Made by a program: the position numbers and the translations under genes
Assembly: GCA_015485125.1 (NCBI GenBank)
Contig: WFUE01000115.1
Coordinates: 1 to 50,217 of the forward strand
DNA: 50,217 bases
Origin: Lysobacterales bacterium
GTDB lineage: Bacteria > Pseudomonadota > Gammaproteobacteria > Xanthomonadales > S139-57
Direction of reading: 5' to 3'
The notes under the pieces: model-generated
Seen by the model: the letters and a program-made list of their open reading frames with translations, nothing else
Told to the model about the DNA's origin: nothing
The model's database searches: none
Part shown: piece after piece, positions 1 to 50,217 of the stretch
Layout of the letters: each line of letters opens with the position of its first letter
Numbering within the stretch: position 1 is the stretch's first letter

Positions 1-135
1 CAACAGAACCAACAGAACCAACAGAACCAGCAGAACCAGCAGAACCAACAGAACCAACAGAACCAGCAGAACCAACAAAACCAACAAAACCAACAAAACC
101 AACAGGACCAACAGAATCAGCAGGACCAGCAAAAA
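1..135 (+). repeat. In-frame 9-bp tandem repeat, CAACAGAAC and variants, about 15 units, encoding (Gln-Gln-Asn)n. It runs off the left edge of the window.
   Basis: Direct reading: caacagaac x3, cagcagaac x2, caacagaac x2, cagcagaac, caacaaaac x3, caacaggac, caacagaat, cagcaggac, cagcaaaaa. Confidence 0.9.
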
Positions 136-351
136 CAGGCACAACAAACTCGGCAGGAAAAAGGTGAAGACGCCGAACAGACTGAACAACCGGCCAGAGC
201 GGAGGAAGACCCGTTGACCGAAGAAGAACGACAGGCGCTGGAACAATGGCTGCGGCAGGTACCGGATGATCCCGGTGGCCTGCTACGACGCAAGTTTCTC
301 TACCAGTACAGCCGGCGCAAGCAACAGCCACAGGAAGAACAGCCATGGTAA
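1..351 (+). CDS. 3' end of a Bat/aerotolerance-operon-type protein (BatB/BatC-like); Gln/Asn-rich repeat followed by a conserved C-terminal tail. The 5' end is cut by the window edge.
   Basis: Frame 1 is open from nt 1 to TAA 349-351. It translates as (QQN)n...EEERQALEQWLRQVPDDPGGLLRRKFLYQYSRRKQQPQEEQPW*. The stop overlaps the batD ATG (ATGGTAA). The gene lies directly upstream of batD. Confidence 0.6.
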   Translation, partial: QQNQQNQQNQQNQQNQQNQQNQQNQQNQQNQQNQQDQQNQQDQQKQAQQTRQEKGEDAEQTEQPARAEEDPLTEEERQALEQWLRQVPDDPGGLLRRKFLYQYSRRKQQPQEEQPW

Positions 352-2081
352 AACGCATCCACCCCATCGTCCTCTTGCTGACCTTGCTGTTCTGGGCCGC
401 GGGCCAGCTGCAGGCGGCCAATACTGCGGTGGCGGAAGTGGACCGCGACCAGCTCTATTTTGGTGAAAGCCTGACGCTGACCATCACCCTGAGTGGCAAG
501 GCCCGTGCCCATGAACCCGATCTCGCCCCCTTGCGTGATGATTTTGCCGTGCTGGGCACCAGCACCTCCACCCGCATGCAGATCATCAACGGCGATGCCA
601 GCATGGAAATGGAATGGCGCATTCAGCTGGAACCCATCCGCTCCGGCAAGCTGGTCATCCCGCCATTGCGTATCGGCCCCTATGTCACCGAAGCCATCCC
701 CGTGCGCGTGCTGCCCGCCAGCCAGATGCCCAGGGGGCAGGCCGATACCGTCTTCATCGAAGTGGAAGCTGAACCCAAACATCCCTATGTACAGCAACAG
801 GTCAAGGTCACCGTTCGCCTGTACCATGCGGTCAGCCTGCTGGATGGCAGCCTGGACGAACCCGCAGGCGATGACTGGATGGTGCAACGGCTGGGCAAGA
901 ACGACACCCGCTACGAAACCCGCCGCAACGGTAAACGCTACGGCGTGGTGGAACGCCATTACGCACTCTTTCCGCAGAAAAGCGGCAAGCTCACCCTGCC
1001 CGCACTGACCTTTCAGGGGCGCATCGCCACCCAGAGCAGTGTGAACCGCTTTTTCGATCAGGGCCGTGCCATCCGCCGACGCAGCCAGCCCATCACGCTG
1101 GAAGTCCGCCCCAAGCCCGCGAACTACCCGAAAGGGGCCGCCTGGCTGCCAGCCAAAAGCCTGGAACTGTGGGAAGACTTCCCCGTTCAGCAGCACTTCA
1201 AGACCGGCGAACCCATCACCCGCACACTGGTTCTCAAGGCCCAGGGCCTGCTGGCTGCGCAACTGCCGGATCTGCCGGTACCGCAGGTGGATGGCCTGTC
1301 CGCCTACCCTGACCAACCAGCCATGGATGAAACCCCGGGCAAGCAGGGCATGCAAAGCAGCAAGACCCAGAAAATCGCGCTGGTCCCCAACCGGGCCGGC
1401 ACCCTCACCCTGCCGGAAATTGCCATTCCCTGGTGGAATACCGAAACCGATCAGCTGGAATACGCTCGCCTGCCAGCACATACCTTGCGTGTCGAAGCCG
1501 CTGCGGGCCAACAACCCCCCGTGCCCCATGGCACCGCTACGGCCCCCGTCAGCAGCGAACCCGCACCTTCGCCGACCCCCGCCCATGACACGGCAATGCC
1601 CAGTACCGACTCGCAGGCAGGCGCGGGCAACCAACGTACCGCCGGCCTGCCCACCTGGCTCTGGCCATGGATTGCCCTGCTGCTGTTGCTGGGCTGGGTC
1701 AGCAATGTCTTCTTCTGCCTGAAGCGCTGCGCCCGCAAGCCGCCTGCCGACCCTTCAAGCAGCCCCAACCGGCCCGATACCCGTCAGGCACGCAAGGCCT
1801 GGCAACAGGCCGCCGCCCGTGGCGACTGGACGGCCATGCACAATACACTGTTACGCTGGGCGCAGGCTGAAGGCTACCCGGTCACCAACCTGGGCGCGCT
1901 GGCAGCACAAGTGAATGACGCGGAACTGGCGGAAGAAATCCGCGCGCTGGAGCAGGCGCGATTCCAGCCGCAAAGCCAGTGGTCTGCCGAAACCCTGATC
2001 CGCCGGCTGCAAAAAGGGCTGCCGGCACCCGGCCAGCCTTCGCATTCCAAACCGCAGGCACTGCCCGGTTTGTATGAATAG
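345..2081 (+). CDS. batD: BatD-family oxygen-tolerance protein
   Basis: 578-aa ORF. It has a signal peptide (MVKRIHPIVLLLTLLFWAAGQLQA), beta-rich repeated modules, a Pro-rich linker, a C-terminal TM helix (LPTWLWPWIALLLLLGWVSNVFF) and a cytoplasmic tail. This is the BatD layout. The ATG overlaps the upstream stop. Confidence 0.75.
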   Translation: MVKRIHPIVLLLTLLFWAAGQLQAANTAVAEVDRDQLYFGESLTLTITLSGKARAHEPDLAPLRDDFAVLGTSTSTRMQIINGDASMEMEWRIQLEPIRSGKLVIPPLRIGPYVTEAIPVRVLPASQMPRGQADTVFIEVEAEPKHPYVQQQVKVTVRLYHAVSLLDGSLDEPAGDDWMVQRLGKNDTRYETRRNGKRYGVVERHYALFPQKSGKLTLPALTFQGRIATQSSVNRFFDQGRAIRRRSQPITLEVRPKPANYPKGAAWLPAKSLELWEDFPVQQHFKTGEPITRTLVLKAQGLLAAQLPDLPVPQVDGLSAYPDQPAMDETPGKQGMQSSKTQKIALVPNRAGTLTLPEIAIPWWNTETDQLEYARLPAHTLRVEAAAGQQPPVPHGTATAPVSSEPAPSPTPAHDTAMPSTDSQAGAGNQRTAGLPTWLWPWIALLLLLGWVSNVFFCLKRCARKPPADPSSSPNRPDTRQARKAWQQAAARGDWTAMHNTLLRWAQAEGYPVTNLGALAAQVNDAELAEEIRALEQARFQPQSQWSAETLIRRLQKGLPAPGQPSHSKPQALPGLYE

Positions 2082-2087
2082 ACCATG

Positions 2088-2124
2088 AAAAACCCCGCCC
2101 GGTATCCTCCTTGGCGGGGTTTGC
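2088..2124. terminator. Bidirectional intrinsic terminator between convergent batD and the aminotransferase gene
   Basis: AAAAA-CCCCGCC (2093-2099), 13-nt loop, GGCGGGG (2113-2119), then TTTG. On the minus strand the stem is followed by TTTTT. A second 7-bp hairpin, CCGTGGC/GCCACGG, lies at 2138-2157. Confidence 0.6.
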
Positions 2125-2165
2125 AAAAAAGCGCGGCCCGTGGCTGGATGGCCACGGAATTCGCT

Positions 2166-3362
2166 TCAGCCTTCGCCCAAGGCGGCCATGGCGGCTGAAA
2201 CGGCCACACCCTTTTCGATGGGTGCCTGCATTTCCACCAGTATGCTTTCCAGTGCCGACAGGCAGAACAGCACATTGCTGCGCCGGCTGGCATAACCCAT
2301 CAAACCAATGCGCCAGACCTTGCCGGCCAGATCACCGAGGCCGGCGCCGATTTCCAGGTTGAATTCCCGCAGCAGGCGGCCGCGCACGGCGGCATCGTCC
2401 ACACCCTCGGGAATGTGTACGGCATTCAGCTGCGGCAAGCGTTCGTCTTCCGGCACCACAAAGCGCAATCCCATGGCTTCCAGGCCGGCCTTCAGCGCCT
2501 GATGGTTGCGCTGGTGACGTGCCCAGGCGTTTTCAATGCCTTCTTCCATCAGCATGACCAGCCCTTCATGCAAGCCATACAGCGCGTTGACCGGCGCGGT
2601 GTGGTGGTAGGCGCGTTTGGCACCCGCGCCCCAGTAGCCCATGACCAGATTCAGATCCAGAAACCAGCTCTGTACCGGATGCTTACGGTTGCGCACCTTC
2701 TCCAGTGCCCGCTCACTGAAACTCACGGGTGAAAGCCCCGGCGCCACCGACAGGCATTTCTGACTGCCGGAATAGATGGCGTCGATACCCCAGGCATCCA
2801 CTTCCAGCTCGGAACCGCCGAGAGAGGTGACCGCATCCACAATGGTCAGGCAGCCATGTGCCTGTGCCAGCTTGCACAGGGCTTCGGCATCCGAGCGGGC
2901 CCCGGTGGAAGTCTCCGCGTGTACGAAAGCCAGCACGGAAGCTTCCGGGTGCGCTTTCAGCGCCTGCTCCACCTTGTCCACATCCACGGCACGGCCCCAG
3001 GGGTCTTCCACCATCACCGGCGTGGCGCCACAGCGGAGTACATTTTCCTTCATCCGCCCGCCGAAGACACCATTCTGGCAGACGATCACGGTATCACCCG
3101 GCTGCACCAGGTTGACGAAAGTCGCTTCCATGCCCGCCGAACCGGGCGCGGAGATGGGCATGGTCATGGCGTTGTCTGTCCGAAAGGCGTATTGCAACAT
3201 CTGCTTGATTTCATCCATCATGTCGATGAATGCGGGGTCCAGATGGCCGATGGTGGGCCGGGCCATGGCTTGCAACACACGCGGATGCACATCGGAAGGG
3301 CCCGGCCCCATCAGGGTACGCACGGGGGGTTGAAAGGAAGCGGGGGTCTTGTCCAGGGTCAT
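2166..3362 (-). CDS. Class V PLP aminotransferase of the alanine/serine--glyoxylate aminotransferase family
   Basis: The ORF is 2166..3392. The likely start is MTLDKTPASF at 3362. The PLP-lysine motif is SGSQKCL. The whole length is AGXT-like (GPGPSDVHPRVLQAM...). It is divergent from glcDEF. Confidence 0.85.
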   Translation of the reverse strand: MTLDKTPASFQPPVRTLMGPGPSDVHPRVLQAMARPTIGHLDPAFIDMMDEIKQMLQYAFRTDNAMTMPISAPGSAGMEATFVNLVQPGDTVIVCQNGVFGGRMKENVLRCGATPVMVEDPWGRAVDVDKVEQALKAHPEASVLAFVHAETSTGARSDAEALCKLAQAHGCLTIVDAVTSLGGSELEVDAWGIDAIYSGSQKCLSVAPGLSPVSFSERALEKVRNRKHPVQSWFLDLNLVMGYWGAGAKRAYHHTAPVNALYGLHEGLVMLMEEGIENAWARHQRNHQALKAGLEAMGLRFVVPEDERLPQLNAVHIPEGVDDAAVRGRLLREFNLEIGAGLGDLAGKVWRIGLMGYASRRSNVLFCLSALESILVEMQAPIEKGVAVSAAMAALGEG

Positions 3363-3430
3363 CACAGGCTCCAGAATGGGATTGATTCTCATTTACAGTT
3401 CTGTACACATTACGGCTTGAGCGCAAACGA

Positions 3431-4903
3431 TTGAATATCTCCAACGAACAAGTACCCCTACCCCCAGCCTGCGAACAGGCACTCAAAGCGCTGCTGGGTG
3501 AAGACCTGCTGACCTCGCCGGAAACGCTGGCGCCCTATGAATGCGACGGCCTTTCGGTCTATCGCCGCCTGCCTTCCGCCGTGGCCCTGCCCCGCACACG
3601 CGAACAGGTGGCAGGGGCGCTGGCCATCTGTCACCAGCACGGCGTGCCGGTGATCGCCCGCGGCGCCGGCACCGGGCTGGCCGGCGGTGCCCTGCCGCAA
3701 GCCGGGGCGCTGATCCTCAGCCTGGCCCGTCTGAACCGCATACTGGCGGTGGACCCCGAGCGACAGACCGCCACCGTGGAACCGGGCGTGCGCAACATCC
3801 AGATTTCCCAGGCGGCCGCGCCTCACGGCCTGTTCTATGCGCCCGACCCTTCCTCGCAGATTGCCTGCACCATCGGCGGTAATGTAGCGGAAAACTCCGG
3901 TGGCGTGCATTGTGTCAAATACGGTCTCACCGTCCACAACCTGTTGGGGCTCAAGGTACTGGATGACCAGGGTCGCTTGCTGGAGGTCGGCCCGCCGCTG
4001 CTGGAGCAGCCCGGCCCGGATCTGTTGTCACTGTTCACCGGCTCGGAAGGGCTGCTGGGCGTGGTGGTGGAAGTCACCGTGCGCTTGCTGCCCAGGCCGG
4101 AAGCTACCGGCGTGATGCTGCTGGCCTTCGACCACAATGAGGATGCCGCCCGCACCGTGGGGGCCATCCTGGCCGCCGGCCTGCTGCCGGCCGGACTGGA
4201 GATGATGGACCGTCTGGCCATCGAAGCCGCCGAAGCCTACAGTCAGGCCGGTTACCCGGACTGTCAGGCCCTGTTGCTGGTGGAAGTGGATGGCTGCGCC
4301 GCCGAGGTGGAAGAACAGATGGTCCAGATCGAGGCCATTGCCCGCCGCGAGGGCATGACCCAGTTGCAAACCGCCCGCGACGAGGCCCAGCGCCAGCGCC
4401 TGTGGGCAGGTCGCAAGGCCGCTTTCCCCGCCGTGGGCCGGCTGGCACCCGACTATTACTGCATGGATGGCACCATTCCGCGCAAGCGCCTGCCCGAAGT
4501 GCTGGCACGCATCCGGCAATTGTCCGACCACTATGGCCTGGCCGTGGCCAATGTCTTTCATGCCGGAGACGGCAATCTGCACCCGCTGATCCTCTACGAT
4601 GCCAACCAGCCGGGAGAACTGGAACGCACCGAACGCATGGGCGGTGAAATTCTCCGAGCCTGCATCGAGGCCGGTGGCACCATCACCGGCGAACATGGCG
4701 TCGGCATCGAAAAACTGGGTGGCATGTGTGAACAGTTCACCGAGGCCGAGCTGAAGCAGATGCACGCGGTCAAGGCCGCACTGGACCCGGAAGGCCGGCT
4801 CAACCCCGGCAAGGCCATTCCCAGCCTGCACCGCTGTGCCGAGCTGGGTGCCATGCATGTCCATCACGGCCAGCTGCCCTTCCCTGACCTGGAGCGCTTC
4901 TGA
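3431..4903 (+). CDS. glcD: Glycolate oxidase subunit GlcD (FAD-linked oxidase)
   Basis: 490 aa with ...LAPYECDGLSVYRRLP..., an FAD PCMH domain and the C-terminal GEHGVGIEK motif. The first in-frame start is TTG at 3431. The stop overlaps the glcE ATG (TGATG). Confidence 0.9.
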   Translation: MNISNEQVPLPPACEQALKALLGEDLLTSPETLAPYECDGLSVYRRLPSAVALPRTREQVAGALAICHQHGVPVIARGAGTGLAGGALPQAGALILSLARLNRILAVDPERQTATVEPGVRNIQISQAAAPHGLFYAPDPSSQIACTIGGNVAENSGGVHCVKYGLTVHNLLGLKVLDDQGRLLEVGPPLLEQPGPDLLSLFTGSEGLLGVVVEVTVRLLPRPEATGVMLLAFDHNEDAARTVGAILAAGLLPAGLEMMDRLAIEAAEAYSQAGYPDCQALLLVEVDGCAAEVEEQMVQIEAIARREGMTQLQTARDEAQRQRLWAGRKAAFPAVGRLAPDYYCMDGTIPRKRLPEVLARIRQLSDHYGLAVANVFHAGDGNLHPLILYDANQPGELERTERMGGEILRACIEAGGTITGEHGVGIEKLGGMCEQFTEAELKQMHAVKAALDPEGRLNPGKAIPSLHRCAELGAMHVHHGQLPFPDLERF

Positions 4904-5958
4904 TGGACCCGTGTATCCAGGACTGGGCCGCACGCATTCAGGCCGCCAGCCAAAAGAAACAGGCCTTGTGCATACGCGGCAACAACAGCCTGGGGTTATG
5001 CGAGACCACCCCGGAGCAAACCCTGGATCTTTCCGGCTGGCAGGGCGTGGTGGAATACGACCCCGGCGAACTGGCCATCACCGTCCGCAGCGGCACGCCC
5101 TGGCAGACACTGCTGCACGTGCTGGAGGAACAGGGCCAGATTCCCGCCTGCTCGGCTCTCCAGACCCACCCGACCCGAACCGTGGGCGGCATGGTCGCCA
5201 CCGGCTTCAACGGCCCGGCACGCCCGTGGCTGGGCGATGTGCGCGGAGCCGTGCTGGGCGTGGCCATGCTCAACGGCCAGGGCCAGCTGCTCACCTTCGG
5301 TGGGCGGGTGATGAAGAATGTGGCCGGCTTCGACCTCGCCCGGCTGCAAACCGGTGCCTGGGGGCGTTTCGGCCCCATCCTGGAAATCAGCCTGCGCACC
5401 CGCCCCGCCTTTCAGCATTGCCGGTACCTCCGGCTGGAAGCACCGCTGGATGCGCTGCCCACGCTGCGACAACGGTTGCAACAGGCGCCACTGACGGGGC
5501 TGGCCTGGTATCAGGGCAACTTCCACCTGCGTCTGCAGGGCCTGCCAGCGGGTGTACAACAGGCCGCCGAACAGCTCGGCGGGGATGAGGACACGGGTTT
5601 CTGGGCCCGCCATGAAAGCCTGCAATGGCCCATCTACCAGCAACAGCCCCTGTACCGCATCGTGCTGCCGGTGCTGGATATGCCGGTCAGCCAGCCCTGG
5701 CTCGATACCGCCAATGATGTGCTCGTGGACTGGGGTGGCCGGCTGCTCTGGCTGGCCACGGACATGCCACCGGCTACCCTGCGGCAACAGGTTCAGCAAG
5801 CCGGCGGTTGGATGCAGGCCTGGCCCGCCACCGGGCCGGCAGCCCTGCCCGCATCCCGAGCCGCCGTCGTGGATCGCCTGCAACAGGCCTTCGACCCGGC
5901 GGGCGTGTTCCGCAACAACCCGTTTCAGGAAGCTGTTCATGCAAACCCGACTGCCTGA
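4903..5958 (+). CDS. glcE: Glycolate oxidase FAD-binding subunit GlcE
   Basis: 351 aa, FAD-binding PCMH-type, lying between glcD and glcF. It overlaps the glcF start by 20 nt. Confidence 0.85.
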   Translation: MDPCIQDWAARIQAASQKKQALCIRGNNSLGLCETTPEQTLDLSGWQGVVEYDPGELAITVRSGTPWQTLLHVLEEQGQIPACSALQTHPTRTVGGMVATGFNGPARPWLGDVRGAVLGVAMLNGQGQLLTFGGRVMKNVAGFDLARLQTGAWGRFGPILEISLRTRPAFQHCRYLRLEAPLDALPTLRQRLQQAPLTGLAWYQGNFHLRLQGLPAGVQQAAEQLGGDEDTGFWARHESLQWPIYQQQPLYRIVLPVLDMPVSQPWLDTANDVLVDWGGRLLWLATDMPPATLRQQVQQAGGWMQAWPATGPAALPASRAAVVDRLQQAFDPAGVFRNNPFQEAVHANPTA

Positions 5959-7156
5959 AGACCTGCTGCGGACACCGGAAGGGCAGGAGGCCGACGCCAT
6001 ACTGCGCAGTTGCGTGCATTGCGGTTTCTGTACCGCCACCTGCCCCACCTATCAGTTACTGGGGGATGAACTGGATGGCCCGCGCGGGCGCATCTACCTG
6101 ATCAAGCAGGTGCTGGAAGGACAACCGGCCAGCCGGACTACCTTGCAGCATCTGGATCGCTGCCTGCAATGCCGCAATTGTGAAACCACCTGCCCCTCCG
6201 GCGTGCGCTATACACGCCTGCTGGAAATCGGCAAGGCACGCCTGGCCCGTCAGGTTCAACGGCCCTGGCCACAACGCTTGCTGCGGCGCATGCTGGCTTT
6301 CTGGCTACCCCGCCGCCGCTTCAACCGGATTGGCTTTTCCATTGCTCATCTACTGCGCCCGCTGTTGCCGAAAAGGCTGGCGCACCACCTGCCCGCACAC
6401 TGGCAACCGGCCAGTCTGCCGACCAAAGCGCCCATGGAAAAACATGTGGTTCTGTTTCAGGGCTGTGTGGAATCCACCCTGATGGGGCCTGCCCACGAAG
6501 CCACCCGGCAGCTATTGCGGGCCTGTGGCCATGGTCTGCGTTATCTGGCGCAAGAACATTGCTGCGGCGCGGTGGAGCATCATCTGGATCAGCCCGAGGC
6601 TGCACAGGCCCGTGCGCTGAACAATGTACACCTGTGGCGCGCGGCCCTGGCCGAGGGCGCGGATGCCATCGTCATGCTGTCTTCCGCCTGTCTGCTGGAG
6701 GTTCGCCACTATCCGCAGCTGCTGGGCGAACAGGCACCCAAGGACCTGGGCACGATACTGCAACGGGTCGAGGGGCTGGACAGCTGGCTGGGCCGGCATT
6801 TGCCGGCGGATTTCGACCAACCAGGCAATGGCCCGGTAGTGGCCTGGCATCCACCCTGCACCCTGCAACACGGCTTGCGGCAGGCCGAGGCCATTCCGCA
6901 ACTGCTGGCTCGGGCCGGTTACCGGGTAAGGCTGGCTCAGGACAGTCACTTGTGCTGTGGCGCGGCCGGCACCTACACCCTGCTGCAGGCAGACTTGTCT
7001 CAGGCCCTGGGCGAAACACGAAGGCAGGCCCTGCAAGCATTGGAGCCTGCAGCCATCACTACCGCCAACATTGGCTGCCTGTTGCAATTGCAGGATCCAT
7101 CCGGGCCACCGGTTCGGCACTGGGCGGAATTGCTGGCGGAGCGGCTACAGGCCTGA
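5939..7156 (+). CDS. glcF: Glycolate oxidase iron-sulfur subunit GlcF
   Basis: Starts MQTRLPEDLL at 5939, inside the longer ORF 5552..7156. It has two ferredoxin-type cluster motifs (CVHCGFCTATCP and CLQCRNCETTCP) followed by CCG-type Cys-rich domains. Confidence 0.9.
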   Translation: MQTRLPEDLLRTPEGQEADAILRSCVHCGFCTATCPTYQLLGDELDGPRGRIYLIKQVLEGQPASRTTLQHLDRCLQCRNCETTCPSGVRYTRLLEIGKARLARQVQRPWPQRLLRRMLAFWLPRRRFNRIGFSIAHLLRPLLPKRLAHHLPAHWQPASLPTKAPMEKHVVLFQGCVESTLMGPAHEATRQLLRACGHGLRYLAQEHCCGAVEHHLDQPEAAQARALNNVHLWRAALAEGADAIVMLSSACLLEVRHYPQLLGEQAPKDLGTILQRVEGLDSWLGRHLPADFDQPGNGPVVAWHPPCTLQHGLRQAEAIPQLLARAGYRVRLAQDSHLCCGAAGTYTLLQADLSQALGETRRQALQALEPAAITTANIGCLLQLQDPSGPPVRHWAELLAERLQA

Positions 7157-8080
7157 TCAGGCCTGCATGGCAATACTGACCCAGCGCACGGCGGGCAGGT
7201 AGTGGTCGATCAGCAACAGGGCAAACAACACCATCAAATAGGTGATGGAAAAGGCAAACATGGAGCGGGCGACCCATTCATCCCGGGTGCGGGCCAAACG
7301 GATGGCATAGCCGAGAAAGCCCACGTTCAGCACCAGGGTGCCAAACAGATAGAAGAACCCACTCATGCCAGTGAGGAAAGGCAACAAGGTCACCAGCGTA
7401 AGCAGTATCGTGTAAAGCACGATCTGCCAGCAGGTGCACTCCACCCCGTGGGTCACCGGCAGCATGGGAATGCCCGCCTTGGCATAGTCGTCCCGCCTGT
7501 AGACAGCCAGCGCCCAGAAATGGGGCGGTGTCCAGACGAAGATGATCAGAAACAGCAAGAAGGCCCAGGGATGCAACTGGCCAGTCATGGCCACCCAGCC
7601 CAGCAAGGGCGGCGCAGCGCCCGCCGCGCCGCCAATGACGATATTCTGCGGCGTGGCCCGCTTGAGAAACAAGGTATAGATCACGGCATAGCCGATCATG
7701 GAGAAAAAGGTCAGCCAGGCCGTCAGCGCATTGGTGAATATTGCCAGGATGGCCATGCCGGCCACACATAACAGCGCCGCAAAGCCCAAGACCTGCACGG
7801 CACCCAGCTTGCCCCGCGCCACTGGCCGGTGCTGGGTACGGGCCATGACCGCATCGATTTTCTGGTCCACGAAATGGTTGACTGCCGCAGAAGCGGCCGA
7901 GGCCAGTCCAATCCCCAGGCTGGCCATCCAGAAGCGCAGCCAGTCCGGTGCGCCGGGGACGGCCAGCAACATCCCCACCTGCGCGGTGAAGACAATCAGC
8001 AGCACGACCTTGGGCTTGGTCAGCTCCAGGTAATCGCGCCAGCGTTCACGTAAACCGGCGTTGAGGGTTTCTGCGTGCAT
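7157..8080 (-). CDS. cyoE: Protoheme IX farnesyltransferase (heme O synthase)
   Basis: 307 aa, polytopic UbiA-family protein ([12 protein letters not shown]..., [19 protein letters not shown]). It is the last gene of the cox assembly cluster. Confidence 0.92.
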
Positions 8081-9020
8081 TGATATTCACCAGGATAAAA
8101 AGAAGCAGGGCCGCGCCACCATTGTGCAACACCGCCACGAATAATGGCAGCCCCATGAGCACATTGGCCATGCCCAGTGCCCATTGCAACAACAACGCAG
8201 TCAGCAGCAGTGCGCCCCAGCGCCGTTCTACCGCCTCACCGCGCAGCAGGCGAGCTGCCAGCCAGCCTACGACCAGCAGCACCAGTACCGCACCCAGACG
8301 ATGGGTAAAATGAATGGCCGTGCGCGCCGGGGTATCGAGCACACCCCCTTCATAATCGATCCCCAGACCGCGCCAAAGCACAAAGGCTTCCCCATAGTCG
8401 GTCTCCGGCAGCCACTGGCCCTGGCATTGAGGAAAATCCGGGCAGGCCAGTGCGGCGTAATTGGCCGAAGTCCAGCCGCCCAGGGCAATCTGCAGAAACA
8501 CCAGAAACAGGGCAACGCGTGCCAGTGAGCCGCTTGCAGGCAGGGTTCGGCTGCGTTCTCCTCCCAGACGGATGACCAGCCAGGCCAACAGCGACAGGGT
8601 GAGCATGCCACCCAACAGGTGTGCCGTGACAACCAGCGGCTTGAGCAGCAGGGTAACCGTCCACATGCCCAGCAAGGCCTGAAAGATGACCACCATGGCC
8701 AGGGTCAGCACCAGCGGAGTTTGCCGCTCCGGCGGAGGGCGGCGGAAGTTCAACACCACCAGCGAAAAGATCATCAGGCCCAGGGTTCCTGCCAGATAAC
8801 GATGAACCATTTCCTTCCATGCCTTATGCGGCTCGGCCGGACGGTCCGGATAGGCCGCATTGGCCTGTTCGATCTCATGCTGTTCCTGTGGCCAATCCAG
8901 GTGACCATAGCAACCCGGCCAGTCGGGGCACCCCAGCCCGGCATGGGACAGGCGCACAAAGGCTCCGAGCATGATGACAACAAAAGCCAGCAGGGTGGTG
9001 GCAATGGCCAGTTTTCTCAT
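8046..9020 (-). CDS. ctaA: Heme A synthase (COX15/CtaA)
   Basis: 324 aa and 8 TM helices. It has the paired Cys motifs [12 protein letters not shown] and [11 protein letters not shown] plus conserved His residues. Its ATG overlaps the upstream stop (ATGA). Confidence 0.9.
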
Positions 9021-9613
9021 GGTGTGTTCTCTTGTGGAATTTCAGTCAGTTCATCTTCCTTGGCATAGGTGAGCAACCGGTTCAGATCCTTGCGCAACCC
9101 ATGAATGTCGAAACCCGGGGGATAACGAAGGGCAATATAGCCTCTGGGATCAACCAGCAGAATTTCATGACCCGCCGTCTCTTGCAGCACGCCTCGTGCT
9201 GTTTGCTTCATGGTCTCGCCATCTGGCCAGATATAGCGCAACTGATCAGGGTAGGCTTCGGGCATTACCGTTGCACTTACATTTGTCAGCCAGGCAACCC
9301 GGCGTACGCGGTAGGCCTTTTCTCCCAGCCCCACGTGCAGTTGTCGCAGCAGCATGGCAATATTTTCGCACGCCTTGTCACATTCACCATCGATGGCCTG
9401 TACCAACAGCCAATGGCCTCGCTCATCCTTTTCCTTCACCAGCTGTCCGGCTGCATTCCGTACTGCGAAATCGGCCAGATGCTGAATCGGCTGTACCAGT
9501 TCGCCATGGTTTTTGGTCGCACTCGGCTTCCACCAGCCATTCAGCCAGATGGCCAGTACCACAGGCAGAAAAAAAACCAGAATAATCAGTAACAGCTGAA
9601 TACGCGCTTTCAT
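9017..9613 (-). CDS. Membrane-anchored SCO/SenC-like thioredoxin-fold protein; putative copper chaperone for the oxidase
   Basis: Likely start MKARIQLLL at 9613, in an ATGA overlap with the SURF1 stop. It has an N-terminal TM helix. HWLLVQAIDGECDKAC carries a CxxxC motif, and a downstream GHEILLVDPRGYI matches the SCO His and beta-strand pattern. Confidence 0.55.
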   Translation of the reverse strand: MKARIQLLLIILVFFLPVVLAIWLNGWWKPSATKNHGELVQPIQHLADFAVRNAAGQLVKEKDERGHWLLVQAIDGECDKACENIAMLLRQLHVGLGEKAYRVRRVAWLTNVSATVMPEAYPDQLRYIWPDGETMKQTARGVLQETAGHEILLVDPRGYIALRYPPGFDIHGLRKDLNRLLTYAKEDELTEIPQENTP

Positions 9614-10329
9614 GAGGTTCGTTTTTTCATCCATAACCAAAGGCCGATGCCGGCCAATACGGCAGCCATGCTAAACCACTGAAAAGCATAGCCACGATGT
9701 TTTTCCGGCGGCATGGTTGCTGGTTTCCAGTGCGGAACCGCCGTCTGAACCACGGGCCGATCTGCCAGCAGAATCCGTGGTGCCACAGGCTGCTGCAGAC
9801 GCTGTTGCAGGGATGACGCATCCACATAAGGGGATGACCAAATATCCGCCTCTGGCGACACGCCGGCAAAGGGCTCGCCCAGCACCATGCCTGGGCGGGG
9901 ATACTCATCCACGCGACCTATTACAGCCACCTCGCCGGAGGGCACCTTCACCGATACAGGCGGTTGGGCCACCCAACCCTGGTTGACCAGCACCATGGGC
10001 CCTTGTTTCGGCTGAAAAAGCAGCATCAGGTCGAAGCCCGGCCTTTCATCAACAAACCGGTTTTCCAGCAAAATCACCGGCCTTTGTCGCCATCGCCCAT
10101 GGAGCTGTATGGTCTGGTAGCGGGGCAGTTGAACCAACGACTCACTTCCCTGCAACGGGTACACTTGCTTTTGGCCACGGGCGAAATCCTGTAACAGGGT
10201 CTCTTTCTCCCGGGCACGTTGCAGCTGCCAGAACCCAAGGCGGACCATCAGCGCAATCATCAGCAGGATCAATACCACCGGGAGGATGGCACCCCGTGGC
10301 CTTTCTGCTATGCTCGCTGAAGTTTTCAA
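9610..10329 (-). CDS. SURF1-family cytochrome oxidase assembly protein
   Basis: SURF1 signature: TM helix followed by LGFWQLQRAREKE, and a C-terminal RGYAFQWFSMAAV TM helix. The long ORF 9610..10644 runs antisense through the DUF2909 gene. I therefore place the start at TTG 10329 (MKTSASIAERPRGAILPVVLILL...). The start is uncertain. Confidence 0.75.
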   Translation of the reverse strand: MKTSASIAERPRGAILPVVLILLMIALMVRLGFWQLQRAREKETLLQDFARGQKQVYPLQGSESLVQLPRYQTIQLHGRWRQRPVILLENRFVDERPGFDLMLLFQPKQGPMVLVNQGWVAQPPVSVKVPSGEVAVIGRVDEYPRPGMVLGEPFAGVSPEADIWSSPYVDASSLQQRLQQPVAPRILLADRPVVQTAVPHWKPATMPPEKHRGYAFQWFSMAAVLAGIGLWLWMKKRTS

Positions 10330-10347
10330 GTGATTACAGGTGCCGCC

Positions 10348-10566
10348 ATGGCCAGAATCATCATTGTGCTCATGTTTTTGACCATTATCTACAATCTGGC
10401 TGTTGGCTTTCGTCATATTGTCATGGAAAAGGATAGCGGCACGACGGGTGTGCGTGCACTGACCCGTCGCATTCTGCTTTCTTTCGTCTTGATCGGCCTG
10501 ATCATGCTGGCCGTGGGCATGGGCTGGATCCAGCCCCACGGAGTCATCCCGCAGACCGCGGGATGA
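10348..10566 (+). CDS. Twin-transmembrane-helix small protein (DUF2909 family)
   Basis: 72 aa: MARIIIVLMFLTIIYNLAVGF...LLSFVLIGLIMLAVGMGW. Two hydrophobic helices. It is on the opposite strand inside the cox cluster, an arrangement I recall from other proteobacterial cox loci. Confidence 0.65.
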   Translation: MARIIIVLMFLTIIYNLAVGFRHIVMEKDSGTTGVRALTRRILLSFVLIGLIMLAVGMGWIQPHGVIPQTAG

Positions 10567-10580
10567 CCGCTTCCAGTAAT

Positions 10581-11444
10581 TTACAGCACGTATACGAAGA
10601 TAAACAGTCCCAGCCAGACCACGTCCACAAAGTGCCAGTACCATGCCACCGCCTCGAAGGCAAAGTGGTTTTCCGGGGTGAAATGACCCTTGGCGGCGCG
10701 GAAGGTAATGACGATGAGCATGATGGTACCCAGGGTCACATGCAGTCCGTGAAATCCGGTGAGCATGAAGAAAGTCGAACCGTAAATTCCTGAAGACAAT
10801 GTCAGGTTCAGTTCATTATAGGCTTCCATGTATTCATGAGCCTGGAAGTAGAGGAAGATTGCGCCCAGTGCCACCGTCGCAGCCAGCCAGACGACCTGCT
10901 GGAGTTGCTTCTGCTTCTTCACCGCCCAGTGCGCGAGGGTGATGGTCAGGCCCGAGGTCAAAAGAATCAGTGTATTCAGAAAGGGCACGCCCCAGGCCGG
11001 AATGGTTTCAAAATCGCCACCAATGCCGGCTGGCCCGTTGCTGGGCCAGGTTGCTTCATAACCATTCCAGAGAATGAAGTTGGTCCACGCACCCGCGCCT
11101 TCACCCCCCAGCCAGGGGATGGAGTACTCACGGGTATAGAACAACGCGCCAAAAAACGCAGCGAAAAACATGACTTCGGAGAAGATGAACCAGGTCATCC
11201 CCATCCGATAGGACACATCGACCTGCTTGCTGTACAGCCCTTTCAGGCTTTCGTGAATCTGGTCGCCAAACCAGCCCCAGAGCATGAAGAGAATGGCCGC
11301 GACGCCGACATAAGCAAGATAGATGCCCCAGTCATGACCATTGAACAGGTTGGCCAGGCCGATGACCAGCGTCATCATTCCAAAGGTACCGACGATGGGC
11401 CAATGGCTGCCATGCGGTACGTAATAGCGTTCTGCAGTTGTCAT
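10581..11444 (-). CDS. coxC: Cytochrome c oxidase subunit III
   Basis: 287 aa, 7 TM helices, with typical HWPIVG..., FFMLTGFHGLHV and WYWHFVDVVW motifs. Confidence 0.95.
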   Translation of the reverse strand: MTTAERYYVPHGSHWPIVGTFGMMTLVIGLANLFNGHDWGIYLAYVGVAAILFMLWGWFGDQIHESLKGLYSKQVDVSYRMGMTWFIFSEVMFFAAFFGALFYTREYSIPWLGGEGAGAWTNFILWNGYEATWPSNGPAGIGGDFETIPAWGVPFLNTLILLTSGLTITLAHWAVKKQKQLQQVVWLAATVALGAIFLYFQAHEYMEAYNELNLTLSSGIYGSTFFMLTGFHGLHVTLGTIMLIVITFRAAKGHFTPENHFAFEAVAWYWHFVDVVWLGLFIFVYVL

Positions 11445-11459
11445 AAAAAATCCCCCGTT

Positions 11460-12044
11460 CTATCCGTTGCCGGGCTGGCCGGCGGTTTGATGTTGATTGG
11501 CCTGTCGGCTTTGTTCGTCGTTCATGAAAAAGGTGTAGGACAAGGTCACTTCCTGGATATCGTCCGGCAGGGCCGGGTCGATGATGAAGCGCAAGGGCAT
11601 GTCCTTGCCTTCGCCCGCTTCCAGCTTTTGTGCCGTGAAGCAGAAACATTCGGTCTTGTTGAAATACAGAGATGCTTCTGCAGGCGCCACACTGGGCACG
11701 GCATTGCCCACGATCGCTTCCACCCCGCGGTTGAAGGCGTGGTAACTGGCCTCGTATACCTGGCCAGGATGCACTTCCATGCTGAACTGATTGGGTCTGA
11801 ACTGCCAGGGCAGGCGACTGTTGACCGTGCCGTCGAAATGTACGGTCACCACACGATTGGGGTCCAACCCCATGCTCTGGATATCCTGTTCACTCACCTG
11901 ACCGGTTTTGCCATTGATCCCCGTGATATTGCAAAACACGGTGTACAACGGCCAGAGAGCAAAACCAAAACCGAACATCAGTACGGCAGCCCAGGTCAGC
12001 TTGCGTACCAGAACCCGGTTGGAATCTTGTTCTTCAGTGGCCAC
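11460..12044 (-). CDS. ctaG: Cytochrome c oxidase assembly protein CtaG/Cox11
   Basis: 194 aa with an N-terminal TM helix, YTVFCNITGING and the CFCF copper motif (NKTECFCFTAQKL). GTG start. Confidence 0.9.
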   Translation of the reverse strand: MATEEQDSNRVLVRKLTWAAVLMFGFGFALWPLYTVFCNITGINGKTGQVSEQDIQSMGLDPNRVVTVHFDGTVNSRLPWQFRPNQFSMEVHPGQVYEASYHAFNRGVEAIVGNAVPSVAPAEASLYFNKTECFCFTAQKLEAGEGKDMPLRFIIDPALPDDIQEVTLSYTFFMNDEQSRQANQHQTAGQPGNG

Positions 12045-12159
12045 TACCCATGACTCCGGTCAAGACAAAACCCAGGTAGAACAGCAGGCTGACCAGTGCC
12101 AGGATCCATACGGTTTTCCTGGCACCGGCCCGCTTCTGCTGCAATTCTTCCTCGTTCAA
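12034..12159 (-). CDS. Small single-TM protein between ctaD and ctaG (cytochrome oxidase small assembly protein type). It is absent from the ORF track, all of whose entries are 60 aa or longer.
   Basis: My translation is (M)NEEELQQKRAGARKTVWILALVSLLFYLGFVLTGVMGSGH*. The TTG start at 12159 has a strong SD (GAGGGAG) 5 nt upstream. An alternative in-frame ATG lies at 12180. The ORF overlaps the ctaG start by 11 nt. Confidence 0.5.
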   Translation of the reverse strand: MNEEELQQKRAGARKTVWILALVSLLFYLGFVLTGVMGSGH

Positions 12160-12169
12160 GCCCGCTCCC

Positions 12170-13777
12170 TCAATGTGCATTGCTGGGATGGGCGATCATG
12201 TCCGGCTTGATTTCCGGCGGTGTTTCAAAGGTGTGGTGCGGAGCGGGAGAGGGAACCGTCCACTCCAGCCCCTTGGCGCCTTCCCATGCCCGGGCTTCCG
12301 CGGGCTTGCCTCCCTTCACCGTTTTCCACACGATGTAGACGAAGAAGATCTGCGCCAGACCAAAGGCAAAGCCACCGATACTGGAAATCATGTTGAATTC
12401 GGCAAACTGTACGGAGTAATCCGGAATACGGCGTGGCATGCCGGCCAGCCCCAGAAAATGCTGCGGGAAGAACAACACATTGACCGCAATGGTGGACCAC
12501 CAGAAATGAATCTTGCCCAGCCGTTCGTCATACATGTGGCCGGTCCATTTCGGCAACCAGTAATACACACCGGCCATGATGGCATAGACCGCACCAGTGA
12601 CCAGCACATAATGGAAGTGAGCCACGACGAAATAGGTGTCGTGATACTGAAAATCCGCCGGCGCGATGGCCAGCATCAGCCCTGAAAAGCCGCCGATGGT
12701 GAACATGATGACAAAGCCGACAGCAAAGAGCATGGGTGTTTCAAAGGTCATCGCGCCTTTCCACATGGTGGCCACCCAGTTGAAGATCTTCACCCCGGTG
12801 GGCACGGCAATCACCATGGTGGCATACATGAAGAACAGCTCGCCTCCCAGCGGCATGCCCACAGTGAACATGTGGTGCGACCAGACGATAAAGGACAGGA
12901 AGGCAATGCTGGCGGAAGCATAGACCATGGATGTGTAGCCGAACAGCGGCTTGCGGCTGAAGGTCGGCAGAATCTCCGAGACCACACCGAAGGCCGGCAG
13001 GATCATGATGTAAACCTCGGGATGACCAAAGAACCAGAAGATGTGCTGGTACATCACCGGGTCACCGCCACCGGCGGCATTGAAGAAGCTGGTGCCAAAG
13101 AACTTGTCGGTCAGCAGCATGGTGACGCCACCGGCCAGCACCGGCATTACCGCGATCAGCAGGAAGGCGGTAATCAGCCAGGTCCAGACAAACAGCGGCA
13201 TGTTGAGCAGATTCATGCCCGGCGCGCGCATGTTCAGAATGGTGGCGATGATGTTGATGGCCCCCATGATGGAGGAAATGCCCAGCAGGTGCACGGCAAA
13301 GATGGCAAAGGCAAAACTGTTGCCACCCTGCAGCACCAGGGGTGGGTATAGCGTCCACCCGGCAGCTGGCGCGCCGCCATCCATGAACAGGGTGGACAGC
13401 AGCATGGTAAAGGCAAAGGGCAGAATCCAGAAACTCCAGTTGTTCATCCGCGGCAGGGCCATGTCCGGCGCGCCGACCATCATCGGAATCATCCAGTTGG
13501 CTAGGCCGACGAAGGCCGGCATGACCGCCCCGAAGACCATGATCAAGGCATGCATGGTGGTCATCTGGTTGAAGAAGGCCGGGTCCACCAACTGCATGCC
13601 GGGCATGAACAGCTCGGCGCGGATCACCATGGCCATGGCGCCACCGATGATGAACATGGTCAGCGAAAAGACCAGATACAGCGTGCCAATGTCCTTGTGA
13701 TTGGTGGTAAACAGCCAGCGGTCGAGAAAACCTTCCGGCTTGTGGTCGTGCCCTTCGGCATGTGCTACAGAACTCAT
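12170..13777 (-). CDS. ctaD: Cytochrome c oxidase subunit I (aa3-type)
   Basis: 535 aa, with canonical heme-copper oxidase motifs (WFFGHPEVYI, HHMFTVG, VAHFHYV). Confidence 0.97.
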   Translation of the reverse strand: MSSVAHAEGHDHKPEGFLDRWLFTTNHKDIGTLYLVFSLTMFIIGGAMAMVIRAELFMPGMQLVDPAFFNQMTTMHALIMVFGAVMPAFVGLANWMIPMMVGAPDMALPRMNNWSFWILPFAFTMLLSTLFMDGGAPAAGWTLYPPLVLQGGNSFAFAIFAVHLLGISSIMGAINIIATILNMRAPGMNLLNMPLFVWTWLITAFLLIAVMPVLAGGVTMLLTDKFFGTSFFNAAGGGDPVMYQHIFWFFGHPEVYIMILPAFGVVSEILPTFSRKPLFGYTSMVYASASIAFLSFIVWSHHMFTVGMPLGGELFFMYATMVIAVPTGVKIFNWVATMWKGAMTFETPMLFAVGFVIMFTIGGFSGLMLAIAPADFQYHDTYFVVAHFHYVLVTGAVYAIMAGVYYWLPKWTGHMYDERLGKIHFWWSTIAVNVLFFPQHFLGLAGMPRRIPDYSVQFAEFNMISSIGGFAFGLAQIFFVYIVWKTVKGGKPAEARAWEGAKGLEWTVPSPAPHHTFETPPEIKPDMIAHPSNAH

Positions 13778-13788
13778 GTCAAACCCCC

Positions 13789-14616
13789 TCAGGATTGGTC
13801 AGCAATGGGTTGAACCCGGCCAGCCACGGCAGATTTCTTCTGCTCGGCCACCCAGGCTTCGAATTCTTCCGGCGTCACCGCCTTGATCACGATGGGCATG
13901 AAGCCATGGTCGCGGCCACACAATTCGGCACACTGCCCCCGGTAGATGCCCGGTTTCTCGATCTTGGTCCAGGCTTCATTGACAAAACCCGGAATGGCAT
14001 CCCGCTTCCAGCCCAGGGCCGGCACCCACCAGGAGTGGATGACATCATCGGCCGTCAGCAGGAACTTGACCTGCTTGCCTACAGGCAATACCAGTGGATG
14101 ATCTACATTGAGCAGATAATCCTTGACCTGCGAGGGGTCTTCACCCGACTTCAACTGACGCACACGGTTGCTTTCGGCATCCAGACTGCTGATGAAACTG
14201 ACATCCTCGTTGAGATAGTCATAGCGCCAGCGCCACTGGAAACCGGTAACCTTGACGATCAGGTCTGCCTTGTCCCTGGGCGCTTCCATGGTGATCAGGG
14301 CCTTGGTGGCCGGATAGGCCATATACACCAGGATCAGGATGGGAATGATGGTCCACACAATCTCCGCCGTGGTGGAGTGGGAAAACTGCGCGGGCTGGGC
14401 TCCCTTGGATTTGCGGTGCGCGATCATCGAATAGATCATCACACCGAAGACCAGTACACCAATGGCCACGCAGATCCACAGGATTTTCATGTGCAGGCCA
14501 TAAGCGATCTGGCTGAACTCCGTCACGCCTGGCGTCATGTTCAGGCCGTATTCGGCCCAGGCACCCGTACTGGCCAGCAACAATCCCAACGCCGCCATCA
14601 TTTTCAGGTTTTTCAT
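13789..14616 (-). CDS. coxB: Cytochrome c oxidase subunit II (CuA), without a fused cytochrome c domain
   Basis: 275 aa with a signal peptide and two TM helices. CuA site: DVIHSWWVPALG...CAELCGRDHGFMP. SD GGGGGGA lies upstream of the ATG. Confidence 0.95.
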   Translation of the reverse strand: MKNLKMMAALGLLLASTGAWAEYGLNMTPGVTEFSQIAYGLHMKILWICVAIGVLVFGVMIYSMIAHRKSKGAQPAQFSHSTTAEIVWTIIPILILVYMAYPATKALITMEAPRDKADLIVKVTGFQWRWRYDYLNEDVSFISSLDAESNRVRQLKSGEDPSQVKDYLLNVDHPLVLPVGKQVKFLLTADDVIHSWWVPALGWKRDAIPGFVNEAWTKIEKPGIYRGQCAELCGRDHGFMPIVIKAVTPEEFEAWVAEQKKSAVAGRVQPIADQS

Positions 14617-14631
14617 TCAATCCCCCCGTTC

Positions 14632-14645
14632 TTGATTTGAATCAA
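14632..14645. promoter_or_regulatory. Perfect FNR/ANR-type box TTGAT-N4-ATCAA
   Basis: TTGATTTGAATCAA read directly. It lies 16 bp from the coxB ATG. On the plus strand, TAATAT (14668-14673) places a TSS near 14680, which puts the box centre at -41.5. Confidence 0.55.
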
Positions 14646-14970
14646 ATCTCTATACTTGACAGACTTCTAATATTAGCCAATACTTATTAGCTTAAGCCAA
14701 CGTCCAACTTACAAACGGCACCCATCTTATTCCATTGCCGCGCGTTCCATCAAGGTTTTTTCCCCTGTCCTACCTGCGCACTTCATCCCCTTGTCGCGCT
14801 GGTTTTTTAAGGGCAACTCATGCAGAATGCACCATCTATTACTGATGGGGTAGTTCGATCCCATTGAACACACCCCCAATGCCCCGGATCATCTTGCCAA
14901 TATTGCGGCAAACCGGCCCGATCATCACGGCCCGCCCCATTGCGGCAAGAGACAAGCTGTGGAGACCTTC

Positions 14971-17900
14971 ATGACTGTTTTCAGCCAGCGTCCCTTTGTT
15001 TTTTCTACCCTGCCCTGGAATGCGGACCATCTACGCATTCACCAGCACTATCTGGAGGATGAGAGCCGCGTGGTACGCAGGCTGCTGGCCCGTCTGTCCG
15101 GGTACCCGGGTGAAGCCATTCATGCACTGGCCTACCATCTGGTGGAGCAGGTACGCCAGCACAAGGATGAACAATCCCCGCTGGATGCCTTCATGCAGGA
15201 ATACGACCTCTCGTCGGAAGAAGGCGTCTTGCTGATGTGCATTGCCGAATCCCTGCTGCGCATACCCGATGCGGACACGGCCGATGCCCTGATCCAGGAC
15301 AAGCTCGGCTCGGCCCGCTGGGAAAAACATGTGGGCCAGTCCGATTCACTCCTGGTCAATGCCTCCACCTGGGGCCTCATGCTCACGGGCAAGATGGTTC
15401 AGCAGCCCGTGCTGACTCGCAGGGGTTTGAAGGAGCAACTGAACGCATTAATTACCCGCACCGGTGAGCCGGTGGTGCGCATGGCCATTCGCCAGGCGAT
15501 GAAAATCATGGCGCACCAGTTCGTCATGGGCCGCACCATCAAGGAGGCGCTCAAACGCAGCCGCAGCAAGGCCGAACGCAACTATCGCCATTCCTTCGAC
15601 ATGCTGGGAGAAGCGGCGCTGACACACGCGGATGCCCTGCGCTACGCCGCCGCCTACCACGACGCCATCGATGCCATCGGCAAACAGCTGGACCCGGACA
15701 GTGATCTCATGGAGCGGCCTTCCATTTCCATCAAGCTTTCGGCCCTGCACCCACGCTACGAATTCAGCCAGCGTGATCGTGTACTGAAGGAACTGGGCAA
15801 GACCCTGCTGGAATTGGTGGAACATGCGCGCAAGCGGGGCGTGCCGGTCACCATCGACGCGGAGGAAGCCGACCGGCTGGCCCTGTCGCTGGAACTGTTC
15901 GAACAGGCGCTCGAGCACACTACATCGCATCAGTGGAATGGCCTGGGCCTGGCGGTACAGGCCTATCAGAAACGGGCCCTCGCCGTACTGGAATGGCTGC
16001 AGGGCCTGGCCGCCGACAAGCAATGCCAAATTCCCGTACGGCTGGTGAAAGGCGCGTACTGGGACAGCGAAATCAAGCACTGCCAGGAACTGGGACTGGA
16101 AGGCTACCCGGTATTCACCCGCAAGATCAACACCGATGTCTCCTATCTGGCCTGTGCCCGCTATCTGCTGCAGCACCGGGCGCAGTTCTACCCACAATTC
16201 GCCACCCACAATGCCCACACCATTGCCGCCATCCACCATCTTGCCGGGGATGTCAGGGGCTATGAATACCAGCGGCTGCACGGCATGGGCCGCATTCTCT
16301 ATGATCAGGTGATCGGCCCGGATCAACTGCAAGTGCCTTGCAGGGTCTATGCGCCCGTGGGTTCTCACGAGGATCTGCTGCCCTATCTGGTCCGGCGGTT
16401 GCTGGAAAACGGTGCCAACTCCAGCTTCGTCAACCGGGTAGTGGATGAAAGCCTGCCCATCGATGCGGTGATCGAAGACCCGGTTCAGGCCGTGGAAGGG
16501 CTGGATGAAATCCCCAATCCGGCCATCCCGTTGCCCGTGGACCTGTTTGGTGGTTTTCGTCGCAACTCCCAGGGCATTCACTGGGCAGACCCCAATGTGC
16601 AACAGCATTGGAAAGGCATGCTGGAAGCCCTGCCTGTGGAAAAGCTCAAGATCCAGCCCATCACCGCCCTGTGCAAGCCTGAGCATTTTGCCCCCCCCAG
16701 CCCCATCACCAGCCCCGTTGAACAGGATCGACTCGGCTACTGGCAGGCACCGGACGAACACTGCCTCGAACACTGTGTTCAGCGGGCCTTTCAGGCACAA
16801 CCGGCCTGGGATCGTACCCCCTGGAATGAGCGCGCCGCCATGCTGGAAAAAGTGGCAGACATGCTGGAAGAACAGGCTGCACGATTTATCCGCCTCTGTT
16901 GTGACGAGGCCGGCAAAACCCTGGCCGATGGCACGGCGGAAGTGCGTGAAGCCGCGGATTTTTGCCGCTACTACGCGGCCATGGCCCGGCAGGAACTGGC
17001 CGAACCCCAATACCTGCCCGGCCCCACGGGGGAATCCAACCGGCTGAGCTTTCATGGCCGCGGTGTCTTTCTCTGCATCAGCCCGTGGAACTTCCCGCTG
17101 GCCATTTTCACCGGTCAGGTGGCAGCCGCGCTGGTCACCGGCAATACCGTACTGGCCAAGCCGGCCGAACAGACCACGGCCACCGCCGCCCGTGCGGTGG
17201 AATTGTTTCATCAGGCCGGCATCCCGCGCGAGGTGCTGCAACTGATACCCGGCACGGGCGAGCAGGTCGGGCAATTCCTGACCGCGCACCCCCGGATCGC
17301 CGGTGTCGCCTTCACCGGCTCCACAGAAACCGCGCGCGCCATCAACCGCGCGCTGGCTCAACGGGATGCCCCCATTGCCACCCTGATTGCCGAAACCGGC
17401 GGGCAAAATGCCATGCTGGTGGACAGTTCCGCCCTGCCGGAACAGGTAGTCAAGGATGTGATGCAATCGGCTTTCGGCAGCAGCGGCCAGCGCTGTTCCG
17501 CCCTGCGGGTGCTGTTTCTGCAGCAGGAAATCGCCGACCGGACCATCGAACTGCTACAGGGTGCCATGGCCACCCTGCGCGGAGGCGACCCGGCCCTGCT
17601 GCACACGGATTTTGGCCCGGTCATCGATCAGGACGCCCGGAACATGCTTCAGGCCCACATCCGGCGCATGGAACAGGAAGCCACACTGATCGCACGCGCG
17701 CCCCAAGTCCATCTTCCCGGCCACTTCGTACTTCCGCATGCGTTCGAGCTGCCATCGCTGGACAGTCTGAAACGAGAGGTTTTTGGTCCGATCCTGCATG
17801 TGATCCGTTATCGCGCAGAAGATCTGGATGCAGTCATCGATCAGGTCAATGCCACCGGCTACGGGCTGACCCTGGGCGTGCATTCACGCATAGAGGCCCG

Positions 17901-18129
17901 CTATCACCATGTGCAATCCCGCTGCAAGACCGGCAATTGCTATGTCAATCGCAACATGATCGGTGCCATGGTCGGGGTGCAACCCTTTGGCGGCGAAGGC
18001 TTGTCCGGCACCGGCCCCAAGGCCGGCGGCCCCCATTACCTGCACCGGTTCATTACCGAACGCACCCTGACCATCAACACGGCGGCCATTGGAGGAAATG
18101 CTACACTGTTGAGCCTGAACAACAGCTAG
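14971..18129 (+). CDS. putA: Bifunctional proline dehydrogenase / L-glutamate-gamma-semialdehyde dehydrogenase PutA; short form without a recognisable N-terminal DNA-binding domain
   Basis: About 1052 aa. The PRODH barrel is followed by an ALDH domain (FTGSTETA..., ETGGQNAMLVD, SAFGSSGQRCSALR). I prefer ATG 14971 because it has a GGAG SD. An alternative GTG lies at 14959. Confidence 0.92.
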   Translation: MTVFSQRPFVFSTLPWNADHLRIHQHYLEDESRVVRRLLARLSGYPGEAIHALAYHLVEQVRQHKDEQSPLDAFMQEYDLSSEEGVLLMCIAESLLRIPDADTADALIQDKLGSARWEKHVGQSDSLLVNASTWGLMLTGKMVQQPVLTRRGLKEQLNALITRTGEPVVRMAIRQAMKIMAHQFVMGRTIKEALKRSRSKAERNYRHSFDMLGEAALTHADALRYAAAYHDAIDAIGKQLDPDSDLMERPSISIKLSALHPRYEFSQRDRVLKELGKTLLELVEHARKRGVPVTIDAEEADRLALSLELFEQALEHTTSHQWNGLGLAVQAYQKRALAVLEWLQGLAADKQCQIPVRLVKGAYWDSEIKHCQELGLEGYPVFTRKINTDVSYLACARYLLQHRAQFYPQFATHNAHTIAAIHHLAGDVRGYEYQRLHGMGRILYDQVIGPDQLQVPCRVYAPVGSHEDLLPYLVRRLLENGANSSFVNRVVDESLPIDAVIEDPVQAVEGLDEIPNPAIPLPVDLFGGFRRNSQGIHWADPNVQQHWKGMLEALPVEKLKIQPITALCKPEHFAPPSPITSPVEQDRLGYWQAPDEHCLEHCVQRAFQAQPAWDRTPWNERAAMLEKVADMLEEQAARFIRLCCDEAGKTLADGTAEVREAADFCRYYAAMARQELAEPQYLPGPTGESNRLSFHGRGVFLCISPWNFPLAIFTGQVAAALVTGNTVLAKPAEQTTATAARAVELFHQAGIPREVLQLIPGTGEQVGQFLTAHPRIAGVAFTGSTETARAINRALAQRDAPIATLIAETGGQNAMLVDSSALPEQVVKDVMQSAFGSSGQRCSALRVLFLQQEIADRTIELLQGAMATLRGGDPALLHTDFGPVIDQDARNMLQAHIRRMEQEATLIARAPQVHLPGHFVLPHAFELPSLDSLKREVFGPILHVIRYRAEDLDAVIDQVNATGYGLTLGVHSRIEARYHHVQSRCKTGNCYVNRNMIGAMVGVQPFGGEGLSGTGPKAGGPHYLHRFITERTLTINTAAIGGNATLLSLNNS

Positions 18130-18248
18130 CACCAGACCCCATGAAACCGTTGACCCCCCAGCTGGCCAAAGTCATCCAATCCGGCATCCGCGCCGTTGCA
18201 GCTGATGGCCAGACTGCCAGGGATCACGGTTGAGTCAGGAGGCATAGC

Positions 18249-19691
18249 GTGTATCAGGCGTTTTTCGGCCTACGGGAAAACCCGTTCAGTATCACACCGG
18301 ATACACGCTTCACCTATCTTTCCCCACAGCACGAGGAAGCACTGGCACACCTGCTCTACGGGGCCTACCAGCATGGCAGTGGCGGCTTCGCCCTGCTGAC
18401 GGGAGAAATCGGCTGCGGCAAGACCACCCTCTGCCGCTTGTTACTGGAGCGTTTGGAAGACGACACCGAGACCATCTGGATTCTCAACCCCATGCTCGGG
18501 CCGGAGGACTTTCTCCAGGCCTGTCTGGAAGAACTGGGGCAAGAACCGGAGAAACAGCAGCATTACGCACTCTACCAGCAATTGAACCACTACCTGCTGC
18601 AACAGCACGGCAATGGCAAACGCTGTCTGCTGCTGATCGACGAGGCCCAACTGCTCAGCCGCGAAACGCTGGAACTGCTGCGCCTGCTTACCAACCTGGA
18701 AACCGGCCAGCAGAAACTGCTGCAAATTCTGCTGGTAGGCCAGCCGGAACTGGCCACTCGCCTGCAACAGGCCGATGCCGCCCCCCTGAACCAGCGCATC
18801 ACCGCCCGCTACCATCTGCAGGCACTGGATGAAAGCCACGCCATGGCCTATCTTCAGCACCGGCTGGAACAAGCCGGGGCGATGCGCCCATTGTTCAGTC
18901 AGGATGCCCTGCGCCTGATCGCCCGCGCCTCCGGCGGGGTTCCACGCCGGCTCAATATTCTCGCCGACCGTGCCCTGCTGGTGGCCTATGCACAGGAGCA
19001 CACCATGGTCAACAAGCCCGAGGCCAAACAGGCCATTCGCGAGTGTCAGGCTGAAACACAACCGGATGAAAATCGCCGCCACTGGCCCAAATTTCTTGGC
19101 GGAGTGGCTCTGGCTGTGCTGCTCTGGCTGGCCTATCCCCATCTCCAGCCGCTATTTGCACCTGCAGCGCTGCCGCCAGCACAGCCATTGGCACAGGCCA
19201 TGGCCCGGCTCGGCGGCCCCGACAATCACGCAACCTGCAACTATTTTGTTCGTGATAATTTCCACTGCCTGCCGCTGATGAAGCCCCCCGGCAGCCTGCC
19301 CCGACAGCTCTTCCCGGTATTCATGCCACAGCAAGGTCAAGCCGGGCCTGTTCAGGGCTGGTTGGTGTACAACTTCCAGCCTCTGCAGTTGAAACCGGAT
19401 GCCACCATGGATGCCGCCAGCAAGGCCGCCCTGCTCGATCAATGGCGAGGTGACCTGCTGCTGCTCTGGAAGGACCCCTGGCGCATGCCGGCCCTGATCC
19501 GCCCTGGCGACCGACATCTCGCCCTGATGGCCCTGCGTTCCCGCTGGCAATTGCTCCCCGGTGATCAGCTGGATGAACCGCTGGTGCAGCGGCTGAAGGC
19601 CTTTCAGCGTGAGCAGGGCATTCCCGCCGATGGTATCCTCGGGCCACTGACCCAGTTTTACCTGTACCGCAACCATCTGTTGGAACCCTGA
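18249..19691 (+). CDS. gspA: ExeA/GspA-family AAA ATPase with a TM helix and a C-terminal peptidoglycan-binding domain
   Basis: N-terminus is YQAFFGLRENPFSITPD. Walker A is GEIGCGKT and Walker B is LLLIDEAQ. The TM helix is FLGGVALAVLLWLAY. The PG_binding_1-like tail reads LKAFQREQGIPADGILGPLT. GTG start with an AGGAGG SD. Confidence 0.85.
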   Translation: MYQAFFGLRENPFSITPDTRFTYLSPQHEEALAHLLYGAYQHGSGGFALLTGEIGCGKTTLCRLLLERLEDDTETIWILNPMLGPEDFLQACLEELGQEPEKQQHYALYQQLNHYLLQQHGNGKRCLLLIDEAQLLSRETLELLRLLTNLETGQQKLLQILLVGQPELATRLQQADAAPLNQRITARYHLQALDESHAMAYLQHRLEQAGAMRPLFSQDALRLIARASGGVPRRLNILADRALLVAYAQEHTMVNKPEAKQAIRECQAETQPDENRRHWPKFLGGVALAVLLWLAYPHLQPLFAPAALPPAQPLAQAMARLGGPDNHATCNYFVRDNFHCLPLMKPPGSLPRQLFPVFMPQQGQAGPVQGWLVYNFQPLQLKPDATMDAASKAALLDQWRGDLLLLWKDPWRMPALIRPGDRHLALMALRSRWQLLPGDQLDEPLVQRLKAFQREQGIPADGILGPLTQFYLYRNHLLEP

Positions 19692-19692
19692 C

Positions 19693-20418
19693 ATGTCCGC
19701 CATACTGGAAGCCCTGAAAAAATCCCAGGCCCACCGGGCACAGATCAGCACGCCGGCACCCCAATCCCACTTGTCTGCCATCCACCGGCCGGCTCCGCGG
19801 TGGCGGCTCGCCGGCCTGCTGCTATTGCTGCTGACAGGCGGCATCGCCATTCTGATCATGTGGAACTATCCCGTATCCGACGTACGCACGACCCTCCAGA
19901 CACCATCCACTGCGGAAAACACCCAGCAGGCAGGCTCGGAGACACTTGTCACTAAACCCCAGACAACCGCCACCCCACAACCTCAGCCACCTCGCTCTAA
20001 AACCACCCCACCGGCCAATCCGGCAATTCAGCCTGTAGCCGATGACAAACCGGCTGCATTCGAGAAAGCACGGGTAATACCAGAGGAGAAAGAGGAAATC
20101 GACGCGGCATTGCAGCAACCCGATCAATCGCCAAAAGCCACCGTGCCCACCCACAGGTCGCCTGAACCCAAACCAAAGCAGAAAACCATCCTGCAATGGC
20201 TGCAACTGCCACCCGCCTTGCGGCAGCAGGCGGCAGCCCTGCAAATCAATGTCATTCAGTACAACGAACAGGCCGGGCAATCCTGGGTACTGATCAACAT
20301 GCACAAGTACCGGGAAGGAGACAAGCTGGAAGGGGATTTCTACCTCAAGGCCATTCGCCCCCAATCACTGCTATTGCAATACGACCGTTTTCTCTTCGAG
20401 TTGCCGATCCGGAATTAG
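19693..20418 (+). CDS. gspB: GspB/ExeB-like general secretion pathway protein B
   Basis: 241 aa. It has the MSAILEALKKSQ N-terminus, a TM helix, a Pro/Thr-rich linker and a C-terminal GspB-type domain (INVIQYNEQAGQSWVLINMHKYREGDKL). It starts 1 nt after the gspA stop. Confidence 0.75.
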   Translation: MSAILEALKKSQAHRAQISTPAPQSHLSAIHRPAPRWRLAGLLLLLLTGGIAILIMWNYPVSDVRTTLQTPSTAENTQQAGSETLVTKPQTTATPQPQPPRSKTTPPANPAIQPVADDKPAAFEKARVIPEEKEEIDAALQQPDQSPKATVPTHRSPEPKPKQKTILQWLQLPPALRQQAAALQINVIQYNEQAGQSWVLINMHKYREGDKLEGDFYLKAIRPQSLLLQYDRFLFELPIRN

Positions 20419-21234
20419 GCCCAGCGCCTGGCTGATGGTGGTGATCTTGACACCACTGTCTTTCAGCCGCTGCAAATACCCTTGCAATCGTTTCGGGCCT
20501 TCGTCGTTGTAATCTTCCCAGGAATGATAGAGGATCACCACTGTCTCCGGCGGCAACCGGCCTTGGCATTGGCCCTGGCGATACCACTGCTCCAGGGTTT
20601 CATCAAGCTGGTCGAAGTAGATCATTCGACTGGGAATGGGTTGCTTTCCTGTCGCGGAGAAACGCCATAAGCGGGTATCGGACAATCCCTGAAAACCCAG
20701 GTTTTCCAAGGCCAGGTCGGTATGCCCGTCCGCATTGTTCCAGGGGGGTACAAACACTTGTGCCGTAACCCCGAAAGCCTGTTGCAGCAACTGGCGACCT
20801 CGCTGGATACGGGCTTGCTGCTCGGCCAGTGGCAAAGCGGAAAATTCACTGCTCTTCGCCGGTGCCATGCCTGCGTGGCTGGCATTCTGCTGGTGGTCGT
20901 AGCCATGTTGCAACAAGTCGACCCAGCCTTCCTGCGCGGCCTGTGCGTATAGACGCACAATGGCATCATCTTCACCCAGTGGATGTCGCTTTGCCTCGGG
21001 TTTGTAACGTGTATCCGCGGCAATGGCCGGAATGACGCCTACACTCAGGGGAATCTGCTCCGCCCGAAACACTGCCAACAGCTTGCGCTCCCAATCCACC
21101 TGTGACAGCGCACAGATGTCATCGTTGCGAATCACAACCTGGACCGGCTCCGAGGCCAGGCAGGCCGCAGGCCATTCGGCTGCCCGAACCGGCGCCATCA
21201 GCAGGAATGTGACGAGTGTCAGTACGATATTCAT
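20371..21234 (-). CDS. Secreted CE4-fold polysaccharide-deacetylase-like protein (DUF2334-type)
   Basis: 287 aa with signal peptide MNIVLTLVTFLLMAPVRAAE. The motifs VVIRNDD, LLQHGYDHQ and VFVPPWN resemble the CE4 Asp / His-x-x-x-His / RxPY triad. Its 3' end overlaps the gspB 3' end by 48 nt. Confidence 0.6.
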   Translation of the reverse strand: MNIVLTLVTFLLMAPVRAAEWPAACLASEPVQVVIRNDDICALSQVDWERKLLAVFRAEQIPLSVGVIPAIAADTRYKPEAKRHPLGEDDAIVRLYAQAAQEGWVDLLQHGYDHQQNASHAGMAPAKSSEFSALPLAEQQARIQRGRQLLQQAFGVTAQVFVPPWNNADGHTDLALENLGFQGLSDTRLWRFSATGKQPIPSRMIYFDQLDETLEQWYRQGQCQGRLPPETVVILYHSWEDYNDEGPKRLQGYLQRLKDSGVKITTISQALGLIPDRQLEEKTVVLQ

Positions 21235-21256
21235 GATGCTCCTTCAAAGCCAGCAT

Positions 21257-21288
21257 ACAAAAAGGCCCCGCCAATGGCGAGGCCTTTG
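21257..21288 (-). terminator. Intrinsic terminator closing the pilMNOPQ-lipoprotein operon
   Basis: Minus strand: GGCCTCGCC-ATT-GGCGGGGCC (9-bp stem with 1 mismatch) followed by TTTTTGT. It starts about 20 nt after the stop at 21308. Confidence 0.65.
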
Positions 21289-21307
21289 TTCAGGGTACCG
21301 CGCCCTG

Positions 21308-23602
21308 TCAGGGGCAACCCGGCGGGGCCGGTGAGGCCCCCAGGGCACAGATATCATACCCTTCAAAGGTTACCGTGGCCTGGGGCTCGCCATTGGGGCC
21401 GGTGAAGGTACAGACTGCCGTACCCGCCTCGCCATAGCCATTCAGGCCAGTGGAACGCAGCTGCGTGTAGGTCTCGCCATCTTCGTCAGTCACACCCGGC
21501 GGAACCAGCACTTCCACATTGCCCGGCCCTGTCACTTCGCAGCTCTGTACCAGCAACTGGATATTTTCCACGCCCTGGCCACTGCCATTGACCAGTGTCA
21601 GGATCACGGTCTCGGTGCGGTTGCCCACGAACTGATTGGGATTGGCAAACAACACCAGATCGGTGGGAGCAACGATGGTAATACTGTCGCTCAGATCGCC
21701 AACAAAGAAGGTGATACCCACATCACCGGCTCCCGGCGCCACAGAAGCCGAAGCGACCGTTGCCACGGTACAGCCATCCGCACCGGTAGCCAGGGCCACA
21801 TAACCGGAGTTGGCCACGCCATCCACGGTAATCACGGCGCCACTGCTATTGTTAACGATAAAGCCAACGAACACACCCGCTACCGGCATGTTTTGCGCAT
21901 CCGACAGGCACATGGCTACATCCACGGTGGTGTTGCCGGGAATCTGGTCGGCAAACACGCTGAATTGCAAATTCGCGATGCCGGGCAGTACCATGGTTTC
22001 CACATCGGCTACCGTCTTGACTTCGGACTTCAGCCCGGTGGGTGCGCCATTGCCCTGAGCGGAAATCGCGACCACGCGCCCCAGTTGGTTGGACGGATAG
22101 TTCATGGTTACCGTGGCCACGCCGTTTTCGTCCGTATAGGCGGAACCGCCAATATTTGCATAGAGCGCACGGCCGATGAGATAGGGAATCACGCCACCGT
22201 CGTCCACCATGGCGCCCGTGCCATTGTTCGGGTTGAAATCACGGGTAGCCGTCACTTGCGAGTTGGAATCCACGCCTTGCACGATGCGTACGGATTCATG
22301 CTCCGCGTTACCCGCTATTTCGTGGCCAAAGAGCATGATGGCATCTCCCGGCTCCACGGCATGATCCGGGCCTGTAGAGTTGTCCAGGAAAGCGCCACCG
22401 AGTGAAACAAAAGTCTTGCCGCCTTCCTCCGGATTACCATCCGAACCGGAGTGGACAAACTGGCCGGCTCCGCCTTCCGGATAACCGATGGCAGGATAGT
22501 CAACCAGGCTGAAGGAGATTTCCGTCCCCGGCAATACCGGGTTACCCAGCTTGTCCTGTCCCTGCGCGCTGATAGTCAGGCTGTAGGTACCATCCGGATT
22601 GGTATTGGTGTCCGGGTCCACCACATTGGCTGACACCGCCTGCAAGTTCGGTGAAACGATTTGCAGTGAGAACAATCGGCCGTCAGAAATCACGAAATCC
22701 AGCAGATCGCTGATGGGATCCTGAATGCCATTGTCGACATTATTGTCGGCATGATCGGCACTGACCTTGAGGGTGATCACACCCGGCTCACTGCCGGAAA
22801 GCAGCACGACCGAAGCGATGCCATTGGTCGTTGCCACAGCAATGGAAGTGCCGCTTTGCGACTGGCCCGAAGCATTGGTACCACTGACCCGGGCTCCGGT
22901 CGAGGCATTGTCCACGATTTCAACCTGCAGGTTATTGTAGCCTTCCGGGTCATCAATGGGCTGGTCGGATCCGTCCGTCAGGCGAAATTCCAGGCGCTTG
23001 CTGTCCGTGCCACCACTGCCCTGTACATACTGGGGCACTTGTGGCGCGGTAACACTGATCTGGGCCGGAAGCCCGCTATTGGCAGACTCGACCACTTCCA
23101 CAGTCATGGTTGCACTCGCGATGGTGCCATAAACGGGGTCGCGCACGGATACGCTGACAGTCGCGGTTCCCGTACGGTTCATGGCGTGCACGAAAAATGT
23201 GCTCACGCCCGCACTCACACCTGTGCTGACGCTGCCCATCAACTGGGTAAATTCATTGACGTCCTCGGTTTCCGGATTGTCCAGTGTCGAGATGGCCGCA
23301 ACTTCGACCGGCGATATCGCCAACGAGACCGCATTGTCGTCGGTCATCGGGTTGCCGTTGCCGTCCTTGATTCTCGCGGTTACTTCCAGCATGTAGGGCG
23401 AACCGATGAACGGTTCCACCAAAGCGCTATTCACCGGCAGGCTGACCCGCGTTGCCGACAACTCCACGGAAGGCGTAGGGTCGGTAGTGAACGTGCCACC
23501 GGTACCCCCTCCACCACTGCCACAGCCGCTCAGCAGGCTGGCAGCCAGTACGAGGATCAGTGTGCCCAGAATCTCTTTCATGTCTTGCCTCTTGGTTTCC
23601 AT
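21308..23602 (-). CDS. Large lipoprotein built of tandem bacterial Ig-like (Big/invasin-type) beta domains; function unknown
   Basis: 764 aa with lipobox LLSGC followed by a Gly-rich linker. It has repeated beta-sandwich-like modules (GTATVSVSV, GIASVVLLSG..GVITLKVSA, GVATVTMNY, GAVITVDG) and a Cys-containing C-terminus. ATG 23602 is 1 nt after the pilQ stop. An alternative ATG at 23581 has an AAGAGG SD. Confidence 0.7.
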   Translation of the reverse strand: METKRQDMKEILGTLILVLAASLLSGCGSGGGGTGGTFTTDPTPSVELSATRVSLPVNSALVEPFIGSPYMLEVTARIKDGNGNPMTDDNAVSLAISPVEVAAISTLDNPETEDVNEFTQLMGSVSTGVSAGVSTFFVHAMNRTGTATVSVSVRDPVYGTIASATMTVEVVESANSGLPAQISVTAPQVPQYVQGSGGTDSKRLEFRLTDGSDQPIDDPEGYNNLQVEIVDNASTGARVSGTNASGQSQSGTSIAVATTNGIASVVLLSGSEPGVITLKVSADHADNNVDNGIQDPISDLLDFVISDGRLFSLQIVSPNLQAVSANVVDPDTNTNPDGTYSLTISAQGQDKLGNPVLPGTEISFSLVDYPAIGYPEGGAGQFVHSGSDGNPEEGGKTFVSLGGAFLDNSTGPDHAVEPGDAIMLFGHEIAGNAEHESVRIVQGVDSNSQVTATRDFNPNNGTGAMVDDGGVIPYLIGRALYANIGGSAYTDENGVATVTMNYPSNQLGRVVAISAQGNGAPTGLKSEVKTVADVETMVLPGIANLQFSVFADQIPGNTTVDVAMCLSDAQNMPVAGVFVGFIVNNSSGAVITVDGVANSGYVALATGADGCTVATVASASVAPGAGDVGITFFVGDLSDSITIVAPTDLVLFANPNQFVGNRTETVILTLVNGSGQGVENIQLLVQSCEVTGPGNVEVLVPPGVTDEDGETYTQLRSTGLNGYGEAGTAVCTFTGPNGEPQATVTFEGYDICALGASPAPPGCP

Positions 23603-23603
23603 G

Positions 23604-25826
23604 TCAATTCACTTGCAGATTGGTCTTGAGAATGGTCGGTGTCACGAAGATCAGCAACTCCTGCTTTTCACTACTCTTCAGTCGGTACTTGAACAGATTG
23701 CCCACACCAGGCAGGTCACCCAGTACCGGTACCTTGTTCAGTCCGTCCAGACTGGCGCTTTCGTATACACCACCCAGCACCACGGTTTCCCCATTGTTGA
23801 CCAATACCTGCGTGGTCACACGGCGCGTATCTATAACCGGCACCTGGGAATTGAATGGACCGGCAATAAAGCCCGCAATATTGTCCTTTTTGACATCCAG
23901 ATCGAGCACGATACGGTCATCCGGTGTAATCAGGGGGGTTACGTTGAGTTCCAGTGCAATTTCCTTGAACTTCACCGATGCCGCGCCACTGGATGTTGCC
24001 TCCAGATAGGCCACTTCCTGGCCCTGGGATATGCGGGCCGCTTCCTGGTTGGCCGTAATCACACGTGGGCTGGAAATCACTTCTCCTCTTCCTTCCTCCT
24101 GCATGGCGGACAATTCCAGATCGAGCAGATAATCCGCAGCCAGAATACTGAAGGCAAAGGATCCCGCGGGATTGGTTACAGGGAGATTGACATTCAAGCG
24201 TTCATCCAGCGGTGCGCTGGCAATATTGCCGCCGATGGTAGGCGAGGGCACGACAGAAGGGAGGCCACTGGCACCCGGCGCGAACTGACGGCCTTGCATG
24301 ACGGCATTGCTCATCCGATCCAGTGCCATCAGATTGCCGCCCGTGCTGATGATGTTTCCACGACTGTCCCGCTTGCTTCCTGTCACGCCAAAGCGCGCGC
24401 CCAGTTCCTTCTTGAAGTCGCTGGAGGCCACGACAATGCGAGATTCGATCATCACCTGCTCGACCGGACGATCCAGCAGTTTCACCACATTGCGCACCTT
24501 CTCGATACGCGAAAAGACATCGGTGACCAGCATGGTGTTGGTCCGCTCGTCCACGGTGATGGAGCCCCTTTCCGAAAGAATGGCCTGTTCGCCCCCGCTT
24601 TCACCGGTCTTGTAGATGATATCTGCCAATTCGCGAGCCTTGGCATAATTGATCTGTATGTAATCGGTCACCAGCGGCTCCAGCTGCTCCTTCTCCTGTG
24701 AGGCCTTGAGCATTTGCTGTTCACGAGCGGCAATCTCCTCTGCCGGCGCCACCCAGATCACATTGCCATTGATACGCTTGTCCAGGTTCTTGGCATCCAG
24801 AATGATATCCAGCGCCTGATCCCACGGAACGGCGATGAGCCGCAGGGTGATGTTGCCTTCCACCGAGTCGCCCACCACAATGTTCAGGCCGGTGAAATCG
24901 GCCAATGTCTGCAGGACGGTGCGTACTGAAAGATCATGGAAGTTCAGGTTGACCTTGTCGCCGGTGTATTCCTTTTCCTCCATGCTGATCAACTGGTTCT
25001 CTTCTTCCTTGGGGTCCGGCCTTTTGACCTGGAGCACGAACTCGTCGGTTGTCTGGTAGGCCATGTACTCGAAAGGACGCTCGGCCTCGATACGAATGTG
25101 CGCCATCTCTCCTTCCTGGGAGGCATCCACATATTTCACCGGTGTGGCAAAATCCATTACATCCATCCGTTGCTGCAGATCTTCAGGCAACCGGGTGTTG
25201 GCGATCATCAACTCCACGCCTTCGGGGGTTTCCTTCACATCCACGGTGGCCTGTGGATCCGTGAAATTCAGTATGACCTTGCCCTGATCTTCCTTGCCAC
25301 GACGGAAATCGATATTGCTGACCTGGGCCAGATCATCGCCGGCTACCCCTTCCTGCGCAGTCAATACCGCTGCCTGGGTGCTGCCCTGGTTCCCCACATG
25401 CAACTGGACGGTTTTGCCTTCTACCTTCACATCATAGGGCACCTTGTCAAACAGCTCGACAACCACCCTTGTCTTGCCGCCACTTTCCACTGCCAGTGCC
25501 CGACGGGTCGCACCCGTACCAATGTCCACCTTACGTGTTTTCAGGCGGTTTCGGGTATTGTTCAGGTCCAGTGCAATTCTGGCCGGCTTATCCGTGCTGA
25601 ATACCACCGGGTCATCCGCCAACGGCTCCTTCAGCTGTAAAACCACAGTCACGTCACCACCGGAACCGGTGACATAACTGATACTCTCCAGCATGTTTTC
25701 TGCCATGGCATTGCAAAAGGGCAGCAACAACAGCATATACCCCAGATAGCGCCTGCTTGTCTTCAACATCGTATTAATCCCGCTTCGAGGTTCCATAGTT
25801 TGTGAATTGATTTCTGTACTCATCAT
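23604..25826 (-). CDS. pilQ: Type IV pilus secretin PilQ with N-terminal AMIN domains
   Basis: About 740 aa. It has AMIN-type repeats, N0/N1 domains and the secretin C-domain (VLVNNGETVVLGGV..., VPVLGDLPGVGNLFK). The ORF opens with GTG at 25841. I prefer ATG 25826 because it has a GGGAG SD. Another alternative is M at 25769. Confidence 0.9.
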   Translation of the reverse strand: MMSTEINSQTMEPRSGINTMLKTSRRYLGYMLLLLPFCNAMAENMLESISYVTGSGGDVTVVLQLKEPLADDPVVFSTDKPARIALDLNNTRNRLKTRKVDIGTGATRRALAVESGGKTRVVVELFDKVPYDVKVEGKTVQLHVGNQGSTQAAVLTAQEGVAGDDLAQVSNIDFRRGKEDQGKVILNFTDPQATVDVKETPEGVELMIANTRLPEDLQQRMDVMDFATPVKYVDASQEGEMAHIRIEAERPFEYMAYQTTDEFVLQVKRPDPKEEENQLISMEEKEYTGDKVNLNFHDLSVRTVLQTLADFTGLNIVVGDSVEGNITLRLIAVPWDQALDIILDAKNLDKRINGNVIWVAPAEEIAAREQQMLKASQEKEQLEPLVTDYIQINYAKARELADIIYKTGESGGEQAILSERGSITVDERTNTMLVTDVFSRIEKVRNVVKLLDRPVEQVMIESRIVVASSDFKKELGARFGVTGSKRDSRGNIISTGGNLMALDRMSNAVMQGRQFAPGASGLPSVVPSPTIGGNIASAPLDERLNVNLPVTNPAGSFAFSILAADYLLDLELSAMQEEGRGEVISSPRVITANQEAARISQGQEVAYLEATSSGAASVKFKEIALELNVTPLITPDDRIVLDLDVKKDNIAGFIAGPFNSQVPVIDTRRVTTQVLVNNGETVVLGGVYESASLDGLNKVPVLGDLPGVGNLFKYRLKSSEKQELLIFVTPTILKTNLQVN

Positions 25827-25844
25827 GCTACTCCCGTCCACCGG

Positions 25845-26399
25845 TCAGCCCTGATCCAGCAGGATCTTTTCGATACGCTCTTCATAACCGCCGTTCCCGT
25901 TGGGGATCAGTTCACGCAATACCACCCGGTCTTCCCGTATCTGAATGACCTTTCCAAAATTGGTGCCCATGTAGTTGCCTTCCTTGATTCGGTGAACCAC
26001 ACCTTCCGGATCCTTGATCAGAGCCCACTGCTGTTCTCCCATGGCAAAGGTACCCACCATGGCCAGGGAGTCCAGCGGGAAGGCCTCCAGCAGTTCCCGG
26101 CGACGCTTGAAATCCGGCCGTGGTCCGGCTGCAATCTCGCTACCCGGTGCCGTAGCCTCACTGATAGTGGGCAGCCGGAAGGGGTCTCGCAGATTCTGCG
26201 CTTCGTAGATGAAGGTTTCGTATGGCTTGATTTCCGGCAGAGGTTCAATGGGTGGCGGCTTGCGGTCTTTCTGCTCCCGTACCCAAGCCTTCAGATCGCT
26301 CATGTCCTGGGAACAGCCTGCCAGCAGGAGCGCCACAGCCAGCAAACTGGTTGTTCTCACGCCGTTGAGGCTGACTAACCACTGCTTGAGCGTACTCAT
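25845..26399 (-). CDS. pilP: Type IV pilus assembly lipoprotein PilP
   Basis: 184 aa with lipobox LLAGC. It lies between pilO and pilQ and has a PilP-like C-terminal beta domain. Confidence 0.85.
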   Translation of the reverse strand: MSTLKQWLVSLNGVRTTSLLAVALLLAGCSQDMSDLKAWVREQKDRKPPPIEPLPEIKPYETFIYEAQNLRDPFRLPTISEATAPGSEIAAGPRPDFKRRRELLEAFPLDSLAMVGTFAMGEQQWALIKDPEGVVHRIKEGNYMGTNFGKVIQIREDRVVLRELIPNGNGGYEERIEKILLDQG

Positions 26400-27025
26400 T
26401 TTCCTTTGCCCTCCTGCAAGGTGGTGAACTCGTCTTCGTCCAGATAGCGGTAGGTCTTGGCCGTACCTTCCAATACCAGCTTGTTGGGCTCGGCACCCTT
26501 GCCCGCGGGCTTCAGGGAAATGTCATGCATGGTCAGGATCACCACACGCGGCAGGGACGCGACACCACTGACGAAAGCACCAAACTGGTGATAGGTGCCG
26601 ATCATGCGCAGGGTAATCGGCTTTTCCGCATAGAAATCCTTGATGACTTCCGCACCCGGCTCAAACAGTTCGTTCTTGATGCCCGAGGCCAATGCCGTTT
26701 GGGAGATATCCACCAGAAGATCCGGCATTTCCGTCTTGCCCGGCAACTGCCGCAACATCGACTGCAGTATCAGCTGCATTTCATCAAGCTGGGCCTTGTA
26801 CGCCGGCAACCGCGCTGCTCGCGCCTGTTTCTTGGAGAATTCCTGCTTGAGGGTTGCCTCCTTCTTCTCCAGCTTTTCCAACTGAACCAGCTGGTCAGAA
26901 GTCTTGAAATAATATCCACCGGCCAGTATCAGCAAGAACAGCAGGACCACCGCCGCCAGCTTGACAGGCAGGGGCCAGCTGCCCACATTCTCAAAGTCCA
27001 GTTCATTCAGTTCAGACAGGTTCAT
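26396..27025 (-). CDS. pilO: Type IV pilus assembly protein PilO
   Basis: 209 aa with a TM helix, a coiled coil and a PilO fold. It overlaps both neighbouring genes by 4 nt. Confidence 0.85.
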   Translation of the reverse strand: MNLSELNELDFENVGSWPLPVKLAAVVLLFLLILAGGYYFKTSDQLVQLEKLEKKEATLKQEFSKKQARAARLPAYKAQLDEMQLILQSMLRQLPGKTEMPDLLVDISQTALASGIKNELFEPGAEVIKDFYAEKPITLRMIGTYHQFGAFVSGVASLPRVVILTMHDISLKPAGKGAEPNKLVLEGTAKTYRYLDEDEFTTLQEGKGK

Positions 27026-27656
27026 TTGCCGCCCCCCTTCTTGCCCTTGGCTGGCTGCTCATCCACCGATTCCTGTTCGTCTTCCTCGCGATGGAGCGGC
27101 ACCTTCAATGTAAACTGGTACTTGTAGCTGGCTTCCAGGCCAAAGCTTTTTTCCTTCTCTTTCTTATCCTTCTCCACCGCCTTGATGACCATCAGGTCGG
27201 GGGTATCGAACCACGGGTTATTGTCCAGCGAGCGCATGTAGGCCGATACCCGTGCGTTCGACTGGGCCAGGCCATCCAGCGTCAGGATCTGCCCCTGCTG
27301 CTTGATGGAGCTCAGGCGCACACCTTCGGGGATGGTGCGTACCAGTGCATCGAACAAATGCACCATCTGTGAACGACTGGCCTGCAATTCCTCAATCACC
27401 GCCTTGCGTGCCAGTAACTTGGCCCGCGTCTCTTCCAGCGACTTGATTTCCTTGATCTGCTGGTCGAGTTTCTTGATTTCATTTTGCAGGTAGCGATTGC
27501 GTGCGTTCTGGTAATCCATGCGCTGATTCATCTGCCAGCTCACCAGCAGGACCACAAGAACGCCAGCCACCGCGCCGGCAGCCAACATGGCGAAGAATTC
27601 CTGTTTCTGCTGCCTGCGGCGTTCTTCGCGCCAGGGAAGTAGGTTAATGCGAGCCA

Positions 27657-27657
<1 letters not shown>
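27022..27657 (-). CDS. pilN: Type IV pilus assembly protein PilN
   Basis: Starts MARINLLPWREERR, the conserved PilN N-terminus. It is followed by a TM helix and a charged Lys/Glu-rich C-terminal tail. Its ATG overlaps the pilM stop (TGATG). Confidence 0.88.
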
Positions 27658-28739
<1,082 letters not shown>

Positions 28740-28917
28740 TTAGAGTAAAAACATGTTCCATAACATTAAATACAAAATCCAACTATTTATCAACAAAAGA
28801 TTTTTTCTTTCCGATGTCGACAAAGTTGAGCATCTTCAGTGCAGCTCAGTAAGCGAACAGGTTCACATTCCCGCAGACACATCCGGCAACATCTGTTTTG
28901 CCTGGCCCAAAACGAAG

Positions 28918-28939
28918 GAGGCTCCCCGCAGGGAGCCTC
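28918..28939 (-). terminator. Hairpin downstream of the binding-protein gene
   Basis: GAGGCTCCC-CGCA-GGGAGCCTC, a 9-bp stem. On the minus strand it is followed by CTTCGTTTTGGG, a short T-run. Confidence 0.45.
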
Positions 28940-28963
28940 GCAAAGTACCGATTTTTCAGGCGC

Positions 28964-29929
28964 TCACGGCAAGGGCTTGAGCTTCAGCTCCGCATCCGTG
29001 GCAGGCACAAAGCCATAGGAGGCGTAGATCTCTTGCGCTCGCTCGGTGCCCAGATAGGCCAGGTAGCGCATGGCATTATAGGGGTTACGCCCCGTTTTCA
29101 AGCTACCGATGGCATAACCCACCTTGTGCTGCATGTTGTAAGGAGCCGGAATGGACACGCCTTCCACGGCCCGCCCCTCGGCCTGCGCATGTTTCACCTC
29201 GGTCGTCCAGACAATCCCTACATCCGCCTTGCCCTGTTCGATGCGCCAGGGGGTCTCCCGGTGATGGCGGGAAGTGAACCAGGTCTTGCCCTCCACGGCC
29301 CAGCAGCTTTTGCACTTCTTCCCGCCAGTGACCTTATCGTGCAGCCCAAGATCTGCCAGCATCTGTGAGCCATAAAACTTGAAAATACCCTCGGTCAGCG
29401 GATTGGGGTGAGACTGCACCAGATCCTCCCGGGCCAGATCTTCCGGCCCCTTGATGCCCTTGGGATTGCCCTTGGCCACCATCAGCTCCAGCTTGTTGTG
29501 TGTATAGATCATGTAACTATGCATCAACCCCTTCTTCTTCAACTTCTTCAGGTGGCCCAGATTCACGCTGGCAAAGAGATCCGGGTTACGGGCCGTTTTC
29601 TTGCCCTGGATCGTGCCCTGCTTGAGAATCTGCCCCTTGAGGATCTGCCCCGGCGGGATGGTCTCTACATAGATGGTGGTGATATCCGGGTTCTTCTGCT
29701 GAAAGTCTCGAATCAACTCCTCCATGACCATGAACTGGTTGCCGGCCAGATACAGCACCAAATCGGCCGTGTAGGAATCCCCCACACGTCCATAGGCCAC
29801 GGGCTGGCCCACCGTAAAGGTACGATAGTCATGACCCAGCCCGGCCTCATCCGCCGCCTGAACCACAGTCTGCGTACTCAAACCCACACCACAAAGGGCC
29901 AGAAAGCCCAACATTGTCTTCTTCATCAT
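28964..29929 (-). CDS. Periplasmic ModA-like (type II PBP) oxyanion/solute-binding protein, with no partner permease or ATPase in the window
   Basis: 321 aa with signal peptide MMKKTMLGFLALCGVGLSTQTVVQA. LYLAGNQFMVMEELIRDFQQKNPDI and NPDLFASVN parallel the ModA AAGSL and DVFxSA motifs. SD is GAGGAGGGG. Confidence 0.6.
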   Translation of the reverse strand: MMKKTMLGFLALCGVGLSTQTVVQAADEAGLGHDYRTFTVGQPVAYGRVGDSYTADLVLYLAGNQFMVMEELIRDFQQKNPDITTIYVETIPPGQILKGQILKQGTIQGKKTARNPDLFASVNLGHLKKLKKKGLMHSYMIYTHNKLELMVAKGNPKGIKGPEDLAREDLVQSHPNPLTEGIFKFYGSQMLADLGLHDKVTGGKKCKSCWAVEGKTWFTSRHHRETPWRIEQGKADVGIVWTTEVKHAQAEGRAVEGVSIPAPYNMQHKVGYAIGSLKTGRNPYNAMRYLAYLGTERAQEIYASYGFVPATDAELKLKPLP

Positions 29930-30065
29930 ATCCCCTCCTCATCATGAATTTGCCAGATTGGCTTCAGTCAGATGCCTCATCGTGGAACTTTTATTCCCGC
30001 CAGCCATCCACCATCCGTGGCTGTTATACTTCGCGCTCATTACGGAATCCGAAACCCGCACACCC

Positions 30066-32426
30066 ATGCCCCGCCTCAAACGCATCGTTCGAAACTTGTT
30101 CCTGCTCGGCATCCTCGCTGCCGTACTGGGCGCCGTGGCGCTGGGTGTGCTCTATCAACTGATCAGCCCCAAGTTGCCCACCGCCGATCAAATGCGCAAT
30201 GTGCAGTTCCAGATTCCACTGCGGGTCTATAGCGCTGACGGCAAGCTGATCAGTGTCTTCGGAGAAAAACGCCGCATCCCCGTCAAGCTGGAAGCCATTC
30301 CCCGCAACTTGCAGCTGGCCTTCATTGCCGGTGAGGATGACCGCTTCTACCAGCATCCCGGCGTGGACTACGAAGGCATCCTGCGGGCCGTCTGGTACCT
30401 GATTCGCACCGGCCACAAGGGCCCTGGCGGCAGCACCATCACCATGCAGCTGGCACGCAATTTCTTTCTCAGCTTCGAGCAGACCTACAGCCGCAAGCTG
30501 ACCGAAATTTTTCTGGCGCTGAAGATGGAGCATTACTTCAGCAAGGACGAGATTCTCGAACTCTATCTGAACAAGATCTACCTGGGTCACCGCGCCTACG
30601 GCGTGGCCGCCGCGGCACAGGTCTACTATGGCAAGAAGCTATCCGAGCTGACCCTGCCGGAAATGGCCATGATCGCCGCCCTGCCCAAGGCCCCGTCCCG
30701 CATCAACCCCATCAGCAACCCCAGGCGCGCCCTGCAACGGCGCAATTATGTGCTCGGGCGCATGCACGAACTGGGCTTCATCGATGAAAACCAGTGGAAG
30801 ACCGCTGTGCAAACCCCGGACCGGGCCTATTCTCACGGGCCGGTGGTCGAGTTTGAAGCGCCCTATGTGGCGGAAATCGCCCGTACCCAGGTGGTCAACA
30901 TCCTGGGCAAGAAGGCATATACCGAAGGCTACAATGTCCATACCACCATGAACAGCCATCTGCAGCGCACCGCCATCCGTGCCTTGCGCAAGGGGCTGGA
31001 AGCCTACGACCGCCGCCATGGCTGGCGTGGCGCCGAAGCACATGTGCAGCTGGGCGAGAACGAAACCCCGGCACAATGGAACGAACACCTCAAGCCCTTC
31101 CGCCCCGTGGCCGGGCTGGTACCGGGACTGGTGGTGGAAATGGACGAAAACCTGGCCCTGATCTACCTGCGCGACGGGCAGACCATTCCGGTCACGCTGG
31201 AACAGGCCGCCTGGGCCCGCCCCTACAAGGACCGCAACCACCGTGGCCCACGACCCAAGAACCTGTATGACATTTTTCAGCCGGGCGACATCATTCGCCT
31301 CAAACGCGGAGAAGATGGCAATTGGCTGCTGGCCCAGATTCCCGAAGTACAGGGCGCGCTGGTGTCGCTGAACCCGGAAAATGGTGCCATCCAGGCACTG
31401 GTGGGTGGCTACGACTTCCACCTGAGCAAATTCAACCGGGTCACCCAGGCCGAGCGGCAACCGGGTTCCAGCTTCAAACCCATCATCTATTCCGCCGCCC
31501 TGGAGAAGGGCTACACCGCCGCCAGCCTGATCAACGATGCACCGGTGGTCTTCGACGACCCGGCACTGGAGAAGGCCTGGCGACCGGAAAACTACTCACA
31601 GAAATTTTTCGGCCCCACGCGTCTGCGCGAGGCCATGACCCATTCCCGCAATCTGGTTTCCATCCGTCTGCTGCGAGCCATCGGCCCCGCCTACGCCGCC
31701 AGTTACGCGCGCCGTTTCGGCTTCGAACCGGACAAGCTGCCCCATGACCTCTCGCTGGCACTGGGTTCCGCCTCGGTGCCACCCCTGAGCATGGCCCGTG
31801 CCTATGCCACCCTGGCCAACGGCGGCTACCTTATCGACCCCTATCTGGTCGATCGCATCGAAAATGCCGATGGCGAAACCCTGTACCGCAGCCCACGGGT
31901 GATTGCCTGCCGCGGCGATTGCAGCGGGCAGACCGATCCTCGTGCCGAGCAGACACTGGACCCGGCCAATGCCTACATCATCACCAGCATCATGCAGGAT
32001 GTCATCCGCCGGGGTACCGGCAAGAAAGCCCGCCAGCTGGGTCGTGCCGATCTCGCGGGCAAGACCGGCACCACCAATGACCAGCGGGATGCCTGGTTCT
32101 CCGGTTTCAACCCGAAAGTGGTCACCACCACCTGGGTGGGCTTCGACCAGCTTAGCCCGCTGGGCCGGGGGGAAGTGGGCGGCCGCGCCGCTCTGCCCAT
32201 CTGGATCGACTACATGCGCGAGGCGTTGAAGACCATTCCGGAAACCCCGTTCCAGCGCCCGGACGAGCTGATTTCCATCCGTATCAACCGCAAGACCGGG
32301 CAACCCACCAGCGCGGATGACCCCGACAGCATGATCGAGATCTTCCGGCCGCAATATGCCCCCAAGGTGGACGATCCCAAGCAGGAAAACCCCAACACCG
32401 ACCAGAAAGACTACGACATTTTCTGA
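30066..32426 (+). CDS. mrcA: Penicillin-binding protein 1A (bifunctional glycosyltransferase/transpeptidase)
   Basis: Starts MPRLKRIVRNLFLL, inside ORF 29958..32426. The GT51 motif is EDDRFYQHPGVD. The transpeptidase motifs are SSFKP and KTGTTND. Confidence 0.92.
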   Translation: MPRLKRIVRNLFLLGILAAVLGAVALGVLYQLISPKLPTADQMRNVQFQIPLRVYSADGKLISVFGEKRRIPVKLEAIPRNLQLAFIAGEDDRFYQHPGVDYEGILRAVWYLIRTGHKGPGGSTITMQLARNFFLSFEQTYSRKLTEIFLALKMEHYFSKDEILELYLNKIYLGHRAYGVAAAAQVYYGKKLSELTLPEMAMIAALPKAPSRINPISNPRRALQRRNYVLGRMHELGFIDENQWKTAVQTPDRAYSHGPVVEFEAPYVAEIARTQVVNILGKKAYTEGYNVHTTMNSHLQRTAIRALRKGLEAYDRRHGWRGAEAHVQLGENETPAQWNEHLKPFRPVAGLVPGLVVEMDENLALIYLRDGQTIPVTLEQAAWARPYKDRNHRGPRPKNLYDIFQPGDIIRLKRGEDGNWLLAQIPEVQGALVSLNPENGAIQALVGGYDFHLSKFNRVTQAERQPGSSFKPIIYSAALEKGYTAASLINDAPVVFDDPALEKAWRPENYSQKFFGPTRLREAMTHSRNLVSIRLLRAIGPAYAASYARRFGFEPDKLPHDLSLALGSASVPPLSMARAYATLANGGYLIDPYLVDRIENADGETLYRSPRVIACRGDCSGQTDPRAEQTLDPANAYIITSIMQDVIRRGTGKKARQLGRADLAGKTGTTNDQRDAWFSGFNPKVVTTTWVGFDQLSPLGRGEVGGRAALPIWIDYMREALKTIPETPFQRPDELISIRINRKTGQPTSADDPDSMIEIFRPQYAPKVDDPKQENPNTDQKDYDIF

Positions 32427-32433
32427 AGATGCG

Positions 32434-33054
32434 ATGAAACCAACCAAGCCCGCATCCACCCTGAAGCAACAGCTGGCCGCGGAAGCCGCACGCCTGCTTT
32501 GCAACGGAGACACCCATGACCTGCAACAGGCCAAGCTCAAGGCCGCGGCCCGGCTCTGCCCCGGCCTGCGCGCGCCCATGCCGGACAACCGCATGGTGGA
32601 ACAGGAAATGCGGCGCTATCGCCAGTTTTTTGCCGGAAAACATCACCAGCAGACCCGTCTTGCACTGATGCGACAGGCCCGCGAAGCCATGGTTTTTCTG
32701 GCTGTTTTCCAGCCACGGCTGATGGGCAGCATCGTACAGGATACCGCCACCCCGGACAGCAGCATCGACCTGCTCTGCCACACCGAAATCCCCGGCGAAG
32801 TCGGTGCATTTCTGGATCAGAATCAGATCGACTATCAATCCGACAGCCGTCTGCTGGGCTTCAGCAATGACGAGGATTGCCTGCTGCCCACCTACCGCTT
32901 TCTGGCAGGCGAACATCCCGTGCAGATCACGGAAATACCGGCCAATTTGCAGCACCACCGTATTGTCAGCGGCAACCTGCGTCAGCGGGTGGAAACCTGG
33001 AATCGCCACCGGCTGGAAGAAGCCCTGGCGAAAGCCGAACAGTCTCCAGCCTGA
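32434..33054 (+). CDS. Conserved hypothetical protein with a minimal nucleotidyltransferase-fold motif
   Basis: 206 aa starting MKPTKPAS, inside ORF 32356..33054. RLMGSIVQDTATPDSSIDLL fits the GS-x(9-11)-[DS]-x-D Pol-beta-type NTase pattern. Confidence 0.45.
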   Translation: MKPTKPASTLKQQLAAEAARLLCNGDTHDLQQAKLKAAARLCPGLRAPMPDNRMVEQEMRRYRQFFAGKHHQQTRLALMRQAREAMVFLAVFQPRLMGSIVQDTATPDSSIDLLCHTEIPGEVGAFLDQNQIDYQSDSRLLGFSNDEDCLLPTYRFLAGEHPVQITEIPANLQHHRIVSGNLRQRVETWNRHRLEEALAKAEQSPA

Positions 33055-33064
33055 ACCGGCACAC

Positions 33065-33095
33065 ACAAAAAAGCCCGGCAATGCCGGGCTTTTTC
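33065..33095. terminator. Bidirectional intrinsic terminator between the convergent NTase-like gene and gltA
   Basis: AAAAAA-AGCCCGGC-AAT-GCCGGGCT-TTTTT. The 8-bp stem is perfect and is flanked by A and T runs on both sides. Confidence 0.8.
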
Positions 33096-33114
33096 AGGAG
33101 GCTTACGCTGCTGC

Positions 33115-34404
33115 TCAGCGCTGATCCATGGGTACATAATCCCGCGTGTCATGGCCGGTATAGACCTGACGCGGGCGGCCGATACGGGCATCGGGCGTCT
33201 CGTGCTGTTCCAGCCAGTGGGCCACCCAGCCGGCGGTACGGGCGATGGTGAACATCACGGTAAACATGTTCACCGGAATGTTCAGGGCCTTGTAGATGAT
33301 GCCGGAATAAAAATCCACATTCGGGTACAGCTTGCGTTCGATGAAGTATTCGTCTTCCAGGGCGATGCGCTCCAGTTCCATGGCCAGATCCAGCATGGGG
33401 TCGTCGATGCCCAGATCGTTGAGCACCTCGTGGCACATGCTGCGGATGATGGCGGCACGCGGGTCGTAGTTCTTGTACACCCGGTGGCCAAAGCCCATCA
33501 AGCGGAAGGGGTCGTCCTTGTCCTTGGCCCGTGCGATGAACTCGGGCACCCGATCCACATGGCCGATCTCATCCAGCATCTTCAGCACCGCCTCGTTGGC
33601 ACCGCCATGGGCCGGCCCCCAGAGCGCACCAATGCCGGCCGCCACGCAGGCGTAGGGGTTGGCGCCGGTGCTGCCTACCAGCCGTACCGTGGAAGTACTG
33701 GCGTTCTGCTCGTGATCGGCATGGAGAATGAACAGCAGGTTCAGCGCCTTGGCGGCCACCGGATTGATTTCATAGGGTTCGGAAGGCACCGAGAACATCA
33801 TGTCCAGCAAACGCTCGGAGAAATCCAGCGAATTCTTGGGATAGACCGCCGGCCAGCCGATGGAACGGCGATAGGCCAGGGCCGCGATGGTGGGCATCTT
33901 GGCGATCATGCGAATGGCCGACAGGTTGCGATCGGCCGGATTGAACATATCCAGTGAGTCATGATAGAAGCCGGCCAGCGAACCCACCACGCCCATCAGC
34001 ATGGCCATGGGGTGGGCATCGTAGTGGAAGCCTTCCAGGAAATAACGCACCGCCTCGTGCACCATGGTGTGCTGGCGCACTTCCCGGTCGAAACACTCGA
34101 ACTCCCGCTGGCTGGGCAAATCGCCATAGAGCAGCAGGTAAGCCACTTCCATGAAATTGCTCTTTTCCGCCAGCTGGTCAATGGGATAACCACGATAGAG
34201 CAGAATGCCCTTGTCACCATCGATATAGGTGATGTCACTCTGGCAACTGGCCGTGGCGCCAAAACCCGGATCGTAGGTCCAATAGCCCAGCTCACGGGGC
34301 AGCTTGGCAATTTCGATGGCAGGCGCGCCCAGGGTGGGCTCGCGCAGGGGCAAATCCGTCTGTTTGCCTGTTTGGGGGTCAATGATCTGAACCGTCTTGC
34401 TCAT
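33115..34404 (-). CDS. gltA: Type II citrate synthase
   Basis: 429 aa, typical hexameric-type GltA ([28 protein letters not shown]). Confidence 0.95.
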
Positions 34405-34460
34405 GAGGGCTCCTTCGAAAACGATGGTTTTGGCCGGTTGACCCGGCTAAAGGGGCGCTG

Positions 34461-34469
34461 ATTATATCA
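34461..34469 (-). promoter_or_regulatory. Putative extended -10 element of the gltA promoter
   Basis: The minus strand reads TGATATAAT, about 55 nt upstream of the gltA ATG. The ATG itself has a GAAGGAG SD. Confidence 0.4.
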
Positions 34470-34503
34470 CATTGGAGATAGGCTGCTGCCGGTAAGACGG
34501 GCA

Positions 34504-34537
34504 CAAAAAAACCCGGACACCAGGGCCCGGGTTTTTG
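34504..34537 (-). terminator. Intrinsic terminator of rpmE2
   Basis: Minus strand: AAACCCGG, a 10-nt loop, CCGGGTTT, then TTTTTTT. It starts about 20 nt after the stop. Confidence 0.7.
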
Positions 34538-34555
34538 GCAAGCCTTGAACCAGTC

Positions 34556-34798
34556 TCAGCGGCTGTAGCGCTGGCGGAACTTGTCCACCCGGCCGCCGGA
34601 GTCGACGATCTTGTGCTTGCCGGTGTAGAACGGGTGGGACTTGCTGGAAATTTCCACCTTCACCAGCGGGTATTCGTTGCCGTCTTCCCAGGTGATGGTT
34701 TCCTTGGTCTTGATGGTGGAGCGGGTCAAGATCTTGAAATCGCTCGAAATGTCCTGAAACACCACTTCGCGGTATTCCGGATGAATGTCTGGCTTCAT
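34556..34798 (-). CDS. rpmE2: 50S ribosomal protein L31, type B (Cys-less, zinc-independent paralogue)
   Basis: 80 aa: [28 protein letters not shown]...[26 protein letters not shown]. It contains no cysteine at all. It lies inside the longer ORF 34556..35101. Confidence 0.9.
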
Positions 34799-34842
34799 GT
34801 TCCTGCGCCTCGAATCAAAGGTTAAAGCGGAAAAGGCGGGCG

Positions 34843-34870
34843 ATTGTAGCATGTCTGCCCACAAATTCAA
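34843..34870 (-). promoter_or_regulatory. Putative sigma70 promoter of rpmE2
   Basis: Minus strand: TTGAAT (34870-34865), 16 nt, TACAAT (34848-34843). It lies about 45 nt upstream of the ATG. Confidence 0.45.
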
Positions 34871-34941
34871 GCACCGATTGACTGGCAAAAGGCGTTTGCG
34901 GGCCGGGCTCCCGTGCCTTTTGGGTATTGCCCTGTGCAGAT

Positions 34942-34960
34942 GAGAATCATTAGCATTCTC
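34942..34960. promoter_or_regulatory. Fur-family-type (Fur/Zur-like) 19-bp palindromic operator candidate
   Basis: GAGAATCATTAGCATTCTC has 6-bp perfect inverted arms, GAGAAT and ATTCTC. By my count it matches the classical Fur box GATAATGATAATCATTATC at 13 of 19 positions. It ends 28 nt before the MoxR ATG and overlaps a possible -10 (TAGCAT) paired with TTGCCC as -35. Confidence 0.45.
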
Positions 34961-34988
34961 TCCTTGTCGATCAACACGAGTCAAACCC

Positions 34989-36029
34989 ATGCGTCCCGCA
35001 CAACTGCTGAAGATTCTGGACAACGAGTTTACCGGCACCCGCAAGGGCTGGCATACCCCGGTAATGCTCTGGGGCCCGCCGGGTGTGGGCAAGTCGGACA
35101 TGATCCACCAGGTCGGCCAGCGTCATCAGGTGCCGGTCATCGACATTCGCCTGTCACAGATGGAACCTTCCGACCTGCGTGGCATTCCCTTTCGGGTGGA
35201 AGACCGGGTGGAATGGGCCATTCCCGCCCTGCTGCCCGATGCACAGCGCCACGGGCCGGCGGGCATCCTCTTTCTGGACGAGATCACCTCGGCGCCGCCC
35301 AGCGTCTCCGCCGCCGCCTACCAGCTCATCCTCGACCGGCGGCTGGGCGAGTATCAGGTCCCGGAAGGCTGGGCCATTTTCGCCGCCGGCAACCGCCAGG
35401 GCGACCGGGGCGTGACCTACACCATGCCCGCGCCGCTGGCCAACCGTTTCTCCCACTACGAAGTGGATGTCAACCTGGACGACTGGGTGGCCTGGGCCTA
35501 CGCCAACGACATCGACGACCGGGTCATCGGCTTCCTGCGCTTTCGCCCCGAACGGCTGTTCGACTTCGACCCGGCACACAACCCGGTGGCCTTTCCCTCG
35601 CCCCGCTCCTGGGCCTTCGCCCACCGTGCGTTGCAAAAGTTCGCTGATCAGCCGGACATTCTCGCCGGCGCCCTGCAAGCCTGCGTGGGCACATCCGCCG
35701 GCATGGAACTGAAGACCTATGTGGACAGCCTGGACCAGATGCCCGATCTGGATGCCATCCTTCGTGGCGAGAGCCGGGAAATGCCGAAATCACTGGATTT
35801 GCAATATGCCGTGGCCGCCGCACTGGTGGGCCGGGCCATCAAGGCACTTCAGCAGGAAGGCTGGCAGGAAGCCGTGGGCCACATTCTCGACTACGCCCGC
35901 CGTTTCAAGGCCCGGGAGATGGGCGTGATGCTGGTGGCCGATCTGCACCGGGCCATTGGCGAAAACCTGTTCCAGGTACCCCAGTTCGACAACTGGGCCA
36001 ATGACATGGCCGACATCCTGCTGAACTGA
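34989..36029 (+). CDS. MoxR-like AAA+ ATPase (AAA_5 / CobS-like type)
   Basis: 346 aa. Walker A is WGPPGVGKS and Walker B is GILFLDEIT. It has one AAA+ module plus a helical lid. It is the first gene of a tightly packed three-gene operon. Confidence 0.85.
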
Positions 36030-36030
36030 A

Positions 36031-37323
36031 ATGGCTGATCTGGAACGGGTGGAACAGAAGCTCAGCGCGGCTCGTACCCGCCTGATTCTCGACCGGCCCT
36101 TTCTGGGCGCGCTGGTGCTGCGCCTGCCGCTGGTGGCCGCCGACCCCAAGTGGTGCCCCACCACCGGCACGGACGCCCGCAAGTTCTACTACAACCCGGA
36201 TTACATCTGGCAGCTGAACGACTCCGAGCTGCAATTCGTGCTCGCTCACGAGGCCCTGCACTGCGGCCTGCTGCACTTCGCCCGCCGCAATGGCCGCACC
36301 CAGCACCTGTGGGACATCGCCTGCGACTACGCCGTCAACCCGCTGCTGATCAACGAAGGCCTGCAAGCCCCGCCCAACGCGCCCTGGCTGCGGGAATACG
36401 AAAACATGACCGCCGAGGAAATCTACCCTCTGCTCGGTGACAACGAAAACGACATGGAGACCATGGACAAGCACCTCTACGATCAGGGCGAAGGGGGGCA
36501 GAAAGGGAATGACAGCAAGGGCGAAGGCGAATCCGACCAGGAAAAACAGGGCCGGGGCAAGTCACCGGAAGAAGGTGGCGAGCAGGGGCAAAAACCCGAA
36601 GCGGACAACCAGAGCGATGCCGAGGGCCGGGCCAACCCGCGCGAGGCCGAGGGCGGGCTGGCTGCCGAACCCAGACCACTTTCCGAACGGGAAAAGCAGG
36701 ATCTGGCCGAACAATGGCAACAGCGACTGGCCGGCGCGGCCCAGCAGGCCATTCAGGCCGGCAAACTGGGAGAGAACTGGGTACGGCTGGTGGACCACTT
36801 GCTGGAGCCGCAACTGCCCTGGCAGGCACTGCTGGCCCGCTACATGACCGCCACTGCCCGCGACGACTACAGCTGGCAGCGGCCCAATACCCGCCGCGAG
36901 GGGCCGGCCATCTTTCCCAGCCTGCGCAACGGCCAGGTGGATGTCACCGTGGCCATCGACGTCTCCGGCTCCGTTTCCGACAGCGAGCTACAGGCCTTTC
37001 TCGGCGAAATCAACGCCATCAAGAGCCAGATCAATGCGCGCATTACCCTGCTGGCCTGTGACGCAAAACTCAGCGAGGGCGCGCCCTGGACCTTCGAGCC
37101 CTGGGAAGAATGCCGCCTGCCGGAGAAACTCAAGGGCGGCGGCGGCACGGATTTTCGCCCGGTTTTCCACTGGCTGGAACAACAGGATCAGGCACCGGAT
37201 CTGCTGGTGTGGTTTACCGACGCGCAGGGGCGATTTCCGGAGCAGGAACCCCATTGTCCGGTATTATGGCTGGTGAAGGGGCGCGCGCCGGTGCCCTTTG
37301 GTCAACGCATCCAACTGAACTGA
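36031..37323 (+). CDS. HExxH putative metallopeptidase domain fused to a VWA domain (DUF2201-type)
   Basis: 430 aa. HEALH is at nt 36247-36261. An acidic/Gly-rich linker of about 80 aa follows. The VWA domain has a MIDAS motif, DVSGS, at nt 36958-36972, and a downstream WFTDAQG. It starts 1 nt after the MoxR stop. Confidence 0.8.
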   Translation: MADLERVEQKLSAARTRLILDRPFLGALVLRLPLVAADPKWCPTTGTDARKFYYNPDYIWQLNDSELQFVLAHEALHCGLLHFARRNGRTQHLWDIACDYAVNPLLINEGLQAPPNAPWLREYENMTAEEIYPLLGDNENDMETMDKHLYDQGEGGQKGNDSKGEGESDQEKQGRGKSPEEGGEQGQKPEADNQSDAEGRANPREAEGGLAAEPRPLSEREKQDLAEQWQQRLAGAAQQAIQAGKLGENWVRLVDHLLEPQLPWQALLARYMTATARDDYSWQRPNTRREGPAIFPSLRNGQVDVTVAIDVSGSVSDSELQAFLGEINAIKSQINARITLLACDAKLSEGAPWTFEPWEECRLPEKLKGGGGTDFRPVFHWLEQQDQAPDLLVWFTDAQGRFPEQEPHCPVLWLVKGRAPVPFGQRIQLN

Positions 37324-37330
37324 GGTCATC

Positions 37331-38437
37331 ATGGAACTGGCATCCCAGGACACCCTGCGGCTGAATGTCCTGCTACGGCAGAACCTGCAGGCCCTGCGCA
37401 TCGACGAATCACGCATGCAGGTCATCGGCCTGACCGATGACGGTGAAAAGCGTGTGCAGCTCAATCCCAACTGCCAGGACGAAACCTATCTCAAACTGGT
37501 GCGCCAGCTGATCTCCTCCCATGTACTGGGCTCGCCCGGCGGCTATCCGGTCTATATCAAGCGCTGGACCCGCATGGGCCAGGCCCGCAGCACCCAGATT
37601 GACAAACTGCTGCTGCTGGGGGAGCCGGAGGCGGTCACCGCCGCCGTTTACACACCGGAGATCTCCCCTGAACTGGCCCGCCGGGCCTGGTGGTGCAGCC
37701 AGTCATCGGAAAACGCCCGCGAACTACTGCGCCGGCCGGCCATCGTTACCGATCCGCTGGGGCGGGAACTGGCCGCCCACCTGCTGGAATTCCTGCCCTT
37801 CGAAACCGAGGCACGGGATGTGATGAACACCGTAGCCCTGATTCTGCAGCCGGGCCTGCTGGACAAGTCACAACAGGAAAAACTGTGGAAGCAGGGTCAA
37901 CGCAAAAATGCCTATCGGGCCGGCTTTCTGCTGGCCGGGGCGGAAGTGCTGCCCGAACGCCGTCCGGCCCGGACACTGGAAGAGGAAGAACAGCAACGGC
38001 TGGAAGCGCTGGCCGGGCAAGGCAACCTGGCTGCCCGCCGTCTCCAGCGCGCCTTCAGCGAGGACGGGCAGACCTTTCTCGCCGAATTCGACCGTACCTG
38101 CGAGAAACTGGCGGATCAGGATGTGACCATCGCCCTGTTCAACCGGCTGGGACAGTTTCTGCAACCACGCATTGCTGCTCCGGGCCACCGTCACTGGGAC
38201 GCTCTGGAGGCCTGTTGCAATGAAAGCGATGAGGATCGGGAACATCTGCTGCGGGCCCTGCCGGAACAAGCAGCCTCCATCGCCGCTTGCGAACGGCTGG
38301 CCCAGGTCAACGAGAACCTGCTGGACCCCATCTTTGGCGGCTCGGATGCGCTGGGCTCGGTGATGCGCAAGCAACTGAAACCGGTGATGGAACCCTTGCG
38401 TGACTGCCTGAAAACCCTGTTTAAACCTGCCGGCTGA
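37331..38437 (+). CDS. Hypothetical alpha-helical protein, third gene of the MoxR-VWA operon
   Basis: 368-aa ORF starting 7 nt after the VWA gene stop. Codon usage and GC match its neighbours. I see no signal peptide, TM helix or recognisable catalytic motif. Confidence 0.7.
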   Translation: MELASQDTLRLNVLLRQNLQALRIDESRMQVIGLTDDGEKRVQLNPNCQDETYLKLVRQLISSHVLGSPGGYPVYIKRWTRMGQARSTQIDKLLLLGEPEAVTAAVYTPEISPELARRAWWCSQSSENARELLRRPAIVTDPLGRELAAHLLEFLPFETEARDVMNTVALILQPGLLDKSQQEKLWKQGQRKNAYRAGFLLAGAEVLPERRPARTLEEEEQQRLEALAGQGNLAARRLQRAFSEDGQTFLAEFDRTCEKLADQDVTIALFNRLGQFLQPRIAAPGHRHWDALEACCNESDEDREHLLRALPEQAASIAACERLAQVNENLLDPIFGGSDALGSVMRKQLKPVMEPLRDCLKTLFKPAG

Positions 38438-38480
38438 AAAGCCCTTCCGTGGGCACTTTCGGCGCAGCGGCCGTTTCAGC

Positions 38481-40664
38481 CTACTGCTTGCGGGCCACCT
38501 GCGGCTGGCTGCCACTGAGCAGACCGGCCAGATCAGCCACCACCCGTGCGCTCTCTTCCAGAATCAGGTCCGCGTCGTCCGTTTCATCACGGGTTTTCTT
38601 TTCATTGCCACTGCCGGGCTTGGCATCCGGCTCGGGCAGGGGAATGGCACTATCCAGTGGTTCGGGCTTGCCTTCGGCATTCAGTTGCAGCATGACCACG
38701 TGGCTGGCCTCATGCAAGGCGCGCACCTTTTCCTTGCCGGCCTTGCGCCGGGCCTCATTCTCATCCCATTCGGCCTTGCGTTTTTCCAGGTTCAGCGACA
38801 CCGTGGTGTCGTCCTGGCTCTCCCAGTAGGTTTTCCACTCCTGCAACAGTGCCTGCCAGGCCGGGTTCTTCTCCGCCCGCTGCCGGTGCTTCTCCGCCAG
38901 CGTTTCCACCCAGGTTTGCGGCTTTTGCGGCCAGGGCTGGTAGTCCGCCGGCTGGATCTGCATCCAGGGCAAGGGGTTCTTGAAGGCCCGTTCGCCGATG
39001 GGCTTGTGATTTTGCAAGGTGCCATAATCCAGATCCGGCTTTACGCCCTTGAGCTGGGTACTGCCACCATTGATGCGGAAGAATTGCGCCATGGTCAGGC
39101 GCAGCTGACCCAGCTCCGGCTTGTCGTTGCCGGCATAGCGATCCAGATTGATCAGATCCTGTACCGTGCCCTTGCCAAAGGAGTTTTCTCCCAGTACCAG
39201 CCCGCGACCATAATCCTGAATGGCGGCGGCAAAAATTTCCGAGGCCGAGGCACTGTTGCGGTTGATCAGCACCGCCAGCGGGCCATCCCAGCTGATGCCG
39301 GGGTCATCATCACCCTGCACATCCACCGCGCCACGCTGGTTGCGCACCTGCACCACCGGGCCCTGGTCGATGAACAAGCCGGTCAGCTGATTGGCTTCCA
39401 GCAGGGAGCCGCCGCCGTTGTTGCGCAGGTCCATGACGATACCCTCCACCTTCAGGGCCTTCAGCTGTTCCAGCAGCTTGCGCACATCACGTGTGGTACT
39501 GCGGTAGTCCGGCTCGCCACGGGCACGGCCGGCAAAATCCAGATAGAAAGCCGGCAGATAGATTACACCGATCTTGTGTGATTGCCCCTGTTCGTCATCG
39601 AACTGGAGCAGGCGGGCCTTGGCGGCCTGATCTTCCAGCTTGACCTTGTCCCGCAGGATGGTAATGGTCTTGACCGGGCCGTCCAGACCGCTATCTGCGG
39701 GAAGAATCTGCAAGCTGACGCGGGTATTTTTCGGCCCGCGGATCAGATCCACCACATCATCCAGCCACCAGCCCACCACATCGGTGAATTCTTCCTCGTC
39801 TTCCTGCTTGACGCCAACGATGCGATCACCGGCCTTCAATTCACCCTGCTTGTCCGCCGGGCCACCCTTGACCACCCGCACTACCTTGGTGAGATCGTTG
39901 TCGTTCTGCAGTACGGCACCAATGCCTTCCAGCGACAGGCGCATATTGATGTTGAAGGTTTCCGTGGCGCGCGGCGACATGTAACCGGTGTGCGGCTCGA
40001 TGCTTTCGGTCCAGGCATTCATGAACATCTGGAAGATGCGATCGGCATCGAGACCGGAAACCCGCTTGTACAGATAGGTATAGCGTTTTTTCAGCAGTTC
40101 ACGGATCTTGTCGTCTTCCTTGCCGGCCAGCTTGAGGTTGAGCCAGTCGTTTTTCACCCGCTTGCGCCAGATCTCATCCAGCGCGGCTTCATTTTTCGCC
40201 CAGGGTGCTTCGGTACGATCAAAGCGGTAGGTTTCGTCCTTGCTGAAATCCATGGGCTGCTGCAGGTAATCCAGCGCCTTCTTGACCCGCTGGCGTACCC
40301 GCTCGATATAGACATTGAAGATGGCAAAGGGCGGGGTCACATCCGAGTCACGAATGGCTTCGTCCAACTGGTTTTTATAGGCGGAAAAGCTGTCGATATC
40401 CGACTGGAGAAAATAGCTGCGATTGGGGTCCAGCGCTTCCAGGTAGGCGGTAAGAATATCCGCCGAGAAATCATCGTTGAGCTTGCGCGGCTTGTAGTGA
40501 AAATATTCCAGAAAACGATTGGACAGGTGCACCGCCTCACGCTCGGAAGGCTTGGGCTTGACCAGCGGCGGGTGGCTGTCGAGGTTCGGTGGCTGAACGC
40601 TGATTTCCGCCTGTACGGAAACGGCCAGAAACAGCCAGCAAAAAAGGTGCACGATGGTTTTCAT
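38481..40664 (-). CDS. prc: Carboxy-terminal processing (tail-specific) protease Prc, S41 family
   Basis: Starts MKTIVHLFCWLFLAVSVQA with a GGGAGAA SD. It has a PDZ domain, the S41 catalytic region (NSASASEIFAAAIQD, GKGTVQ) and a long charged C-terminal extension. Confidence 0.9.
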   Translation of the reverse strand: MKTIVHLFCWLFLAVSVQAEISVQPPNLDSHPPLVKPKPSEREAVHLSNRFLEYFHYKPRKLNDDFSADILTAYLEALDPNRSYFLQSDIDSFSAYKNQLDEAIRDSDVTPPFAIFNVYIERVRQRVKKALDYLQQPMDFSKDETYRFDRTEAPWAKNEAALDEIWRKRVKNDWLNLKLAGKEDDKIRELLKKRYTYLYKRVSGLDADRIFQMFMNAWTESIEPHTGYMSPRATETFNINMRLSLEGIGAVLQNDNDLTKVVRVVKGGPADKQGELKAGDRIVGVKQEDEEEFTDVVGWWLDDVVDLIRGPKNTRVSLQILPADSGLDGPVKTITILRDKVKLEDQAAKARLLQFDDEQGQSHKIGVIYLPAFYLDFAGRARGEPDYRSTTRDVRKLLEQLKALKVEGIVMDLRNNGGGSLLEANQLTGLFIDQGPVVQVRNQRGAVDVQGDDDPGISWDGPLAVLINRNSASASEIFAAAIQDYGRGLVLGENSFGKGTVQDLINLDRYAGNDKPELGQLRLTMAQFFRINGGSTQLKGVKPDLDYGTLQNHKPIGERAFKNPLPWMQIQPADYQPWPQKPQTWVETLAEKHRQRAEKNPAWQALLQEWKTYWESQDDTTVSLNLEKRKAEWDENEARRKAGKEKVRALHEASHVVMLQLNAEGKPEPLDSAIPLPEPDAKPGSGNEKKTRDETDDADLILEESARVVADLAGLLSGSQPQVARKQ

Positions 40665-40688
40665 CTTGTTCTCCCGAATCATTCTCCC

Positions 40689-41687
40689 TCAGACCCCGCT
40701 TTCCGATTGTGGTTCCAGCAGACCGGCCACGGCGGCCAGATTCTCCGCATGGTAGGAAGATCTTACCATGGGGCCGGATGCCACATGGCGGAAGCCCATG
40801 GCCCGAGCCAGCTCGCCAATGTGTTCGAACTCGTCCGGGTGCCAGTACTTGAGCACCGGGTGATGGTGTCGGCTGGGTTGCAGATACTGGCCCACGGTGA
40901 GCAGATCTACCTCATGGGCACGCAGATCTTCCAGACAGGCCTTGACCTGATCCAGGTCTTCACCCAGGCCCAGCATGATGCCGGACTTGGTCGGCACCTG
41001 CGGAAAGGCCTGGCCAAATTCGCGCAATACCCGCAGGGACCAGAGATAATCCGCGCCCGGGCGCACATTGGGGTAGAGCGCCGGCACGGTTTCCACGTTA
41101 TGGTTGAACACGTCCGGCAGTGCCTGCGCAAAGGTTTCCAGGGCGATTTCCCAGCGCTTGCCACCACGAAAATCCGGGGTGAGAATTTCAATGCGGGTGG
41201 CCGGGCTGCTGGCCCGTACCGCCTCGATGCAGTCACGAAAATGGCCGGCACCACCGTCTCGCAGATCATCGCGATCCACCGAGGTGATCACCACATAGTT
41301 GAGCTGCATTTCCACTACCGCCTGGGCCAGGTTGCGCACTTCGGCCGGGTCCGGTGGTTGTGGCCGGCCATGGGCCACATCACAGAAGCTGCAACGACGG
41401 GTACAGACCTCGCCCAGAATCATGAAGGTGGCGGTGCCGGAATGGAAGCACTCATGCAGGTTGGGGCAAGAAGCTTCTTCGCAGACGGTATTGAGGCTAC
41501 GCTGGCGCAGGCGGCTTTTCAGTTTCTCCACATTGCCCCCGGCCGGCAGGCGGATGCGTATCCATTCCGGCTTGCGCAGGCGCGGTGCCTCCCGATCGTA
41601 GGCGGCGCGGTTGCGGGCCACCTTGGCCGCTCCCTTGCCCTGGTCCGGCTGTGGCGCTACCGCCAGTGGGATGGTCTTGTCATTCAC
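40689..41687 (-). CDS. lipA: Lipoyl synthase
   Basis: The radical-SAM motif [10 protein letters not shown] and the auxiliary cluster [12 protein letters not shown] are present. I place the start at GTG 41687, overlapping the lipB stop. The ORF track extends to 41735. Confidence 0.92.
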
Positions 41688-42312
41688 GAATAAACTCCAG
41701 GGAAAATTGACGGCCCAGTTCGGCCAGCAGGCCATCTTCGACGGCTGTCCGGCTCACGGCCGGATAAAAACGGGACAATTGTGTCACTTCCAGCCCGGCA
41801 TAGCCACAGGGATGGATGCGCTGAAAGGGCGAAAGGTCCATCTGGTGGTTGAAGGCCAGGCCATGATAACTGCACCCCCGGCGCACCCGCAGGCCCAGGG
41901 CGGCAATCTTGGCGCCATCCACATAGACACCAGGCGCGCCCGCTCGGCGCTCCGCCACAATATCCAGCCGGGCCAGATAGTCGATGACCGCCTGCTCCAA
42001 GCCGTGGACCATGGCCTTGACCCCCAGCTTCAACCGCTTCAGTTGCAACAGGGGGTAGATCACCACCTGCCCCGGCCCGTGGTAGGTTACCTGCCCGCCC
42101 CGGTCACAATGAACCAATGGAATGTCACCGGCATCCAGCACATGCTCGGCCCGACCAGCCTGCCCCAGGGTGAACACCGGTTCATGCTCCACCAGCCAAC
42201 AGGCATCCCGGGTGTGCTCATCCCGTTGATCGGTGAAATCCCGCATGGCCTGCCAGACGGGTTCATAAGGTTGCAGACCGGGCCAGCGGCGCAGCGTACA
42301 GGGCCGGAGCAT
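41680..42312 (-). CDS. lipB: Octanoyltransferase LipB
   Basis: Likely start [23 protein letters not shown] at 42312. It contains [23 protein letters not shown] and the catalytic HPCG. Confidence 0.88.
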
Positions 42313-42314
42313 GC

Positions 42315-42590
42315 TCAGAGTGCGACCAGAATTTCCGGTGCGTCCGTCAAGGCGTGATAGATGCGATCCAGCTGGTCCTGATCGCTGGCCTGGATACAAG
42401 CCGTCACGGCGATGAAATTGCCCTTGCCGCTGGGCTTCTCTTCCCAGGTCAGCACATGCGCGGCCGGCACATGTTCGGCCACGATGCGCTCGAAGACCTC
42501 GCGCACCGGCTGATCCGCCCGCCCCATGGCCTTGACCGGGAACTCGCAGGGAAATTCCAGCAGGCTGTTTTCACGCTTTTCATCAGTCAT
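42315..42590 (-). CDS. ybeD: YbeD/DUF493 family protein
   Basis: 91 aa: [25 protein letters not shown]... It keeps the conserved dacA-ybeD-lipB synteny. Confidence 0.85.
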
Positions 42591-43764
42591 CGTTTCCCCC
42601 CAGCCAGCCTTCCAGCCACAGACTGGCGCCATCACCCAGGCGTTTCCACAAACCGCCCTCAGCAACGCTTTCCGCAGCCAGCAACGGGCGCTCCACCACC
42701 GGCTGATCGCCCAGGCGGATATTGAGCTGGCCCAAAGCCTGGCCCTTGTGCACCGGTGCCAGCAATGGCTCGCTGAGGGACATGCTGACATCCAGCAAGC
42801 CATAGCTGCCACGGGGAATGGTCACCCATACGGGTGCATCCACCGTCAGCACGAGCTGATCTTTTTCACCTTTCCATACACGCACTTCACTGATTTTCTG
42901 CCCCGGCTCGTAGAGCTTTCTCGTCTCGAAAAAGCGGAAGCCATAGCCCAGCAGCCGCTGGGAATCGTCCGCCCGCGCCTTTTCACTGCGGCTGCCCATG
43001 ACCACGGAGATCAGCCGCATGCCATCCTTGCGCGCGGAGCTGACCAGGCAGTAACCGGCGGTACTGGTATGGCCGGTTTTCAGGCCGTCCACGCTGGGAT
43101 CGCGGAACAGCAAGGTATTGCGGTTGCTCTGGCGAATGTTGTTGTAGGTCATCTCGCGAATGGCAAACCAGCGGTAGTAATCGGGGAACTCCCGGATGAT
43201 GGCCGCGGCCAGCCGGGCCATGTCCCGGGCAGTGGTGAGGTGGCCTTCTGCCGGCAAACCCGAAGCATCCTTGAAGGTGGTCTGGTTCATGCCCAACTGG
43301 TGGGCATACTGATTCATCAGGCTGACAAAGGCCTCCTCGCTGCCGGCCACATGTTCGGCCAGCGCCACGGTGGCATCATTGCCCGATTGCACGATCATGC
43401 CCTTGATCAGCAATTCCACCGGTACCCGCTTGCCCACTTCCACAAACATGCGCGAGCCTTCGGTACGCCAGGCCTTTTCGCTGATCGGAACTTCTTCGTC
43501 CAGGTGAATACGCCCGGCCTTGAGTTCCTGAAAGACTACATAGGCGGTCATCAATTTGGTCAGGCTGGCCGGTTCCATGGGCTGGTCGGCATTTTTCTCG
43601 GCGATCACCTTGCCCGAGTCGAAATCCTGCAACAGGTAGGAGCGCGCACTGACCTGGGGCGCCGTGGGCACCGGTCGAGCCAGGGGTGCGGCCTGCAATA
43701 CAGCAGCGAAACCACACAACATCCACGCCAGCAACAGGCGGGTATAGCAAGCAGATATCTTCAA
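42583..43764 (-). CDS. dacA: D-alanyl-D-alanine carboxypeptidase (PBP5/6 class)
   Basis: 393 aa with a signal peptide. Motifs are SxxK (ASLTKLMT), SGN (QSGND) and KTG (LKTGHT). Confidence 0.9.
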   Translation of the reverse strand: MKISACYTRLLLAWMLCGFAAVLQAAPLARPVPTAPQVSARSYLLQDFDSGKVIAEKNADQPMEPASLTKLMTAYVVFQELKAGRIHLDEEVPISEKAWRTEGSRMFVEVGKRVPVELLIKGMIVQSGNDATVALAEHVAGSEEAFVSLMNQYAHQLGMNQTTFKDASGLPAEGHLTTARDMARLAAAIIREFPDYYRWFAIREMTYNNIRQSNRNTLLFRDPSVDGLKTGHTSTAGYCLVSSARKDGMRLISVVMGSRSEKARADDSQRLLGYGFRFFETRKLYEPGQKISEVRVWKGEKDQLVLTVDAPVWVTIPRGSYGLLDVSMSLSEPLLAPVHKGQALGQLNIRLGDQPVVERPLLAAESVAEGGLWKRLGDGASLWLEGWLGGNDD

Positions 43765-43767
43765 GTT

Positions 43768-44550
43768 CTACTCCGTAACGATATGCGGGGGCTCCAGCCC
43801 CATGTCCAGCAGACGGCGGGTGAGGCGGTCGGCTTCATCCACGCTGCGCAAGGGGCCCAATTGTAAGCGATAGACGGATGGGCCTGAAGAAAGTTTCACT
43901 TTCTGCAGGCGGGTTTTCTTCATCCCGGCGGCAGCCAGCCGCTTTCGCAAGACACGGGCATTTTCCTTGAGCGAGAAAGCGCCAACCTGCAACCAGAATT
44001 GATCGATAGACGCCACTTTCGGTGGTTGCCGTTTTTCATCGGGGAACAGGGCTTCCACCCGCACCAGCGCGGTACCCTTCCGGGTCATGCCCAGCTTGCG
44101 GGCCGCCGCCCAGGAAAGGTCGATGATGCGGTTGTCATGAAAAGGACCACGATCGTTGACCCGCACCCGTACCGAGCGGCCATTTTCCAGATTGGTCACC
44201 CGCACCACGGTGGGAATGGGCAGGGTCTTGTGGGCGGCAGTGAAGGCATGCATGTCATAGACTTCCCGGCTGGAAGTCAGCTGGCCATGAAACTTGTTGC
44301 CGTACCAGGAAGCGATACCGGTCTCGCTGTAGCCACGCGCCGTGGGCAGCAGATGATAGGTGTGCCCCAACACGGTATAGGGGTTCTTGTTGCCATAGCG
44401 GGAAGGGGGTTCGTCGATGGGCTGCGGTTCGCTGTAGCTTCGGGACGGCCCCGTGACCGGCGGCCCATCCTGGGCGGGCCGGCGTGGTGTGTCCCGATGG
44501 CTACAGGCCGTCAACCAGAGCAGGGCCAGGATCAGACTCGCGATTCTCAT
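43768..44550 (-). CDS. rlpA: Septal-ring lytic transglycosylase RlpA (DPBB + SPOR), lipoprotein
   Basis: Starts MRIASLILALLWLTACS, in an ATGA overlap with the mltB stop. The DPBB domain reads ASWYGNKFHG...VNDRGPF. The C-terminal SPOR domain reads FWLQVGAFSLKENA. Confidence 0.9.
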   Translation of the reverse strand: MRIASLILALLWLTACSHRDTPRRPAQDGPPVTGPSRSYSEPQPIDEPPSRYGNKNPYTVLGHTYHLLPTARGYSETGIASWYGNKFHGQLTSSREVYDMHAFTAAHKTLPIPTVVRVTNLENGRSVRVRVNDRGPFHDNRIIDLSWAAARKLGMTRKGTALVRVEALFPDEKRQPPKVASIDQFWLQVGAFSLKENARVLRKRLAAAGMKKTRLQKVKLSSGPSVYRLQLGPLRSVDEADRLTRRLLDMGLEPPHIVTE

Positions 44551-45491
44551 TGGGCAATGGCTTCCGCCAGCTGGCTGACAGCCATGGCGTAGAGCGGGCT
44601 GTGGTTGTAGCGGGTGATGGCGTAGAAATTTCGCGTACCCAGCCAATACTCATCTCCACGCTGGCCTTTCAGGCGCACGATGACCGCTTCCAGCTCACCG
44701 GGCAACGGCGCGCCCTCCAGCACAAAGCCCTGCTGGAGAATCGCCTCCACCGTAGTGTCGGGCTTCATCTTGCGCGGCTTCACAACCGGTACCGGCCGCG
44801 GCGGCCGCAGGCGACGAATCACCGGCTGGTTGCGCTGCCAGCCATGCCGGGCCAGGTAATGGGCCACGGAACCGATGGCATCCTCCGCGGAACCCAGCAG
44901 GTCCGCATGGCCGTCCTCGTCAAAATCCACCGCGTATTCCAGATAGCTGGTGGGAATGAACTGCCCATAACCCATAGCCCCGGCATAGGAACCTTTCAGG
45001 GCCAGCACATCCAGCCCCTGTTGCCGGGCCAGCTTGAACAGGGCCAGCAACTGCTTGCGGAAAAACTCGCCTCGCTTGGGGTAGTGAAAACCCAGGGTGT
45101 AGAGCGCGTCCAGCACGCGGTAACGGCCCGCATGCCGGCCATAGCGGGTTTCCACACCAATGATGGCGGTGATGATTTCCGCCGGTACCCCGTACTGGTT
45201 TTCCGCCCGCCTGAGGGCCAAATGATGTACCTGCATGAAACGCCGGCCCCCTTCGACGCGACCCGGTTGCAGGAAAATGGGGCGGTAGTCCTTCCAGGCC
45301 TTGCCTTCCGCCGGGCGGCTGATGGCCTCGAGAATGGAGGTCTTCTTTTCCGCCTGGGCCATCCAGGCGCGAATTTGCTCTTCCGTGTAGCCGGATTGCC
45401 GCGCGGCCTCGCGAATGAAGTTCGCGTCCACTTCCGCCGCCTGCAACGGCGGCCAGCACAGTAAAAGGGCGAGCACGATTCCGTAGCGCAT
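44547..45491 (-). CDS. mltB: Lytic murein transglycosylase B
   Basis: 314 aa with a signal peptide and MltB/Slt35-type motifs (IIGVETRYG, GAMGYGQFIPTSY). Confidence 0.88.
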   Translation of the reverse strand: MRYGIVLALLLCWPPLQAAEVDANFIREAARQSGYTEEQIRAWMAQAEKKTSILEAISRPAEGKAWKDYRPIFLQPGRVEGGRRFMQVHHLALRRAENQYGVPAEIITAIIGVETRYGRHAGRYRVLDALYTLGFHYPKRGEFFRKQLLALFKLARQQGLDVLALKGSYAGAMGYGQFIPTSYLEYAVDFDEDGHADLLGSAEDAIGSVAHYLARHGWQRNQPVIRRLRPPRPVPVVKPRKMKPDTTVEAILQQGFVLEGAPLPGELEAVIVRLKGQRGDEYWLGTRNFYAITRYNHSPLYAMAVSQLAEAIAQ

Positions 45492-45559
45492 GATGGATAT
45501 TCCAATGAAACTCAGGAGCAGAGCCTACACCAAGCACACAGGCCCTTGAAAGTGCTTAT

Positions 45560-48115
45560 TCAGGCCGGGCGCTTGCGGAAGGCCTGAAAGTTGATCCGGT
45601 TCAAGGGCATGGGCTCACCGATGAAGTGCCCCTGTACATAATCCGTGCCCAGCGAGCGGGCCATGTGCACGCCTTCCACGGAATCCACATGCTCGGCGAT
45701 GGTCTTCAACCCCAGGGCGTGCGCCATGGCGTTGATGGATTCCACCATGGCGCGGTCGGTTTCGCTTTCCATCATGGTTTCCACGAACATGCCGTCCACC
45801 TTGAGAAAATCCACCGGCAGGTGCTTGAGATGGGCAAAGGAACTGAAGCCGGTACCGAAATCATCCAGCGCGAACTGGCAGCCGATCTTGCGCATGGCCA
45901 GGATGGATTTGCGCGCCGCGCTCAAATGCTCGATGGCCGCGGTTTCGGTGATTTCGAAGATGATGCGTTCCGGCTGGATCTTGCTGGAGGCGATTACGCC
46001 CCCCAGCGTGGCCATCATCTCGGTGTCCTGTAGGGTGTGGTTGGAGAGATTGATGGTGAAAGACAGTGGATAGCGGGTCTCGCCCAGCACTTCCAGATTG
46101 CGCACCGCCCGCTTGAGCACCCAGAGGTCGATTTCCTGCGCCATGCCCACTCTTTCGGCCAGGGGCACGAATACGGCGGGTGAGATCCACTGACCACGGC
46201 TGTCCTTCATGCGCAGGAGCAACTCGAAGATGAACTCCGGCGTCTTGCCGCTGGCCGGGCGCAGTTTCCATACCTGCCCGGCGATGGCCTTCAGGTTTTC
46301 CATGTCCAACACATCCAGGTTGACGATGGGCTGGGCCATGAGCATGAAATGATTCTTGCGGATGGCCTGTTCGAAACGATGTTTCCAGCCCTGATCCACT
46401 GCCGCGCGGGTGTCGCGGTCCTGGCGGTCGATGAACAAGTGTGTCTGGTTACGGCCTTTCTTCTTCGCTTCCTCGCAGGCCTGGCGGGCCTGATCCAGCG
46501 CCATGACCGCCGACGGGGTTTCATCCGAAAGTATGCTCACGCCGATGGAAGCGGTCAGCGAGCGGCGCTTGCTGCCCACCGGATAGTCCACCCGCCGTAC
46601 CAGCTCACGGAAATCCTCGGCCTGTACCAGCAGGCGATCCATGGCGATGCCGTGCAGGTAGATGGCAAAGATATCCCCTTCCAGCCGGCAGACCAGGTCC
46701 CCTTCGCGCATGCGCGCATTCAGCTGTTCGGCCACGCGCGCCAGCAGTTCACGGCTGCCCTCGCTACCCAGCAGATCGCGCAGGTGGCGAAAACGGTCGA
46801 TGTCCAGATACAGCAACGCCCCGTGCTGCTTGTGCTGACGCAGGGATTGCAGCTGTTCGTCCAGTTGCTGCTGAAAATAGCGCCGGTTGGGCAGGCCGGT
46901 CAGGGCGTCATGGTTGACTTCCCACTGTAGTTGCTCCGCCTGCTTGCGCTGGGAAATGTCGCGGAAGACCACCACGCTGCCCTGGCGCTGACCGTCGATG
47001 ATCATGGGCTTGACGGAGCACTCCACCACCAGGTTCCGGTTCTCCCCGGTCTGGAAAACCGTTTCTACCTGGGTGAGCGCCTCGCCCCGCTCATAGGCCT
47101 GTTGCAATACGGATTCCGCCGGGGGAACCCGCTGGCCACCGGCATCGGCGTAGTGGAACAGATCCAGCGCGGGCTGGCCGATGACCTGTTCGGCATGACT
47201 GAACTGCAGCATGGCACAGGCTGCCGGGTTGATGAACTTGACCCGGCCTTCGATATCCACGCCATAGACGCCGTCCGCCACCGAGGCCAGTATGCCCTGC
47301 AGATATTCCCGCTGTTGCGCCTCGCGTGCCTGCGCCTCGATGGCACGGGCCAGCGCATTGATGCGGGAAACGAACAGTTCCTTGGCCTCGTTCTTGAACA
47401 GGCATTCCAGCGCGCCGGCATCCAGACAGGCCTTGATCACCGATTCTCGATAGGTGCCGGTAATGATGGCCACCCGCATCGGCGGCTCCCGTTCCACCAG
47501 CTCCCGGCACAACTGGTCACCGGTGCCATCCGGCAGAAAATAGTCGCAGATGACCAATTCATATTCGCCGTCATCCGTCTCCGCCAGACGCTTGCGGGCT
47601 TCTTCCAGGGTAGCGGCCACATCCACCTGATAGCCCTGGGTTTCCAGCAGCTGGCGATAGGCGAAGCGCACGCTTTGCGAGTCATCCACAAACAGCAGGC
47701 GCATGCCCTGGGCCGCACTGGGCGCGCTGACGGTTTCATCAGGCAGCAGCCTGGCCAGCCGCGAGGGAATCTGGCCGAAATGGGCCCAGCTCAACTGGGC
47801 GGTGTGCCCGCGCTGGCGGCTCCAGTTCTGCAGGCGCTCCTCATTTTTGTGTGCCATCAGCAGCACAGGCACCTGCTGCAAGGGGCCGCCGGCCAGTTTG
47901 TCCATGATGGCTTCAAAATCGGCTTCTTCATGGCCGGGCACGCCCAGGACGATGGCATCGTAGCCTTCCGCCGCCATTTCGGCTTCCTGCAAATACCACA
48001 GGCCATCCTCGTAACTGGAAGCCAGCACATGTTCCGCATACCTGCCCACCTTCAGGGCCCGTTCCAGCAAATGGGCCAGTGTATGAACAGGCTCGATCAG
48101 TAAAATCCCCGGCAT
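45560..48115 (-). CDS. Multidomain c-di-GMP signalling protein: pseudo-receiver + receiver + PAS + degenerate GGDEF + EAL
   Basis: Starts MPGILLIEP at 48115. REC1 lacks the acceptor Asp (YDAIVLGVPG). REC2 is canonical (FVDDSQ, VICDYFLPDG, IITGT, FKNE). The GGDEF signature is replaced by EGDIF, while an upstream RxxD (REGD) is kept. The EAL domain carries ELL, INLS, EITE, DDFGTG, KVDG and QGH. Confidence 0.85.
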   Translation of the reverse strand: MPGILLIEPVHTLAHLLERALKVGRYAEHVLASSYEDGLWYLQEAEMAAEGYDAIVLGVPGHEEADFEAIMDKLAGGPLQQVPVLLMAHKNEERLQNWSRQRGHTAQLSWAHFGQIPSRLARLLPDETVSAPSAAQGMRLLFVDDSQSVRFAYRQLLETQGYQVDVAATLEEARKRLAETDDGEYELVICDYFLPDGTGDQLCRELVEREPPMRVAIITGTYRESVIKACLDAGALECLFKNEAKELFVSRINALARAIEAQAREAQQREYLQGILASVADGVYGVDIEGRVKFINPAACAMLQFSHAEQVIGQPALDLFHYADAGGQRVPPAESVLQQAYERGEALTQVETVFQTGENRNLVVECSVKPMIIDGQRQGSVVVFRDISQRKQAEQLQWEVNHDALTGLPNRRYFQQQLDEQLQSLRQHKQHGALLYLDIDRFRHLRDLLGSEGSRELLARVAEQLNARMREGDLVCRLEGDIFAIYLHGIAMDRLLVQAEDFRELVRRVDYPVGSKRRSLTASIGVSILSDETPSAVMALDQARQACEEAKKKGRNQTHLFIDRQDRDTRAAVDQGWKHRFEQAIRKNHFMLMAQPIVNLDVLDMENLKAIAGQVWKLRPASGKTPEFIFELLLRMKDSRGQWISPAVFVPLAERVGMAQEIDLWVLKRAVRNLEVLGETRYPLSFTINLSNHTLQDTEMMATLGGVIASSKIQPERIIFEITETAAIEHLSAARKSILAMRKIGCQFALDDFGTGFSSFAHLKHLPVDFLKVDGMFVETMMESETDRAMVESINAMAHALGLKTIAEHVDSVEGVHMARSLGTDYVQGHFIGEPMPLNRINFQAFRKRPA

Positions 48116-48214
48116 CAGGCTCTCCTTGCAGGCAAACACAAAAGGAGTATACAGAAACATGAGCCACTCTGCCGAAATTCGGCAGCCGCCGATACAAGCG
48201 GAGACGACGAAAGG

Positions 48215-48754
48215 TCAGCGCAATCGCTGCAACAGGCCAGGCAGGAAGAACTCCGCCACCAACAGGGGCTGGCGGGCAAGCCGGTAGTGATTGCGCCGGC
48301 CCCAATGACCCTGCCCCTCGGGCAGGCACAGATCCAGTCGTGTACGGCTCAGGCCGGGACGGGTGAAGAGGATCTCGCCCAGCGGCTGCTCGCCCAGCCG
48401 GGCCAGGATGCGCCAGCTGCCCCGCAACACATCCAGCGGAATAATACTGCGGGCTTCCACCACCGCCTGCGGCCCATCCAGCAAGCGCACTTCCCGCACC
48501 AGTGCCAACCGCCCCGGCGGCAGGCCCAGCTGAAACGCTTCCTCCAGCCGGGGGCGTGACAAACCATGTTGCAACACCTCGACCTTCAGCTCATGAAGAC
48601 ACAATTGACGCAGACGGCGGGTGAGCGAGTCTTCACTACACAGCCAGCGGCGCAGACGGGCGGGCATGGCCGGCACCCGCGCATTGGCATGAGACAGCCA
48701 GCGCACGGGCTGACTGGCCGGAGAAAGCAGGCTGCGAGGCGGGTTCACGTTCAT
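48215..48754 (-). CDS. ubiC: Chorismate--pyruvate lyase (UbiC family)
   Basis: LRRWLCSEDSLTRRLRQL..., REVRLLDG.., LGEQPLGEILF are UbiC-family hallmarks. The start is either 48754 (MNVNPP) or 48799. Confidence 0.75.
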   Translation of the reverse strand: MNVNPPRSLLSPASQPVRWLSHANARVPAMPARLRRWLCSEDSLTRRLRQLCLHELKVEVLQHGLSRPRLEEAFQLGLPPGRLALVREVRLLDGPQAVVEARSIIPLDVLRGSWRILARLGEQPLGEILFTRPGLSRTRLDLCLPEGQGHWGRRNHYRLARQPLLVAEFFLPGLLQRLR

Positions 48755-48832
48755 CAGGCGCGCAAGGATAGCAGGAAATCCCTCCCTGCGCTCACACACC
48801 GAGCAGACCTTTATTGCGCAGGAAAACCGGTC

Positions 48833-50164
48833 TCAACCTGGATTTCGGTTGATGGCTTTCAGCGCGGTCAGCAATTGCCCGATTTCATCCGGGGTATTGA
48901 AAATCTGCGGCGTGACACGCACACAAGCGCCACTGGCCAGGCCCTTGCGCACCACAGTGAATACACCGAACTCCCGTTCGATGCGTGATTGCAGCGCCTG
49001 GGCATGGGCAACCGAAGTACGCCCGCGAATGCGAAACGAACCCATGCCGGTCCGGGAAGCCTCATCTGCACCACCCAGCAACTCGATATTTTCCAGTGAT
49101 TCCGCTTCATTCATCCACAGGCTGCGCAGGTAATTCAGCCGGGCCTGTTTGTGCTTGCCACCGATGGCCTGGTGAAAGTCCAGCGCCGCCGGAACGCTGA
49201 TCATAGCGGCAAAATTTGAAGTAGCGATGTGCGCCCGGTTGTGAATGTGGTTTTCTTCCGGGTCCGACACACCGGGAAACGGAGCAATCTTGTGTAACGC
49301 GCTGCGGCGAATGTACAGGGCACCAACACCCACGGGCGAACCGATCCATTTGTGCAGATTGAAGACGGCGAAATCCACATTCAGCTCGTCCATGGTGTAA
49401 TCCAGCAATCCCCAGGACTGAGCATTGTCACAAAACACATCCATACCCTGTTTGCGAGCCGCCGCCACGATCTCTCGTACCGGCACCACCAGGCCATGCT
49501 GGTTGCTCACGTGGGTCAGTAACAGCAGGCGCGCCTGGGGATACCGCTTAAAAGCCTGCAGATAAACATCCAGAATCTGCTGCTGGCTGGCTCTGGGCGG
49601 AAGAGTCAGCATAACTGGCTTGACCCCATAGGCCGAACCCATCCAGACCATGTTACGTTTGAAGGCTGGATAATCCACATCGGCATACAACACCACGTCA
49701 CCAGGCTTTAGGCCTCGATACTGACGAATCAGATTGAGAATGGATTCACTGGCATTGCGGGTCAGCACGATTTCATCCTCGCCCACCCCCAAAGCCTCGG
49801 CGGTACGCCGCACACTCCAGGCCAGATCAGCGTCGTAGTCCTTGCGCGCATAGAAGGCATTCTGCCGGTTGATACGGCGTGTGGCTTCCAGATAGTGGTT
49901 CAGCACCGGTGTCGCCATCTTGCCCCAGTAACCATGCTCCAGATTGACAATGCCTCGGGTCTTTTCATAAAAACGCGCCACCTGCCGCCAGTAGCGCTCA
50001 TCGCGAGCAACCGCCTCCGGGCTACCGCTCGCCAACGGTTGCACCAGTTGCTGAAACTCATCCACGACTGCGTTTGCCCGTGCCGGTGAGAGCAGGCCTA
50101 GGCAGGGCAGTGCACAGGCACCTTGCAACAACAAACGCCTGCGTGCATTGATGGGTGGCTTCAT
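48833..50164 (-). CDS. Class V-fold PLP-dependent enzyme (isopenicillin-N-epimerase / cysteine-desulfurase-like) with a twin-arginine signal peptide
   Basis: Starts MKPPINARRRLLLQGACALPCLGLLSPARA-NA: an RR motif, a hydrophobic core and an AxA cleavage site. The PLP lysine is in FNLHKWIG. About 443 aa. Confidence 0.8.
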   Translation of the reverse strand: MKPPINARRRLLLQGACALPCLGLLSPARANAVVDEFQQLVQPLASGSPEAVARDERYWRQVARFYEKTRGIVNLEHGYWGKMATPVLNHYLEATRRINRQNAFYARKDYDADLAWSVRRTAEALGVGEDEIVLTRNASESILNLIRQYRGLKPGDVVLYADVDYPAFKRNMVWMGSAYGVKPVMLTLPPRASQQQILDVYLQAFKRYPQARLLLLTHVSNQHGLVVPVREIVAAARKQGMDVFCDNAQSWGLLDYTMDELNVDFAVFNLHKWIGSPVGVGALYIRRSALHKIAPFPGVSDPEENHIHNRAHIATSNFAAMISVPAALDFHQAIGGKHKQARLNYLRSLWMNEAESLENIELLGGADEASRTGMGSFRIRGRTSVAHAQALQSRIEREFGVFTVVRKGLASGACVRVTPQIFNTPDEIGQLLTALKAINRNPG

Positions 50165-50217
50165 GGCGCGCCCCCTGTGATCGTGACCGTACCAGCTTGC
50201 CATCCGCAGCCAGATCC

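Follow-up and report, generated by a model that had tools for sequence, protein, structure and literature searches.

DsrS has belonged to the canonical dsr gene set since the sequencing of the dsr operon of Allochromatium vinosum, and mutants without it oxidise sulfur more slowly. The A. vinosum protein, Alvin_1265, is the product of the final gene of dsrABEFHCMKLJOPNRS; it reportedly acts in the post-transcriptional control of dsr expression, and its loss is said to slow the oxidation of stored sulfur, both according to work by Grimm and colleagues from 2011. Among MoxR-class systems, NorQ/NorD and CbbQ/CbbO each combine a single-module MoxR ATPase with an adjacent VWA protein bearing an intact MIDAS, and the gene for their client is adjacent; in NorQD, a long linker and the C-terminal tail of the VWA protein have both been shown to matter. 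An AAA+/VWA architecture with an acidic linker is likewise found in BchI/BchD and CobS/CobT, members of the class I chelatases (BchI/BchD/BchH, CobS/CobT/CobN), which add a large subunit of more than 1000 aa (BchH or CobN) and whose VWA subunit has an AAA+-like N-domain.

A further relative is a widespread two-gene pair, an AAA_5 ATPase followed by a protein with DUF2201_N and DUF2201 domains, which phage N4 (gp24/gp25), jumbo phages, Synechocystis pSYSA and Burkholderia plasmids carry without DsrS. The initial annotation held that this pair is without an experimentally defined function, and the literature we found agrees, consisting of one computational note on jumbo phages in which a role in virion assembly and, by Iyer et al., peptidolytic processing are proposed for the phage version (PMC7824862). 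Genome papers list the function of DsrS as unresolved and give it no KEGG orthology number (PMC3368242, PMC10892978), and in many chemolithotrophic sulfur oxidisers dsrS lies apart from the dsr cluster (PMC5024460, PMC5328954). In the literature searched, no paper linked dsrS with MoxR, VWA or AAA, or A. vinosum with MoxR, and none described the genomic neighbours of dsrS away from the dsr cluster.

The window analysed here, by which we mean the whole 50,217-nt stretch of DNA, contains such a pair immediately followed by a DsrS gene, with the following features:

34989-36029, plus strand: gene 1, 346 aa, MoxR-class AAA+ ATPase with a single AAA_5 module and a helical lid
35073-35096, plus strand: Walker A of gene 1, G29PPGVGKS36
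35265-35282, plus strand: Walker B of gene 1, LFLD97E98
36031-37323, plus strand: gene 2, 430 aa, VWA cofactor protein with an N-terminal zinc-peptidase-like domain
36031-36480, plus strand: peptidase-like domain of gene 2, aa 1-150, with HEALH at 36247-36261
36481-36651, plus strand: acidic linker of gene 2, aa 151-207, predicted to be disordered
36937-37320, plus strand: VWA domain of gene 2, aa 303-430, with the MIDAS motif DVSGS at 36958-36972
37331-38437, plus strand: gene 3, 368 aa, DsrS orthologue

The exact ORF coordinates, confirmed from the sequence, leave 1 nt between genes 1 and 2 and 7 nt between genes 2 and 3, as first annotated, and a GAGG ribosome-binding site lies 5′ of gene 3; the co-directional three-gene operon is real. 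It sits among housekeeping genes of normal GC content. Neither dsr nor siroheme genes were found within the 50-kb window, Rfam and tRNA scans of the window returned nothing, and a plus-strand scan for terminator and promoter consensus sequences yielded nothing convincing for the operon. The housekeeping PutA of the window is nearest to Xanthomonadales/Lysobacterales proteins and points to a Lysobacterales-like host, from an order that, to our knowledge, is not a classical Dsr sulfur-oxidiser group.

Gene 3 had been described as a helical protein with no placeable motif. It has no match in Pfam, NCBIfam or PADLOC, and its AF2 model (pLDDT 93.1), in which an N-terminal three-stranded sheet precedes an all-alpha body, is indeed mostly helical, but the protein belongs to a named family: judged by its sequence, gene 3 is a full-length DsrS orthologue. 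It has more than 4000 homologues, some named in NCBI and UniRef "sulfur reduction protein DsrS" or "DsrS", these names falling on close relatives, and it shares the conserved core of the family with A. vinosum DsrS. tblastn aligned residues 1-355 or more of gene 3, at 37-48% identity, with 28 loci in which DsrN-like and DsrR-like genes come first; the same range of identity holds for the genes behind dsrN-dsrR in the dsr operons of Chromatiaceae and Sedimenticola. The DsrS family is small, with 541 representatives among 1.84 billion proteins, all of them stand-alone. Foldseek returned no PDB or BFVD match for the model at E<0.001, nor any below E=0.1, so that the fold offers no functional clue, and the family has no conserved Cys or His, so that nothing suggests direct cofactor binding; a loop, R78-W-T-R-M-G-Q-x-R86, is highly conserved and modelled with lower confidence. 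Whereas A. vinosum DsrS is encoded in the dsr operon, gene 3 ends a MoxR/VWA operon among housekeeping genes. Because gene 3 is a DsrS orthologue, the trio maps partly onto Dsr sulfur oxidation, an outcome that the initial annotation had listed as counting against its reading, although the role of DsrS is itself unexplained.

Pfam and the motif alignment bear out the description of gene 1 as a single-module AAA_5 protein with intact Walker A and B motifs: it scores 38 bits against AAA_5 (cut-off 22) and 36 bits against AAA (cut-off 21.2), and an alignment of 10 sequences, phage N4 gp24 and the pSYSA MoxR among them, shows no variation at sensor-1 N135 or at the arginines R153 and R206. As read from these motifs, gene 1 carries all the catalytic elements of an active AAA+ ATPase. 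Its assignment to the MoxR class is accompanied by an adjacent VWA partner, and wherever an orthologous locus could be read the pairing is kept. Orthologues that lie upstream of DsrS elsewhere share 63-74% identity with gene 1, whose PDB sequence matches are weak, comprising midasin AAA modules and CbbQ (E=0.0021).

In gene 2, DUF2201_N (158 bits, E=4.9e-46, cut-off 23.2) and the VWA-like DUF2201 (86 bits, E=2.4e-24, cut-off 26.4) appear in the expected order, in agreement with the initial reading of a HEALH zincin-like domain joined to a VWA domain with an intact MIDAS. The acidic, disordered linker between them was also recovered, being hypervariable in the alignment over residues ~151-207 and of low confidence (pLDDT 29-39) in an AF2 model with a pLDDT of 74.6. 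Alignment and model place a helical region after the linker, followed by a conserved segment at aa 277-299, disordered in the model over 279-299, and the C-terminus carries an invariant R-x-Q-L-N. Foldseek matched the C-terminal part to integrin I/VWA domains (prob 1.0) and ~80 N-terminal residues to the selecase MJ1213 (prob 0.91-0.95, 22-25% identity), while phmmer against MJ1213 gave a weak match (E=0.13); a PDB sequence search with genes 2 and 3 produced only a weak selecase match and chance matches, and none of the three proteins reached threshold in an NCBIfam scan. The N-domain, as modelled, is an HExxH...H zinc site on a selecase-like fold, and a predicted peptidase. It shares the fold and the HExxH helix of MJ1213 (PDB 4QHF), of the selecase/minigluzincin group, but selecase is a stand-alone peptidase of 110 residues, whereas here the fold lies in a domain of ~150 residues to which a linker and the VWA domain are joined.

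The HExxH-site and MIDAS residues are conserved among 33 gene 2 orthologues: E74, H77 and H82 are invariant, as are D310-x-S312-G-S314, T373 (GGGGT) and D397 (FTDA) of the MIDAS, and H73 is kept in 31. This conservation of HExxH and a third His on a selecase-like fold favours regulated proteolysis, in which the ATPase would unfold or present a substrate to the gene 2 peptidase, with DsrS as the cleaved substrate or the adaptor that selects it; such a system would set the levels of Dsr or other proteins post-transcriptionally. The role mentioned above for DsrS in post-transcriptional dsr control, the processing proposed by Iyer et al. for the phage pair, and the R78-R86 loop of DsrS, which could be a recognition or cleavage site, point the same way. 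The two remaining orthologues, however, have lost the first His (SREALH) and kept all else, which argues that peptidase activity is not always essential, and there is no evident cleavage site or propeptide. We consider this reading rather unlikely as the main explanation; it is compatible with the remodelling scheme that we prefer and set out further below.

The association of the pair with DsrS was assessed on 73 loci seeded with DsrS and 11 seeded with gene 2 (loci are cited by our L numbers where needed), and a metagenome scan with gene 2 gave 7 loci. The same pair lies upstream of DsrS in 26/73 DsrS-seeded loci, and DsrS lies downstream of the pair in 8/11 gene 2-seeded loci, so synteny does extend beyond this genome. 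In Sulfurifustis variabilis, an AAA_5 gene precedes SVA_2920, a gene 2 orthologue of 60% identity located directly upstream of SVA_2921, which has been called dsrS (PMC5024460). Of the 26 pair-linked loci, 24 have 4 to ~340 nt between genes 2 and 3; the two exceptions are L065 (1.46 kb) and L021 (about 7 kb). Conversely, 47/73 DsrS loci have no adjoining pair, and DsrS is missing from 3/11 gene 2 loci, in two of which (L088, L090) a signal-peptide M48-TPR peptidase follows the pair. The proposal that gene 3 is a dedicated third partner is thus supported by frequent linkage and weakened by the unlinked loci: the partnership is frequent, not obligatory.

The chromosomal pair orthogroup is 55-74% identical across the sampled gammaproteobacterial lineages, mostly named sulfur-oxidiser taxa, and the trio persists amid at least four different sets of flanking genes: between GltA-L31 and Prc (the window, L001, L084, L083); between Sel1 and CysG, where the stop codon of Sel1 and the ATG of gene 1 overlap; beside GCS2/AstE (L081, L089); and beside cytochrome/phosphonate-binding genes (L092, L093). 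A Sel1-DsrS-Grx-CysG variant lacks the pair in the same slot. Within the window's own clade the trio stays intact down to 57% DsrS identity.

These patterns bear on an incidental neighbourhood, that is, a generic, self-contained pair with its own unrelated client that happens to lie beside dsrS in one gammaproteobacterial group. The phage and plasmid pairs without DsrS, the 3/11 orthologous loci without it and the majority of DsrS genes without an adjoining pair all favour it, as does the finding that no residue of functional character, such as a possible MIDAS-ligand signature, is conserved only in pair-linked DsrS; these points also count against our preferred explanation. The phage and plasmid pairs share the two-gene architecture but are ~25-39% identical and mobile, whereas the pair here is chromosomal. 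Mere coincidence of position sits poorly, however, with a trio that is intact across those unrelated flanks and down to that level of divergence, with the tight spacing (1 and 7 nt here, 4-70 nt in 14/26 pair-linked loci), and with pair-linked DsrS spread over several separate branches of the DsrS tree. We regard an incidental neighbourhood as unlikely.

A second set of neighbours concerns siroheme. The order dsrN-dsrR-dsrS is present in 28/73 DsrS loci, CysG lies within 8 kb in 32/73, and DsrC and DUF6866 are recurrent neighbours; DsrS is repeatedly tied to siroheme genes, since elsewhere it follows dsrN-dsrR or stands beside cysG.

Upstream of the window's operon there is a candidate regulatory element:

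34942..34960, no strand assigned: Fur-box-like palindrome GAGAATCATTAGCATTCTC, 29-47 nt upstream of the gene 1 ATG

The palindrome occurs once in the window, against an expected copy number of 0, and overlaps the -10 of a candidate promoter, TTGCCC(34927)-18 nt-TAGCAT(34951), whose hexamers were picked by eye and are inferential. Matches to the Fur consensus at ≥14/19 in the 50-kb window are confined to this place (one of 15/19 and two of 14/19), and shuffled sequence averages 0.2 matches. L001, L080, L084 and the distant L083 retain the core of the box ahead of gene 1, and the other trio lineages lack it at that position; a scan near the Cys-less L31 gene gave no match to the Zur-box consensus. 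In this lineage iron limitation probably derepresses the operon through a Fur-like operator.

The siroheme neighbours and the Fur-like operator could both be accommodated by a class-I-chelatase-like insertion of metal into a tetrapyrrole, for instance in an alternative or iron-sparing siroheme route, and the AAA+ protein, VWA/MIDAS subunit and acidic linker recall BchI/BchD and CobS/CobT; the initial annotation had drawn this analogy. It does not hold up on comparison. No CobN/BchH-like large subunit flanks the trio, and DsrS, at 368 aa and lacking a fold match and conserved His or Cys, differs from one in size and fold. The N-domain of gene 2 is a DUF2201_N domain of predicted peptidase fold and not AAA+-like, and the CysG proteins encoded near DsrS in other genomes already have the N-terminal, central and dimerisation domains of sirohaem synthase, the seat of dehydrogenase/ferrochelatase activity. 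We did not file the trio under class I chelatases, lacking as it does a large tetrapyrrole-binding subunit and an AAA+-like N-domain in the VWA protein, and a chelatase role appears highly improbable.

MoxR-vWA ternary systems with effector peptidases are known as anti-phage or conflict systems (PMC7159879), and phages and plasmids often carry relatives of the pair. Against such a role for the trio, the best PADLOC match (E=0.0045) covers only the P-loop region of gene 1, and genes 2 and 3 drew no PADLOC match; with 16 bits, bpMoxR stays below its cut-off of 27; gene 3 encodes no VMAP or beta-propeller protein; and the housekeeping surroundings and normal GC content here are matched by metabolic neighbours in other genomes. 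Assignment to defence was rejected for want of a significant PADLOC model, a bpMoxR score above threshold and a VMAP or beta-propeller, and we deem it extremely unlikely.

The closest functional likeness is to NorQD and CbbQO. Gene 1 and gene 2 share with them the single-module ATPase and adjacent VWA protein with intact MIDAS, and with NorQD the long linker and the invariant C-terminal tail. They differ in that sequence similarity of gene 1 to CbbQ/NorQ is distant, in that NorD and CbbO have their own type of N-domain in place of the zinc-peptidase fold, and in that the operon encodes a third soluble protein, DsrS, and has no adjacent client gene of the nor or cbb kind. With the weak CbbQ match, no NCBIfam or Pfam match of the trio to NorD/CbbO profiles and no nor or cbb genes near the trio in the window, membership of either family was rejected; the relation would be one of working alike.

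By this analogy, we favour a MoxR remodelling machine of the NorQD/CbbQO kind with DsrS as adaptor or client and a siroheme sulfite-reductase-type enzyme as target, a proposal to which we give an even chance. A gene 1 hexamer would hold one gene 2 molecule via its VWA region and C-terminal tail, ATP hydrolysis would twist and stretch the gene 2 linker, and the MIDAS would grip an acidic residue of the client. DsrS may be the client-specific adaptor or the first client, and the end target a siroheme-[4Fe-4S] enzyme of the sulfite-reductase type (reverse DsrAB where present), which would be aided in cofactor loading, activation or turnover; the zinc-peptidase domain would contribute a processing step. 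Besides the points shared with the incidental reading, the Sel1-DsrS-Grx-CysG variant, the M48-TPR peptidase behind the pair in L088 and L090, the lack of dsr and siroheme genes in the window, the Lysobacterales-like host and the lack of conserved Cys or His in DsrS all speak against this scheme. The fuller version, a dedicated MoxR-VWA-zinc-peptidase machine for the maturation, activation or repair of siroheme sulfite reductases (reverse DsrAB, for example), with DsrS as its client-specific adaptor or obligate first client and with iron (Fur) control in this lineage, is possible, and we advance it tentatively.

The pair without DsrS was already known from computational work. In many lineages dsrS closes a MoxR AAA+/VWA-peptidase operon or lies beside siroheme synthase. 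With gene 3 a DsrS orthologue, DsrS acquires in this chaperone/peptidase pair a concrete partner that can be tested, and the widespread DUF2201-type MoxR pair gains a first candidate cellular partner. For this orphan protein the hypothesis to test is that siroheme enzymes undergo an ATP-driven step of maturation or processing. If true, this would provide the first mechanism for DsrS and a new client class for MoxR/VWA chaperones: sulfur oxidation would have its own enzyme-specific AAA+ activase, as nitric-oxide reductase has NorQD and Rubisco has CbbQO. It would also bear on the understanding and engineering of Dsr-based sulfur oxidation and on general rules for MoxR/VWA client choice.

Three open reading frames (ORFs) make up the locus, and their start codons match the N-termini of aligned orthologues:

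34989-36029, forward strand: gene 1, a 346-aa ORF encoding a MoxR-class AAA+ ATPase
36031-37323, forward strand: gene 2, a 430-aa ORF encoding a DUF2201_N plus DUF2201 (peptidase-like plus VWA) protein
37331-38437, forward strand: gene 3, a 368-aa ORF encoding a DsrS orthologue

Direct reading of the junctions confirms the compact three-gene layout proposed in the initial annotation, with gaps of 1 nt (gene 1/gene 2) and 7 nt (gene 2/gene 3) and a GAGG ahead of the gene 3 ATG. The assignment of gene 1 to the AAA_5 MoxR type with intact Walker motifs also holds: Pfam AAA_5 and AAA match above threshold, and Walker A (GPPGVGKS), Walker B (LFLDE), the sensor-1 residue N135 and arginines R153 and R206 are invariant, even against the pSYSA MoxR protein and phage N4 gp24. 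We are highly confident in the identity of the three parts. The earlier interpretation as a whole stands in part and can be sharpened: gene 3 is DsrS and the affinity with MoxR/VWA chaperones is upheld, while the chelatase-type reading falls. Chelatase-like activity had been put forward on the AAA+ plus VWA composition of genes 1 and 2; the trio is not a chelatase and, on comparative evidence, is best described as a variant of the MoxR/VWA chaperone kind with DsrS as its third gene.

Gene 2 had been described as an HExxH domain joined to a VWA domain with an intact MIDAS, and Pfam (DUF2201_N, E=4.9e-46; DUF2201, E=2.4e-24), Foldseek and an alignment of 33 orthologues all bear this out. In the HEALHxxxxH motif, E74, H77 and H82 never vary, whereas 31 of 33 orthologues retain H73; the full MIDAS (D310-x-S312-G-S314, T373, D397) is invariant throughout. 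The C-terminal domain resembles integrin-I/VWA domains (Foldseek probability 1.0), and about 80 N-terminal residues resemble selecase MJ1213 (0.91-0.95), a minimal zinc peptidase to which gene 2 shows a weak match by sequence. The acidic, disordered-looking linker noted before corresponds to residues ~151-207, which vary greatly in length among the orthologues and are disordered, as are residues 279-299, in the AlphaFold2 model (pLDDT 74.6). Directly before the VWA domain, residues 277-299 (window 36859-36927) are strongly conserved though predicted to be disordered, with R277, D279, R284, P285, R288, R289 and P296 invariant, and the extreme C-terminus carries an invariant R-x-Q-L-N (residues 426-430; window 37306-37320). 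Through this segment and this tail, gene 2 may contact the pore of the ATPase or its post-sensor-1 loop.

Gene 3 had been considered unplaceable, which is correct at the level of Pfam, NCBIfam and PADLOC, whose scans returned no match, and incorrect at the level of the family. A homology search recovered more than 4000 relatives, most of them 44-50% identical over their full length, and several carry the NCBI or UniRef name 'sulfur reduction protein DsrS' or 'DsrS'. Scanning species-representative genomes yielded 73 loci, nearly all with gammaproteobacterial labels, and many belonging to sulfur-oxidiser groups, for example Sedimenticola, Thiogranum, Chromatiaceae, Thiosymbion, Acidiferrobacteraceae, Thiohalobacter and Leucothrix-type lineages. 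All flanking ORFs were clustered and cluster representatives checked with Pfam. A DsrN-like amidase and a DsrR-like IscA protein lie directly upstream of the gene 3 homologue at 28 of the 73 loci, with dsrL, dsrJ, dsrO and dsrP farther upstream at several of these (genes read by eye). Because dsrN-dsrR-dsrS is the canonical 3′ end of dsrABEFHCMKLJOPNRS (PMC10892978), this order identifies gene 3 as a DsrS orthologue.

The DsrS family is small, comprising 541 representatives among 1.84 billion proteins in a profile search, always stand-alone and about 345-395 aa long. The predicted structure of gene 3 (pLDDT 93) combines an N-terminal three-stranded sheet with an all-alpha body and found no match in PDB or BFVD. 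The family shares motifs such as RW-x-RMG, LGEPEA, WW and E-x-FLPFE, and its alignment contains no conserved Cys or His. Deletion of dsrS in A. vinosum reportedly slows the oxidation of stored sulfur, and DsrS is said to affect dsr expression post-transcriptionally, both from work by Grimm et al. in 2011. The function of DsrS has been called 'still not resolved', and dsrS has its own promoter (PMC3368242), lacks a KO number (PMC10892978) and, in Sulfurifustis, Sulfuricaulis and Thioalkalivibrio, is found away from the dsr cluster (PMC5024460, PMC5328954).

The window is ordinary chromosome of even GC content, without matches in Rfam and tRNA scans and without dsr, sox or siroheme genes. Among named proteins, its PutA comes closest (~60% identity) to those of Xanthomonadales/Lysobacterales, and the nearest MAG (L001) is labelled Lysobacterales. 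Its genes encode GlcDEF-like proteins; aa3 oxidase with CtaA, CtaB and SURF1; PutA; a GspA/B-like pair; PilMNOQ; PBP1A; citrate synthase; a Cys-less L31; the trio; and Prc, LipA, LipB, DacA, RlpA, MltB and a GGDEF-EAL regulator. Three further features concern us here:

345-2081, forward strand: BatD-domain protein at the left edge of the window
32356-33054, forward strand: 232-aa ORF without Pfam match, between PBP1A and citrate synthase
34556-34798, reverse strand: Cys-less ribosomal protein L31 (type B, zinc-independent), divergent from the operon

The BatD gene probably closes a Bat-type MoxR/VWA operon, in which case the genome would have at least two MoxR/VWA systems. At the position equivalent to the 232-aa ORF, locus L084 has a 202-aa gene, also without Pfam match. 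Cys-less L31 paralogues are usually Zur-regulated; near this one, no match to the gammaproteobacterial Zur-box consensus was found. The 190-nt divergent region between L31 and gene 1 contains a Fur-box-like palindrome, GAGAATCATTAGCATTCTC (34942-34960), which overlaps a plausible -10 hexamer read by eye. The only sites in the 50-kb window matching at least 14 of 19 Fur-consensus positions fall there (shuffles average 0.2), and the palindrome core is kept in L001, L080, L084 and the distant L083, and not in other trio lineages; together, these observations make iron-responsive control of the operon likely within the window's clade.

The initial annotation asked how often gene 3 homologues follow the pair formed by genes 1 and 2. 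Seeding with gene 2 placed DsrS within 1.5 kb downstream at 8 of 11 evaluable loci, including the complete genome of Sulfurifustis variabilis, in which the gene 2 orthologue SVA_2920 adjoins SVA_2921, the published dsrS (PMC5024460). Seeding with DsrS found both genes upstream in the same order at 26 of 73 loci. Identity there is 63-74% for gene 1, rising to 97% in the closest MAG, and 51-60% for gene 2. Genes 2 and 3 lie 4 to ~340 nt apart at 24 of these loci; the other two have gaps of 1.46 kb and about 7 kb. Synteny therefore extends beyond this genome, and the trio is kept in at least four unrelated flanking contexts:

Context 1: citrate synthase-L31 ... Prc-LipA-LipB; the window, L001, L084 (82% DsrS identity) and L083 (57%)
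Context 2: Sel1-repeat gene ... CysG, the gene 1 ATG overlapping the Sel1 stop codon; many MAGs
Context 3: GCS2/AstE; Acidiferrobacterales
Context 4: cytochrome/phosphonate-binding; Kaarinaea

A 145-aa Sel1-repeat protein is encoded upstream of gene 1 in L004, L007, L008, L010, L015, L020, L022, L027, L028, L031 and L055, its stop overlapping the gene 1 ATG (TAATG or TGATG) to give a four-gene operon, and the same gene directly precedes DsrS in loci without the pair.

Incidental neighbourhood of the pair and DsrS is a rival explanation to weigh against these contexts. The pair and DsrS do not always go together: a Sel1-DsrS-glutaredoxin-CysG variant occupies the same slot without the pair, no residues specific to pair-linked DsrS were found, and at two pair loci (L088, 7312-8868; L090, 7305-8738) the third gene is a signal-peptide M48 plus TPR (BepA-like) peptidase instead of DsrS, followed in L088 by SoxY, SoxZ and rhodanese. 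A rough neighbour-joining tree groups DsrS from dsr operons in a single clade and spreads pair-linked DsrS over several distinct branches, one of them the deepest when the tree is rooted at its midpoint. On these comparisons, we consider it moderately probable that the pair and DsrS are truly linked in function.

Other genes recur around DsrS. A conserved ORF of ~180 aa without Pfam match directly follows it in L002, L003, L005, L006, L082 (11863-12399) and L091-L093, often before CysG. The window lacks this ORF; there, gene 3 faces a convergent Prc gene. DUF6866 genes lie a few kb upstream of DsrS in L009, L011, L018, L038, L068, L077, L082 and L091, alongside a DsrC/TusE-like gene in all but L091 and beside a 2OG-Fe(II) oxygenase gene in L082 and L091; this recurrence, whether or not the pair is present, suggests a larger conserved DsrS neighbourhood.

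Starting from the parts, conserved active sites and gene linkage observed here, a mechanism can be proposed by analogy with NorQD and CbbQO, MoxR AAA+/VWA enzyme-specific activases. A gene 1 hexamer and gene 2 would remodel a client; DsrS would serve as their adaptor or be the first client. The end target would probably be a siroheme-[4Fe-4S] sulfite-reductase-type enzyme, because DsrS keeps recurring in the company of the siroheme amidase gene dsrN, the siroheme synthase gene cysG, dsrC and the dsr operon; a role in siroheme-enzyme maturation is a tentative, rather doubtful proposal. In NorQD and CbbQO, a VWA finger enters the AAA+ pore, ATP-driven rotation stretches the linker, and the MIDAS/linker region contacts the client at acidic residues (PMC9976466, PMC13036017). 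Gene 2 resembles them in its invariant C-terminal tail, long flexible linker and conserved flexible pre-VWA segment. Its zinc-peptidase domain may contribute a processing or quality-control step; the same domain would suit a rival explanation, regulated proteolysis of, or through, DsrS.

Relatives of gene 2 (about 25-39% identity), each adjoining a MoxR-type ATPase, were found in 139 records of plasmids and 690 of phages, for example pSYSA, Burkholderia conjugative plasmids, N4 gp24/gp25 and jumbo phages. A defence role is a rival to consider for a pair so distributed; the trio is not a known defence system, and Iyer et al. proposed virion assembly/processing for the 'MoxR-vWA pair with an N-terminal metallopeptidase' of jumbo phages (PMC7824862). 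Because that pair has already been described, the kind is known, computationally only. No DsrS lies near the pair in the three plasmid and phage neighbourhoods inspected (pSYSA, a Burkholderia gladioli plasmid, phage N4), and our literature search found no paper combining dsrS with MoxR/VWA terms. What is new is that the pair forms a conserved chromosomal orthogroup in Gammaproteobacteria, mostly in lineages bearing sulfur-oxidiser names, and that this orthogroup is associated with DsrS. DsrS, a long-standing orphan of sulfur oxidation, would thereby gain a concrete partner, and the DUF2201 pair its first candidate client.
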